Of a stretch of 59,380 nt of DNA, positions 1 through 59,380 are shown one piece after another (the first letter of the stretch is position 1; each line of letters starts with the position of its first letter). The stretch lies in the sequence record SRR31156797_1705. One strand, 5' to 3'. Under the pieces are notes generated by a model, which saw nothing but the letters and a program-made list of their open reading frames with translations, was not told where the DNA came from and searched no databases. The position numbers and the translations under genes were made by a program.

Positions 1-25
1 CGCCCGCCTGCGGCGAGGTAAAGTG
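1..25. repeat. 25-bp terminal direct repeat, copy 1 (REP-like hairpin CGCC-TGC-GGCG)
   Basis: cgcccgcctgcggcgaggtaaagtg is identical to 59356-59380; bases 2-25 match 54453-54476 at 22/24. Confidence 0.95.
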
Positions 26-89
26 TTTCGGGTTCGGTGTTTCCCACCTACGCAAAAGCTTCAGAGGACAAGGGGGTTCGGGGATTTCC
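25..89. repeat. 7-bp GTTYCGN-like tandem units interrupted by a second REP-like element
   Basis: gtttcgg gttcggt gtttccc (25-45), cccacctacgcaaaagcttcagaggacaagg (43-73), gttcggg gatttcc (76-89). Confidence 0.55.
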
Positions 90-612
90 TATTGTGCTAA
101 AACTTTCGCCTGCACTTAAGTTTCGGTTAATGGGATCGGAGAAAGAAAGCGGTTTGGGTGGTAATGTCAAGATGAACAGGAAACACTGACATATTTTATA
201 TTAACCTGTGGTTTGACGAATTATAAAATAACACAGCGATAAGCCTTACCATCGCTATACCATCTTCTTGTTTTCCTTAAGGATTATTAGGGAAAATGCG
301 TGGTTATCTATATCACAAAATGAGGCAGCTGTGGATAAATTGGCAGTTATCACAGATTGCTGGATATCAAACCCCTAACAAATATTGGCAGCATACAGGC
401 CATTGAAATGCAGTTAAACACAGGCTTTTGCGGTGACAAATTTACCTGGCTCTTTTCCCTATCCGGCATTTCCCAGCATTATACCGCATTTGAAAACACG
501 AACAATGTTTTTCATGATTCTTGCCATAGCGTGCCATGTTAATTTAATATTCAACTTAAAATTGTTACAATCATGAAAAGTTTAGTTTTCATTACAAGGA
601 AAGGAGGGCACG

Positions 613-1275
613 ATGGCCCGACTTGGTAAAGGAATCCTGGGCGGCGTCTCAGGGAAAATCGGAAATGTGGTGGGAGGCAACTGGAAAGGCATCGACTACC
701 TGCGGGTATTGCCTGCTTCTGTTGCAAACCCGAAAACTGAAAAACAGGTTGATCAGCGCACGAAGTTTATCCGGGTAATCCGTTTTCTTCAGCCGATCAC
801 CGAGTTCGTCCGGGTAGGTTTTAAAGCCTATGCCATTAAAATGACTGCTTTCAATGCAGCCATGAGTTATAATTTTAGTCATGCCATCACAGGTGCATTT
901 CCTGACTATGAGATTGATTATTCCAAAGCACTGGTTTCCCGCGGGAGCCTGGCAGGTATCATCAATCCAACGCTGGGATCGGATGCCGCAGGTGAAGTAA
1001 CTTTTGGCTGGACAGACAATAGCGGCTACGACAATGCCCTGGGGACAGATAAGGTGATGGTGGTGATTTACAATCCTTCCAAAGAAATGGCTGTGACAAA
1101 GCTTGACGCAGCTACCAGGTCATCAGAAACTGTGACTATCTCAGTACCTGACACCTGGACAGGTGATGAAGTAAAATGCTTTGCAGCCTGTTCTGTGCTG
1201 GAGAACCTGATTAACTCTACTGGCAAAAAATCCATCTCCAACAGTGCCTATTGTGGGAGCGTTATGGTGAGCTAA
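613..1275 (+). CDS. DUF6266-family-like Bacteroidota hypothetical protein
   Basis: 220 aa; characteristic N-terminus GILGGVSGKIGNVVGGNWKGIDYLR and NPKTEKQ..QR; C-terminal SISNSAYCG; AAGGAGG upstream. Confidence 0.8.
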   Translation: MARLGKGILGGVSGKIGNVVGGNWKGIDYLRVLPASVANPKTEKQVDQRTKFIRVIRFLQPITEFVRVGFKAYAIKMTAFNAAMSYNFSHAITGAFPDYEIDYSKALVSRGSLAGIINPTLGSDAAGEVTFGWTDNSGYDNALGTDKVMVVIYNPSKEMAVTKLDAATRSSETVTISVPDTWTGDEVKCFAACSVLENLINSTGKKSISNSAYCGSVMVS

Positions 1276-1297
1276 TCTGAGCTTCATCTACTTAACG

Positions 1298-1328
1298 GGC
1301 GGTATCTTTATGGGTATCGCCTTTTTTT
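1298..1328 (+). terminator. probable intrinsic terminator
   Basis: GGCGGTATC / GGTATCGCC stem with G-U pairs followed by T7, about 20 nt after the stop at 1275. Confidence 0.65.
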
Positions 1329-1794
1329 ATACTTTAAATATTTGAACAAAATGATTTTGCTGTTGACAATCAACGCAGGGCAACACAACAATTAGCGGCT
1401 TAATGCAAATAAAATTACTGAGGTGTTCAATTAAACAGCACGGGGAAAAGCATATAGGTAGTTAATTATTTGAATACATCAATAATAATACCCTTAGAGG
1501 AGAAAACGAACTTATCAAGACTTGCCCATATAGATGTGGAACAACTTAGTGCTGACTTATAGGAGTTATTAAATAAAGTTGTTGATAAGTTACGAACAGA
1601 ACCATGACTTTCGGTGTGATAAAACAGACTTTACTATCAAACCCCTAATTTTCAACCCATACCAGCGTGCCAATTTTTTCATCAATGTAATTATTTTAAT
1701 TAACAACCATCTAACTATTTAAATATCAATGAAAACGATTTTTCAACAAATCATTTGTTAAAAACTAGTTTTCACATATAAGCAAAATTGCCAT

Positions 1795-1802
1795 TAAATT
1801 TG
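1795..1802 (+). promoter_or_regulatory. Bacteroidota-type -7 promoter element (TAAATTTG)
   Basis: matches TAnnTTTG upstream of the HTH gene; no clear -33 TTTG at canonical spacing. Confidence 0.4.
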
Positions 1803-1888
1803 CTGAAAATCAAGATTTAAAGATTTTGAGAAAACTAAAAAAGGAGGATTATGGATTTGAATACGATGTTAAATTTAATTTTTATAAG

Positions 1889-2311
1889 ATGACAAAGAAA
1901 AAAAATTATTTCGGAAACCCTGGATCAACAAACCATACCCATGGAAAGCAAAGTGATTGGTATGATTTTGATATGGATGGTTACCCTGGCCGGTTTTACT
2001 GGGAGGCAATGGCTGAAATGGAAAGGATGGGAAAAGAGTACGACCGATTCATTGCTGATATGCTAAAACAAAAGCCGAAGTACACCAAAACGGAAACCCC
2101 TCCGGTTATATACGATACCTGGCTGTCGTCAAAAGAGGTGACGGAAAAATACCCAATTTGCGAAAACACCTTGCGTAAACTTCGAAATAATAAGGAAATC
2201 CCTTCAACGCTGGCTAATGGAAGGTACCTCTTTAGAAAGGAGGATGTTGATGCTTTTTTTCATAAAAACTACAATGGCAAAAAGAAACAAGATCTTGATG
2301 AAGCGGCTTGA
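1889..2311 (+). CDS. helix-turn-helix domain protein (excisionase/HTH_17-like C-terminal domain)
   Basis: WLSSKEVTEKYPICENTLRKLRNNKEIP...GRYLFRKEDVDAF is a typical winged-HTH excisionase pattern; ORF is open from TTG 1826, ATG 1889 preferred. Confidence 0.7.
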   Translation: MTKKKNYFGNPGSTNHTHGKQSDWYDFDMDGYPGRFYWEAMAEMERMGKEYDRFIADMLKQKPKYTKTETPPVIYDTWLSSKEVTEKYPICENTLRKLRNNKEIPSTLANGRYLFRKEDVDAFFHKNYNGKKKQDLDEAA

Positions 2312-2478
2312 AAAAGCTATCCTGCCACATTATCGTACACCATGGGTCTCTGTGATGGAGAGCCTGATTATCACTGGTGGTTAAAATTCCAACTCTAAAA
2401 ACGCCTACTGTGGAAGTGCTATCCTGAGGTAACCCGGACCATTCACCAGAATATGAATGTATAATTACAATAACCAAC

Positions 2479-2850
2479 CGGATAAACCGGCCTAAGCTGA
2501 CCCCCTGAAACGGCGAAAAATAATAAGCTTAGGAATGTTTGTTTTGTAAGAAAAAACCGACATTCCGGCGGATACTGCCCCCCTTTGCTTGAAAAATTAC
2601 GGGGGTGTTTTTTTTTTGCTGTGTAGGACCTGGGATAATAATTTGTGATCAGGAAAACGGAGCATGCTGACCCCTTTTTTATCCTTCAAAGTGGCACAAA
2701 ATGAAACGTTTTTGGTGAGGCCTTCATTCACCTGGCACAAAACGAACCGAAATCAACTTCTCAATTTTGGCTAAGAATGGCACATTTTGAACCGAAATCA
2801 CTGGCACTAACTACTCCGAAATTATTGGCACAAATCGAAACGGAATAGCA
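2479..2850. mobile_element. IS21-family-like non-autonomous remnant (terminal repeat arrays, no istA/istB)
   Basis: left units ..CGG-N6/7-CTG(A/C)CCCC near 2480-2505, 2561-2584 and 2654-2674; oppositely oriented TGGCAC-N9-CG.AAT-like units at 2692, 2733, 2778, 2802, 2826, ending ...GGAATAGCA at 2850; no ORF. Confidence 0.55.
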
Positions 2851-2959
2851 ATGAGATCGGATGATGAAAGGTATTTTGGGTTTCGGGTGCTTTGCATTGC
2901 TGTTAATTATATAACAATATATTGATTATTTAACATCTGTTTTATAAAAAGCTTTAATG

Positions 2960-2981
2960 CCTGTTAACCCACTTTAACAGG
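2960..2981. promoter_or_regulatory. palindromic putative operator CCTGTTAA-N6-TTAACAGG
   Basis: perfect 8-bp inverted repeat about 100 bp upstream of the lipoprotein start. Confidence 0.35.
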
Positions 2982-3079
2982 TTGTTAAATAAGCGTTAAT
3001 TATTCAGACTTATTCCAAATAAGCAATTAATATTGCAGAGTAAAAAAAGAAAATGATTATTAATTTAAAATTCAGCAAA

Positions 3080-4126
3080 ATGAGAAATCAAGTATTTTTA
3101 TTAACCACATTGGTTGCAATTTTTCTGTTTAGTTGTCAGAAGCAGGAACCCACAGAGTTTACACCACAGGTTGAGCCTGCAAAAACATTTAAGGCAGGGG
3201 TTGATGACCCGTGCTATGAAGAATCCTTTACAATATACGGGGGACAGACGATCGAGGTGGGAACCTTAACGGTTTCGAACGACGAGGATGAGATCTTTGT
3301 TACCTATGACCTGTCCGGTACCGATTGGCATCTGGATGAGACCCATGTTTTTATTGGCAGGACAGACGATATGCCACTTAACGGCGGAGGTAACCCTAAA
3401 ATTGGTAGATTTCCATTTAGCGAAAGCCATAATGGTGAGCAGGTTTACACCTACACCTTCTTAAGAGAAGATTTTGATGATTGTTTTACAGTGGCTACCC
3501 ATGCTGTTGTTGAGCAATACGATGCAAACGGAAACAAGATTGGTGAAGAAACTGCGTGGGCTGATGGTGGAACTGAATTCCCGGGTAAGCGATGGGGATG
3601 GTATGTTGAGGAGTTTTGTTCAGAAGATTGTGTCCCGGATTTTGATCCGTGCATGACCGCATATGCATACTTCCCATTCAGAGATATAGCCCCTTATAAC
3701 GAATATGAAACAACATGTTTTACTGATCTTGGTTTTGATGAGTTTGGTTGGACGAAGGGTCCATTGCCAGCAACTTTACCTCCGCTTCCTGTATGTGTTG
3801 ATGGATTTCTTTATGGCTGTGAAGCTACATGTGAACCTCAACTAACCTATGATTGGTTATCAATGATCAGAGTTCATGCCCTTGGCTCAGGTAATAATGA
3901 GTTCAGGGTATTTTTTGATTATGTGAAGGATGGCTATCAGATCAAAAACACTTATGTTTATGTTGGAACAGAACCATTGCCAACTGTAAATGGAATTCCA
4001 ACTATTGACCCGCAGGATTTCCCATTTCAACACCTTGATGTCAATTCTGACTTCGATGAATTTATTTTTCCCAATTTTGATGAGGATTTCTACGTGGTTG
4101 GATTTGCAGAGTTTGAAGCACTTTAA
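3080..4126 (+). CDS. putative surface lipoprotein with two related domains
   Basis: signal peptide MRNQVFLLTTLVAIFLFS-C (lipobox) followed by QKQE; internal similarity between ETHVFIG..P..GRFPF and NTYVYVG..P..QDFPF. Confidence 0.75.
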   Translation: MRNQVFLLTTLVAIFLFSCQKQEPTEFTPQVEPAKTFKAGVDDPCYEESFTIYGGQTIEVGTLTVSNDEDEIFVTYDLSGTDWHLDETHVFIGRTDDMPLNGGGNPKIGRFPFSESHNGEQVYTYTFLREDFDDCFTVATHAVVEQYDANGNKIGEETAWADGGTEFPGKRWGWYVEEFCSEDCVPDFDPCMTAYAYFPFRDIAPYNEYETTCFTDLGFDEFGWTKGPLPATLPPLPVCVDGFLYGCEATCEPQLTYDWLSMIRVHALGSGNNEFRVFFDYVKDGYQIKNTYVYVGTEPLPTVNGIPTIDPQDFPFQHLDVNSDFDEFIFPNFDEDFYVVGFAEFEAL

Positions 4127-4156
4127 ATTTAGAAAATAAACTAAATGTCCTAAATC

Positions 4157-4190
4157 AAAAAAAGGCTGTCCAATAAGACAGCCTTTTTTT
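4157..4190. terminator. bidirectional intrinsic terminator
   Basis: A7-GGCTGTC-caataa-GACAGCC-T7 between convergent genes. Confidence 0.9.
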
Positions 4191-4500
4191 ATGGAGCTAG
4201 CATTTGCATGAACAACACCAGAATTGCTAACAAATTATCACAATTTTATAATATAGCTTTATGCTATGTTGAACTGAACAATTATATCTTGATGAAAAAA
4301 TCTCATTCTCCTAAAAAAAATCTCCTCCAAAAGTCCAAACCAAACGATCAGATTAAAACTTGGCCCAAAAGTTAGATTAATGGCACATTTACATGAGATT
4401 ATTAATGGTGCATTTAGAATATTTTCTAGTTTAATACCGGGTTGTTTCTCAGACAAAACTGATCCTAACGATGAAGAAAACAATATTAACCGTACTCGAA

Positions 4501-5928
4501 CTAATTCTGTTTCTTAAGCAATAAATAGCTTTCTGTTTCCAGAGCAGTCATATACTGTTTAATAATCCCACTATCAACCCTTTGCTTTGAGGTTAAAAAA
4601 TAGTCTGCCACTGAAGATTCAAAATGAGCCGGATTTGTCCTGATACTATTCAATCCGGTAAATAGCCTTAGTGCCCTTGGCTTCCTGAATGCGACAATCT
4701 GATCATCTGACACATTTGATTTTAAGTAACTGTAGATGTTTTTCATCTCTTCGTTATAAGCCTGATTTGTATCCCGATTCACTGTAGTGATCGTGATAAA
4801 TCCAATATTAAGAATTGAGAAAATAACGATCAAACCAATGAGTATCCTACTAATGATTAGCTGCCTTATCCTCATCCAACCCATGATTGATATTGCTCCT
4901 TTTATCAAATAAAAAATCATGAATGGTAATACTGGGAATAAAAAGCGCATATCCGGTGTGAAAGGCCACAATATCAAAATAATAAGTACCCCAAATAAAT
5001 ACCCAACAAAATGCAATGTTTTATTCCAGTAACATGTAACCCCATAGAAAGAAACAACAAGAATTAGGATTCCAATGAATATGGACTTAATGCCGGAAAA
5101 GAAAAACCCAATTAAACTTGTATAAATAATAACATTTCGGATTATACTCTCCCAGGTCAAAAAATTAAACATTAATTCTAGATAGCCTCCGCTATCACTG
5201 GGAAATAACCACTTAAAAACAAGTAAGAACGATAAAAAGGCACCATATGGTATAAAGTATAACAAACTGAATTTTTTTAATTTTATAAAACTGTTGACCT
5301 GGTAAATAAATAAGGTTGGTAGCAATACAATACCGATCGTTCTGATGTAATAAGCATAAAAAATCAGGAAGCCTATTGTTATCTGAGTCCATATGTTTGT
5401 TTTACTTCGTATTAATACAAAAACAAGGAAAGTTATAAACAGAAAGGGGAAATCGGAAAGAATGTTATCACTAAACTTTATAAAAAACGGATTCAAGGCA
5501 ATAAGCATAATGAGAAGCAGGATATAGACAGGCTGTGAAAAATATGGCTTAAATATAGTATAGATCAAAGGAAAGGTTAAAATAGAAAACAAGGAACAAT
5601 AAACCTTAAGAACAACAAAATTCAATCCGAAACCATAGTACACTGGTGCCAGTATTAATGGGAATCCATTGGGATATAGATATGGACCTACAATCCATGA
5701 CGAGTTTTGCATAGAAAACTTGTTTACGTTGTAGAGTTGTTCAAGTGAACCGTCAAGTATAGCAGCTGCCTGTTGTATATAAAGTGCGAAATCATCACCC
5801 CAGTTGTGGCCGGGTTCAATTGAGAGTACAATTAAAACAGCGCTCAACAGGATGAGAAATAGCAAAGTCAATTGCTCCGACTTGAAGTAGTACTTAAGAT
5901 CAATATTTTTAAACCTTTTAAATTCCAT
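4501..5928 (-). CDS. GT-C fold (ArnT/PMT-like) membrane glycosyltransferase
   Basis: 475 aa, polytopic; WGDDFALY in first loop, YPNGFPLILAP, ILSDFPF, YYIRTIG. Confidence 0.7.
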   Translation of the reverse strand: MEFKRFKNIDLKYYFKSEQLTLLFLILLSAVLIVLSIEPGHNWGDDFALYIQQAAAILDGSLEQLYNVNKFSMQNSSWIVGPYLYPNGFPLILAPVYYGFGLNFVVLKVYCSLFSILTFPLIYTIFKPYFSQPVYILLLIMLIALNPFFIKFSDNILSDFPFLFITFLVFVLIRSKTNIWTQITIGFLIFYAYYIRTIGIVLLPTLFIYQVNSFIKLKKFSLLYFIPYGAFLSFLLVFKWLFPSDSGGYLELMFNFLTWESIIRNVIIYTSLIGFFFSGIKSIFIGILILVVSFYGVTCYWNKTLHFVGYLFGVLIILILWPFTPDMRFLFPVLPFMIFYLIKGAISIMGWMRIRQLIISRILIGLIVIFSILNIGFITITTVNRDTNQAYNEEMKNIYSYLKSNVSDDQIVAFRKPRALRLFTGLNSIRTNPAHFESSVADYFLTSKQRVDSGIIKQYMTALETESYLLLKKQN

Positions 5929-6080
5929 CAGGAAAACTGAAAATATAGTTGGGGAAGCTTACACTTTATTCCCAATTGATTTACTTTTATAGTAAGCATA
6001 ATATTGAGAAAACATTTGGCAAAAAAATAGCTGCAGATTATAAAAATAAGTACCTACAGCTCCCAAAACAAAAATATTGA

Positions 6081-6233
6081 TTATTTGCTTTTTAGCAGCA
6101 TCTTAATTTTTGCCACAATCCGTTTTACAGGTTGCCAGATAATGATAATCAAGCTGGTAAATACAATGATCAAAACAATGATTACAATTATTATTGTGGC
6201 GATGCTAAGTCCGGGGCCTATGTAGAGTATCAT
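6081..6233 (-). CDS. 50-aa single-pass membrane protein with YIGPG motif (below the ORF-track cutoff)
   Basis: hand translation MILYIGPGLSIATIIIVIIVLIIVFTSLIIIIWQPVKRIVAKIKMLLKSK*; ATG lies 3 nt after the stop of the upstream gene. Confidence 0.75.
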   Translation of the reverse strand: MILYIGPGLSIATIIIVIIVLIIVFTSLIIIIWQPVKRIVAKIKMLLKSK

Positions 6234-6236
6234 GTT

Positions 6237-7535
6237 TTAATTATTTAAAAATTTCAAATCTTCATATATTGTCATCCAGTGTGGGTATTCAGTTGTGCCG
6301 TCATCATTTACAGGATTTGCATATTTCCTCATGATCACCTTTCCATCCTTTATTAAATAGATCTTACCTGCTTCTGTACTTTCGATAAACAATGATCCGT
6401 CACTCAAAAAGGTATGTATCCCCTGATACGTTGTGTAAATTTTTTCCTGCTCAATTACATCCAAAAATGGCATACTAAAACTTGAATCAGAAAAATTATA
6501 CACAACTACATTAGAGCTTTTAAGTGTCAGTGTTACATAATTTCTGGAATCAGCGCCTTCTTCTGCCTGATAGTTTGTATGGGTCCTGTTATTGTTAAAA
6601 ATTGAAATCGCATCTTTTGAATAAATGTCAACATCATGCTGAACAAGAAATGGCCCTGAAATAACACGGAGAATTTTGTTTGTTTCAGGCCGGTAAAGCA
6701 GGATTATAGACCTGTTGCGCAGGCTCAACAGAAGATCACCTTTCTTCCAGAAATCGCCATCAGAAAATATGGGCTGAATATCATTCATATGATACACATC
6801 AGTGCCTAAAGACCTTTCCTCATTACCAAAACCATGAACCAAGTTGACATACCCGTTTGAGATCAGCAAATCCGTTACAGACCTTTCAAAAATAATATTC
6901 CCGGTATTTATATCAACTTTTGTAATGAAATCATCTCTGAACTCAACAACACTATTTTCAAGTTCATTTATAGTACAAACTCTTTTAGAAGTACAACACC
7001 ACAAAGCGCTGTCATAAGAGAGGTTTATTGAATGATGGAAGAAAGTTGCTGAATTGTGCCAGACAATGTTTGAATTTTTATCTATACGAAACAAGTTCCT
7101 GGTTCCGCTCAGGTTACCAATTATTGACCCGTCAGGTAGCAAAATTGGATTGAGAGGATGGGCTACCGGGAATTCAATATCTTTGCCAACAAACTCAGAG
7201 GCTGGAAAAGACCAGGAGTGCAAAATTGAGTCGTTTCTAATATTGGTTAAATTATAAACATATCGGTCCCTTTGTGAATGTGCATTCAGTGCGAAAATAT
7301 CTTTCCGAAGTAAATTTATCTCTGTAAAGTCGTTTTCCACAGTCACCTCGTAGGGTACCGGTTCGCCTTTAAACACTCTTATTACCTTAAAAGGAAATTC
7401 AATGAATTCCAGAAAGGGTTCAGTAAACCTGCCAAGCACAGTGCCTCCCACAACAACATACCTTACTGTAAAGCCAAAAACACTGAGAAATGCTACAAAA
7501 AGGACTGTATAGCTAACAAATCGTATTACTTTCAT
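6237..7535 (-). CDS. arylsulfotransferase (ASST)-family protein
   Basis: N-terminal TM anchor; FHHS, DVYHMND, LLLSLRN, QHD, IFNN motifs. Confidence 0.75.
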   Translation of the reverse strand: MKVIRFVSYTVLFVAFLSVFGFTVRYVVVGGTVLGRFTEPFLEFIEFPFKVIRVFKGEPVPYEVTVENDFTEINLLRKDIFALNAHSQRDRYVYNLTNIRNDSILHSWSFPASEFVGKDIEFPVAHPLNPILLPDGSIIGNLSGTRNLFRIDKNSNIVWHNSATFFHHSINLSYDSALWCCTSKRVCTINELENSVVEFRDDFITKVDINTGNIIFERSVTDLLISNGYVNLVHGFGNEERSLGTDVYHMNDIQPIFSDGDFWKKGDLLLSLRNRSIILLYRPETNKILRVISGPFLVQHDVDIYSKDAISIFNNNRTHTNYQAEEGADSRNYVTLTLKSSNVVVYNFSDSSFSMPFLDVIEQEKIYTTYQGIHTFLSDGSLFIESTEAGKIYLIKDGKVIMRKYANPVNDDGTTEYPHWMTIYEDLKFLNN

Positions 7536-7644
7536 CTTAATAAATCAAAATACACAAACATAATTTCGTTCATCTCCCATTCCTAGCCAAGTTGATTATA
7601 CCGTAGGAATAACAACATAACCAATTTACTTTTCCTAAGGAAAT

Positions 7645-9288
7645 TTAATTGGGTACAAATACATCAAAATATGCTGTGCTGTCAATTTTCTTCCATGAAT
7701 TTTTTATTTCCCAGGCAACCTGTGAACTAAATTTATATCCTGAATTATCGACCCCGATCTTTTGTGGATACCTTTCCATAAAGACATAAGCATGACTATT
7801 CCTGAGTGAATGGATCAGTTGATCATTCTTCCCGGCAGATTCTGAATTGAAAATCCAATCCAGACCCGTCGGTGAATTCGTATTTGTCAGGTAATTTGAC
7901 AAGGGCATGCCTGGTAAAGTCTTAAAGTTTTTCCCATATTTTTCATTGAGATGATTAAACTCCGTATATTTTTCATGGGTTGATTTACTTACCCTTATGA
8001 AAGCGGTTTTTGGGAACATATCGCTAATCCGGTACGTAATCTGATGTCGTGGAGGGTTTAGATAAGGCTTTTGATTGGCAATCAGATAAACAAAAAAGCC
8101 TAATAATAGTAAATAATATGCAAGGTTCGATATTCTTTTAACATCAAACCAGCATTTGGAAACAAGAAGGAAGCCTAATATTAAAGGGACCGAGAAGAAT
8201 ACCGGAGTCATGTAACTATAGCTGATTCCGGCAGTCCAGGATAGTATGATCAAGAACCAAAAGGTTATGCTTTTCTTGTTAAAGGATAAGTCATTGAGTA
8301 AATACATAATAGTAACTAAAAAAAGTAGGCTGGCAACATGATCGCGGAATCTGCCATCTCCTGGGCCGGAATCAGAAAAGAGGTTGACAAAGAAACCGGC
8401 CAGAGGATAGAGCATTAAATAAGAAATAAACAAATAAGGTAAGAGAAATCTATTCCCGGAGCCCTCTTCTTTTTTTATAAAGTTTCTGATAATCAACCAA
8501 AACAGAACAGGTAAAACTAAAAACATTTGCCTTATCCCGAGATAGCTAAAAATTCCTGCCTTCAATAGGTCAACAATTTTCAGCCCACCTGTGGTTTGAT
8601 CAATGAAACCGGAAAGCATCCCTGCCTTAAATAGTAAAAAGATAAATATCAGGGTGAATGTCATCACACTACCTGAAGCGATGAAGAATTTCTTACTGCT
8701 CCTACTGACAAATACAACATACATAATTCCCAAAAGCGGCATAAGGTAAAAGGGTTGTTTGCAAAGCGCCGCTAAAAACAGAAAGAACATCCCGGAGATA
8801 ACTTTATCAGCTCCGTTATCCCTTGAAAGCAAAAATATACCAGCAGATGAAAAAAACACGGCATCAATGGCATGCCATGAAGTAGAGGGAAAGTTCGTTG
8901 AAGCATATATAAAGCCGATTGAGGCAAGAAAATATTTATTGATACCGATTTCCAATAAATTAAAAACTCTGTTCAGTGTTAATGCACCAAAAAATGAAGA
9001 CAATGCCAGTAAGATATACCCGAAAGCTCTTTCAGATATTATTTGAAATTTCTCAGGTAATAATAAATGGATGGTATGAAAATATGGTGTTAATGGTGGT
9101 TTTATCATAATGAAATCGCGATACGGCAACTCACCGTTGAAAATGCGCCAGGAGAATGCAAGCGTGTAGCCCCGATCGGCATCATCATATCCTACAGGCC
9201 CATAGTATAATATGTAAAATATTACAACTAGAACAAATAGCAATAAATGCCAGTGGGTTCCATGGATTTTTGCGGACATGTTACTCAA
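7645..9288 (-). CDS. polytopic membrane protein, GT-C-like
   Basis: 547 aa; DADRGY..FSWRIFNGELPYRDF..KPPL, ALCKQPF; many TM segments. Confidence 0.6.
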   Translation of the reverse strand: MSNMSAKIHGTHWHLLLFVLVVIFYILYYGPVGYDDADRGYTLAFSWRIFNGELPYRDFIMIKPPLTPYFHTIHLLLPEKFQIISERAFGYILLALSSFFGALTLNRVFNLLEIGINKYFLASIGFIYASTNFPSTSWHAIDAVFFSSAGIFLLSRDNGADKVISGMFFLFLAALCKQPFYLMPLLGIMYVVFVSRSSKKFFIASGSVMTFTLIFIFLLFKAGMLSGFIDQTTGGLKIVDLLKAGIFSYLGIRQMFLVLPVLFWLIIRNFIKKEEGSGNRFLLPYLFISYLMLYPLAGFFVNLFSDSGPGDGRFRDHVASLLFLVTIMYLLNDLSFNKKSITFWFLIILSWTAGISYSYMTPVFFSVPLILGFLLVSKCWFDVKRISNLAYYLLLLGFFVYLIANQKPYLNPPRHQITYRISDMFPKTAFIRVSKSTHEKYTEFNHLNEKYGKNFKTLPGMPLSNYLTNTNSPTGLDWIFNSESAGKNDQLIHSLRNSHAYVFMERYPQKIGVDNSGYKFSSQVAWEIKNSWKKIDSTAYFDVFVPN

Positions 9289-9354
9289 AATGACTTAATA
9301 ATTTAGCCTTTGTTTTAGTATCCTTATTATTTACCAAACCAGATTAAGCATTAT

Positions 9355-10029
9355 TTATCCGTTGTCAAATGTATATCCAAAATTATCAAGATCATCTTGA
9401 TGCCACTTTTTTACAATATCAAAAGTATTATTATTGTAATAGCTGCGGTAATCAGTTTTTATTGATTTATTCAGATGAGGTACCGGACCATCTTTTCCAA
9501 TTCTGTGCATGATCTCAACTAAATCCTCGTGGATATTCTCTAATTTACCAATTTTATCCAGCGTAAAATTTCCATCGAAATCCTTTAGCCAATCAGATTG
9601 GGATTGAAACCATCTCGCTGAATGGTAATAAAATGGATCTTTTTCATCTCCGTATGTTTTCCGTACCCAATCTTCAAATGATATCGGGTTATCCTTCATC
9701 GACTGCCGGTTATTAATAGTAAAGTAATTATACGCTGAGACCACTTTGGAAAATGGATTTCTAACGAATGCAAAAGTATAACACCTGTTCCAGTTTCGAA
9801 ATCCTACAAGACTTATTGCTTCTTTTGTGGTGTAATGGAATTTACGAATGCCAAGAGCTTCAGAAATGCTGGTTCCACCTACCTTATGAAGGCGGATAAA
9901 AATAAATTTTCCTCTAAGTCCATAATAAACAACAGGATCCTTATTTGGAAAAATGTAACTATTCAGGAGATAGACAGGTTTAATATCCCTGATATATCGC
10001 TTAATCCCTTTATGTGCTTTAGAGGTCAC
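9355..10029 (-). CDS. sulfotransferase family 2 (carbohydrate sulfotransferase-like)
   Basis: FIRLHKVGGTS (5'-PS binding) and FAFVRNPFSKVVSAY (3'-P binding); DDLDNFGY C-terminus. Confidence 0.8.
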   Translation of the reverse strand: MTSKAHKGIKRYIRDIKPVYLLNSYIFPNKDPVVYYGLRGKFIFIRLHKVGGTSISEALGIRKFHYTTKEAISLVGFRNWNRCYTFAFVRNPFSKVVSAYNYFTINNRQSMKDNPISFEDWVRKTYGDEKDPFYYHSARWFQSQSDWLKDFDGNFTLDKIGKLENIHEDLVEIMHRIGKDGPVPHLNKSIKTDYRSYYNNNTFDIVKKWHQDDLDNFGYTFDNG

Positions 10030-10194
10030 AATATTTAAAAAATATTAGTAGGTAAACCATTTTCCAAATTAACCAAATAATAACACACCCTGTCGTTAAA
10101 AAAGTGTTAATTGACAGTGAATTAAGTTCATATTTACAAATAAATTACTTCATATTTATTCTGATCATTAAGGTTTCATTAGGGATTCAGTAAA

Positions 10195-10836
10195 TCACCT
10201 GCCAGGCATTTTTATGGACCTACCTGGTATGCCTATGATCTTGTCATTTTCATCCACATCCCTGATCAGCATACTCTGACCACCAATTACGGAACCGCTA
10301 CCTACAACAACATTCTGTACAGTAGAAACGCCAATTCCTACATCCACAGCATCGCCCAATCTGGTATGGCCCGCAAGACAAACTCCAGGAGCAAGGCTGG
10401 AGTGTTTTCCCAATGTGCAGTTATGCCCGATAGCACAATTCATATTGATCACAACAAAGTCACCAACCTCGGTTTCGTAGTTAATGGAAACGCCGGGATA
10501 GATGATACAGCCCATACCAACCTTTACACCATTTGAAATCCATGCATTCCCGGAGATCATTGAAGGAAAATGGAAATCCAACCCGGGGAAACGGTCAAGG
10601 ATTTCGAGTTTCGCTGTTGGGAAAGCGATCCCAAAAACAAGCGAATAACCTTTACCACTGTATTCCTGAAGTAACTCAAGGTTACCCAGTACCCTGGAAC
10701 CTGCAACCGGCTGGTTGATTTTTGAAGGATCATCATCAAGAAAACCAATGAGCTTATATTTTTCCGTGAAGTTGCCCAGGTTGTAGGCGATGAATTTCCC
10801 CACACTGCCTGCTCCTACAATTAATAATTTGTTCAT
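10195..10836 (-). CDS. NeuD/PglD-family sugar acetyltransferase
   Basis: LIVGAG, GFLDDD, hexapeptide repeats, catalytic IGHNC. Confidence 0.85.
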   Translation of the reverse strand: MNKLLIVGAGSVGKFIAYNLGNFTEKYKLIGFLDDDPSKINQPVAGSRVLGNLELLQEYSGKGYSLVFGIAFPTAKLEILDRFPGLDFHFPSMISGNAWISNGVKVGMGCIIYPGVSINYETEVGDFVVINMNCAIGHNCTLGKHSSLAPGVCLAGHTRLGDAVDVGIGVSTVQNVVVGSGSVIGGQSMLIRDVDENDKIIGIPGRSIKMPGR

Positions 10837-11837
10837 CACGACAAATCAGTGATTAAGTGTTTAAGACCTTTCTTTACCGGCAACTGCCAAAGCAATTTAC
10901 ACCAGTTATGATTTCCTTCGATCAACTCCGGCCCTTTTTCAGTAATGGCAATATCCCATCCGATGGATCGGTTTTCCGGTGCGTGAAGCACTGCTTCTTC
11001 CGTCATTTGAATTACACGGTCCCAAAATGGAATTTTGAAGCCGCGTATTATCCTGCCGGTAACCGGATGCTGCTCGATGTCTGGTTTATCAATATCGCTG
11101 AATACTGCGGGGCCATCAACCACACCAGTGGACATATCAACAGGGGCAGCGGCGTTTCCTGCGCCCAGGTTATCCACTGTCGAATTTATTGTAATACGAA
11201 GTCTGGCGCCCAGCCAGTGTATTTTGCTGCCGTCGAAATGCGTGAAGATTCTAACTGTGTTTAAACCCGAAGGAGAAAGCGCCATTAAATCCGGATGTTG
11301 CACAACATAATCCTCCAAAAGATCCAAATCATTTTTCTGCATAAACCTGATCAGGCCTTCGGGAGTTAATTCTGCTGTATTCAGAACTTTCACCTCTTTT
11401 CCTACCTGACCTTTTGAATGTTTAACAACAACTTTTCCGGCTGGCTTCTGCAAAAATGCAGCTAACTTTTCCGGATCGGGTTTTATTTCCCCCAGCGAAA
11501 TGAAATCCCTGAGCACAAACTTTTTGTACCGGTTTAAAAATAGCAGTTTATCCTCCAGAACCATCCGGTGTTTACGGGGATTCGTAACCAGGTGGTATTC
11601 ATACATAAAACCGGTACCTGCCCATTTGCTTCTTTGCTTTTTATCAAGTTCATAAAACCGGAAATAAAAATAATCCAATAGTGAGATATTGTATCTGAAA
11701 GTGGCCGTAACCGCATCCGCCAGTAAAGCTGACCCGGGCCTGCCTGTTGATTTGGATGAATAATCCAGGAATTGCCTCAGCTTCGCGGAGTCCAGTTTCC
11801 TGAGATAGTATCCAAAATAGAGTAATCGTCTGATCAT
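10836..11837 (-). CDS. sugar-transfer-associated ATP-grasp protein
   Basis: LEDK, VVQHP, LNTVRI, VDN..AG, IGWDIAITEKGPELIEGN. Confidence 0.85.
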   Translation of the reverse strand: MIRRLLYFGYYLRKLDSAKLRQFLDYSSKSTGRPGSALLADAVTATFRYNISLLDYFYFRFYELDKKQRSKWAGTGFMYEYHLVTNPRKHRMVLEDKLLFLNRYKKFVLRDFISLGEIKPDPEKLAAFLQKPAGKVVVKHSKGQVGKEVKVLNTAELTPEGLIRFMQKNDLDLLEDYVVQHPDLMALSPSGLNTVRIFTHFDGSKIHWLGARLRITINSTVDNLGAGNAAAPVDMSTGVVDGPAVFSDIDKPDIEQHPVTGRIIRGFKIPFWDRVIQMTEEAVLHAPENRSIGWDIAITEKGPELIEGNHNWCKLLWQLPVKKGLKHLITDLS

Positions 11838-12443
11838 TTAATTATTCCCGTTAAATGGCTGCATTGGTCTCGCAGCGCTTTGGTTTACGCCCTCGGTTTT
11901 TAATACTTTCATTATCGTCATCCACAGAATCTTCATGTCCAGAAAAAATGAAAGATGATCCACATAATACACATCCAGCTTAAATTTCTCCCGCCAACTG
12001 ATGGAATTTCTTCCATTCACCTGGGCCCAGCCCGTAATACCCGGCCGAACCTCGTGGCGCCGTATTTGTTCACTGGTGTATAGAGGAATGTACTTAAACA
12101 ATAGCGGTCGTGGACCAACCAGGCTCATATCTCCTTTTACGACATTAAACAATTGCGGCAACTCATCCATTGATGCCTTCCTGATCATCCGGCCGATACC
12201 GGTCATCCGTTGAACATCGGGTAGTAAATACCCTTTTTCATCGCGTGCGTCGTTCATCGATTTAAACTTGATAATGAAGAAACCTCCCTGATCCTTTCCC
12301 GGCCTCCACTGGTAAAAAAAAGGCCGGCCATGATTCTGAATAAGTAACAGGAGGATTATCAGAACAATGACTGGAGAGAACAGTAACAAGAGTAAAATCG
12401 AAGCTACAAAATCAAAGGGCCTTTTTACATACTTTCTATACAT
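11838..12443 (-). CDS. initiating phosphoglycosyl transferase (bacterial sugar transferase, PglC/EpsL-like)
   Basis: KRPFD, KFKSM, SMDELPQLFNVVKGDMSLVGPRP, RPGITGWAQVNGRN. Confidence 0.92.
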   Translation of the reverse strand: MYRKYVKRPFDFVASILLLLLFSPVIVLIILLLLIQNHGRPFFYQWRPGKDQGGFFIIKFKSMNDARDEKGYLLPDVQRMTGIGRMIRKASMDELPQLFNVVKGDMSLVGPRPLLFKYIPLYTSEQIRRHEVRPGITGWAQVNGRNSISWREKFKLDVYYVDHLSFFLDMKILWMTIMKVLKTEGVNQSAARPMQPFNGNN

Positions 12444-13578
12444 TGTCTATTTTCCTGAAAAAAAATATATTGACTAATTCTGCTGATGAAACAAACTCTG
12501 CATCCGGCCACTTTTTAATGATGTCTTTTAGCAATTGTTTCAATGCATCAAGTCCGGTTTTTCTGTATGCCGGATCAATATGGCCGCAAAAATTCACACG
12601 ATGGGAACTTATCACTGCCGGTTTATTCCATCGAAAAGCTGCGCCTATCTGATGCACCGCCCTGTTTACATGGTTGGTTTGCCGTTCGTCGGAAGGTTCG
12701 AAAACGACATTTCTCAGGATTCCTTTCATGCCACAGGGCATGCTGGCACCCATGAAGCCCAGGCGTGTTTTAAATTTGTCACCATCAATCCGTTTCTTCC
12801 GGTGAAATACCGTGTCGATGCATTGTATGCCTTGTTCCGATAGGGTGGGGTACATTTCAGGATGGTCCTGACCACCCGGAGGCATAAATACAGTGGGCCT
12901 GTATCCGAAAACCTTCCCGAATCTGTTGATGCCGTCTGAAAGGATATCATGAAAATCATTCACCTCTTTTTTTCCGGCAAATGAAAAAGAAGCGTATAGT
13001 GACCTTCCGTTCGCATGGGGCTTTGAAATACCGGCCAGTGAACGATTTTTTAAAGCAACCAACAATTCGGGGTCATCAATGGATAATCTATGGTTAAATT
13101 CACGCACATTCAGATGCTCTCTTCCGTGAAACTGAGGTTGTAATAACCCGCGCCCGGTCCCTTCCCGCCACAGGTCCCATGTCCCTTCATAAGCTGCTTG
13201 TTCCGATTGTGCCAGCTTTGCAAAAGTATCCGGCAGGGTTTCATAGCGATATTCATGGTATCCTTCAGCCCGCATCTGCTCAAAATCAATATTACAGGGT
13301 ACCGCAAAGGGCGTAAAAACCGCCGGATTCCCTTTGGCATCTTTCACCGCACTTAATGTCTCAAACAGATGTTCAAGGTCCTCCCGCGTTTCAAGGGCAT
13401 CATAATTGTCGAACCGTGAGGTAAATTTCAACCCTTCCTTCTCCATTTGCTTGCGCGCTTCGCGTGAATGCAGACGTACATTGCCATAATCATCCACGGC
13501 AAAAACCACCAGCTTCCGGTGGGACTTTTTGCCGGAAATGTTTTTAATGTTGTTGAGCAGAAGTTCTTTAATGGCCAT
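12436..13578 (-). CDS. polysaccharide deacetylase-like (NodB/CE4-like) protein
   Basis: FAVDDYG, QPQFHGREH, SSHRVNF; paralogue of 21268-22398. Confidence 0.65.
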   Translation of the reverse strand: MAIKELLLNNIKNISGKKSHRKLVVFAVDDYGNVRLHSREARKQMEKEGLKFTSRFDNYDALETREDLEHLFETLSAVKDAKGNPAVFTPFAVPCNIDFEQMRAEGYHEYRYETLPDTFAKLAQSEQAAYEGTWDLWREGTGRGLLQPQFHGREHLNVREFNHRLSIDDPELLVALKNRSLAGISKPHANGRSLYASFSFAGKKEVNDFHDILSDGINRFGKVFGYRPTVFMPPGGQDHPEMYPTLSEQGIQCIDTVFHRKKRIDGDKFKTRLGFMGASMPCGMKGILRNVVFEPSDERQTNHVNRAVHQIGAAFRWNKPAVISSHRVNFCGHIDPAYRKTGLDALKQLLKDIIKKWPDAEFVSSAELVNIFFFRKIDNV

Positions 13579-13591
13579 GCCTATGTTTTTT

Positions 13592-14761
13592 CTATCTGGA
13601 GGTATCCAGGTTTAGATACCTGTCAACAAACAAATCAGCATTTTCCCGTTTAAAATCTCTCGCAGCAAGCAATGCATTCTCCGACATCTGATTATATAAG
13701 GCGCTGTTTGCGACCAATTCAAGGATGAAGTCTGCTGCTTTTTCAAGTTCACCTTCGTTGTAACAGCGGGCATGTTCATATTTTTCAGCATATGTATGCA
13801 ACTGCGAATCGTCGGATGCAATATACAGCGAAGGAATGCCATAGCTCATCAGGTTGTATGATTTGCTGGGAACACTCCCCTTTGCCGTAACTGAATCGAG
13901 CATCACGATACCCAGGTCAGCGGCAGAAAGTGAATAGGGAAACATCTCATCGGACTGAAATGGCAGGAACTGGCAATTCGGCAGATTTTTTTCCCGAACG
14001 AGTTTTTCGAGGTATGGCTTTCGGGGGCCCCGGCCAATAATCTGAAAAAGGATATCACTACGATGTTGCAATTTTTCTGCAAGAAGAATCATTAATTCCA
14101 CCTGGTGTGTCAGACCTATATTGCCTGAGTACTGAACAATAAATTTACCATTTAACCCTAAATTTTTTCGAAACGGATTAGCTGCGTGCCTGATCTTTTC
14201 GTTTTTATCAAATATCGACCAGATGGGAATCACAATTGGTTTTTCAGGGCGGATATACTGGTGCAGAAGATCAGCCATTCGTTCTGAGATTGTAAATAGC
14301 CGGAATGATTTCTTAAAGGCCTTTTTATTGAGAAAGGATAAAACGCTGTAAACAGGATGGGAACTTTTCATCCCTGTTATTTTGAATGCATCAGGATAAA
14401 CATCCCAGATAATCATACTGAACCTTTGCTTTCCTATCAATCCCAAAAGGTAACTCATTGGAGGGATGGAAACAAATACCACCTCCCATTTCCGGTATTT
14501 TGTTTTCAATAGCCATAGGATATGAAGTGAACCCATAAAATAGGACAACAGTTTTTTTGATGCCGGCCTTTCGGTCCATTTGATAATCCGGGTGACCTCC
14601 ACTTTCTCGTCCAGCTGTTCTCCCTGCTCATGAATACTTCCGGTGATCAACGCAACATTGGGGACTTTTTTATTGAAAGCGTTACAAAAACCGATTGTAA
14701 GATAATTCGATGCCTGGTTGACAAAAACTAACTTACGATTCGTAAACGCTCCTGTTTCCAT
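13592..14761 (-). CDS. glycosyltransferase family 4 (WbuB-like)
   Basis: WDVYPD, QYSGNIG, SVPSKSY..MSYG. Confidence 0.85.
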   Translation of the reverse strand: METGAFTNRKLVFVNQASNYLTIGFCNAFNKKVPNVALITGSIHEQGEQLDEKVEVTRIIKWTERPASKKLLSYFMGSLHILWLLKTKYRKWEVVFVSIPPMSYLLGLIGKQRFSMIIWDVYPDAFKITGMKSSHPVYSVLSFLNKKAFKKSFRLFTISERMADLLHQYIRPEKPIVIPIWSIFDKNEKIRHAANPFRKNLGLNGKFIVQYSGNIGLTHQVELMILLAEKLQHRSDILFQIIGRGPRKPYLEKLVREKNLPNCQFLPFQSDEMFPYSLSAADLGIVMLDSVTAKGSVPSKSYNLMSYGIPSLYIASDDSQLHTYAEKYEHARCYNEGELEKAADFILELVANSALYNQMSENALLAARDFKRENADLFVDRYLNLDTSR

Positions 14762-14774
14762 TTAATTGAATCGA

Positions 14775-15989
14775 CTATCGTTTAATGGCTTCATTGTATA
14801 AATGAAGATAATCGCGGTATCGGTCGTCTTTGCTAAAATGCCTGACAGCCCTCTCCCTGCAGGCATTTTCATAGTTTTTTTTTCCTTTGGTTGTAACCAG
14901 TTCTATCGCCTTTACGAGACCATCGATATCTCCTTTTTCCACAATGATACCTGTTTGTTCGTCAACGGCTTCCGGACATCCACCGGTATTGTAAGCTACG
15001 ACGGGTGTACCACAGGCGAGTGCTTCAATATTTGTAGTTGGGAAATTATCGATATAGGTTGGATTAATATAAATATCAGTAATCGAATATAGTTCCACCA
15101 GTTCATGCAATGATTCGGTTCTTCCGATTCCTTTGATTCCTTTTGGGAGTGTTGCAAGTTGCGCTGGTGACAAACCAACAATGATCATCATATAATTATC
15201 AGGTATTTTTTTGTGAAGTTTGATAAGATCTTGTAGTCCTTTACTTTTGTGCCATACATTTGCTACTCCCAATAAGATTTTTTCTTTACCGATATTAAAT
15301 TTTCTTTTAATTTCTTCCTTATAAGATTTAGCCTGGAAAAGGCTAACATCAATTCCATTGTGAATTACATCAATAGGGAAATCCTTAAAAAAAGAATTCC
15401 TGGCATGGGCTGCGAGCCATTCAGATGGGGTAATGATATGTAACCGATCAAGCGAGGTAAATATTTCTCTCTTTTCACTATAATTTAAAAATGAATGATC
15501 AACCCCCCAACTTGCAGGATAACCCTTAAGATTGGGGCACTTATTGCAATGAGACTGCCATTTATAGCAATTTACACCAACAAAATGTGCACAATGTCCG
15601 GTAAAAGGCCAGCAATCGTGGAAAGTCCAAAATACAGGTTTGTTCAACTCCTTCAGATAATCAAACAAATACTTAATATTAATATAGTAACCATGAATGT
15701 TGTGAAGTTGCACTAGATCCACATCATAATTATCAATTTGTTGAATAAATTTTCTTGTAACTTTTTTAGATCCAAAGCCGTGTCTGTCGAATAACCGGGT
15801 TTTTGCACCATGAACATATCTGTTAAACTGACCACCTACCTTAACAAGAGTTGATAAACTACCCTGTTTAGTTAATGATGCAGCAATAATACTACTATGG
15901 CCTTTATCCAATACTACTTTCCCGATATCCTCGGCTATTCTGCCGGTACTGCCAGTATTAACACTGATATTTATCTGAAGAATGTTCAT
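14775..15989 (-). CDS. glycosyltransferase family 4 (WcaC-like)
   Basis: GSTGRIA, LHNIHGYY, WTFHDCWPFTGHC, DNFPTTNIEALACG. Confidence 0.88.
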   Translation of the reverse strand: MNILQINISVNTGSTGRIAEDIGKVVLDKGHSSIIAASLTKQGSLSTLVKVGGQFNRYVHGAKTRLFDRHGFGSKKVTRKFIQQIDNYDVDLVQLHNIHGYYINIKYLFDYLKELNKPVFWTFHDCWPFTGHCAHFVGVNCYKWQSHCNKCPNLKGYPASWGVDHSFLNYSEKREIFTSLDRLHIITPSEWLAAHARNSFFKDFPIDVIHNGIDVSLFQAKSYKEEIKRKFNIGKEKILLGVANVWHKSKGLQDLIKLHKKIPDNYMMIIVGLSPAQLATLPKGIKGIGRTESLHELVELYSITDIYINPTYIDNFPTTNIEALACGTPVVAYNTGGCPEAVDEQTGIIVEKGDIDGLVKAIELVTTKGKKNYENACRERAVRHFSKDDRYRDYLHLYNEAIKR

Positions 15990-16016
15990 CTCCGGTTAAT
16001 GACCTAAAATTTATTT

Positions 16017-17168
16017 TTAATCAACATCTTGCATTACAATTGACAGAAATTTATATGCTGCATTTCTTATTCTGTCCTTGTATGGTTCATAAATTTCTGA
16101 TTCATGATCTCTGACAGGAAATTCCTTGAGTATTTCTGACAATCCTTCAGCGTCATGAGGGCTAAAATATACACCGGTTGACTCTAATTGTTCTCGATTT
16201 ACAGGGATATCAGAAGCAATTACGGGAATCTGTAATGATTTGGCATCTTCTATCACTGTACTCCAGCCCTCAAATAAAGAAGGCTGGATAACTGCCCTGG
16301 CATGCTTCATTAGCAAAAGCTGATCTCCACGTGGAATCAATCCAAGAAAAGAAACCTGCACCTTAAGTTCATGCTTTTCGATTATCTCATAGAGATTTTT
16401 CAGGTAATCCGAATTGGGATTTTTAGGGAATCTGCCGGTTACTGCAATGCGAACCGACTTTCCGTTTTCCCCCAATCGGGCCAGGGCTTCAAAAGCAACT
16501 TTATGATTTTTATGCTTGTGAAACTGATTACAGATTATAAAGTAGTCAGATGGCAGGTTGTATTTTTGAAGTAAATTTTCCTTGCTGATATCAGGTAAGT
16601 TTTCGATGATCGAAACAAAATGAAAAATATGAATTTTCAGATGTTCAGGAATCTTAAAAAATTTATAAAAATCATTTCTAACTGATTCACTCGAAACAAC
16701 AAGGTGTCTGGCGTATCTTAATATGAAATGGATGCGCATATTCCGTTCAATCCTTTTCTTCCAACTGAAAAATTCCGGATAATACATATGCTGTAAATCT
16801 GCATACCAGGATATCAATTTAGCATTTTCCCTTGATTTTAGCGGAAAGTCATGAAGCGGAAATACTTTATCCAAATTGTACTTTTTAATCGGCCTGTGGA
16901 CAAATATATTCCTCATTCTACAATACGATAATAAATACCCCCTCCTGATGTTTTGAAATGGCCACATGATTTTATTCAGATACGGGTATTGAATATCTTC
17001 AACATATTCTTCTAACTCAGGCCTGAAAAACAAGTATAAATCAGGCCTGTCATCGACATCCAAATAATTAAGAAGTTTTGCTATGTTTTGCAAATAGACG
17101 ATTCCGCCAGTCCATTTAGGGTTGAAGTTAAATATCAACCCCAGCCTTAATCTATGTTTTTCAGCCAT
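16017..17168 (-). CDS. glycosyltransferase family 4 (GT-B)
   Basis: WTGGIVY, DLQH..YPEFFS, HKHKNH, PSLFEGWSTVIEDA. Confidence 0.85.
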   Translation of the reverse strand: MAEKHRLRLGLIFNFNPKWTGGIVYLQNIAKLLNYLDVDDRPDLYLFFRPELEEYVEDIQYPYLNKIMWPFQNIRRGYLLSYCRMRNIFVHRPIKKYNLDKVFPLHDFPLKSRENAKLISWYADLQHMYYPEFFSWKKRIERNMRIHFILRYARHLVVSSESVRNDFYKFFKIPEHLKIHIFHFVSIIENLPDISKENLLQKYNLPSDYFIICNQFHKHKNHKVAFEALARLGENGKSVRIAVTGRFPKNPNSDYLKNLYEIIEKHELKVQVSFLGLIPRGDQLLLMKHARAVIQPSLFEGWSTVIEDAKSLQIPVIASDIPVNREQLESTGVYFSPHDAEGLSEILKEFPVRDHESEIYEPYKDRIRNAAYKFLSIVMQDVD

Positions 17169-18058
17169 TTGTAATACTGTTTTAAACCCGCCTGTAGATT
17201 ATATTGTTGCCTGTACCCGAGATCCTTAAGCCTTTCGATGTCTGCAACCCAGTTCACCGGGTCACCTTTTCGTTCTTCACCACTAAAGCACCATGAAACC
17301 GGATAATCGAGGATTTCGTCATAAAAAAGGTTTACACAATCAGCGATTTGTATTTCAGCTCCGTTTGCCACATTAATTGCTTCACCATTAAAAGCACCGT
17401 TTTCAGCCACCTTCATTATAGCCTGAATGAGGTCACCAATATAAATAAAATCACGTGATTCACGCCCGGTTCCAAAGAGTTGTACCTTAGCTCCGGTTAA
17501 TGACTTCTTATACAAATCCCAGAACAATTGTTTCCGTAACCCATCACCATATGCCGAAAAAATTCTTAACGAACAGGTTGGTATGTTAAAGAAGTGATAA
17601 AACTCATTGCAAATCTGTTCGCTCATTTTTTTATGAAGACCATAAGGTGATATGGGATTGAGATTGGATGCCTCAACAATTGGCAGCGATACAGGATTTC
17701 CATAAACTGCAGCACTTGAAAGGTTGATAAACCTACACTCCGGTTGATTAAGCCTGATTGCTTCCAATAGTTTATAAACATTTGAAGTATTCAATTGATA
17801 GTCTCTCAATGGATTTTCCAATGATGCCGGAACGCTTGCTGCACCTGAGCAATTTACACACACATCAAAGTTTTGTTTTCTAAATATAGCATTGAAATCA
17901 GCGTTGGTGCCATCAATCAAAAAATACCGGTCTGCATATTCGTATTCAACCACCACATCGGCCTTCCAAACTTCAAAGTCATTTTTTTCAAGAAAGGATG
18001 ACAGCTGATTTCCGATGAATCCTTTAGAACCTATGATAAGAACTTTTTGAACAATCAT
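17147..18058 (-). CDS. NAD-dependent epimerase/dehydratase (extended SDR)
   Basis: GSKGFIG, SSAAVYG, SPYGLHK (YxxxK), GTGRESRDFIY. Confidence 0.88.
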   Translation of the reverse strand: MIVQKVLIIGSKGFIGNQLSSFLEKNDFEVWKADVVVEYEYADRYFLIDGTNADFNAIFRKQNFDVCVNCSGAASVPASLENPLRDYQLNTSNVYKLLEAIRLNQPECRFINLSSAAVYGNPVSLPIVEASNLNPISPYGLHKKMSEQICNEFYHFFNIPTCSLRIFSAYGDGLRKQLFWDLYKKSLTGAKVQLFGTGRESRDFIYIGDLIQAIMKVAENGAFNGEAINVANGAEIQIADCVNLFYDEILDYPVSWCFSGEERKGDPVNWVADIERLKDLGYRQQYNLQAGLKQYYKWLKNID

Positions 18059-18161
18059 TCGTATAAAAGAGATTTTTTATCCGGAAAAATACAATTCCTG
18101 ATTAGGTCGGTTAATGAGAATCAAATTCATGTAAATACTGTTAAAGAATTTAGAATAATGT

Positions 18162-19045
18162 TTATCGAACTGGTGTATAAAATAAAGCATCAATAATTCC
18201 GGCAAACTTTTTATCGACTGAACTAAGCTGTTTATATTTTTCCGGAGATTTTTTAATGGTTATTTCACTTTGCATTCTGTTTCTGTTACCGGCAAAAACG
18301 TGGTATGGATGGATAACAGATGAGTCTGATTCACAAAGCTCTTTTCTGAATTTAACAATCATTGTACAGATATCAGGAGGACATTCTAAGAACTTTTCAT
18401 AAAAAACCCTTACCTTTTGTCCTCTGATTGAAAAAAAAACAATTGCCAAATTTGTTACCATCCATGTAAAAAATGTTTTATAAGTTGGCGCTGATTTTTT
18501 GACATACTCCCTTCCTTCTTTCAAATTTTCATCTCTTGTTTTTTTACTGGAATTCAGAACTCCTGAAAAACTCCTGATCAGGTGAACAATGGTCAATTAT
18601 TTTTAAATATCTTTCTTAATATAAGTATTCTTTGGGGAACTTTGGATGAATCAACCAAAACATCAGCCTCAGCATACTTTGCAGTAAGTTCATAAAGTTT
18701 CTTTGTATCATTACAATAATTTAAAAATTCTTTACCCGGCCAAAATAGGTTAAGTAATAATCTCGGAATACCTTTTCTCCTTTCAAAAATATTTTTAAAG
18801 CGAACATAATCTTCATATGAATAATGCCTTATTTGGTTCCATTCATGTATCACTGTACTCCAAAAATCACATTCGTCGATTCTCTTCTTGCAAGAGCAAT
18901 ACTCCTGAAAAATTGTTCGTTTCGTAATTTTATTAATCTCCCCCATACTCATTACAGAAGTACGATTACCAAGATACATATCCAAAAGTGTGCTTCCTGC
19001 ACGGGTAGTTGAAGAAATATAAAAAATTTTAATTTCACTTTCCAT
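18162..19045 (-). pseudogene. frameshifted sulfotransferase (ORFs 18593-19045 and 18162-18596)
   Basis: N-part has RAGSTLL, GEI and VDSSK.P; C-part begins TIVHLIRS..GV..S and has H...GN; frames join at about 18595. Confidence 0.7.
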
Positions 19046-19084
19046 CTATGAATGTTGCATTAATAAAGTGTGAAAGAAATTTAA

Positions 19085-20218
19085 TTAAAGTATTTGTTCA
19101 AAAATCTTTAATTGATGGTATGGATTATATTGTTTATCAATGACATTAAAGCACTGCAGGCGTACCTGCTCTCTATCATGATTCATTTTAAACCATTTAG
19201 AAATTCCGACAGCCAGATCGTTTGCATCATTTTCTCTAAAATAAAATCCGGTCACACCATTTGTAATAGCCTCATGTTCCGGCATTTGATTTGTCAGATT
19301 GTCGTGGGTACAAACAGGTGTACCATAACTTAGAGCATGTATCGCAGTTAATCCGACGTTTCCTGGTGAAACACACAGATCCGCCATTGTCAAATACTTT
19401 CCGTTGATGTCTTCATCATAAGAGGCTCCAAGAAATTTCAGATTTCCCTTTTCTATCCATTTTTTTGATAGATTTTCCAAACCTGCTTTTTCCGGCCCGC
19501 CTCCAATTATCAACAAATTACATGCAAAATTATCAGAATTTAAAATGGCAAATGCACGGATCAGGATATCCAGCTTCTTGACTGGCGTCAATCTCCCAAT
19601 GAAAATGAGTAATGGTAAATCAGGATTTGGAAAGAATTGCATGAACTTTTCTTTGCCAAGATCAGTATTTTCTTTTCGGCATTTATAAAACCTATCGTAA
19701 TCAAGGGAGTTATAAACCACCGATATTTTTCCCTCATCAATCCCTGATTCAACCAAAAGCCGTTTTGACCTGTGATTATACACTGCAATTTTATTTGCCA
19801 GTTTGTAAAATAATAATGTTAAGGCCTTTACCAGAATATTTTCTTTCCCATATAACCCATGGCCCCAGATAATAACCTTAATACCCTTTATCCTGCAAAT
19901 AATTATTGCGATCCAGGACGAGAGAATATGCATGGTTCCAAGGAACATTGTTGTATCCGGTTTATTGACCAGGCAATTTTTAATGACCCCGGTCTGCCAT
20001 ACAAGATAGTCTTTGATCCTGATATTCCTGATTTTCGTGATCCTGCCTCCTTTTGTAGATTTCTCAAGCTCTTCGATATCAATTTCTTTAACACCAAGTC
20101 GATTTGAGGTATTACCGTAAAATATATGGAAATCATAAGATTTGTGATTTAGGAAACCTTTCCACACTGCAATCCTGTAATGTGGAGCAATATTGGTAAA
20201 GTAGAATATTTTTTTCAC
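19085..20218 (-). CDS. glycosyltransferase family 4
   Basis: PHYR, WGHG, FIGRL..VKKLD, PGNVGLTAIHALSYG. Confidence 0.85.
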   Translation of the reverse strand: MKKIFYFTNIAPHYRIAVWKGFLNHKSYDFHIFYGNTSNRLGVKEIDIEELEKSTKGGRITKIRNIRIKDYLVWQTGVIKNCLVNKPDTTMFLGTMHILSSWIAIIICRIKGIKVIIWGHGLYGKENILVKALTLLFYKLANKIAVYNHRSKRLLVESGIDEGKISVVYNSLDYDRFYKCRKENTDLGKEKFMQFFPNPDLPLLIFIGRLTPVKKLDILIRAFAILNSDNFACNLLIIGGGPEKAGLENLSKKWIEKGNLKFLGASYDEDINGKYLTMADLCVSPGNVGLTAIHALSYGTPVCTHDNLTNQMPEHEAITNGVTGFYFRENDANDLAVGISKWFKMNHDREQVRLQCFNVIDKQYNPYHQLKIFEQIL

Positions 20219-20242
20219 AAAAATCGGGATATTATAGTTGAT

Positions 20243-21262
20243 CTACTTCGTGGACAAGAAAGACAAATAATTGTCAACCATTTTCGATACATTATATTCC
20301 TTTTTAGCCAATTTTGCGGCATTAGCAGAATAGGAACCGAAATTTGCCAGTACGGAATTAGCTGCATTAACCAATGGCTCCATCTTCGGAAACTCTTGCT
20401 TCCATGGGTCAGCTCCAAACGGAACAATTATTCCACTTTCATTTTTCACAATTTCCTTCAAAGCTCCTGTATCAAACCCAATAACGGGAATTCCACTCGC
20501 CAGCGCCTCTATAACCGTATTCGGGCAAGCTGCATTTACATCAAGTGAGAGGTAAACTGCATCTCTATAGATTTCAGGCAGTTTATCTCTGGAAACAACT
20601 CCACGATAATCAATATCAGAATCAAGTTTCTTAATATTTTCTTTTTTCTCAAAATTTCCGTAAAGCAAAAGACTGTGAAATTCACCTTGTTCGATTAAAT
20701 TTTGTTGCACAAAATTCAACAGCTCAATCGCATATGGTGAATAGTCAATATTACCTTCAATGCATAAAATAGAGATCTTTTCAGAATGCTTTTCTGTTCG
20801 TTTAAACAGGTTTGTATTTACTCCATTATATATAATAGCACTTTTTTTTAGTTTGGCTGACTGGCCAAGTTTCAATAGCCACTTCTTTGAAAATGAACTT
20901 TGATATACAATACCACTTCCCACTAATCTTTGGATAAGAGGAATGAATTTTATTTTGAGCGATATGAACTCCCTTTCAGTAACTGATCTTTTTTTAATCC
21001 TGTAAAGCCAGTTTATACCTCCCAATCTGAAGAATACCGGAATTCCCCTCGTACGTGATTTTAACAACCAAAATATTTTGCGGGTACTCCCAAGCACTAT
21101 GATCACGTCAGGACGGATATTATCCCATGGGTATACAACACTTCCACCCATTCGTATTATCTCTGCCTCAAATCGCCGTTGAAAACTGCCAGGGCCACCA
21201 TGATTTGTAGGTTTGGTCGGAAATCCAATCCTCATTTTAATTTTTCCATTCTCTAAATCCAC
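20243..21262 (-). CDS. glycosyltransferase family 4
   Basis: GGPGSF, IIYNGV, ACPNTVIEALASG. Confidence 0.82.
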   Translation of the reverse strand: MDLENGKIKMRIGFPTKPTNHGGPGSFQRRFEAEIIRMGGSVVYPWDNIRPDVIIVLGSTRKIFWLLKSRTRGIPVFFRLGGINWLYRIKKRSVTEREFISLKIKFIPLIQRLVGSGIVYQSSFSKKWLLKLGQSAKLKKSAIIYNGVNTNLFKRTEKHSEKISILCIEGNIDYSPYAIELLNFVQQNLIEQGEFHSLLLYGNFEKKENIKKLDSDIDYRGVVSRDKLPEIYRDAVYLSLDVNAACPNTVIEALASGIPVIGFDTGALKEIVKNESGIIVPFGADPWKQEFPKMEPLVNAANSVLANFGSYSANAAKLAKKEYNVSKMVDNYLSFLSTK

Positions 21263-21267
21263 ATCAC

Positions 21268-22398
21268 CTAATTTTTTTGCATCATTAATTCAACCAGTTG
21301 AGATGAATTGACAAATTCTATATCGGGATATTTTCTTATAATTGAGGAAAGCAGTTCATCCAGAAGTTTAAGGTTTCTATCGCGATTCATTTTATTCATG
21401 GTTCCAATAAAATTTAACCGGTGTGTTCCGACTATTGCAGGAATTCCGGACCCAATGGCACTGACAATGCGTTTGAAGCATTGATCAGCAGTATCATTAG
21501 GATGGTTTGACAGTGCAGGTTCAAAGAACGCATTCCTCACCAGATAATATTGACCGAACTTATTTCTTTGTCCTAAAAAATGCATTTTTTTCCTAAACTT
21601 ACCCTGAGGTCCCGGAAGAAACTGATAAGGCAGGCCCTGGAATGCTAAAATTCCGTTTTCATTAGCGGCTTTTTCAACATCTCGCCCCCATATATAAGAG
21701 GGAGCAATCATTGTTTTTGAAGCAAACCCAAACTGCTTTAAAAAAAGTTCAAGCCCTTGTGAAACTGCATTCTGATAATAATTTAAGTGTTCCTGATTTA
21801 TGGAATCAAAAGCTCCGGTTACGTTTTTCTTAGATTTTATCAGATTAGAAGCCCGGACACAAAATGTGTGGTGGCCAAATGCTTCTATCAGGTTTTTGTC
21901 TCCCGCCTTTAGAGCATCTAGCCATAATGGCACATTTAAATGCTCACGGCCATGAAACTGTGGAAATAAGAATCCGCTTTCAATCCCCTCGCCAAAGGCA
22001 TTGATGACACTTTTACCATCTGAATACCTAAGGTACGATGTATTTAAATCAACGAAACTGTATTCGCTATACCGTCGGTCAGCTATTTGTTCGAAATCCG
22101 GGTTTGTCATTACAGTGTTTGCTGTTATGCAAGCATGTTGTCCGTTTTTATCCCGGTATTTTTTCAGAACATCAAACAAAGCGTAAAAATCAACAGAACT
22201 TTCAAGTGCATCGAACTTGTCAAAAAAATCATCCTCTTTTATTATTCCGGATACAGCCAATCTGTTCAGGCTACTTCTAGACGAAATCCTTAGGGCTCCC
22301 CAATCATCAGATTCAAAAATTAATAGTTTTCGATTCGTTTTCCATGATAAAAGCCTGGTTAATAAATTATATGATAAAGATTTGAATGAATTTAACAT
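21268..22398 (-). CDS. polysaccharide deacetylase-like protein
   Basis: FESDDWG, FPQFHGREH, GTHRLNF; paralogue of 12436-13578. Confidence 0.65.
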   Translation of the reverse strand: MLNSFKSLSYNLLTRLLSWKTNRKLLIFESDDWGALRISSRSSLNRLAVSGIIKEDDFFDKFDALESSVDFYALFDVLKKYRDKNGQHACITANTVMTNPDFEQIADRRYSEYSFVDLNTSYLRYSDGKSVINAFGEGIESGFLFPQFHGREHLNVPLWLDALKAGDKNLIEAFGHHTFCVRASNLIKSKKNVTGAFDSINQEHLNYYQNAVSQGLELFLKQFGFASKTMIAPSYIWGRDVEKAANENGILAFQGLPYQFLPGPQGKFRKKMHFLGQRNKFGQYYLVRNAFFEPALSNHPNDTADQCFKRIVSAIGSGIPAIVGTHRLNFIGTMNKMNRDRNLKLLDELLSSIIRKYPDIEFVNSSQLVELMMQKN

Positions 22399-22468
22399 CC
22401 TTTTATATGTTCAAAACAAAAAGATATGATAAGCTTAAGGACTCGGTTCATCAACAAAATATTGACAC

Positions 22469-23794
22469 TCAAGATGTGCGAACCTCACTCTGGCCATCAG
22501 ACTGTTCTATGCTACGATTTTTATTAAAATATTTGAATATCTCATGCATGGCATAAAGAGCAAAAAGTATTACAAATATTTCTGTTTGGGCCCTGTATCG
22601 ATCCCTTCCCCAAATCAAATAGGCATGTACTAAACTGTGAATAAACGGGATACTCCAGATTACAATGGCAACATAGTATTTTCTTTTGATCAATAAAACT
22701 AAACTTATTATGTAAAACGGTATAAATAGACCATACATTAATAAGTTTATAATGTTTTTATACATTGGAAATTGAACCCAGCGGAACCCCCATGCTGTAA
22801 ACTGACCTTTAATAAACATTGGTTGCCAGAATTGAACAAATGATTTCCATCTTGCTTCCCATTTACCCCATTCCTCCGGGATTATTCCCTTCTCCTCAAT
22901 GATTCGCTTTGTTAAATTTGGCCAGGGGTTGTACTTCTCCTTTTCGCCGATAGTTTCATCAGATTGACCTTTCATACCAGAAATATCAGATCCCCATATT
23001 TTTGAAGTAATTACAGTAGTCCTTGGAGTTAAAATCACAAATTGATCATGAACCTGATATAAATGTATTGACCAGGGAAGCATGGTTAATACTAAAAAGG
23101 TTAACGCTAATGCCGCATTTAACAGTCGTGTTCTAAATATTAAATTCCTGTTTAGAAAAATTAATAGCAGCAGCAAGGGCAGGTAAACAATAAACCTTTC
23201 ATCAATGTGAATTAAAAAAGAGAATAAAAGTATAGCCAGAAAAATGTATAATAATGGTTTTGATGATCTAAAACTTTTTAATAACAGCACTATAATTAAT
23301 GGTAACAAAAAGATGATTGTACATTCCTTATAAATATGAGGTGAGAACCTTATTGTTTCATAGAAAAAAACTCCGTAAAGAGTAATAAGCCATGCAACCG
23401 AATTATTAAATAAATATTTCCCTAATTTGTATAGAACAATAACAAGAATTGATGACAATAATATATTGTAAATGACAAATGCAAGATTTGGGTTATTAAA
23501 CAAGAATTCAAAGACCGTGACAACTAACGGCAAGCCGGGCCCGATAATCAGGTTCTCGAAGGTTTTCTTGTTAAAAGTTAGGCTTGGATTAAAATCACCT
23601 TGCAAAAAACTTTTGCCAGCACCCAGATAAGCAGCTTCGTCCGCTTCAATGTCCAGCACAAAAGTATCATAGGTTACAACAACGTATGCTACTCTTATTA
23701 AAACTGATAATAGGAATGCTATCAACAATACCATTTTTGTATTCTTATCCAAAAGTCCCAGGATATGTGTAACTTGAATGTTTAAACTCCTCAT
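22469..23794 (-). CDS. GT-C fold (ArnT/PMT-like) membrane glycosyltransferase
   Basis: ADEAAY in first loop, PGLP, YKE, LPWS, RYR; polytopic. Confidence 0.7.
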   Translation of the reverse strand: MRSLNIQVTHILGLLDKNTKMVLLIAFLLSVLIRVAYVVVTYDTFVLDIEADEAAYLGAGKSFLQGDFNPSLTFNKKTFENLIIGPGLPLVVTVFEFLFNNPNLAFVIYNILLSSILVIVLYKLGKYLFNNSVAWLITLYGVFFYETIRFSPHIYKECTIIFLLPLIIVLLLKSFRSSKPLLYIFLAILLFSFLIHIDERFIVYLPLLLLLIFLNRNLIFRTRLLNAALALTFLVLTMLPWSIHLYQVHDQFVILTPRTTVITSKIWGSDISGMKGQSDETIGEKEKYNPWPNLTKRIIEEKGIIPEEWGKWEARWKSFVQFWQPMFIKGQFTAWGFRWVQFPMYKNIINLLMYGLFIPFYIISLVLLIKRKYYVAIVIWSIPFIHSLVHAYLIWGRDRYRAQTEIFVILFALYAMHEIFKYFNKNRSIEQSDGQSEVRTS

Positions 23795-23854
23795 TTTTGG
23801 CTAATTGTATTATTTGGTAAATAATTTTGTCTATGGGTCGTAATTATAATAGTA

Positions 23855-24952
23855 TTAAGAAAAATATGATCTAATTTTATCACAAATATAATCAACTTCC
23901 CCATTTTTCAAATCAATATAAGTAGGCAGGCTTAATCCCGAAGCTGAAATCTCCTCTGTAACCGGTAATGATAAATCGTTATACTCCTTTAAATACGGCA
24001 TTTTATGAATCGGAACAAAGGTGGGCCTCGAATCGATGCCCTGGTCCTTTAGGTGATTTGCAAGCTTGGATCTAATTTCCCTCGAAACCAATATAGTATA
24101 AAGCCAATTTACAGGTTTTCTGTAATTATCACCTTTAAACGGTGTTTTTACTTGCGTGCAATTCCGGAGATTTTCTGTGTATCTATGGAATATTCTCTCC
24201 CGTTCCTCGAGGAAAAAATCAAGCCTTTCAAATTGTGCAAGCCCAACTGCAGCCTGAAGGTTCGTCATACGATAATTGTATCCTTTAACTATATGATAAT
24301 ACCTCTTGCTTGGTGACATACCATGATCCCTTAGCATCTTAATCTTTTCTGCAATTTCTTTGGAATTTGTAGAAACCATACCGCCCTCTCCACAAGTAAT
24401 GAGCTTGTTGCCATAAAAACTGTGGCAAGAAATATCACCAAAACCACCTAATTTTTTTCCATGATAAACTCCTCCAAGAGCTTCAGCATTGTCTTCAATT
24501 AATCTCACATGATGTTTTTCACCTATTTGAATTAGTTCATTAATGTTTGCCGGATTACCATACACGTTAACAAAAAGAATGGCTTTTGTCCGTTTTGTGA
24601 TTATCTCTTCGATTTTGGAGGCATCAAGGTTCCAGGTTTCTTTTTCTATATCAACAAAAACAGGGGTGGCGCCTGTATAAAGTATAGCATTAACTGTTGC
24701 AATGAAGGTAAATGATGGTACTATTACTTCGTCTCCGGGGCCTATTTGCAAAGCTTCCAATGCCAAATGCAAAGCTGTTGTACCATTTGAGCAGGCCATG
24801 CTGTAATTTCGTTCGACATATGTTGAAAATTTATTTTCGAAATCCTTTACAAAACTGCCAAGCGAGGAAATCCAGTTACTTTCAATACATTGCTGAAGGT
24901 ATTTCATTTCAGATCCTTGCAAATTGCTACTTGAAATTGGTACATATTTCAT
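23855..24952 (-). CDS. DegT/DnrJ/EryC1/StrS aminotransferase, perosamine-synthetase-like
   Basis: NWISSLG, NGTTALHLAL, EDNAEALG, SFYGNKLITCGEGGM, GYNYRMTNLQAA. Confidence 0.85.
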   Translation of the reverse strand: MKYVPISSSNLQGSEMKYLQQCIESNWISSLGSFVKDFENKFSTYVERNYSMACSNGTTALHLALEALQIGPGDEVIVPSFTFIATVNAILYTGATPVFVDIEKETWNLDASKIEEIITKRTKAILFVNVYGNPANINELIQIGEKHHVRLIEDNAEALGGVYHGKKLGGFGDISCHSFYGNKLITCGEGGMVSTNSKEIAEKIKMLRDHGMSPSKRYYHIVKGYNYRMTNLQAAVGLAQFERLDFFLEERERIFHRYTENLRNCTQVKTPFKGDNYRKPVNWLYTILVSREIRSKLANHLKDQGIDSRPTFVPIHKMPYLKEYNDLSLPVTEEISASGLSLPTYIDLKNGEVDYICDKIRSYFS

Positions 24953-25011
24953 ATTAATAATTATAATGGATAATGAGAATTCCGATAAGAATTCATTATA
25001 AATTTTAAACC

Positions 25012-25929
25012 CTATTGTGATTTCCTTTTATTTGCCAAACTGATACTAAAAAAAATACCAAACAAAAAAATCCAAAACATCGAAATAATTCTATCAACTA
25101 TTCCTGCAAGAAAACCAATACTAAATGTAAATCCATAAGATCTGCTAACGGCACCAACAACAGCTTCCCTGAGCCCTAAATTTCCAGGAAAAATTGTATT
25201 GAATCTCAATATAGTTGAAAAAACTGTCATGATTATAATGCTGCTTAGACTAATATTGATATCAAGATCCCTAAATATAAGTAAAAAACGTAACGAAAAT
25301 AAAACCAAGACAACAATATGTAATGCAAGAATTTGCCATAAAACATAGTGATTTTGTCTGATTAATAATAATCCATTCTGTATACTCGCCAAATATGAGG
25401 ATATTTTGTTGTTACCATGTAGTTTTCCACTAGGTAAAAACAAAAAAAGCAATCCAACAAACAAAAGACATAATAGAGTCAAAAGAATATAATTATTAAA
25501 GTCACCATCTCTCATATAGCGGATAAGCTCAACACTTAGACCAATAAATCCATAGGCTAAAATCATGATTAGAGTACTGGCCAACATTAAGCTTACGAAC
25601 TTTGTAATTGGTAAATTATTTTTAATCTTTAAATACGCAGCATTATGAACTGATCCTGCATTCAAAGGCAAAAAGTTGCCAAATGATCTAATTGAAATCA
25701 ATCCGAACGATTCAATTAGTGTAAGTTTGACTTTAAAGCATTTTGTAATAAGCCTTAAAATAACTGCCTGCAAGATTTGAAGAATAATAAAGATCATTGA
25801 CACCCAAAAAATAGTAATAGTTCTAATCTTGTAGATATTTTGAAATTGATCCCATTGATTCCTTGTAATAAGAAGTATTAATGCAATAAATACAACAGTA
25901 ATGAGATAAGATAGCAGCTTCTTATTCAT
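25012..25929 (-). CDS. lysylphosphatidylglycerol-synthase-TM domain (flippase-like) membrane protein
   Basis: GNFLP..G, FPGNLGLREA, IVDR; about 8 hydrophobic segments. Confidence 0.75.
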   Translation of the reverse strand: MNKKLLSYLITVVFIALILLITRNQWDQFQNIYKIRTITIFWVSMIFIILQILQAVILRLITKCFKVKLTLIESFGLISIRSFGNFLPLNAGSVHNAAYLKIKNNLPITKFVSLMLASTLIMILAYGFIGLSVELIRYMRDGDFNNYILLTLLCLLFVGLLFLFLPSGKLHGNNKISSYLASIQNGLLLIRQNHYVLWQILALHIVVLVLFSLRFLLIFRDLDINISLSSIIIMTVFSTILRFNTIFPGNLGLREAVVGAVSRSYGFTFSIGFLAGIVDRIISMFWIFLFGIFFSISLANKRKSQ

Positions 25930-26824
25930 AGAGGTCATAACCAAATTTTGTCATTGTTGAACCACATAAATCATTAAAAAATGCGTACATATTTGAATCC
26001 CAGGATTCCTTTGTTGGGAATCCATATGAAATATTCTTATGTACTTTCATATTGACAAGCTTTAAGGCTTTATCAATGTCAATATCACCACCTTTAAGAT
26101 GCTGGGTTAAAAATATTAGTAGATGTTTTAAATTGCCAGTTTTGCTTTCAGATTGAAATATATCCTCAAACCTTACCAACCTGCCATTTATTGAGGGTTC
26201 AATATCACTTATTGCTTTGGAATTGATTTTATTCCAGGCCCAGCACAGTTTTTGAAACCTATCGTATTTATTCCAATTATTCACATTAGAATCACTGCTA
26301 AAAAAACCGGGCTCAAGCCTCCTAACAAAATAATTATTGAATTTATTTTCATTGTACCAGGCTCCCCAGTTCATATGTGAAGTAACCCAATCATATCCAT
26401 TGCGAACTATAAATGCAAAACGAACATTTGTGAAAAAGTCCTCCATGTAAGGAAGCAGTCCATAAAGTGTTGGATTAGACTCGGCATAGTAATCGCCTGG
26501 CAAATTTTTGATAAAATTGTATCTGTTTCTAGCTAATAACTGAAATACTCTTTCATCGTCATATTCAGAGGCCAATACTTTATCAGATAAAAACCGCACC
26601 CCAAATTTCCCAAATAGTTTATCCAACGTAAGGTTGGCAATCCCGAAACCCTTAATTTTAAACCGCCAATCAGATGCACTAAATAAATTGATTTCTCTGT
26701 CTGGCATATGAAATGAATCAATATTTTTTATGCATTCCTGAAACAGATTTGCAAAAAACAAAGTGCCGGTCCTTCCTGCTGACGCAATAATAATGGAAGG
26801 TTTATTTATCTTCCTATTTTCCAT
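25922..26824 (-). CDS. sulfotransferase-like P-loop protein
   Basis: SAGRTGTLF, FIVRNGYDWVTS, VRFEDI, M..FGY. Confidence 0.65.
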   Translation of the reverse strand: MENRKINKPSIIIASAGRTGTLFFANLFQECIKNIDSFHMPDREINLFSASDWRFKIKGFGIANLTLDKLFGKFGVRFLSDKVLASEYDDERVFQLLARNRYNFIKNLPGDYYAESNPTLYGLLPYMEDFFTNVRFAFIVRNGYDWVTSHMNWGAWYNENKFNNYFVRRLEPGFFSSDSNVNNWNKYDRFQKLCWAWNKINSKAISDIEPSINGRLVRFEDIFQSESKTGNLKHLLIFLTQHLKGGDIDIDKALKLVNMKVHKNISYGFPTKESWDSNMYAFFNDLCGSTMTKFGYDLYE

Positions 26825-28040
26825 CAATCAATTTGATATACATTTTAACAATTTTTTCCCACGAATATTTGTCCTCAATAAAAGTCCTTGCATCCTCTTT
26901 TAATTTGAATCTCTGTTTGTTACTAAAAAAATGTATGATCTTTTCAGCTAGATATTGAGAATGGCCCGGAGGGAAATAGTAAGCTCCGTAGCCATTATTT
27001 ATTGACCCGATATTCCCGCCAACTTCACTAATCATTGCAGGCGTACCACAGGCCATAGCTTCAAGGGCTGCGGTTGCAGACCCTTCTGTATCTCCACTAT
27101 CATCGACGCATGAGGGTAAAACATACAGGTCAGCAGATTGAAGCAAAGGAACTACTTCTTCCTCAGGAATAAAACCCGGCATTTCCACATAGTCCTCTAA
27201 GTCATGCTTTTTCCTAAGTTCAATCAAATCATTAAATAAAGGCCCCCTACCTCCTAATATTAATTTTACATCAGGAATATCTGATATCACATAATGTATG
27301 CTTTCCAACAGGTGCCGATGGCCTTTTCTTTCGACCATCCTTCCAGTAAAAAAAATAATTTTTCTATTTTCAGCATTATATTTCCGAAGAACTTCATGAT
27401 TTTTATTATCTGGCTTATAATAATCAACGTCTATTCCATCTGGGATTATTTGCACATCATTATGTCCTGTTAGGGATTTTACTGAATTTGCAGTATTCTC
27501 ACTTATAGACGCAATATAGTCAACATTTTTAACTGAATATTTAATAAAGGGTAGTAATACCTTCATTTTACCATTTTGGACAGGTAATAACTCCGCACCA
27601 TAAGCTGTCGTGATTGTAATAACATTTAGTAGTCTCCCGATAATCGCTGCAACAAAACCATTTGGAATTACCCAGTGTCCGTTTAAAATATCAATTTTTC
27701 TTGAATTTACTAATTTAAATGTATTCAGTAAAAATCCTAAAATTAGAAATGGAACCAGAAGCTTATTCTTTAATTTCTTTATATTTTCAGGTATTCCAGA
27801 GCCGTAGGTCAGAGTTTCCCACTTTGACTTAAAGAAATAATGAAATCGATGTATAAAAATCCCTTCTTCAATTAAATCCTTTTTTGTGGCATGTTGATGT
27901 GGAGTTAATACATGAACTTCAAAACCAGCTTTCCGTAATGCAATCGCAAAGTCTCTTATAAACTTTCCAAATATCATTTTCCCACTTAACTCATCAACCT
28001 TTGATGGATAAATGGTTGATAGTATCAAAATCTTTTTCAT
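26814..28040 (-). CDS. glycosyltransferase family 4
   Basis: GHWVIPNG, GRMVERKG, DTEG...ALEAMACG. Confidence 0.88.
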   Translation of the reverse strand: MKKILILSTIYPSKVDELSGKMIFGKFIRDFAIALRKAGFEVHVLTPHQHATKKDLIEEGIFIHRFHYFFKSKWETLTYGSGIPENIKKLKNKLLVPFLILGFLLNTFKLVNSRKIDILNGHWVIPNGFVAAIIGRLLNVITITTAYGAELLPVQNGKMKVLLPFIKYSVKNVDYIASISENTANSVKSLTGHNDVQIIPDGIDVDYYKPDNKNHEVLRKYNAENRKIIFFTGRMVERKGHRHLLESIHYVISDIPDVKLILGGRGPLFNDLIELRKKHDLEDYVEMPGFIPEEEVVPLLQSADLYVLPSCVDDSGDTEGSATAALEAMACGTPAMISEVGGNIGSINNGYGAYYFPPGHSQYLAEKIIHFFSNKQRFKLKEDARTFIEDKYSWEKIVKMYIKLIDGK

Positions 28041-28045
28041 TGCAG

Positions 28046-29143
28046 CTACTTATATAGTCTATCATTATCTAAAATGTCCATCCACATGGCAAAAAGTATA
28101 GCCTGAAACCCGGTAATAAACAAAAATATAAATGCAAGAATGGTAACAGGGTTTGCACTTTGTCCAGCGAAAACCAACCCTAGAATTTTTATAAAAAACG
28201 GTATTGATGATACTATCAATATGAAGCCAATATGGTAAAGTAAGAACAATGGATGAAAATCTTTTATTAAGTATTTAATGTATAGCCTTCTGAAAAATGA
28301 TCTTAATAATAACCATGAAATTCTTGGAATTACTTTGTGTATTTTCATTTTTGATTTTTCACCAAGGTTGTAGACAGGTTTAATATCAACCTCTCTGATA
28401 GTACAGGAAGCAATATTCATTTTAATCAATAAATCATTGGGCCATCCATAACGCTTATAGATTTTGTATAACTTGATTGAATTAATTGCATTTTTCGATA
28501 GTGCAACGTAACCAGTTTGTGTATCTGATATTTTCCAATAACCAGAAGCTAATTTATTAAGTATTGATAAAATAGAATTTCCAATAAAGCGTGTTTTAGG
28601 AATAATCAACCAAGAGCTTCCATGCATTAAACGATTCCCTTTTACATAGTCAACATCACTTAAAACTATTGGGCTCACGATCGATTCAAGTTCATTAGGA
28701 TCCATTTGCCCATCCCCATCCATGATTGCTACTGCATCAATTCCAAAATCTTTGGCCCATTTTAATCCTCTAGCAATTCCTTTTCCATTTCCATAATTAT
28801 TATGATGGTTAATTAAAATTATGCGGTCCTTCGTTTCTTCACTGTTATATACAGTAGCAGGCCCAAAATAATTAATTTCTTCCATATTTTTTTCATGCAA
28901 TAAAACATCGGCATAATTATAAGAATTTTTTATAATTTTATCTGGAACAAGTTCTAATCCTGAGAAATTGAACTCAGGGTCCAATATTAATTTTTTTACA
29001 ACATTTTCAGTGTTGTCTGATGAATTATCATTGATGATAACAATTCTATCAACAAAATCAGGCATGGTCTCGATCACTCTGCCTATCTGGCTTTCTTCAT
29101 TATATGCCGGAACTACTACTGCTATTGTTTTGTTATTTAACAT
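28046..29143 (-). CDS. glycosyltransferase family 2, polyprenyl-phosphate-sugar-synthase-like with C-terminal TMs
   Basis: VVVPAYNEE, NDNSSDNT, MDGDGQMDP, YVKGNR, DTQTGY; two C-terminal hydrophobic helices. Confidence 0.85.
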   Translation of the reverse strand: MLNNKTIAVVVPAYNEESQIGRVIETMPDFVDRIVIINDNSSDNTENVVKKLILDPEFNFSGLELVPDKIIKNSYNYADVLLHEKNMEEINYFGPATVYNSEETKDRIILINHHNNYGNGKGIARGLKWAKDFGIDAVAIMDGDGQMDPNELESIVSPIVLSDVDYVKGNRLMHGSSWLIIPKTRFIGNSILSILNKLASGYWKISDTQTGYVALSKNAINSIKLYKIYKRYGWPNDLLIKMNIASCTIREVDIKPVYNLGEKSKMKIHKVIPRISWLLLRSFFRRLYIKYLIKDFHPLFLLYHIGFILIVSSIPFFIKILGLVFAGQSANPVTILAFIFLFITGFQAILFAMWMDILDNDRLYK

Positions 29144-29182
29144 AAAAATTATTGTTACGTAATTAATTTTAGAGGCAAGAGG

Positions 29183-30292
29183 TTATAATTCCAAAAACTT
29201 TTGAGCCACGTTTTCAATCTTATACTGGTCCATATTAACGAAATGAAATCGGTTTGAATAATCCCCATTCAGAAACTGCTCAAGATGCTCAACATCAATC
29301 TCATTAGATAACATCGACAGCACAGGCCTCCCGGTTAAGAAATAGTCGATTAATTTACTCGGAGCCTGGTTTGCCGGATCATATGCAATGTTGATAAGAA
29401 AATCTACTTTGCTCAGTTCATATATAAGTTGCTTGCGAGGAATGTAGTCAATAATAACTAACCTGTCTCCCAGCACATTAATAAAAGGTTCAAGATATTG
29501 TTTTGTCCGGGTATAGACTATAAACTTATAATCACTTTTACGTTCAGACAAGTACCTGAGCAAGGCTTCAGGGTTTCTGCCATTTTTTATAAAGGTACCC
29601 GCAAATGCAAATGTTGGAACACGGTTATTTATTTCTCCCTGATATATATCAACATCATCAAACCTAAAACCCTGAGGGATTTCTCTAATCTTAGCATGAA
29701 ATTCCTTATAGAAATTATGTATCATCTCAATTTTAGGTATCGTAATATAGTCAGCCTTTCTTGAAAACCATTTTTCAACATATTTAAAATAAAAAAGCTT
29801 TGAGAACGAATCAAACTTGTTCATCATATAAGGATCGCCACAATCAGCAATCCATTTTTTTGCTGGTCTTTGCGCATTATTGTTCCATCTTAAGGCAACG
29901 CCCCAATGAATTGGGTATGGTGCAGCAATTGAGATGAGCAGGTCGTATCCACTCATTTTTTTTATTTTTTTAGCTACCTGAAAAGTTAACCCAATATTCG
30001 GATATTCAAAAAGCATTAGTAAAATCCTGGAGAGTATTCTCGAAAATAAAGTAACAGGTTTAAATTTACTTTCGATGTGCGGGCTGGTAAAAACAGGCCT
30101 TCCCAGGTCTACAAATTTGATACCGAATTCCTGTGCCAGTTTTTCATGCTCTTTACATTTTTGTGTCAACACCGCTACACTATGGCCATTTCTGGATAGT
30201 TCCTTTGCCAGTTCGGTGGCACGAAATGCTCTTGGTTTATTTTCGGGGTAAAAGCTACGACAAACTATTAATATACTCTGCTTACTAAGCAT
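29183..30292 (-). CDS. glycosyltransferase (GT-B)
   Basis: FYPENKPRAFRATELA, WIADCGDPY, PSKLIDY; paralogue of 34636-35760. Confidence 0.75.
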   Translation of the reverse strand: MLSKQSILIVCRSFYPENKPRAFRATELAKELSRNGHSVAVLTQKCKEHEKLAQEFGIKFVDLGRPVFTSPHIESKFKPVTLFSRILSRILLMLFEYPNIGLTFQVAKKIKKMSGYDLLISIAAPYPIHWGVALRWNNNAQRPAKKWIADCGDPYMMNKFDSFSKLFYFKYVEKWFSRKADYITIPKIEMIHNFYKEFHAKIREIPQGFRFDDVDIYQGEINNRVPTFAFAGTFIKNGRNPEALLRYLSERKSDYKFIVYTRTKQYLEPFINVLGDRLVIIDYIPRKQLIYELSKVDFLINIAYDPANQAPSKLIDYFLTGRPVLSMLSNEIDVEHLEQFLNGDYSNRFHFVNMDQYKIENVAQKFLEL

Positions 30293-30732
30293 ATTGATTT
30301 ATAATTAAGAAAAAGGTGCTGCACATAATTTATTAAGAATTACAACTTGCAACTAGATACCAGAAATATTTTACAATTCCAATCCCTAGTTCCCGGGTTG
30401 CTATCTGCGCAACAAATGTCCATTTTACAACTGATTTTGTTTTAGCCATTCTTTCTGCATGATCCATCTAGTACAGACAATAAAACATTAACTGTAGAAA
30501 AAAATTGAATTTGAAAATCACACAACGCTTTGATAATAATTTCATACATTTTTTCTACATATCGAAATTGCAAGAATTCGTTTGACATTCAATGCATCCG
30601 GTACATTTAGTAAAAACACTTTTTTGTCAAGTATCCAAGAGTTAAACTTTTGATACTTCATCATCAGGTAAACAGAGCAAAATATGGCCTTAAAAACGTT
30701 GTGGGTTCACTTTATGAGCAAAATGAATTATA

Positions 30733-31875
30733 TCAGCCCAATACATTCTCTATGCTTTTTAAAATATTGACATCATCAAATTCGTTTGCCCGTTCCAGCG
30801 ATCTGGCGCTGAAGTAATTCCGTTTATTTTTGTCACATATCATTTCCTTTAACCCATTGTATAGATGATCTTCATCGTTGAGGGTCATCAAACTATAAAT
30901 CCCATCATCCGATACCTCGCGGCAACCACTACAATTGGTAACAACAGTCGGCAGGCCAAGGACCATGGCTTCAATCAGTGCAGTAGGAAGACCCTCCGAA
31001 ACGGATGACATGACAAAGATGTCAGAATTTTTAACCAAGGGATATGGATTAGTCAAATAACCCAATAATTCGACATGTTCATTCAACTCAAGAGTACCGA
31101 TCAAATTTTTAAGAGCAGCGCGTAACGCCCCCTCCCCTAGAATCCTTAACTTAAAGGCAATATTGTTTTGTTTTAATTGATGGGCTGCCTTAATGAGTTT
31201 GCCATATCCTTTTACCGGAAGTAAATTCCCCACAGCAATCAGATTGGTAACCTTATTGTCAAAATAATGTCTCAAATTTTCCTGTGATAATTTACGAATT
31301 TGTTCAGTGTTGGTAATGTTGTATATAACTTCCATATGATCATAATGCCCAATCAATGTGGAAAATTCATTCATTGCATCGTGTGAAACGAAAACTATTT
31401 TATCCAACTTCGCATACCTGAAATTCTTGACTCTTTGCAGATACCTGCCTTTGAGTACTTTGCTATAATTATCATTTGACAAATAACTGCTGTGCACCCA
31501 TGCAATCTTTTTACGGATGCGATCTCCAAGGAAGAACAGGATATCTGTATAAGAACTGTCCTGAAATGATATGCCCACATCATAATTATTCTGGATTTTT
31601 CGACGTACAAGCCAACTGTAAACCATTTGCGAATTAAACCTGACTTGGAGCCTGGTAAAAAGCCGTGCCGGCATTTTACACCTGAATAGCCAAACTACCT
31701 TTACTGTTGATGGCAGGCTATCGAAAAAAATCCCCTGACCAACCACCACAAGCAACGTAATATCGTACACAGAAGGATCAAGCCGGGCTAATAACTGAAC
31801 CACCGCCCGCTCTGCGCCACCTCCGGCAAGTGACGGAATAATAAACAGAAGCTTCCTGCGCTTTTTATTACTCAT
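30733..31875 (-). CDS. glycosyltransferase family 4
   Basis: SLAGGGAER, AWVH, NPYP, SEGLPTALIEAMVLG. Confidence 0.88.
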   Translation of the reverse strand: MSNKKRRKLLFIIPSLAGGGAERAVVQLLARLDPSVYDITLLVVVGQGIFFDSLPSTVKVVWLFRCKMPARLFTRLQVRFNSQMVYSWLVRRKIQNNYDVGISFQDSSYTDILFFLGDRIRKKIAWVHSSYLSNDNYSKVLKGRYLQRVKNFRYAKLDKIVFVSHDAMNEFSTLIGHYDHMEVIYNITNTEQIRKLSQENLRHYFDNKVTNLIAVGNLLPVKGYGKLIKAAHQLKQNNIAFKLRILGEGALRAALKNLIGTLELNEHVELLGYLTNPYPLVKNSDIFVMSSVSEGLPTALIEAMVLGLPTVVTNCSGCREVSDDGIYSLMTLNDEDHLYNGLKEMICDKNKRNYFSARSLERANEFDDVNILKSIENVLG

Positions 31876-33035
31876 TTAGAAGGAATCTTAAGTGTATCCA
31901 GGTACAAGTTTACTATTTCATTCACTTTTGACTCCCTGTTAAAGTTAGCGGCTATAAAATGTTTTGCAGCACCTCCCATTGCGGCCCTTCGTTCCGGATC
32001 ACTGATCAACAGATATAAATAATTGGCCAATTGAGCAGCATTACCGGCATCAAACAAATATCCGGTGTCATCATGCCTGATCACTTCACGCATCCCCCCA
32101 ACGTCAGCGCCAATAGCAGGCAATCCTGCCATTCCGGCCTCCATCACGGCATTGGGCAGCGCCTCTGTACGGGAAGGCTGACAATAGATATCCAGTGCAG
32201 CCAATACTTCGGGAACATTATTGATAATCCCAAACCAGCTAAACTGTTCATTGAGCCCATAACCATTGACAATTTCTTTTAATTTAAAGGTATAGTCGCT
32301 TTCTTCGTCTAGTCCTATCAAGCAATAATGAACACGTAAACTGCCATGATTTTCACGCATTATTTTTGCGGCTTCAACGATCAAATCCAGACCTTTGATG
32401 GTTGAATCAAAACCAATACAGCCAATGTATGCCTGGTCATTGGTAAAGTTTAGCTTTTGCAGGGAAACAGATCTGACGTAATGATTTTCGGATACCCCAT
32501 TGTAGAGTACACTTAATTTTGGTCGGGTACTTTGAAAGAATGATGTGTATTGCTCCATGACCGCATTTGACACTGCCAGCATTTTTGTAGTCACAAAATT
32601 TAATACCGGCAGGTAAAATCTCTGCTTAGCTTTGATTTGCTTTTTATTATCGGCCTCAGTCAAATCCTTTCTGAGCAACATCAGTCGGACTGAGTAAAAC
32701 CGGTGTTTACATCCAAGAATAAATGCATACAACAGCGGGTAAAACGGCTGAAAGTGAACATGAATAATTGCAGGACGATACTGAAAACAAAGTTGTAAAA
32801 ACCGGAAGAAAAATGAAAACGGCCTGGCAGAATCGGCGACAACCAGTTTCACCTTATTTTTCCTGATCAGCCGAAGATACTCGTCCGATTGAGGATAGGC
32901 ATTGTAAACCAGAACCAGTTTGATGCTGTGTGCCAAGAGTTCCTCCGCAATTGATATGATCCACTTTTCCAGACCTCCGTATTTCGTGGATTTGCTCCCG
33001 ACACACTGCATTATATGTTTTACTCTGGTATTCAT
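31872..33035 (-). CDS. glycosyltransferase family 4
   Basis: YGGLE, YNGV, PSRTEALPNAVMEA. Confidence 0.85.
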   Translation of the reverse strand: MNTRVKHIMQCVGSKSTKYGGLEKWIISIAEELLAHSIKLVLVYNAYPQSDEYLRLIRKNKVKLVVADSARPFSFFFRFLQLCFQYRPAIIHVHFQPFYPLLYAFILGCKHRFYSVRLMLLRKDLTEADNKKQIKAKQRFYLPVLNFVTTKMLAVSNAVMEQYTSFFQSTRPKLSVLYNGVSENHYVRSVSLQKLNFTNDQAYIGCIGFDSTIKGLDLIVEAAKIMRENHGSLRVHYCLIGLDEESDYTFKLKEIVNGYGLNEQFSWFGIINNVPEVLAALDIYCQPSRTEALPNAVMEAGMAGLPAIGADVGGMREVIRHDDTGYLFDAGNAAQLANYLYLLISDPERRAAMGGAAKHFIAANFNRESKVNEIVNLYLDTLKIPSK

Positions 33036-33352
33036 CCAATTATCGATATCAGTTTGAAAACACCATCCGTAACAAGCTACCGATTTATACAGGGTCCAGA
33101 AACTATTTATCAGGCCAGTTTAAGCATTGCTTTCTAAATTTGCATAATCTGGTTGATTTGTAAAATGAATTAATGAACTCATAATTCTGACGATCATTTT
33201 ATGATGATAAACTATAGCAGAATTGTTATCAACTGACTAAATCAACTTGTGATTAACCTTGATATCAAACCAAGAAGTCGTTTTACAATACCTACAATCC
33301 AAATGATTTAATCGCCAGCAATTTGCATGCAAAATATGATGAAGTTTTCATG

Positions 33353-34639
33353 TCAGGAAACCAAATTTTTAACAAAATCAATAAACGGTGTTTGATCATC
33401 TATAAAATAAGCCAACACAGGATTACCAAAAAAGGTTAACACTCCTATGTAATCTAAACCCACCCGAATTTGAAAAACGACATAAAATGCTACAAACGGC
33501 CAGATAAATATTGAAAACCTTTGAGTTATTTTTTTAAGTAAAGGTAACTCAAACGTTAATATGAATATTCCAAAAAACATCATGTTTGTAATCATTGTAA
33601 AACGACCCGCGGTCGGAACACTGGCAACAATGTTTGCAAAACCGCCAAAAAACAGGGTAAAAAGAAAAATTCGTTTGTAGGGTTTAAATTGCCTTTTAAA
33701 CCGGTTTCGGAACAAGTACACTAAAACTACGATACCAAAAACCAGCCATTTCTCTATCAACCCGACAAAGAGAACATGCCAGGCAAGTTCCTTTGCCGCA
33801 ATATCACGTGAGAAAACATACTCTTCATTGGTATATCCTTTTATCCTACTTTGAAAAACATCAGGCATAAAATCCAAGGTCGACCGAATTGCGCCAAGAT
33901 TAATTTCGTTTAAGAAAAAGCTGATAACATAAAACGAGAAAAACAAACCATATCTTGACGGCAGGAATATCCAAATGAAAAGAATTGCAACAGGAAACAT
34001 AAACGAAAAATGAACCAGTATGGCAGAAGCGCTCCATATTAATCCACGCTTATCATGATAGATAAAGTATTTTATTAAGCCGAAAATAAAAATTTGAGCG
34101 GCCGTCCACATTCGCACTCCATTGATCTGCCAAATTGAGATAACAAGCGCATATGCAAGCATAAAAAGTATCATTAAATAATCAGGCTTTTTATTAATTA
34201 GCCTAAATATCATCCAAAGATTTTGTGTGTAAAAAAAGCCAAAAACAGCAGCTACCGCAAGAAATAAATAGCGTGGATCATCTGTAAAAATAGCCACAAA
34301 CCAGGTTATCATGGGCTCAAAAATATCCACTTCGCCTGCACGAGGGTTGTATAGCCTGGACAACAAGTAGTCGAAGGACAATACATGATAATGCATATCA
34401 ATCAAATTTGCAGCATAGCTTGCAGAATCCTTTCCTCCCCACACCGGATCGGCAAAAATAAATACAAAACCAAAGTACATACAAAAGAGCCAAAACAGGG
34501 TTGGGGCATCATTTTTACGAAAGTTATTTATTGCATAAATCAACCCTGAAAACGGCCAGATTAAAAATAACAAGTATTTTCCAATTGGTACACTATTGAG
34601 GCTTATTAAGCTTCGGTTATGTTGCAAACTATTTATCAT
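33353..34639 (-). CDS. EpsG-family putative polysaccharide polymerase (Wzy)
   Basis: polytopic; DSASY, INGVRMWTA, LVHFS; ATG 34639 overlaps the upstream stop (ATGA). Confidence 0.7.
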   Translation of the reverse strand: MINSLQHNRSLISLNSVPIGKYLLFLIWPFSGLIYAINNFRKNDAPTLFWLFCMYFGFVFIFADPVWGGKDSASYAANLIDMHYHVLSFDYLLSRLYNPRAGEVDIFEPMITWFVAIFTDDPRYLFLAVAAVFGFFYTQNLWMIFRLINKKPDYLMILFMLAYALVISIWQINGVRMWTAAQIFIFGLIKYFIYHDKRGLIWSASAILVHFSFMFPVAILFIWIFLPSRYGLFFSFYVISFFLNEINLGAIRSTLDFMPDVFQSRIKGYTNEEYVFSRDIAAKELAWHVLFVGLIEKWLVFGIVVLVYLFRNRFKRQFKPYKRIFLFTLFFGGFANIVASVPTAGRFTMITNMMFFGIFILTFELPLLKKITQRFSIFIWPFVAFYVVFQIRVGLDYIGVLTFFGNPVLAYFIDDQTPFIDFVKNLVS

Positions 34640-35760
34640 ATTTCGGTGTTGATGGATTCCAGAAACTTGTTGCAAACATTCTCAATCCGATATTGTTCAA
34701 CATTCTCTATCTCCATGGCGTCCCGATAATCGCCTGACAGGAAATTACTGACAGTTTTTTCATGCAGCGGGTTAGTAATGTTTAATACCGGCTTACCAAG
34801 TACAGCATAATCAATGATTTTACTGGGTAGTTGAACCCTGTTGTTGTTATCGAAATTTACCAGGAAATCCATGCCTGCCAGAAATTTTAACAATTCTCGT
34901 CTGGGTACATACTTTTTAATAATTAGCTTATCGCCCAAAATTTCCTGGTAAGGCTTTAGCAAAGAAACGGCATCAGAAAAAACGTAAACCCTGAAATCCT
35001 TTCCGGTTCCTGATAAAAATTCCAGGAATGGCCGCGGGTCGCGAATTCCCGGAATAAAACTACCCGCATAGGCGAATGTGGGCACCTTGTTATTTGCAGG
35101 TGTTGAAGCTGCGGGGGGCGAAGGATATTCATCAAAATCAAATCCCTGTGGAATGACCTTAATTTTTTTATGAAATTCAGGATAATAGGCCTCCCGTGCA
35201 CCTTCGAAGGGAATGGTCACCAGGTCAGCCTGACGCATAAACCATTTTTCGACATACCTGAAATAAAACAGCTTTCTGAAGCTATCTGTTCTTTCGCCCA
35301 TATAAGGATCACCACAATCGGCGATCCATGTCCCGGCAACCGGGTGCTTCCCGTTTCTGGCTGCAGCCACACCCCAGTGTACGGTGTGCGGCACGGCAAT
35401 GGAAATCAACAGGTCATAATCCTTTTCATGCTTTAAAATCTTTTTCAACTTAAAAAACAATTCAATATCAGGATATTCTACGGTAAGTGAAAGTATCCGC
35501 TTTATGGCGCGGGAAATCAGGCTGCCAATCCTGCCGGTACTGAAGGCCGGTACTTTCCACTTTAACGGGCCGATATCCCTGACCTTTATTTTAAAATCCG
35601 CTTCCAGTTTTCTGCTGTCCATATATTTTACCGGCGTAATCACGGTCACAAGATGCCCGATGGCTGCAAAATGCCTGGCCAGGGCAGTCGCCCTGAATGC
35701 ACGCGGGGTAATGGACGGATGAAAATGTGCGGTTACAATCAAAATTTTCTTAGCCTTCAT
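34636..35760 (-). CDS. glycosyltransferase (GT-B)
   Basis: PRAFRATALA, WIADCGDPY, LPSKIIDY; paralogue of 29183-30292. Confidence 0.75.
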   Translation of the reverse strand: MKAKKILIVTAHFHPSITPRAFRATALARHFAAIGHLVTVITPVKYMDSRKLEADFKIKVRDIGPLKWKVPAFSTGRIGSLISRAIKRILSLTVEYPDIELFFKLKKILKHEKDYDLLISIAVPHTVHWGVAAARNGKHPVAGTWIADCGDPYMGERTDSFRKLFYFRYVEKWFMRQADLVTIPFEGAREAYYPEFHKKIKVIPQGFDFDEYPSPPAASTPANNKVPTFAYAGSFIPGIRDPRPFLEFLSGTGKDFRVYVFSDAVSLLKPYQEILGDKLIIKKYVPRRELLKFLAGMDFLVNFDNNNRVQLPSKIIDYAVLGKPVLNITNPLHEKTVSNFLSGDYRDAMEIENVEQYRIENVCNKFLESINTEI

Positions 35761-36871
35761 GCAAATTCATAAGATGCGCAACGATTCGCTCTGCTGCCTG
35801 TCCGTCCCACAGTTCGGGCATACTGCCTGTTTTCCAGTTACCCTGAAACAGTTTTGTGAAGGCCGGTTCGATATTTTCCGGGTTGGTGCCGATCAGTTCG
35901 TTGGTTCCGATTTCCACGGTTTCGGGGCGCTCCGTATTGTCGCGTAAGGTCAGGCACGGAATTCCCATTACCGTGGTTTCTTCGGTAATTCCGCCTGAAT
36001 CGGTGATGACGGCTTTTGCGTGTTCGACGAGGTAGTTGAATTCGAGGTAGCCGAGAGGTTCTGTGAGAAAAAGAGACTGAGGGAGTGAGGGACTAAGAGA
36101 CTGGGAGAAGGAGAGACTGAGAGACTGAATAATTTTGCGGGTGCGGGGGTGGACGGGGAAGATGACAGGCAGACCGCGGGAAGCTTTAATGATGGCATCC
36201 AGCATCTCCCTGAATTTATTTTCCTCATCCACATTTGCAGGCCGGTGCAGGGTCATTACGATGTAATTACCTTTTACCAGTCCTGCTTCATCCCAGATTT
36301 GTGGTTTTTTGAAGCGTGGGCGGTTTTTCATCAGGGTGTCGATCATTACATTGCCCACGAAAAAGATTTGATCTGTTTTGACCCCGATTTTTCTAAGGTT
36401 TTCTCCGGCCCAATGCGATGTCGTAAAATAATAATCCGTTAGGCAATCGGTTACCATCCGGTTAATTTCTTCAGGCATTGTGATATCCAGGGAACGGATA
36501 CCGGCCTCCACATGCGCGACTTTGGTATTTAACTTTTTGGCCACGATGGAGCAAGCCATGGTGGAGGTAACATCTCCAACCACCATCACCAGATCTGCAG
36601 GGTTGCGCACCAGTTCATTCTCAAAAGCAATCATGATGGCGGCCGTTTGCTCCGCCTGTGTACCGCCGCCACAGCTCAGGTTCACATCAGGCTCCGGGAT
36701 GTTGAGTTCCCTGAAAAATGACGCACTCATTTTTTCGTCATAGTGCTGGCCGGTGTGTACCAGCCGGTATTGCAAATTTTTTCCGGCTCCTTCAGCATTT
36801 TTAATGGCATGAATGATCGGTGCGATTTTCATAAAGTTGGGTCGTGCACCAGCGATTAAAGCAATTTTCAA
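35750..36871 (-). CDS. wecB: UDP-N-acetylglucosamine 2-epimerase (non-hydrolysing)
   Basis: GARPNFMK, HTGQHYD, HVEAGIRS, MPEEINR, TDSGGITEE, RDNTERPET; TTG start at 36871. Confidence 0.93.
   Translation of the reverse strand: MKIALIAGARPNFMKIAPIIHAIKNAEGAGKNLQYRLVHTGQHYDEKMSASFFRELNIPEPDVNLSCGGGTQAEQTAAIMIAFENELVRNPADLVMVVGDVTSTMACSIVAKKLNTKVAHVEAGIRSLDITMPEEINRMVTDCLTDYYFTTSHWAGENLRKIGVKTDQIFFVGNVMIDTLMKNRPRFKKPQIWDEAGLVKGNYIVMTLHRPANVDEENKFREMLDAIIKASRGLPVIFPVHPRTRKIIQSLSLSFSQSLSPSLPQSLFLTEPLGYLEFNYLVEHAKAVITDSGGITEETTVMGIPCLTLRDNTERPETVEIGTNELIGTNPENIEPAFTKLFQGNWKTGSMPELWDGQAAERIVAHLMNLHEG
36073..36128. repeat. 7 x 8-bp degenerate tandem repeat (GAGACTGA) in frame inside wecB
   Basis: gagactga gggagtga gggactaa gagactgg gagaagga gagactga gagactga; encodes QSLSLSFSQSLSPSLPQSL. 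Confidence 0.9.
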
Positions 36872-36930
36872 TTTTAATTCTGTAAATGTCAGTACTGCAG
36901 ATTCTTTCAACAATTATGAAAACGAATCGC

Positions 36931-36938
36931 GAAATTTA
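36931..36938 (-). promoter_or_regulatory. possible internal -7 promoter element upstream of wecB
   Basis: minus-strand TAAATTTC(GC), one mismatch to TAnnTTTG, 60 nt before the start in a roughly 380-bp gap. Confidence 0.3.
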
Positions 36939-37254
36939 CTTCGCCTTTCCACTTTCTGACCTCATCCTTTACCGGTTCACATATGGTATCAAGAACAAGA
37001 ATAAGAGCATTCAGTTTAAATTACCTTTTGAAGCAATGGCAAAAGTATGGGCCGCCTGCTATTGGTATGCCTGAGGAACCAGCACAAAAGTATAAAACTA
37101 TAGACCAATTGTTCATTGTGTAAATGACGAACGAGCAGAAAACTTCATACAGGAGGATTGCAGGTACCAATTATTTAAGGCTACTGATATTATGATTACA
37201 TAGTCCATACTCCACATAGTCTAGCCATGCAGGGATATGAATTACTCCTATCTA

Positions 37255-37857
37255 CTAAATATCAATATATTTTTGTCGCTTTCCTTCAAATTCCTTTTTT
37301 GTAAGAAATCCATACCACTCCTCTTCATAATGCCAAGGGGCGAATTTATCTTCATCAAGGTACCTTATAACTTTTGCAGGGTTGCCGGCAAGAACGCAAA
37401 ATCCGTCAGGGAAGCTTTTAGTTACGACACTACCGGCGCCTACTATTGTACGGGTACCTAATTCAACACCTGCGGTTATTATAGAATTCATACCTATCCA
37501 GCTGTAATCTCCAATTTTAATAGTTCTCTTTTGAGATTTATTTTGATCATATAAATCATGATTTGCGCTTAATATTCCAATGTTAGTACCAAACTCTACA
37601 TAGTCACCAACATAAACTACCCCAGCCCCTTGTATATAGCATCCTTCACGACCAATAAATGAATTTTTACCTACATAAATTAATTCTGGGTGCGAAACAA
37701 CACAAGTTTTATGCTTGTGCCAATATGTTCCACTTCTAAACATCTTGGATAACAAAAAATCTTTATAGGAACCTGTTAATTTGCTCCTCTTATATCGCAG
37801 GAAGCTTCGATAATATGGAAATATCCTTTTTAGGACTGTCAAATAAATTTTCCCCAT
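37255..37857 (-). CDS. hexapeptide-repeat (LbH) acyltransferase
   Basis: GCYIQG, ILSANHD, IGDYSWIG, VGAGSVVTKSF, AGNPAKVI. Confidence 0.85.
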   Translation of the reverse strand: MGKIYLTVLKRIFPYYRSFLRYKRSKLTGSYKDFLLSKMFRSGTYWHKHKTCVVSHPELIYVGKNSFIGREGCYIQGAGVVYVGDYVEFGTNIGILSANHDLYDQNKSQKRTIKIGDYSWIGMNSIITAGVELGTRTIVGAGSVVTKSFPDGFCVLAGNPAKVIRYLDEDKFAPWHYEEEWYGFLTKKEFEGKRQKYIDI

Positions 37858-37858
37858 T

Positions 37859-39526
37859 CTAAGTTTTAATAATTTTTCTCAATACTAATAAAGTTAAAAT
37901 TGTGTTCACAGGAAGTAAAAAAATTCGCTTACTTTGAGGGTAAGCCGTTAAGTAAACTCTACAATTATTAGCTAAAGGAACACTATTAAGATAATCCTTA
38001 ATCGTCTGTTTTAAATTCGAAAAAATAACACTATAACCGGGTATCTGATATTCACTTTCATTAACAATCCCTAAGTCAAATATTATTTTTTTTAATCTTA
38101 ATGGTAAAAGTCTATTAATAAGAAGGTCCTTAAAAATTGTTTTCTTTTTTTTCTTATCAAAGATATCATTTGAGAAAGGGATATCTAATATGCGTTCTAC
38201 CGCCAAGAAACTTTTGAATATCTCCTTAAACATTATTCTGTTAAATCTATAGTTAAAACCTATTCCTTCCCAATACCGGAATAAATCAATATCCCATTCA
38301 GGTATCCTCCAAGCAAAATTAAAAAATTCGTATGTTTTTACACTATTTGCTATAAATTTAGTTTGTCGTTCCTGCCAATCGAAAATCTCTGCCATTTGTT
38401 GCGGCTCTGAGTTATATCTTGATAAAACTTCGGATACTATGTTGAGTATATTGTTTCTTCTTTTAGTATAGTATTGTAGCCCGGAATAATGCCGCTTGAC
38501 GGTTAAAATAGCGTCAGAAGTTGTCTTACATCGTAATGAAGTCTTTTTCAAATGACTTCCAGCTAGTACTTCTAATGCATGACCTGGAACAAAAACATCA
38601 CCTTCTTTAAGAATACCAAGTTCCTTAAGAGCATAAACTGCAGGGAAGTCCTGAATCGAAGGTAGTGAGTTTCCATTAAAACCATATTCAAGATACTTAT
38701 CAATATAAGATGTCTTTTGCAATTTTGATATCCAAATATCGTAATCAACAAAATACCACTTGTAGTTCAATTTTTCTGCTACTTTTCTACTAATATTCGC
38801 TTCAAGATTACCCTTGAAACCATATGAAAAACAAATAACATTTTTAACGCCTAGTTTAAAAAGGTAATTTACAATGGTCCTTGAATCATACCCTCCACTT
38901 AAGGGAATTACCCAGTTATTCACATTCGGTGCACTTTTTACCATCCTATCAAAAACGCGCATAAATATTTCATCCTGTTTTTTTGCCTCTTCTTTAATAT
39001 CAAGATCTTCACTATCCTCCATATTTGGATTCCAACGAAAATATTGGGTCCTGGTAGCTTCAATCTCATCAGCTTGTATTTGGATAATCTCACCAGCCTG
39101 TAATGATAAAACTTCTTTATAGACAGTGTGCGGGCCAAATACAAAATCGGAAACCATATATTGCTCACATCGCAAACCATCCAAATCAAATTTTATTTTG
39201 TTTTGCTTTTGATACTCAAAAATATCATCCGTAACAACCCATTGGTTAGCAATTTTAAAGTATAAAACCGGGTATCCTCTCATCCTGTCGGTACCAATAA
39301 ATACTGTATCTTCAATTTTATAGATTACCGTAAAATTACCATTTAACTTAGTGATAATACCTTTAAAGTCATCCTGGGAGCCTATATGAACTTTTTTAAG
39401 ATTATCAATTAATCCGGTCGCATCTAAAACCTCATTCTCATATTCTGCCCAACCGCTAACATAGTATTCTGTATTGGTTTCTTCTCTCTTAACCCAATGA
39501 TTTCTATATGTTCTAATTGCAATCAT
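37859..39526 (-). CDS. asparagine-synthase-like (AsnB C-terminal PP-loop) protein
   Basis: LNGNF, DRMRGYP, PLSGGYDSR, FSYG, WQERQ.KFI.NS; no N-terminal Cys. Confidence 0.8.
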   Translation of the reverse strand: MIAIRTYRNHWVKREETNTEYYVSGWAEYENEVLDATGLIDNLKKVHIGSQDDFKGIITKLNGNFTVIYKIEDTVFIGTDRMRGYPVLYFKIANQWVVTDDIFEYQKQNKIKFDLDGLRCEQYMVSDFVFGPHTVYKEVLSLQAGEIIQIQADEIEATRTQYFRWNPNMEDSEDLDIKEEAKKQDEIFMRVFDRMVKSAPNVNNWVIPLSGGYDSRTIVNYLFKLGVKNVICFSYGFKGNLEANISRKVAEKLNYKWYFVDYDIWISKLQKTSYIDKYLEYGFNGNSLPSIQDFPAVYALKELGILKEGDVFVPGHALEVLAGSHLKKTSLRCKTTSDAILTVKRHYSGLQYYTKRRNNILNIVSEVLSRYNSEPQQMAEIFDWQERQTKFIANSVKTYEFFNFAWRIPEWDIDLFRYWEGIGFNYRFNRIMFKEIFKSFLAVERILDIPFSNDIFDKKKKKTIFKDLLINRLLPLRLKKIIFDLGIVNESEYQIPGYSVIFSNLKQTIKDYLNSVPLANNCRVYLTAYPQSKRIFLLPVNTILTLLVLRKIIKT

Positions 39527-39541
39527 CTTTTCTGTCGATTA

Positions 39542-40681
39542 TTAAAGATTTGATCCGGTTAGTAGTTTTAGGGCCCTTGCCATTAGGAGTCTTGCACTTT
39601 CTGTTCTCAAATAGCCAAGTGTCAATTTTAGTTTAGGTTTCATCTTAAAAAACACGTAAATAAATTTTGCAATGCTCCTGAGGTTAACAGTTACTTTAAT
39701 TGCATTGAGTCCTCTCAAAAGAACGGCTTCATGAGAATTCCACAAAGTCAGCACCTTTTCATTGACTTTCTCTAAATAGAGTTCACTATTAAGGTAGGTA
39801 TTGATTCTTTTAAGCCTCTCCTTAGTACCATTCGAACTATCTATATTGATATTTTTATTTACTTTTTGTGTTGAAATAGTCCTAAAACCTAACACCCCAT
39901 TATTTATTTCAATAATTGCAATCAACCCACTATCCCAATTTTCAGGTTTCTTATCCTCATCTCTATGAAAATCAAAATAAAAGTTGCCTAGGCTATAGAA
40001 TATTGGTTTTCCATCAAACAATTCCCACCCTTGAGATACATGTGGATGAGCAGCGATAATTGCATCTGCACCATATTGAATCAAGTCTCTATAACGGTCG
40101 CGCCATTCGGGCAAGGGCACATCCATATATTCCACCCCGGCGTGAGGCAGTACAAATAAAAAGTCACAATTATTTTTTGCCTCAGCAATCCGTTGATTTA
40201 CCTCATAATGATTGATCCAGGGACAACCGGTAATCCCCAAATCAGTCCATTTATCTTTTAAAGCAGCAAAATCGGCTTGTGACGCAGAAAAAAACCCAAA
40301 TTTCATCTCCTTAACTTCAAGATACTTTACCTGGTAGGCTTCTTCCCATTTACCTGCACCCACTGTGATTGATTTTTCAAAAGACTTTATGGTTTTTTCC
40401 AGGCCTTTTTCTCCAAAATCCAGAGCATGGTTGTTAGCCAGTGATACGACATTAAAATCGTTGTCTTCACACCATTTTGGTGAAAGGTCTGATTGCGGCA
40501 GCAAGGCACTTCCCTGTATTATTTGGGGTTCACCAACCTTTAATGGGCCTTCAAAGTTCAGACATTTAATGTCACAATCATCAAAAATTGATTTCAGCTC
40601 AGGTGCAATTTCAATTCCTTCCGGATTTCGGGCACAAAAATCGCCGGCAAATAATAGTTTGACACATTCTTTGTTATCCAT
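39542..40681 (-). CDS. CapA/PGA_cap family metallophosphoesterase-like protein
   Basis: FAGD, NFEGP, LANNHALD, HAGVE, HPHV, YSLGNFYFD. Confidence 0.85.
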   Translation of the reverse strand: MDNKECVKLLFAGDFCARNPEGIEIAPELKSIFDDCDIKCLNFEGPLKVGEPQIIQGSALLPQSDLSPKWCEDNDFNVVSLANNHALDFGEKGLEKTIKSFEKSITVGAGKWEEAYQVKYLEVKEMKFGFFSASQADFAALKDKWTDLGITGCPWINHYEVNQRIAEAKNNCDFLFVLPHAGVEYMDVPLPEWRDRYRDLIQYGADAIIAAHPHVSQGWELFDGKPIFYSLGNFYFDFHRDEDKKPENWDSGLIAIIEINNGVLGFRTISTQKVNKNINIDSSNGTKERLKRINTYLNSELYLEKVNEKVLTLWNSHEAVLLRGLNAIKVTVNLRSIAKFIYVFFKMKPKLKLTLGYLRTESARLLMARALKLLTGSNL

Positions 40682-42161
40682 TACCAAATTTCCTGTTTTT
40701 CGTAGTCATTGTTAGCGCTTCCAAATAATTAATTTTTAATAATTTCCCCGTTGAAACAAGTATCGCGTAAAACAAAATACCAGAAACTACCAGAATATAA
40801 ATCGCTTTCCATTCAACCATGAATATATTCTTAACTATTTGTGCAACGATTAATGCCAATGTGCTGTGCAAGATAATAATTAGCAAAGTTTTCAACAATT
40901 TTGCCGAAATAAGATTAAGCTGGGTTTTTTTGTAAATGTAGCTAAACACGTAAAATGCACCAAAAGCAGCGAATGATGAACGAACGAGTACAATAACAGT
41001 AGGCGGCAATCCAAATTGAACAACAATATAGTCAGCTAGCCATACAAATAAAACGCCAACTACATGCATGTAAAAATAGATGCGTGAATGCCCCAACGCA
41101 AGGATTACAGAAAAATAAGGAATCACATTAAAAAATTCACGAATCATATACATACGTAAAAATCCTTTAGATGCTTCATATTTGGCTCCATAAACAAAAA
41201 CAACCAATTCACCTGCAAAAAACATACAAAATATAAGAATTGGAAACACCACCGTTACCGATTTAATAACAGCTCTGGTATAAACTGAAATTGCTTCCGC
41301 CATTGTGCCTTCCGAATCAGCTTTAGAGAGAATGGGTGTCAGCACTCCTTTTACTGAACCAGCTACCATGCCTATAATTGGGATCGATATAGCTCCATTT
41401 GAAAATTCGGCAAAATCAACGGTGCCATAGTAGCGGCTAATAAAAAACTGATCGGCAGAATTCAATGCTACTCCTGCTAAAGTAGCTGCCATTAGTGGAA
41501 GTGAATAATTAAAAACGGTATGATACATTTTTGGAATGGATTCCTTTTTCACCTTCAGGTAAGGCTTATTTTTTAAATACATCGCCACCAGAAAGCTAAT
41601 GAATGAAGCTATTCCCCAGCCAAAAATTGCAATAAGATAATTGCCCTGTAAAAGAACAACAGGAAGAGTAAGACAGAGAAGCATAAATAATTTTGAAGCA
41701 GCCATATAATACGCAATTTGCTTTGTTTTTCTCAATGCCATGTAGATGCCTTCAACTCCCATGGCTGGAATCGTAAATAACGGAAATGGCGCAAAATATT
41801 TTAAACCGATGGCCAATTCAGGGTTATTTAATAGATTGGCAATTGGCGCGGACAAAAAGAATAAAGACAACGAAAAAAACAAACCTAAAATTAATAAAAC
41901 CCCGTTCAAACTATTAACTAGTGTTTTACTTTGGCCATGACTTAGTCGTGGTATGAAATAAATAAAAACGGTAGGTAAACCAACTGTAAAAACTGTTTGT
42001 AAAGTAGTATAAACATAAAGGATTTGGCGATAGGTACCGTATTCAGTTTTATCAAAATAACGAGACAATATTGCTGCACTTACGAACGCTAAGGCAAAAC
42101 TACTAAACTGGCCCACCCCTAGCCATAAAGCTAGGTTGAAATTACTTGATTTCTTATTCAT
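40674..42161 (-). CDS. Wzx-type oligosaccharide flippase
   Basis: 495 aa, polytopic; ILSRYFDKTEYGTYRQ, YSLPL, DQFFIS, YGAKY. Confidence 0.85.
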   Translation of the reverse strand: MNKKSSNFNLALWLGVGQFSSFALAFVSAAILSRYFDKTEYGTYRQILYVYTTLQTVFTVGLPTVFIYFIPRLSHGQSKTLVNSLNGVLLILGLFFSLSLFFLSAPIANLLNNPELAIGLKYFAPFPLFTIPAMGVEGIYMALRKTKQIAYYMAASKLFMLLCLTLPVVLLQGNYLIAIFGWGIASFISFLVAMYLKNKPYLKVKKESIPKMYHTVFNYSLPLMAATLAGVALNSADQFFISRYYGTVDFAEFSNGAISIPIIGMVAGSVKGVLTPILSKADSEGTMAEAISVYTRAVIKSVTVVFPILIFCMFFAGELVVFVYGAKYEASKGFLRMYMIREFFNVIPYFSVILALGHSRIYFYMHVVGVLFVWLADYIVVQFGLPPTVIVLVRSSFAAFGAFYVFSYIYKKTQLNLISAKLLKTLLIIILHSTLALIVAQIVKNIFMVEWKAIYILVVSGILFYAILVSTGKLLKINYLEALTMTTKNRKFGNG

Positions 42162-42511
42162 TAATCTACCGCAAGATTATTCCAATCCTTATTCATACCT
42201 TAAAATACATTTTTTCAATTTTCAAATGACCTTCCTTTGCTACGAAAAAAAAACATCAATTACAGCAAATGACAAGACCCCTCATATCATTGTATAAAAC
42301 TCAATTGAAATTGTATGAATTAATAAAATATAATTATAAAAAGGCCTCGAAATGAATTTATTGGATTTAATGACCAACTTTTGGCCTCAAGGTAATAAAT
42401 GGCCTCATCAATTCTATTTGATAGTTAAAGCCCAATGAATAATCCATTCATTGTAAAATTTAGTTTTGTTTTGACCAGCAGGCTGAGGATCATTCATCGT
42501 AAAGTAAACAG

Positions 42512-42519
42512 CAAATTTA
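42512..42519 (-). promoter_or_regulatory. possible internal -7 promoter element (TAAATTTG)
   Basis: exact TAnnTTTG on the minus strand in the 640-bp gap before the flippase-CapA-AsnB module. Confidence 0.3.
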
Positions 42520-42800
42520 TAAGAAAATGCATTTTTTCTTCAGAACTCAACTTTTCCAATTTCTCGGGCCATTCATCCATCATTGGGATAGATTCATGGT
42601 AGTATCACAATTGAGAAAAAAGAAGGGCTCATCTACACAACGGTGTGCTGACCAATGTGAACCAAACGATATTGTATTTTCTTACCCTTTCTGTTAAAAA
42701 AGTTAATGGCATGAACAATACACTAGGTTTGACTGTGTGCTTGCTATGAGTGGAATTCTCTTCACAAAGTTATAAGTGTGAAGATCCGACATTACTAAAA

Positions 42801-44441
42801 TTATTGTTCAGGTTTCAAAATCAATTTTCTTATCAAATAAAGTGCGGTTTGGAATGACCATTCAATTTGATAGGTGTACCTGGATAAATAAGGTTTGAAG
42901 TACGGAGTGATATTGTCAGGAAAACCGGTATGGGGAGCTATTAAGTTACTGAGTGTATCTGCTTTCTTCAGATAGATCAGGTTGAGCGCTTCATTGAGTA
43001 CCGGCTTTTCTTTTCTGTACCGGGCAATCAGACTTATTAACGCCGGTGGTAATACTTTCTTGAGTGTTTTCCTTGTTTTCCGGTTTTTAATATTTCCTTC
43101 CCTTCCTGCAAAAGGAATTTTAGCAACCTGATCAACCAGTAACCGGTTTTGCTCAGCTTTAATAAGGGAGATTCTCCCCAGGCGCCATGCTTTGGGGGTA
43201 CGTTGCCAGAATTGTATGAGTTCTTTATCGATAAACGGAAGCCGGTAATCGAACCCGAAGAACTGGTAAACCCTGATGCTATGGGTAATAGATTTGCAGG
43301 TCCGTTCCTGCCAACCAAGTACCTCATAAAGATGTTCAGGGTTAACCTGAAGACTATCACTCAGGCTTTGAAATTTGCTTACATAATCGCGTTTGACCGG
43401 GCGGGTAGTAAGCGCCATCATTATACGTGGAACAATTTCCTGCTCATTGGAAATAGTAAAATCAATTTCCTGAAGATAGGCTCCGGCCAAAGCATCAAGT
43501 AAATGGCCGGGAACGATAATATCTCCATCCTGGAGAATATTATCCATCTTCAATTCGTGTACGGCAAGAAAATCCTGCAGGTTGGGAGTGGACATGCCAT
43601 CGTAGGCATATTTCAGATAATCCATCAACTGATTGTTCTCATGGACTCTATGCCATTTTTCCGCCGTATATTCAACAAAATACCAGGGATAACCTAACGC
43701 CTCCGAAACCTGCTGACTGATTCGCGATTGCAAATTGTCAACAATCCCATAAGAGAAACAAATAACATTTTTAACACCAAGTTTATACAGATAATTTGCA
43801 ACTATCCTTGAGTCATGCCCTCCACTGAGTGGAACCACCCATCGGTTAACGTTGGGTGTATTTCTGATCATGCTTTCGAATGCATGAAGCATTATGTCAT
43901 CAAGTTTATCAGCATAGGCTTGTTCGTCAAGGTTGAACTGCTCCTTTTTCGGAGTAAACAAAAAATATCTTCTTCTGACAGGATCGCCAGCGGTTATTTT
44001 CACAATCTCCCCGGTTTGTAAGCCAAACACATTCCTGTAAACCGTAAACTCTCCATACACAACATTTGAGGCAACAAGTTCCTCAAGCTTATCAACATCC
44101 ACCTCAAGTTCCAGGGACTCTGCCTCCATCAATGCCGGAATGCTATCAGTGATGTAGTATTTGCTTCCGATTTTTGCATATTGAACAGTTTTGCTCCTGA
44201 CTGCATCAGAGATGAGTAAAATAGAATCCTGCATTGCCGCAATGATGACAAATATTCCGTTGAATTGTTTTACTGCAGCTTCTATTTCTTTTTCAGTAAA
44301 TGAAAGCAATAAAGCAGCAAGCCGATCACCATCATGGTGAATACCTTTATAATCTGCAAAACCATCAACATAAATACTTGAAGCTCCTTCGGTCTTTCCA
44401 ACCCAATTATTCCCGAACAGGCGTATGATTGTATTATTCAT
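42801..44441 (-). CDS. asparagine-synthase-like (AsnB C-terminal PP-loop) protein
   Basis: FNGIF, PLSGGHDSR, YLYKLGVKNVICFSYG shared with 37859-39526. Confidence 0.8.
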   Translation of the reverse strand: MNNTIIRLFGNNWVGKTEGASSIYVDGFADYKGIHHDGDRLAALLLSFTEKEIEAAVKQFNGIFVIIAAMQDSILLISDAVRSKTVQYAKIGSKYYITDSIPALMEAESLELEVDVDKLEELVASNVVYGEFTVYRNVFGLQTGEIVKITAGDPVRRRYFLFTPKKEQFNLDEQAYADKLDDIMLHAFESMIRNTPNVNRWVVPLSGGHDSRIVANYLYKLGVKNVICFSYGIVDNLQSRISQQVSEALGYPWYFVEYTAEKWHRVHENNQLMDYLKYAYDGMSTPNLQDFLAVHELKMDNILQDGDIIVPGHLLDALAGAYLQEIDFTISNEQEIVPRIMMALTTRPVKRDYVSKFQSLSDSLQVNPEHLYEVLGWQERTCKSITHSIRVYQFFGFDYRLPFIDKELIQFWQRTPKAWRLGRISLIKAEQNRLLVDQVAKIPFAGREGNIKNRKTRKTLKKVLPPALISLIARYRKEKPVLNEALNLIYLKKADTLSNLIAPHTGFPDNITPYFKPYLSRYTYQIEWSFQTALYLIRKLILKPEQ

Positions 44442-44462
44442 TTAACACCAATTGCAGTTGCA

Positions 44463-44774
44463 TTAAACAATTTTTTCTTTCCTGATTATTGACTGGCCGT
44501 TCTTAAGTATGCCAAGGTTGAATATGTTATCGGCAATCAAAACCACTATAAAGTAGATAAGAGCTGATAAAATGATTATCATTATCGGACTGTTCATTAA
44601 GGAAGCAGATAAACTGTAAACTGACCTAAAAAGTAATGTGAATGGTATGCTGGAAAGTATTAACTTTTTAAAGTCAATCAATAAATGCAATTGTGTATGG
44701 AGCGATTTTGCCGAAAAAAAGAGTCCAAACTGCCTGGCCAATGCACCAGCTATTACCATAAAATACGCTGTTAT
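44463..44774 (-). pseudogene. C-terminal fragment of a Wzx flippase
   Basis: TQLHLL..KKLIL and IIILSALIYFIVVL....NLGIL align by eye with the C-terminus of 40674-42161. Confidence 0.6.
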
Positions 44775-44775
44775 T

Positions 44776-45828
44776 TTATTTACCTTTTTTCCACAATTCG
44801 TGTAAGCCTATATCAGAGAAACAAGGACCTTGTGTTGCTTCACTAAATTTGATGTCATTATGAGCACCATTCCACTCCATTACCTGAACATTTTCATTTA
44901 CATCCAAAATCATATCCCATCCAATAATACGGGTAAATGGAACCATTTTATGAAGATTTATAGTTGCCTCGAGAAATTTATTGAATTGAGGAATCTGTTT
45001 ATTTTCAAATACAAAGCCTGTGTCAGGGTGTTTTACTATCTGAAGCCAATTGGTAGTGTAACCGTATTTATCAAGTTGCCCATTGGTAATATTAACCGGA
45101 ATTCTAATGTGTGAAGCAGACTTAACATGTGTTTCTGAACTGTGTCCTACACGAAGATAACAAGCCTTTATACTTACTACTCCTTTTTCGTTAATTACAC
45201 TTGTAGTTCTTAAAGTTGCAACCGAATTTTGGATAATATCCTGAAAAAATTTATGTTGAGTAATATATCTCTGAATGACACCATTACCGAACAATTTCAG
45301 CTTGTCTAAATCGAAACTATTGCTGTCAAAAAAATGAACACCTTTACCTTGTAATGAATTATCTGATTTATACACCAGTTTACCCTTTGCGTTAATGATA
45401 ATTTCGATAACCTGCTTGTCGGTCAGAACCTGGTAATCCGGCGAAATCCAAAGACTATTGGTAAAATAGACGCAATCAGGGAAATGCAAAGATTTAAAAA
45501 GTCTACTTGTCAATGACAAGTATTCAGAAATACGACCATAGTCGCCTTTAAGAAATGGTACTACTATATTGCCATAATAATTGTCAGGGATCCATCCTTC
45601 TTTAAATTCATCATTCATTGCACTGTAGACGTACAACCATGGTGCATATCCTTCCCAACCCAAAATATCCTTTGCATATTCATTTGACAATTTTATAAGT
45701 TTTTTATCTGTTTTCCCTTTTTCAGATTCAATACTCTTTAGAATTTTTAAAACTGACTTTTTGTATGCTGGATGATATAATCTATCCACATAGTCCTTAA
45801 TTAATCTTTTTACTGGTTTTTTTTTCAT
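44776..45828 (-). CDS. sugar-transfer-associated ATP-grasp protein
   Basis: GWIPDNYY, VIQRYITQH, SVATLR, IGWDMILD...VMEWN. Confidence 0.75.
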   Translation of the reverse strand: MKKKPVKRLIKDYVDRLYHPAYKKSVLKILKSIESEKGKTDKKLIKLSNEYAKDILGWEGYAPWLYVYSAMNDEFKEGWIPDNYYGNIVVPFLKGDYGRISEYLSLTSRLFKSLHFPDCVYFTNSLWISPDYQVLTDKQVIEIIINAKGKLVYKSDNSLQGKGVHFFDSNSFDLDKLKLFGNGVIQRYITQHKFFQDIIQNSVATLRTTSVINEKGVVSIKACYLRVGHSSETHVKSASHIRIPVNITNGQLDKYGYTTNWLQIVKHPDTGFVFENKQIPQFNKFLEATINLHKMVPFTRIIGWDMILDVNENVQVMEWNGAHNDIKFSEATQGPCFSDIGLHELWKKGK

Positions 45829-45887
45829 AAAAATGGGATGAAAAAACAATCATGCATTCGTAAAAGCGTGAATAGCCGTTTTCTTAG

Positions 45888-47333
45888 TTATCTACCTAAT
45901 TTTTCTCGCACGATTTCTTTTACTGCCATGTAATCACTCAATTTTAATAACTCACTGATTCCAAAAATAAAAACTGCACCGATGATAACCTGAATGGTCA
46001 GCGTTAACCAATCCTGAAACTGTAAAACAAACCCGGTAATGTAAACAAGAATACCCATAGAACCAGCCAATAAAAAAGAAGGTAAAATATCTTTTAATTG
46101 TTGCAGCGATGCATAATGAATCATTTTGCCACTCCAATAGCTGTTAATAAAAAAAGCTATTATCGAATCAAGAATCATCCCGGCAATCATCATTTTGATA
46201 CCCCAAAATACTCCAATTAGTATAATTGGAACAGCCAATATCTTCGTAATAATTTCAAGTTTTAAAAGCAAATCAGACCGTCCCTGCACACCCAGCATGT
46301 TACGATTTATAGCATGGAGAGGATGGAACATCCCCACAAATGAAAGCATTTGCAAATAAATCACTGATGGCAGCCATTTCTCACCAATTAAAGTTACAAT
46401 CATTGGTTTAGCCACCGCGGCCATACCAATCATCAATGGAAAAGTAATAAACATAGTAGCGCGTAAAAGTTTTCTGTAATTTGCTCTTAACCTGGGTATA
46501 TCATCCTGAATGGATGAAAAGACAGGAAAAGTAACCCGCTGTATTACGGTGGTAATGTTTGATGATGGTAATCTTTTGAAAATATCCGCACGGGTAAAAT
46601 ATCCTAAATCACTGGCTGAAAAAAACTTTCCAATGACTAATATGTATGCATTGCGATATGTTGCGTCAATCAATCCAACAATCAACAATTTAGATCCAAA
46701 ACCAAACAGTTCTTTGAAGGATTCTTTGCTGAAAGCCCATGCGGGAATCCACTTATTCCAAAACCAAAGAAATATGGTGTTAAATACTCTTTGCGCTATT
46801 TGTTTTACCACCAGACTCCAAACACCAAATCCAGTAAAAGCCATGTAAACACCGATGCCACCACCCAGGATATTTGATAATACTGATATTTTCGTTTGAA
46901 GTTTAAAATCAACCCTTTTAATAAGCTTTGCTGTTTGAATAATTGCCAATCCGTCAACGACTAAAACAAAAGCCAAAACCTTTATAATTTTATTCAGTTC
47001 TGGTTCATTAAAAAATTCACTAATTAAGGGTGAACTAACATAAAGCAGAGCATAAAAAATGACACTTACCAAAAGGTTGAAATAAAAAACCGTTGAAAAA
47101 TCAAGGTCAGTTGCATTTTTCTTTTGAATTAATGCCTGTGTAAAACCACTATTTATAATTGAAAGAGATACGGTTATAAAAATGGTTATCATACCTATCA
47201 AGCCAAACTCTTTTGGAGTAAGCAACCTGGCAAGAATAATTCCGATTATGAACGTTAGGCCACTTCTGGCAATGTTTTCTGTAAAACTCCACAGTAATCC
47301 GCTTACGGTTTTTTGCTTGAGTGATGGTACCAT
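45888..47333 (-). CDS. WzxC-like lipopolysaccharide/PST flippase
   Basis: SLKQKTVSGLLWS, ILARLLTPKEFGLIG, GFGVWSLV, LFGFGSKL, LGYFTRA. Confidence 0.88.
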   Translation of the reverse strand: MVPSLKQKTVSGLLWSFTENIARSGLTFIIGIILARLLTPKEFGLIGMITIFITVSLSIINSGFTQALIQKKNATDLDFSTVFYFNLLVSVIFYALLYVSSPLISEFFNEPELNKIIKVLAFVLVVDGLAIIQTAKLIKRVDFKLQTKISVLSNILGGGIGVYMAFTGFGVWSLVVKQIAQRVFNTIFLWFWNKWIPAWAFSKESFKELFGFGSKLLIVGLIDATYRNAYILVIGKFFSASDLGYFTRADIFKRLPSSNITTVIQRVTFPVFSSIQDDIPRLRANYRKLLRATMFITFPLMIGMAAVAKPMIVTLIGEKWLPSVIYLQMLSFVGMFHPLHAINRNMLGVQGRSDLLLKLEIITKILAVPIILIGVFWGIKMMIAGMILDSIIAFFINSYWSGKMIHYASLQQLKDILPSFLLAGSMGILVYITGFVLQFQDWLTLTIQVIIGAVFIFGISELLKLSDYMAVKEIVREKLGR

Positions 47334-47416
47334 TTATAAAATTCCCTGATAAAAGCTGCAATTGAGTAAAAATATACGGAAAAAGCCCACGAGACATTTA
47401 GTTGATTATATTTTTT

Positions 47417-47442
47417 ATAACCCGAGGCAAGCCCCGAGTTAT
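47417..47442. repeat. imperfect GC-rich hairpin at the cassette junction
   Basis: ATAACCCGAGGC-AA-GCCCCGAGTTAT (10 of 12 pairs). Confidence 0.55.
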
Positions 47443-47468
47443 TAAACCGAAAGTGAATTAGACCTGAA

Positions 47469-47744
47469 AATGAATAAAAAAAGTGAAGTTAACCTGGTAA
47501 CCATTTCTTATCTCTGGCTCATTCTCAGTTTTGGCAAAAAGTAGGTATATGCACTTGGGAGTCCAATGGCAAACACTGTTGACAGCATACTACAGACATA
47601 TGTAATTTGCTTATAGGTTCCATATTCCGATTTTTCGAAATACCTGGATAATATGGCAGCACTAACCAGGCCCATGGCAAAAGTGCTTAATTTACTGACC
47701 CCTATCCACAGCGCCTGGTACGTGTTACTCTGGTTTTTAATCAT
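47469..47744 (-). pseudogene. N-terminal fragment of a Wzx flippase with an internal stop
   Basis: ALWIGV...VSAAILSRYFEKSEYGTYKQI...GLP...YFLPKL parallels 40674-42161; similarity continues past the TAA at 47508-47510 (EMVTRLTSLFLFI). Confidence 0.8.
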
Positions 47745-47825
47745 CCCCTTTTCTGGTATTCACGGGCGCTATTTTAATACTATTTCTATTCATCGGTTAC
47801 TCCCTTTCAGTGACAATCATCACTA

Positions 47826-48776
47826 CTATACTTCCGAAATGATCCTTTTTTCCAGTCTCCGCAGGAAATACCGGTTGCAATAGTTGATTGGGGTTCTCAG
47901 AAGTCTGTTAATGACTTTATTTATTAAATAATTTTTATTCAGCCAGGAATGGTAGGTAACTTTCGAAATGAGAAAATCATATTTCATAATCAACTTCTCA
48001 TCACCTGGCAGATGAGGATACATCAATTCCTTCTTTACCTTCAGCATCCATTGTATGAACCAACTGCTATGGATTTTATCACCTTTTATCTGGCTGACTG
48101 ATTCATGGTTAATCCTGGTTAGTGCTGTATATTCAGGCATAAACGCGATTTTCTCGCCTGCTTTTAACACTTTCAGCTTCATGGGCCAATCCTCCATCAA
48201 TTTATATCTTTCATCATACAGTCCCAGACTTACGATAAAAGATTTTCTGAAAAACCATGTAATATGAGGTGCCCCATAACCCCTCAGTGCAATCTGGTAT
48301 TGCTGAGCGGCCGTGATCCCGGTGCGGTTGAATAAATCATACGCTTCTATATCCCGACGATCATCGGGATCATTGTTGTAAAATACCTGCCTTTTTGCAG
48401 CCAAAACATTACAAGAATTCCTCTGAATAAATTTTACATACTGACTAATACTATTGGGCAACAGCAAATCATCTCCCGCAATAGTTTTTATCCACTCTCC
48501 GGATGCTGACTTGATGCCCCGGTTGGTATTATGTGCCGTACCGGTGTTGGTTGAAGAAGTAATAATGCATGTATTGACAAACCGGGACTTATTATGTTTT
48601 AACCAATCATCGCAAATAACTACTGTGCTGTCCTCCGAAGAATCATCTGTGATTATTAACTCGATATCTGGATAAGTTTGATTTCTGATACTTTCCAGGG
48701 TTTCTACGACATACTCTTCAGAATTATATGCTATGACGACTATTGAAACCAGCGGTCTACTTTCAGATACTTTCAA
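47826..48776 (-). CDS. glycosyltransferase family 2
   Basis: VSIVVIAYN, TDDSSEDST, IAGDD, EDWP. Confidence 0.9.
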   Translation of the reverse strand: MKVSESRPLVSIVVIAYNSEEYVVETLESIRNQTYPDIELIITDDSSEDSTVVICDDWLKHNKSRFVNTCIITSSTNTGTAHNTNRGIKSASGEWIKTIAGDDLLLPNSISQYVKFIQRNSCNVLAAKRQVFYNNDPDDRRDIEAYDLFNRTGITAAQQYQIALRGYGAPHITWFFRKSFIVSLGLYDERYKLMEDWPMKLKVLKAGEKIAFMPEYTALTRINHESVSQIKGDKIHSSWFIQWMLKVKKELMYPHLPGDEKLIMKYDFLISKVTYHSWLNKNYLINKVINRLLRTPINYCNRYFLRRLEKRIISEV

Positions 48777-48796
48777 ATCCTGATTATTGATTACCT

Positions 48797-49927
48797 TTAA
48801 CCTTCAAACGCATTTATTCTTTCTGCAACAAAAGAGACCTCCTCTATGCTCAGGACGGAGCTTACAGGCAAACTCAGAATTTCATTCTGAATGCGCTCGG
48901 TAACCGGGAAGGCAAGGTCATTGTACTCTTTGTAGGCAGATTGCTTATGGACAGGCACAGGATAATGAATAAGCGTTTCTATACCATTATCATCTAAATA
49001 TCCTGATAACCGGTCCCGGTTTTTATGCCGAATCACAAAAAGGTGCCACACATGACTTTCATCATCTACAATATTCTTTCCCCGGCCATCAGGCAGTATG
49101 ACATCATCATTCTTTATGGAGTGAATATAATGCTGAGCAAGTAGTCTTCTTGTATTGTTTTCTGCATCAAGGTACTTCAATTTTACGCCCAGGATTTTGG
49201 CCTGAATTTCATCCAGACGGCTGTTTACTCCTTTAAAATCATTTATATATTTGCGTTTACTTCCATAATTGGCAAGTGCCCTGACCACCTCATCAAGTTC
49301 TTCATCATTTGTACATACCGCTCCACCATCTCCTAAGGCACCCAGGTTTTTCGCAGGGTAAAAGCTCAATCCTGCGGCATCACCCAGGGCACCGGATTTA
49401 GTAACTGTCCCTTTCATTTCGATTGAAGCGCCAAGTGCCTGGGCGTTATCTTCTATTATTTTCAAATTGTAACTTTGTGCAAGGTCTTCCAGCACATTAC
49501 TCCAGCAAATCCTACCATACAGGTGTACGACCATGATTGCCCGGGTTCTTTTGGTAATACTTTTCTCAATTAATGAAATATTAAGGTTGTAGGTATCAAT
49601 ATCAGGATCAACCAAAACAGGCTTCAACCGGTTTTCGGTGATGGCCAATACCGAAGCAATAAAAGTATTGGCAGGTACAATTACCTCATCTCCCTCCTGC
49701 ATAAACCCCATTTCGATATATGCTCTCAGTATCAGTTTCAGAGAGTCAAACCCATTCCCTACGCCAATGCAATGCCTGACATCAAGATATTTTGCCAGGC
49801 TGTCTTCAAATTGTTTCACCCATGGGCCGTGGATATACCATCCGGAAGAAATTACTTCTGTAACCCCTTGCTTTAATTCCTGAAAATAGAGCTGGTTAAT
49901 TTTTGCCAGGTCCAAAAATTTGATCAC
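48797..49927 (-). CDS. DegT-family aminotransferase, FdtB/QdtB-like (dTDP-3-amino-3,6-dideoxyhexose)
   Basis: MIKFLDL, GVGNG, EDNAQA, SFYPAKNLGALGDGG, NSRLDEIQA; clustered with fdtA-like genes. Confidence 0.85.
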   Translation of the reverse strand: MIKFLDLAKINQLYFQELKQGVTEVISSGWYIHGPWVKQFEDSLAKYLDVRHCIGVGNGFDSLKLILRAYIEMGFMQEGDEVIVPANTFIASVLAITENRLKPVLVDPDIDTYNLNISLIEKSITKRTRAIMVVHLYGRICWSNVLEDLAQSYNLKIIEDNAQALGASIEMKGTVTKSGALGDAAGLSFYPAKNLGALGDGGAVCTNDEELDEVVRALANYGSKRKYINDFKGVNSRLDEIQAKILGVKLKYLDAENNTRRLLAQHYIHSIKNDDVILPDGRGKNIVDDESHVWHLFVIRHKNRDRLSGYLDDNGIETLIHYPVPVHKQSAYKEYNDLAFPVTERIQNEILSLPVSSVLSIEEVSFVAERINAFEG

Positions 49928-49966
49928 TAAAATATGAATTGATAAATAACTGTGATTGCAATAAAA

Positions 49967-50698
49967 CTAACCGGTTTTGGCAGCTATAAAAATCTCTGCT
50001 CCGTAATCCGGCATATAGGCTGACATTTTAAATAATCCTTTAAGGACATCTTTGGAAAGCAATCCGGATGCCAGTATTGCTGACATTTGTGAGTGATTGA
50101 ATGGTTTAATAAAATAGGTGTTCTTTTCAATCACCTCCAGGCCATTTCTTTCGAACAATTCGGAGAATGAATCCAAGGTGAATAATGTCTTTCTTCCAAA
50201 TATTTTATCATGTTCCGACCAGTCATAAACTGATGAAATTATTCCGGCTTCTTTTGCCAGCAGACGGTGAAATGAGTTAACATTAGGCACAAATGAGATA
50301 ACAGTAGTATTTTTATTACTGATCTCTCCCACATATTTTACCACTTCATCTGCATTTGCAATTTCATGTAAAAATCCACCAAGATAGATGACATCATAAT
50401 TCCCAGGCAATTTCAGGTATGCGTTCTCTATATTGTCATTAATTACTTCAATATTTTCGGCACAAAGGTGTGCTTTTGCCTTTTCACAGGAAATTTTGTA
50501 AAATGACGGCCAGGGTTCCAGAGCAGTATACTCATCGAAATCCGAAAAACTTTCAAACAATGGCATTTGTCCGCAACCGATTTCCAGAATTTTCCCGTGA
50601 TTGATTTTCGAAATATAGTTTAAAATATGTCGAAATCTAAAGTTTCGTAAATCATCTTCAAAATCCAGGGTACTGTATTCTTTCTGGTAATCGTACAT
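49967..50698 (-). CDS. class I SAM-dependent methyltransferase
   Basis: ILEIGCG, YDVI...FLHEI, VPN..SFHR; ATG 50698 directly follows the upstream stop. Confidence 0.8.
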   Translation of the reverse strand: MYDYQKEYSTLDFEDDLRNFRFRHILNYISKINHGKILEIGCGQMPLFESFSDFDEYTALEPWPSFYKISCEKAKAHLCAENIEVINDNIENAYLKLPGNYDVIYLGGFLHEIANADEVVKYVGEISNKNTTVISFVPNVNSFHRLLAKEAGIISSVYDWSEHDKIFGRKTLFTLDSFSELFERNGLEVIEKNTYFIKPFNHSQMSAILASGLLSKDVLKGLFKMSAYMPDYGAEIFIAAKTG

Positions 50699-50699
50699 T

Positions 50700-51632
50700 T
50701 TACCTGTTGTATTTTTCAAGATAGTATTTAAATACAGCAATAAAATAGTCCAAATCGTCTTTTTCAAGATTTTGATGAACCGGTAGAAAAAAACAGTTTT
50801 CTCCGTAAAAAACACTTGATTGTATGCCATGTGCAAAAAAGAACTGTTTCATGTTTTCCAAATCTACAATTTCAGTTCCTGTTTTGAACATAAACACACC
50901 CGGGATAACTCCATCTTTTGTTTCAAAACGTTGTGGGAATCCAAGTTGATTAAAATGTTCAGCCAGGTAATTGTAATTTCCCAACCGCTTTTTTCGGATG
51001 CTTTGTTCCATTCCTGACCAATGTGAAATTACCTTTTGCAAGTATCTGGTTTCATCCTCGTCAGTATGGGATGCAGTGGTCAAATTACCTTTGGAATAGC
51101 TTAAAATTCCACCAAATTGTACCGGGAATATTTTGGGGAAGCTGTAAATGGCAAACTCACCTATCCTGCCAACTGTATTGGTATTGTTTTGAGAATAAAA
51201 AGAATATGCGCAATCCTCAATAACCGGTATACCGGAGGTTGTGTATTTTTCCATATCCTCAAGCGGATAACCAAACTCGTGAATAAGAAAAATAACCTTT
51301 GTGTTCGGTCCTATTTCATGGTTCCAAACGCAAAATTTTTCTATTTCATCGGTCACACATTTGCTTATATACTTGTTTCCGCTTGTTGTTATTATTGTGA
51401 CAAAATCATTTGGATCCAGATCATAGGATGAAAGTGCAATATAAATTGCCTGTTTTCCATTCCTTGTATACACCCAATCTCTTTCCGGATTGCGCGAATC
51501 CAAATATTTATCAAAAGAACTATCGTTTGGCAGATTTCTGTTCAGGGCAATATCCACATGTGAAAAAGGAGACAGCTTATAATCAGGAAGAAGCTCATGA
51601 TATGGATTCAATGTGAAACCTTCTTTAATCAT
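50700..51632 (-). CDS. short DegT-like PLP-dependent protein
   Basis: IHEFGYP, IEDCAYSF, YSFPKIFP..GG, LPVHQ. Confidence 0.7.
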   Translation of the reverse strand: MIKEGFTLNPYHELLPDYKLSPFSHVDIALNRNLPNDSSFDKYLDSRNPERDWVYTRNGKQAIYIALSSYDLDPNDFVTIITTSGNKYISKCVTDEIEKFCVWNHEIGPNTKVIFLIHEFGYPLEDMEKYTTSGIPVIEDCAYSFYSQNNTNTVGRIGEFAIYSFPKIFPVQFGGILSYSKGNLTTASHTDEDETRYLQKVISHWSGMEQSIRKKRLGNYNYLAEHFNQLGFPQRFETKDGVIPGVFMFKTGTEIVDLENMKQFFFAHGIQSSVFYGENCFFLPVHQNLEKDDLDYFIAVFKYYLEKYNR

Positions 51633-52570
51633 TTTCCAATATCGTATTGATATGTTTCGAATACAACCCCTCGTCCCCCAAACCCTTCTTTCTGAAAAAT
51701 TAAATCCTTGTTTAAGTATTTACCATCATTCTCATTTGAATGCCCGAAATCAAAATATTGTTTATCTGTATATACTTTATTAATAAGTTCATTGAATAAT
51801 AAGTCCAGGGCTCCGATTTTTTTACCGATATTGCTTGCCGAAATATATTGAACCCTGACAACGTTTTTCATAATATAAACCAGACATCCACCAACAATTG
51901 AATTGCGATATTCTGTTACATGTAGTTTTATCTGGTTGGGGAATAAACCTTTTAGAAGTAATATCTCCTTTAAAGAATGCTTTGGATTTATACCGTGCTG
52001 ATCATTCAAATTCTTTTCAAGAATTGGCCAAAATTTCTCAAAATCTTCAGATGTTTTGAACTCAACATTATTGGTAATTGCCTTACGAAGGCCACTCTTA
52101 CGTGACTCAGTGAATGGGATTTTGCTTGTTTGATTAATAACGGAGGAAACATTACACTCGATCTGTCTGGCGCCAAGTCGATATAATGCATAAATATCTT
52201 CCTGTGAAGGGATCAAATGGTAAATATAAGGAGTCGCTTTATAAATCACCTTTCTTACTTTTAGAGAATTGAGAAATTCATTAATCCTGTAAAAGAATTC
52301 CAGTGTATCTGTAGCAGTAACTTTTCGATTGCAAAGCAACCCCCCGTAACTAAGCCCCTGATGACTGTAATAACTAGAACCATCGAGATTACCTGGTAAC
52401 AAAGCTACCAACTTATTTTTCTTAAAAATCATAAATGAACAATCAGAAAATCTGGATGAATGATAATCCATATAATCACGCATGAACAGAAAAGAATCAA
52501 TCTTTGAGTTCAATACCAGATTATCCCAATCACCTTTTAAGTCTGCTGAATATCTTCTGATTGTTATCAT
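51629..52570 (-). CDS. GNAT/FemAB-like acyltransferase
   Basis: FLFMRDYMDYH, SHQGLSYGG, YFDFG, LIFQKEGFGGR. Confidence 0.8.
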   Translation of the reverse strand: MITIRRYSADLKGDWDNLVLNSKIDSFLFMRDYMDYHSSRFSDCSFMIFKKNKLVALLPGNLDGSSYYSHQGLSYGGLLCNRKVTATDTLEFFYRINEFLNSLKVRKVIYKATPYIYHLIPSQEDIYALYRLGARQIECNVSSVINQTSKIPFTESRKSGLRKAITNNVEFKTSEDFEKFWPILEKNLNDQHGINPKHSLKEILLLKGLFPNQIKLHVTEYRNSIVGGCLVYIMKNVVRVQYISASNIGKKIGALDLLFNELINKVYTDKQYFDFGHSNENDGKYLNKDLIFQKEGFGGRGVVFETYQYDIGK

Positions 52571-52980
52571 GGATTATACTGCTTAATAAAATCAGAATAG
52601 TTACGTATATAATCCTGTTCGTCAAATTTTTCGGATGCTAGTGCCAGGCAAACAGCCCCCGAAGAAAAATCCAGCAGCTCTCTCCAAATCCCGGGTACGA
52701 TCAATAAGCCTAAATCGGGCCCGTTCAATCTAACAGTTTTTCTTATTTCTCCATCATCGAGCAAGACTTCAAAACTTCCGCTTGCCGCGATAACCATCTG
52801 GTAAAGTGCCTTATGGGCATGGCCACCCCTGGTTTCCCCACCCGGAATATCGTACAGGTAATACACCCTGCGAATTTCAAAAGGAATATTTTTGTTATCC
52901 TCAACTACAGTGATGTTACCGGCAGGATTATGAATCTTTCCGAGGGAATAAGTCTTACAATCTGAAACCCGATTTTTCAT
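52567..52980 (-). CDS. FdtA/QdtA-family cupin sugar 3,4-ketoisomerase
   Basis: IPFEIRRVYYLYDIPGG..RGGHAH, PGIWRE, DYIR. Confidence 0.9.
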   Translation of the reverse strand: MKNRVSDCKTYSLGKIHNPAGNITVVEDNKNIPFEIRRVYYLYDIPGGETRGGHAHKALYQMVIAASGSFEVLLDDGEIRKTVRLNGPDLGLLIVPGIWRELLDFSSGAVCLALASEKFDEQDYIRNYSDFIKQYNP

Positions 52981-53378
52981 CGCTTTACGAATCGTAGGAA
53001 TTCATCATAATCACGTATGTAATCATCTTCTGAATATTTTGTTGACGAAACGACCAAAACTACTGTATTGGTTGCAAAATTCTCCATATGCCTCCAGAGC
53101 CCGGGGACCAGATACAATCCAAAATAACTCCGGTTCAATGAGATCGTTCTTTTTGATTTTTGGTCATCCACAACTACATCCAAACTACCCGACAATGCGA
53201 TTATTACTTCATGCTGTTTTTTAAAAGCATGTCCACCTCGTATTTGCCCACCAGGTACATCATAAATCCAGTAGCTACGTGCAATTTCAAATGGTATCTG
53301 GCTTTCATTTTCCAAGAAGGAAAGGTTTCCCTGCCTGCTCGAAATTACTGGAAACGTAAGCGTTTTAATTCTTTCCAT
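52977..53378 (-). CDS. FdtA/QdtA-family cupin (variant motif RGGHAF)
   Basis: GNLSFLE, IPFEIAR.YWIYDVPGG..RGGHAF, PGLWR, DYIR. Confidence 0.85.
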   Translation of the reverse strand: MERIKTLTFPVISSRQGNLSFLENESQIPFEIARSYWIYDVPGGQIRGGHAFKKQHEVIIALSGSLDVVVDDQKSKRTISLNRSYFGLYLVPGLWRHMENFATNTVVLVVSSTKYSEDDYIRDYDEFLRFVKR

Positions 53379-53381
53379 TGC

Positions 53382-54374
53382 TTAAAATTCCACCGTCTTT
53401 AATTTCCACTTCTTGTAATGATCGTTGATTTCGGACAATGATTCAATTTCATGATTATTAAGAAAATCCCTGAAAATACCCACATTTTCGGAAGATTTTT
53501 CAGGGATAAGTTGCGTCCTGCTATTGATATGAAGCTTAGGAGGGATGCCCAGAAACTTTTCGATAATTGCTTTTTGTTGATCGTAATTTCTAACAACATC
53601 CTCAAAATCCACAATCAATAAATTTTCTTTTGGAATAGAGTTGTATATGAAAAGTAGGTCATCATAAAGACGTTTTACTGCATCCCTAAACATTTTAAAT
53701 GCCCCTTTTCTGTCCCTTCCGTAAATTATTTCGATGAGGCCACCGGCCCATGTCTGGAAGGGCGCATCATAGGGCTGAAATAAAAATCCTGAACGGATTA
53801 TATCAGCAAACTGATCCCTTGGGTCCCGAATGCTAAAAATCATCTTGTAGGGCTCAAAAACTTTTGTCCAAATGTTTATATTCGTTGAGGGTAATATCGG
53901 TTGGTCAAACAATAGAAAATCTCGTTCATGGGCATAAATGTGCGCTATTTCCACGATCCAATCACAAGCACTTTTAATTTTAATATCCTCTGACAAATCA
54001 GATTGCAATACCACATTAAGCTTTTTAAGTGAAAGTTCATACTTTCGTTTTGATACAGCATCTATAAGAGCCGGAAATCGTTGTAAAAAACCTGATGACA
54101 ATTTATTGGAGATGATGCTGTCGGGGATGGCTTTCCTGAAAATTTTCCATTTGAGGTCATGTTCGCGCAGCGTCTTCTCAATTAAGTTAGGCCAATATTT
54201 TTTTAATTCAGGGTCTAACTGATCAGCGACATTCGCCGGTGCCCTGAAATGATTGAATTCAAAAGGGAAAACACCAACAATATCATATTCGCTCAGCAGG
54301 TCCACCAGGGCATGGGATCCCGTACGGTACAACCCTTTTATAAGGATGTTAGTGTGTGTAGTCTTTTTGGGCAT
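53382..54374 (-). CDS. sulfotransferase-like P-loop protein
   Basis: GLYRTGSHALVDLL, IRDPRDQF, VDFEDV; ATG 54374 preferred because the longer frame only translates the upstream repeats. Confidence 0.7.
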   Translation of the reverse strand: MPKKTTHTNILIKGLYRTGSHALVDLLSEYDIVGVFPFEFNHFRAPANVADQLDPELKKYWPNLIEKTLREHDLKWKIFRKAIPDSIISNKLSSGFLQRFPALIDAVSKRKYELSLKKLNVVLQSDLSEDIKIKSACDWIVEIAHIYAHERDFLLFDQPILPSTNINIWTKVFEPYKMIFSIRDPRDQFADIIRSGFLFQPYDAPFQTWAGGLIEIIYGRDRKGAFKMFRDAVKRLYDDLLFIYNSIPKENLLIVDFEDVVRNYDQQKAIIEKFLGIPPKLHINSRTQLIPEKSSENVGIFRDFLNNHEIESLSEINDHYKKWKLKTVEF

Positions 54375-54395
54375 TGGTTTGGGGTTCTCCTGCTT

Positions 54396-54638
54396 CGGGA
54401 CTGCGTCCTTCATGCTAAAGAACTGGCACCCGGTGTTAGTCAGGGACAGTCTGCCCGCCTGCGGCGAGATAAACTGCGGGACTGCGTGCTGCATGCTAAA
54501 GAATTGGTGCATGGTGTTAATTTGGGACAGTCTGCTTCGTCGCGTTGCTCCTCGCAGAGACGTGCTCCGTAGGAACTATTATTTTTGTTTTCCATGCGAA
54601 GCATGATCATTGCGAGGCACGAAGTGCCGAAGCAATCT
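54396..54638. repeat. compound intergenic repeat cluster (59-bp direct duplication plus REP-like palindromes)
   Basis: units 54396-54454 and 54477-54535; GCCCGCCTGCGGCGAG at 54453-54468; inverted pair 54529-54561 / 54607-54638. Confidence 0.85.
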
Positions 54639-54647
54639 TATGCCAGG

Positions 54648-55940
54648 TTATTGTCCTACATAGGTACGATATACCATCCCGATACCATCTTTCAACGCAA
54701 TCCTTGCTTTCCAATCCAACTTGTTTAACAAACTTACATCCAGTTGTTTCTTTGGAGTTCCATCCGGTTTGGTGGTATCCCACTGGATTTCGCCTTTGAA
54801 ACCAACGATTTCTTTTACCAGTGCTGCCAGTTCTTTGATGGTGAGGTCAACTCCTGTTCCGATATTGATGTGGGTTTGCTGCATCTCGTCGTAGAGTGTT
54901 GGCGCTTCAACGTTTTGCATGAGGTGTATGCAGGCATCGGCCATGTCGTCGACATGGAGGAATTCGCGGTAGACCTGTCCTGTTCCCCAGAGTTTTATTA
55001 CGACAGAACGAGGGGATGATGGAACGAATGAACGATCGAACGAAGGAGCGATGGAACGATTGTTTGAAGAATCGTTGGAGTCCGCATTTGATTTATTGGC
55101 TGATTGGTCAGCGTTAATACCATAGTTGGCAAGCATTTTAATAATTTCTTCTTCAGAAAATTCCCAGGCTATCCCTTTTTCCGCACTCATTCTTTCGTTC
55201 TTTCGTTCATTCTCCCTGTCTTTCGGTCCCTCTTTCTTTCCTTCGTTCTGTCTCTCTGTCGTTCTTTCGTTCTTTCCCTCTTTATCTCTTTCGATCATTT
55301 CCTTAAGAGGCCGTTTAGTCAGATCATCACGAAGTGCATTCCAATCACCCTGCTCCAGACATTTTCCCAGGTGCATTTTGCGGATGAGTGCCGGGAGGAC
55401 GTGGGATTTTTCCAGGTCGTAGTTATCGTTTGGGCCATAAAGGTTTGTGGGCATGACGGAAATGAAATTGCTGCCGTATTGACGGTAATAGCTTTCACAC
55501 ATCTTGATACCGGTAATCTTGGCAATGGCATAGGGCTCATTGGTTTCCTCCAGCGGGCCGGAGAGCAGGTATTCCTCTTTCATAGGCTGCGGTGCCATTT
55601 TAGGATATATGCAGGAACTTCCCAGGAACAACAGTTTTTTCGCTCCATATTTATGAGCCGCATGGATGATGTTGTTCTGGATCATCAGGTTTTCGTAGAT
55701 GAACTGGGCGCGGTAGGTGTTGTTGGCAACAATGCCGCCAACCTTGGCTGCTGCATCGATAACGTATTCGGGGCGTTCTTTTTGGAAAAACTTCTCTACA
55801 TCCTCCTGACGGATTAGATCCAGTTCTTCGAGCGTCCGTCCTAAAAGGTCTGTGTATCCTTTTTTTTCGAGGTTACGCCAGATAGCGGAGCCTACCATCC
55901 CAAGGTGGCCGGCGATGTATATTTTTGCGTGCTTATTCAT
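54648..55940 (-). CDS. fcl: GDP-L-fucose synthase with two repeat-derived in-frame insertions
   Basis: [64 protein letters not shown]. Confidence 0.95.
55001..55060. repeat. 8-bp tandem array (CGATGGAA-like) inside fcl
   Basis: cgacagaa cgagggga tgatggaa cgaatgaa cgatcgaa cgaaggag cgatggaa. Confidence 0.9.
55186..55300. repeat. 8-bp tandem array (TTCTTTCG-like, inverted relative to 55001-55060) inside fcl
   Basis: about 14 degenerate units such as ttctttcg, ttcattct, ttccttcg, ctctgtcg; encodes a K/E/R/N-rich insert. Confidence 0.9.
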
Positions 55941-55956
55941 TAGTATTTGTTAATCC

Positions 55957-56012
55957 CGAATGAACGTTGGAATGATGGAACGATAGAACGAAGGATTGAG
56001 CGAGTGAGTTGA
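55957..56012. repeat. 8-bp tandem array (CGATGGAA-like) downstream of the four-helix-bundle gene
   Basis: cgaatgaa cgttggaa tgatggaa cgatagaa cgaaggat tgagcgag. Confidence 0.88.
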
Positions 56013-56019
56013 AAATGGT

Positions 56020-56403
56020 TTATTTTGTTTTGAAGGTCCATTTTTCAGGCTGGGTTGACATATTTGTGAGCATCGCCAATATGTGTTCGTATTTATCGTA
56101 AAGTGGAGTATATTCTTCTGGGTCTATATATTTACATTCAAGGGCATAGTCAAGCCATACCTGGGTTTCAACAGCTTCTCCCTCTGAATCAGTTAGCTTT
56201 GCAACAAATGATTTTGGGTATCTCCTTTTTCTCCATGCTTCTGCTATATTTCCTGAAACTGACCTTGACGATCGTCTGATCTGATCAGTAAGAGAATATC
56301 GTTCTTCAATGGGGAATTTCTTGGACAATTCAAAAGTTTCCATGCCCGCCTCAAATGACAATTGAAAAACCTTGAGATCTTTGTATTTTCTGATTACATC
56401 CAT
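56020..56403 (-). CDS. four helix bundle protein (23S rRNA IVS protein / bAvd-like family)
   Basis: YKDLKVFQ, FPIEERYSLTDQIRRSSRSV..NIAEAW, EA.ETQVWLDYA..C.YI. Confidence 0.92.
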   Translation of the reverse strand: MDVIRKYKDLKVFQLSFEAGMETFELSKKFPIEERYSLTDQIRRSSRSVSGNIAEAWRKRRYPKSFVAKLTDSEGEAVETQVWLDYALECKYIDPEEYTPLYDKYEHILAMLTNMSTQPEKWTFKTK

Positions 56404-56480
56404 TTTTTCTAAGGATTTGCTACTTTTGAAATTAACTTAATAAATCACACTGTGACTAACTTTTTCATTCTAATCCTGCA

Positions 56481-56536
56481 CTCCATCAAACCATCGTTCT
56501 TTCGTTCCATCGTCCTTTCACTCTATCTTTCTTTGG
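56481..56536. repeat. 8-bp tandem array (TTCCATCG-like, inverted) upstream of the four-helix-bundle gene
   Basis: ctccatca aaccatcg ttctttcg ttccatcg tcctttca ctctatct; overlaps the gmd stop codon. Confidence 0.88.
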
Positions 56537-57557
56537 CTTTCCTAAAATCCGCTTCTACCATGATCCTCACCAACTCCTTAAATGTCACCTTCGGCTGCCA
56601 GCCGAGTTTATCTTTTGCTTTGGCATAATCGCCGATGAGCAGGTCTACCTCCGTGGGGCGAAAGTAACGGGGATTTATACCTACCACTTCTTTGCCGTTG
56701 CTTTTGCGGTAGCCTTTTTCGTCGACGCCGGTGCCTCTCCATTCAATTTCTTCACCAAGCACCTTGAATGATTCTTCTACAAATTCACGTACGGTGTGGG
56801 TTTCATTGGTTGCTAAAACAAAATCCTCCGGCTTTTCAACCTGTAGCATCCGCCACATGCCTTCCACATATTCAGGTGCATAGCCCCAGTCGCGTTTTGA
56901 ATCCATGTTTCCAAGGAGTAGTTTATCCTGTTTTCCTGCCATGATCTTTGCCACAGCTACACTGATCTTACGCGTTACAAATGTTTTGCCTCTTCTTTCG
57001 CTTTCGTGGTTGAAAAGGATGCCGTTGCAGGCAAACAGATCGTATGCCTCCCGGTAATTCACCACAATCCAGTAAGCATAAAGCTTTGCCGCAGCATATG
57101 GACTACGGGGGTAGAATGGTGTGGTTTCTGTTTGCGGCACTTCCTGTACCTTACCATACAATTCGGAGGTGGACGCCTGGTAGAATTTTGTTTTGATGCC
57201 GGTTTCCTTGATGGCATCCAAAAACCTCAGGGTACCAACGCCATCAACTTCAGCAGTATATTCGGGAACTTCAAAAGAAACCTGCACATGGCTTTGCGCC
57301 CCCAGGTTATATATTTCATCAGGATTTACTTTTTCGACCAGCCGGTTAAGGTTGCTGGAATCAGTTAGATCACCATAATGAAGGAAAAACCTTTTGTTCA
57401 AGAGCTCTGGCTTATTGTAAATGTGATCAATCCTGAATGTATTAAAAGAACTTGCTCTTCTAATGATTCCATGAACTTCATAGCCTTTTTCAAGAAGCAA
57501 TTCGGTTAAATAGCTTCCGTCCTGGCCGGTGATTCCTGATATGAGTGCTTTTTTCAT
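56523..57557 (-). CDS. gmd: GDP-mannose 4,6-dehydratase
   Basis: [61 protein letters not shown]. Confidence 0.97.
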
Positions 57558-57607
57558 TATTGTCGGGTTGTTATTGTTTTCAGATTAGGTATTTTGGGTT
57601 TGGCGTG

Positions 57608-58087
57608 CTACCCGAATCTGTTTTTGATGTAGGTAAATACACTTTGCCAGACATCTAAAATCAATTTATAATGTTGCCCTAATAGGTTCAGGCCTTCAAT
57701 AACCTCTTCGGTGTTAAACGGATACTCGTGGGTAACAATATTTCTTGTTTCCCTTAGTAGTTGCCAGTCCCTGGCATTTTTAATAATACTTAGCTCTTCA
57801 AGTTTGTTCAACAAATCAATAAAAGGTATTCCTTTGACTTTTTCTCCAAGATTTTCGAGTATTGCGGGAAACAATTTGCCACCCATGCTATCCTGTAACT
57901 TTGAAAACCGAAATATCAACTGGTCAAAGAAGCTTATCTCCTCTGATGCCAAAGCATTATATTTTTCGGTATTCAGTGGAAAATGCTTTTTGATTTTCTT
58001 ATAAGCAAAACTCATCCTTTCGATGTGAGTTGTGCAAAGCAAAACTGCTTCGTTTAATTTATCCGGTTTTTCATTTCCGATATCCAT
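57608..58087 (-). CDS. HEPN-domain protein (putative toxin of an MNT-HEPN pair)
   Basis: DQLIFRFSKLQD.MG and an RxxxxH motif (RNIVTHEY). Confidence 0.8.
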   Translation of the reverse strand: MDIGNEKPDKLNEAVLLCTTHIERMSFAYKKIKKHFPLNTEKYNALASEEISFFDQLIFRFSKLQDSMGGKLFPAILENLGEKVKGIPFIDLLNKLEELSIIKNARDWQLLRETRNIVTHEYPFNTEEVIEGLNLLGQHYKLILDVWQSVFTYIKNRFG

Positions 58088-58106
58088 TACAAAGGTTTTA
58101 GTGGGA

Positions 58107-58409
58107 TTACAACCTGACTTGCTGACTTATAATAGAATGATAAAAATTGATTTTCTTTCTTAAATTATCATTGTCAAACACCACGTCAATTTTCCTGTTG
58201 CCAATTATTGCCTTCAGGTCAGCCAAAAAGCTAACTTTCTTTTCAATTGAAAATAATTGGGCATCGATATTTTTTATCAACAAGTCGATGTCTCCACCTT
58301 TTTTGCGATCATCGGTTCTGGAGCCAAACAGGAAAACTATTGTCCCGGTTCCGAAATGTTTTCGGGCGAGATTTTTAATTGTATCGATTTCAAATTTACT
58401 TAATCGCAT
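58107..58409 (-). CDS. minimal nucleotidyltransferase (MNT) domain protein
   Basis: MRLSKFE, FLFGSRTDD..KGGDIDL, KIDVV. Confidence 0.88.
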   Translation of the reverse strand: MRLSKFEIDTIKNLARKHFGTGTIVFLFGSRTDDRKKGGDIDLLIKNIDAQLFSIEKKVSFLADLKAIIGNRKIDVVFDNDNLRKKINFYHSIISQQVRL

Positions 58410-58417
58410 TGTTAGTT

Positions 58418-58445
58418 GTTCCGCGTTTCGTGTTCGGAGTTTCTA
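58418..58445. repeat. 4 x 7-bp GTTYCGN-like tandem array
   Basis: gttccgc gtttcgt gttcgga gtttcta; overlaps the AbiEii-like stop codon. Confidence 0.7.
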
Positions 58446-59108
58446 TATTTCGGTTTTGATTTTTCTGAGTTCTTCGGTGAAATAGTCAGCTATATGGTTT
58501 TTTGAAAGTATTTCAACCGGTGACAAATGAACGGCTATGTTTTCTTCTTCAATATCAACTGTGTAAATCAGGGTTTCGGAGTAAGTTATTGGTGACAAAC
58601 ACGGAAACAATGATTTGGTTTGATGAATGATATCTTTTAATGGATAGTGGTACTTTGTAAGCATAAAAAGGTCGTAATAGTCGCGGATCGTGTTTATTTG
58701 CGCAATGGCAGCCAACTTCAGGATTGCAATTGTTTTTGCATCGCAAATATTAACCTTCCCATAGTGAAATGCATGATTTTTCACACTAAAGCCGATATCC
58801 ACTGCACTGGTACTAAAGAAGGTTAACTTAACTGTATCAACAATCATATCAACCTGCCAGCCATTGTCCTGTCTGATAATTTTATATCCTGGAAACAGCT
58901 TAGAAATATTTCTTTTAATGGAGTTCAGGTTAATCTGTTCAGCATCAATCACAAAATCCAAATCCTCAGATAGCCTGTGCTCAATCTGCAATGACAACGC
59001 TGTACCCCCAACAAGAACAAAATCTGAAATGAATTTCTGTGCGGCCAGTTTGCTAAAAACCAAGGCCGTTGCGGGCGGCATGGCCTGAAGATTTATTTCC
59101 CTGCTCAT
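58443..59108 (-). CDS. AbiEii/AbiGii-family nucleotidyltransferase (type IV TA toxin-like)
   Basis: FVLVGGTALSLQIEHRLSEDLDF; K..A.......RDYYDL. Confidence 0.88.
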   Translation of the reverse strand: MSREINLQAMPPATALVFSKLAAQKFISDFVLVGGTALSLQIEHRLSEDLDFVIDAEQINLNSIKRNISKLFPGYKIIRQDNGWQVDMIVDTVKLTFFSTSAVDIGFSVKNHAFHYGKVNICDAKTIAILKLAAIAQINTIRDYYDLFMLTKYHYPLKDIIHQTKSLFPCLSPITYSETLIYTVDIEEENIAVHLSPVEILSKNHIADYFTEELRKIKTEI

Positions 59109-59338
59109 TCTGCTGCAATTACTTTGTTAAAAAAATTGATCCTTTTTTTGAATCGTTCCCTTTCTTTCCATTCTGTAAGGATGTCTTCCAGCGTATTTTT
59201 TTGGATCATTTTGTTTAAGGTCAGCAAATCTTGTACTTCCCCATAGGATAGCACCCTTCGGACAACGACCTTTTCAGGAAGGTCTGCATTTTCCTTGTAT
59301 GACCAAAAAAGATATTTTGAGAAATGAGAAGTTTTCAA
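59105..59338 (-). CDS. small putative antitoxin (DUF6922-like) coupled to the AbiEii-like gene
   Basis: 77 aa; YLFWSY...VVRRVLSYG...D; ATGA overlap with the downstream gene. Confidence 0.65.
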   Translation of the reverse strand: MKTSHFSKYLFWSYKENADLPEKVVVRRVLSYGEVQDLLTLNKMIQKNTLEDILTEWKERERFKKRINFFNKVIAAE

Positions 59339-59355
59339 GATTGTTGTTCGGTGTT

Positions 59356-59380
59356 CGCCCGCCTGCGGCGAGGTAAAGTG
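59356..59380. repeat. 25-bp terminal direct repeat, copy 2
   Basis: identical to 1-25; preceded by 7-bp units gttcggt gttcgcc. Confidence 0.95.

Follow-up and report, generated by a model that had tools for sequence, protein, structure and literature searches.

A four-helix-bundle gene flanked by complementary octamer arrays in a gmd-fcl operon, a candidate cassette of the 23S rRNA intervening-sequence type

In eukaryotic foldback transposons, the terminal inverted repeats consist of short tandem units and the loop may carry genes. Rickettsia palindromic elements are selfish, unique palindromes of 100-150 bp that are found in frame in coding genes at tolerated sites. The cyanobacterial STRRs are short tandem repeats of 7 nt, and the DGR accessory protein Avd forms pentamers. 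The closest anatomy described to date is that of the ORF-bearing intervening sequence (IVS) of 23S rRNA. In the IVS of Coxiella burnetii, a terminal stem encloses the S23p ORF in its loop, and the IVS is excised from the transcript by RNase III (PMC4990558). According to the sections of that article cited here, the 5' side of this IVS is AG-rich, with two to three tandem GACAGAT heptamers upstream of the ORF that vary among strains, the ORF is decaying, and ORF-bearing IVSs in 23S rRNA are also cited for Leptospira, Brucella, and Xanthomonas. The TAACTGA heptamers of Beggiatoaceae are direct repeats, some of which lie within ORFs, and a regulatory role was proposed for them; the protein family PF05635, which includes the 23S rRNA-IVS proteins, is nowhere mentioned in the sections of that article cited here (PMC4679880). 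PF05635 has also been named among genes associated with CRISPR adaptation modules in a figure legend (PMC10910872), which we treat as a lead only. Supplements aside, our literature search found no description of a cassette class of this kind outside rRNA.

We analysed a stretch of DNA of 59,380 nucleotides (sequence record SRR31156797_1705; hereafter the window), the genes of which are devoted to polysaccharide biosynthesis and lie on a single strand. On the minus strand, gmd (GDP-mannose 4,6-dehydratase, 57557..56523, 344 aa; TIGR01472, 581.7 bits; PF16363, 511.9 bits) is followed by a gene for a four-helix-bundle (4HB) protein of 127 aa (56403..56020) and then by fcl (GDP-L-fucose synthase, 55940..54648, 430 aa), which matches NF047922 in two stretches. 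In profile searches, the 127-aa protein passed the curated cut-offs of the 23S rRNA-IVS protein family with both profiles: PF05635 at 107.1 bits (cut-off 33.8, E 6.6e-31, residues 8-113 of 127) and TIGR02436 at 95.1 bits (cut-off 24, E 2.8e-27). Its only solved relatives by sequence, 2rld and 2gsc, are distant and uncharacterised, with five chains per entry, and the protein matched no defence family in PADLOC.

The 4HB gene is enclosed by an upstream (5') arm at 56474..56537 and a downstream (3') arm at 55954..56017. Read on the mRNA strand, which is the minus strand of the window, the upstream arm is a purine-rich degenerate octamer array, and the downstream arm is the complementary, pyrimidine-rich array. 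The octamer unit of both arms is approximately GAACGAWN, degenerate, with GA recurring at 4-nt steps, and the finer period of the arms is 4 nt, (GANN)n upstream and (NNTC)n downstream. Tandem Repeats Finder detected period-8 arrays at 55962-55995 downstream of the gene (4.2 copies, 76% matches) and at 56494-56534 upstream of it (5.1 copies, 63% matches). A repeat search paired the inverted arms 55974-56006 and 56479-56511 over 33 nt with 85% complementarity and 472 nt between them. When the window was scanned for dinucleotides in a 4-nt phase, five GA/TC arrays and none of the remaining 14 dinucleotides were found, and the identical scan of 880 kb from 80 related fcl loci gave no GA/TC array. 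The pattern GAACGANNGAACGANNGA was missing from the five genomes with the most similar gmd. The downstream arm begins 3 nt past the 4HB stop codon; at the other end, the gmd stop codon (TAG, 56525..56523) and the last codons of gmd lie within the first units of the upstream array, and gmd relatives of the same subtype extend 2-5 residues beyond the C-terminus of the window's Gmd. The arrays around the 4HB gene far exceed chance, and their structure is real and non-random. A preliminary description of this DNA had placed a 127-aa TIGR02436 gene with inverted octamer arrays between gmd and fcl and had assigned the gmd stop codon to the upstream array; the ORFs, the profiles, and the repeat searches confirm both points.

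The same description had supposed that the arrays could pair into a long stem on the mRNA, and this was borne out for the arms themselves. The arm-arm RNA duplex was calculated at -52.9 kcal/mol (z -6.0 against 300 shuffles, the lowest of which reached -38.8 kcal/mol), and the inverted-complementarity score of the arms was 20.5, compared with a maximum of 14.5 among 368 displaced controls from the window. Complementary termini thus enclose the element, as they do in an IVS. Folding of the 601-nt region supported the proposal in part: the long-range stem was present in both the MFE and the centroid structures, whereas the fold as a whole was no better than that of shuffled sequences (z -0.63; 5 of 20 shuffles were equal or lower). 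The complementarity of the arms is limited to 65-85%, and mismatches of the G:U type (329) were not in excess over those of the A:C type (367), so that pairing of the sense RNA shows no sign of being under selection. The upstream arm also pairs with an array located in fcl, and at -62.3 kcal/mol this duplex is stronger than the one with its partner arm. The arms can form an imperfect stem of about 60 bp.

Relatives of the cassette were collected by a metagenome scan with the 127-aa protein, which yielded 80 loci at 51-91% protein identity. Usable flanks were available in 74 of them, at least five rows being near-duplicates (L143/L148, L164/L168/L169, L172/L176, and L190/L194). With 1296 displaced controls drawn from the loci of the same relatives, inverted complementarity of the flanks lay above the 99th percentile in 60 of the 74 relatives and above the 95th in 64, while 14 stayed within the control range at the 99th percentile. 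Another 16 cassettes were taken from different subfamilies or genomes, and 13 of these exceeded the same 99th-percentile threshold (L004, L058, L021, L002, L003, L077, L096, and six of the eight strong cassettes of genome G063). Some cassettes are surrounded by direct instead of inverted arrays (L106, L108, L138, and L154). The gene is maintained: no internal stop was found in 79 of the 80 protein matches, and a dN/dS of 0.04 against the 91% identical relative indicates strong purifying selection. As for the repeat word, GAACGA upstream and TCGTTC downstream, each at least twice, occurred in six of the seven relatives with at least 73% identity and in none of the 73 below that value, although synonymous sites are saturated between the sequences compared (pS 0.65-0.88). 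Genome G107, the protein of which is 72.6% identical to that of the window, also has the GAACGA word, and more distant relatives have different words (GGGGACTT, GGCACGAA, GGTGACTT, GAGAACTT, and GGGCGGGA). These results show that the 4HB gene and its arms form a unit in most relatives, as the preliminary description had foreseen in calling it repeat-bounded, and that repeat word and protein lineage vary together. With moderate confidence, we read the element as a 4HB cassette of the IVS type, in which a selected PF05635 gene is inherited together with complementary arrays and lies co-directionally in the gmd-fcl operon.

It could be argued instead that the arrays are short tandem repeats found throughout a lineage and spread by host replication or repair, and that the 4HB gene merely sits in a repeat-prone spacer. 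We regard this as rather unlikely. Such repeats would not be expected to flank the gene in inverted form beyond the same-locus threshold in so many relatives, nor to co-vary in word with the protein. Moreover, the density of arrays per 100 kb was 20.9 for the 4HB loci and 4.4 for the fcl loci. A strict specificity between protein and word, which we also entertained, was weakened by G063, which has the GAACGA word without a close relative of the protein.

Genome G063 and a few other loci provide the evidence on the other side, the genome-wide comparison of arrays and 4HB genes having been made in two relatives, G063 and G107. Among 401 Bacteroidales genomes, the GAACGA pattern was frequent in G063 alone (87 matches; 0 for the reversed control). 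G063 represents a species different from that of the window, with gmd and fcl 68-69% identical in DNA, and none of its 4HB proteins exceeds 43% identity to that of the window. The GAACGA matches fall into 26 places, which are distributed over 21 contigs, frequently near their ends, and these places are mosaics with at least six other octamer words. No match was near any of the ten PF05635 matches of this genome, and no 4HB gene was found in any of the 20 loci examined. Likewise, no 4HB gene was present within 1.5 kb of the array G306:C116 or in the 13 kb of locus L001, which has an in-frame array in wecB. These gene-less arrays show that arrays can be maintained, and apparently also increase in number, where no cognate gene is adjacent, and they favor a spread by host replication or repair; so do the solo arrays within fcl and wecB of the window described below and the Beggiatoaceae heptamers, for which the cited sections make no mention of PF05635 (PMC4679880). 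Accordingly, the idea that the arrays are the boundaries of a cassette holds in one respect, that they bracket the 4HB gene, and fails in another, since arrays also stand alone in fcl, in wecB, and in the 26 places of G063.

Three arrays of the window that were absent from the preliminary description lie inside coding sequences at 55183-55302, 54998-55073, and 36075-36130. The first (55183..55302, minus strand) is an in-frame, purine-rich array in fcl that adds about 42 residues; the second (about 54998..55073, minus strand) is an in-frame, pyrimidine-rich array in the same gene; and the third (36075..36130, minus strand) is an in-frame array within wecB (36913..35750) with a different word, about GAGACTGA on the plus strand. 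In an alignment with seven homologues, the Fcl of the window, at 430 aa, was longer than the typical 355-362 aa or so because of its two in-frame arrays. The first array is located just upstream of a native Bacteroidales loop, and the second just ahead of the conserved V-x-I-x-LWGTG strand. The native loop is still recognisable between them; the two are separate insertions and bracket host sequence rather than cargo. In the predicted structure of Fcl, the segment of the first array formed a charged helix with a block pLDDT of 53-68, and the pLDDT fell below 50 at residues 280-309, which correspond to the pyrimidine-rich array; the model was built from a shallow alignment of eight rows with a mean pLDDT of 74, and some core parts were also low. 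The array-encoded segments of Fcl may thus be loose surface additions, as the model weakly suggests. In wecB, an alignment to 4neq showed that the array swaps about 20 native residues for 24, and the in-frame array of L001 lies at the matching site.

In-frame arrays of 7-8-nt words were also found in the Fcl of L002, L011, L018 (both paralogues), L021, and L058, and most of those in other lineages share the site of the window's second array before the conserved LWG(T/S)G strand. Among the 80 fcl loci, in-fcl arrays were present in three of the five loci with a 4HB gene within 1 kb, compared with two of the 75 without one (Fisher p 0.0012), a count that includes L011, the upstream region of which is unknown. 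Sharing of 7-mers between in-fcl arrays and the arms of their own cassettes was 0.23, 0.36, 0.29, and 0.51, and that between the L018 array and its own gene-less spacer arrays was 0.13; across loci, it was at most 0.09 in 19 of 20 comparisons. In-fcl arrays are thus associated with a neighbouring cassette and use the words of that cassette, which again argues against general host repeats. In addition, gene-less hairpin pairs lie in frame in the epimerase of L179, the histidine kinase of L164, and fcl of L002.

The setting of the cassette was then compared among loci. Among the 80 fcl loci, 54 have gmd immediately upstream of fcl, and the spacer is at most 235 nt in 46 of these 54. The remaining eight spacers are longer than 250 nt, and four of them hold a 4HB gene (L004, L021, L058, and a decayed copy in L002); the preliminary description had called for a comparison of junctions with and without the gene, and both kinds were indeed found. 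The four junction genes each have their own repeat word, and by tblastn the proteins of L004 and L058 are about 29% identical or less to that of the window. G063 also has the order gmd-4HB-fcl, with a 4HB protein that is different again and GGTTAATT as its word. Cassettes of the same type as that of the window, with GAACGA arms and a protein identity of 72.6-91%, were found between gmd and fcl in L136, L137, L141, L144, and G107, the gmd of G107 being 84.5% identical to that of the window. In L137, L141, and L144, gmd (56-61% identity) and fcl (55-64%) are less similar to those of the window than the 4HB protein is (74-78%), which suggests, from these identities, that the cassette moved between different gmd-fcl operons.

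Beyond these junctions, neighbours in the subfamily such as histidine kinase/response regulator, CusB/CusA, OppB/OppC, and DUF1553/DUF1552 pairs, among others, outnumber sugar genes, and a cassette may even lie between the halves of a normally single gene (AlbA_2 and HATPase_c_4 in L192, L196, L203, and L211; DegT in L161). The cassette is therefore not specific to glycan operons, and the earlier idea of a device for inserting cargo into them has to be abandoned, the neighbours of the same subfamily being mostly pairs of non-sugar genes. The orientation is more constant: of 137 flanking frames, 112 run in the same direction as the 4HB gene, and in the 80 fcl loci all 13 of the 4HB profile matches are on the fcl strand.

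Some of these observations would suit a mobile DNA element of the foldback or MITE type. The arrays would then be its terminal repeats, and an enzyme encoded at another locus would recognise them as hairpin or duplex DNA; a complete element would carry the gene, and the solo and gene-less forms would be miniatures. The gene-less hairpin pairs in fcl of L002 and the epimerase of L179 carry the words of nearby arms, the same cassette occurs at the gmd-fcl junction of two gmd subtypes, and cassettes lie inside normally single genes (AlbA_2 | HATPase_c_4 and DegT). We nevertheless consider this account distinctly unlikely. The window contains no transposase, integrase, or reverse transcriptase domain, 54 window ORFs having been scanned for RVT, in agreement with the earlier statement that the cassette has no transposase of its own. 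No target-site duplication was seen by eye at the fuzzy borders of the arrays. The two arrays in fcl flank native sequence and hence represent two events, and the wecB array replaces native residues and adds no block. Nor was an empty site, an excision junction, or an inversion junction seen in the assembled contigs of four runs, although contigs cannot show absence; one run contains the window in full and is probably where it came from. The breakpoints within the arrays that the preliminary description had anticipated were thus not encountered, and the only difference found was one of unit number. Split alignments with sides of 20-52 nt, most of them below 30 nt, and 85% likeness in SDR-family genes had been considered as signs of excision and were taken for cross-mapping of paralogues.

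That difference of unit number came from a separate study, the contigs of which carry the window's cassette over 590 nt with about 97% identity and without gaps over the gene and the upstream arm. In the contig of run X3, the downstream arm has about 16 extra bases, or two units, at 55970-55983. Arrays therefore change their unit number, and the fcl paralogues of L018 likewise differ by 3 x 7 nt (21 nt) in their array. Since a unit measures 7-8 nt, a length not divisible by 3, gaining or losing one would turn fcl or wecB off or on; arrays in genes of surface glycans might thus be contingency repeats for phase variation, the cassette being a by-stander or the source of the repeats. The location of arrays with units of 7 or 8 nt in the glycan genes fcl and wecB and the variable unit number, in an arm and between the L018 paralogues, agree with this idea. 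However, we consider it highly improbable. The units of the arrays in the window match by 63-78%, including the 8-nt units in frame within fcl and wecB, and such degeneracy disfavors slippage; all assembled copies are in frame; the sole difference in a coding sequence is a multiple of three units; and genes unrelated to glycans, for example the histidine kinase of L164, carry arrays as well.

We also found that the arms have a fixed polarity. The first arm has more G than C in all 60 subfamily loci (binomial p of about 2e-18, the loci being related), and outside the subfamily this was also true of about 10 of the 12 cassettes that were informative. Purines predominate in the first arm at 59 of 61 loci. 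In each of the two arms, the G-rich strand thus runs 5' to 3' toward the centre. This polarity is unchanged by reverse complementation and is therefore independent of the orientation of the gene, and a few gene-less pairs keep it (window fcl, L179, L164, and both sides of L140). Candidate sources are a purine-rich leader for translation of the 4HB gene or extension of ends at breaks. The inward polarity would be expected if both ends of a break were extended in the manner of telomeres and then rejoined, with or without a gene. The 4HB protein, as a relative of Avd, might be the specificity factor of a repeat-writing system that lays down or maintains arrays of the word of its lineage in cis, both around its gene and in the DNA up to about 1 kb away, always in this polarity; we regard this as very unlikely, but if true, it would give a single origin to IVS stems, bacterial heptamer and octamer repeats, and in-frame insertions in enzymes. 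A reverse transcriptase was considered as a possible necessary partner: PF00078 matches over the cut-off numbered four in the array-rich G063 and none in G107 and G003, three incomplete genomes of which the latter two carry cassettes.

Taken together, these findings make it most likely, as a working model, that the cassette consists of a selfish but selected gene with complementary arrays able to fold a stem in the operon transcript. By analogy with the 23S IVS, RNase III would cut the arm stem in the transcript. Such cleavage would free the 4HB message and split the gmd and fcl messages, and through this release the cassette would do little harm at its site. The arms, as tandem arrays, would be unstable and give rise to satellites in their vicinity by slippage and template switching or by local copying, and cassettes would spread between genomes into the spacers of co-transcribed genes. 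As to the protein, our most likely guess is binding to its own repeat arrays, in the form of either RNA or DNA.

The present locus adds a new aspect, namely arrays with the behaviour of a semi-independent repeat family, with in-frame satellites of the same word in adjacent genes, recurrent use of permissive loops, and a fixed polarity of the G-rich strand. If the unit character of gene and arms holds, the rRNA IVS would be a special case of a wider type of cassette in ordinary operons, and PF05635, a large family, would gain a testable partner in its own repeat arrays. This may also explain why the family has the status of "associated" with repeat arrays in large screens. The repeats enter neighbouring enzyme genes in frame at permissive loops, at the Fcl site in at least six lineages and at the WecB site in two, and are in this way a source of variation in protein length and of breaks in assemblies. 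Furthermore, any mechanism has to account for the polarity of the G-rich strand and for a word that outlasts the saturation of synonymous sites.

The cassette can be compared with several known systems. Foldback transposons differ from it in being eukaryotic, in their size range, and in the transposase encoded by some of their copies; the comparison does not imply homology. The arrays resemble Rickettsia palindromic elements in lying in frame at tolerant sites of proteins, but those elements, unlike the arrays of the window, lack short-word arrays and a gene-bearing parent form. With the STRRs and the Beggiatoaceae repeats, as far as the cited sections describe the latter, the arrays share tandem units of 7-8 nt, a lineage-specific and mostly intergenic occurrence near start codons, and an occasional overlap with gene ends or location in ORFs; they differ from both in that they surround a single gene family as complementary pairs and in that the polarity of their G strand is fixed. 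The protein has a four-helix-bundle fold distantly related to that of Avd. It scored only 19.6 bits with NF033474 (Avd; cut-off 80) and thus falls outside that equivalog, and the other DGR parts, a reverse transcriptase and template/variable repeats, are absent from the window, unlike in Avd systems.

The ORF-bearing 23S rRNA IVS remains the nearest relative in anatomy, and the preliminary description's candidate for an undescribed system is accordingly better seen as a member of a described type, at the level of detail given in the cited sections on Coxiella (PMC4990558). The window's cassette is not located in 23S rRNA: it is flanked by the protein genes gmd and fcl and hosted by their mRNA operon rather than by helix 25 or 45 of 23S rRNA, and a search of Rfam over 53000-59380 gave no rRNA or other relevant family, the sole match being a plant miRNA (E 0.97). 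Its arms are long, degenerate octamer arrays, whereas the IVS stem is a near-perfect one of 28 bp; its ORF is under strong purifying selection, whereas that of the Coxiella IVS is decaying; and arrays of the same word, unlike in the IVS, also lie within neighbouring coding genes. In common with the Coxiella IVS, the cassette has an ORF of the S23p/PF05635 family looped by complementary termini, a co-directional position within a highly transcribed unit, and a purine-rich 5' arm of tandem units.

The surroundings of cassettes, each comprising a PF05635 four-helix-bundle gene between complementary arrays, were compared among the window and the fetched loci of relatives. In four loci (L192, L196, L203, and L211), the cassette was flanked on one side by an ORF with an AlbA_2 domain and on the other by a HATPase_c_4 ORF, and in L161 it separated two pieces of a DegT aminotransferase. 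In each of these five loci, the cassette appears to lie within a gene that is normally undivided. We also observed tandem pairs of PF05635 genes in single loci, at L138:275-1077 and L146:4001-5378. Since the direct similarity between the upstream and downstream regions of L138 gave a score of 58, the L138 tandem points to a duplicated cassette. Furthermore, several four-helix-bundle genes or fragments were found within some glycan loci (3-4 matches in the whole of L002 and 3 in that of L021), all lying on the operon strand, and frameshifts were present in those of L002.

Arrays were also found without the gene. The gmd-fcl spacers L020:5953-6000 and L018:1702-1813 consisted mostly of short arrays of 7-8-nt words and lacked the four-helix-bundle gene; these spacers may be remnants of lost cassettes. 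The words of the L018 spacer reappeared in frame within fcl of the same locus. In another Bacteroidales genome, wecB contained an in-frame array of the word ACGAATC (L001:2983-3052), which directly followed the HPRTRK motif, a site identical to that of the wecB array in the window (36075-36130, minus strand), and no four-helix-bundle gene was found in the 13-kb L001 sequence. In G063, a related Bacteroidales genome rich in GAACGA arrays, different octamer words, such as GGTTGATG, TTGTTAAT, GGAACGAT, AGTAACAA, CCACCAAT, and CCGGATGC, were strung in series as intergenic mosaics (L129:3260-4100 and L128:7250-8640), which repeat as modules of approximately 130 nt. Many arrays of G063 coincided with contig ends.

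When duplex energies were computed for the four GAACGA-type arrays of the window (the 55180-55305, 56470-56545, and 54995-55075 regions and the downstream arm, 55954-56017), alternative pairings were possible. The upstream arm of the cassette was predicted to form its strongest duplex, at -62.3 kcal/mol, with the distal of the two arrays in fcl. This predicted pairing would enclose the four-helix-bundle gene and most of fcl.

The nearest relative of the window cassette (91%) was located on contig L136. In the region L136:1-400, gmd runs from approximately residue 106 straight to its final residues before the array, with approximately 0.7 kb missing internally, which could be a true deletion or an assembly artefact. 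In the window, small toxin-antitoxin-like genes lie immediately 5' of gmd on the minus strand (57608-59338). A 159-aa ORF with no family assignment (58087..57608) adjoins a nucleotidyltransferase (58409..58107; PF18765, 28.7 bits), which scored under the cut-off of the MntA model, and a 77-aa ORF precedes the gene for an AbiEii-family protein (59108..58443; PF08843, 54.9 bits).
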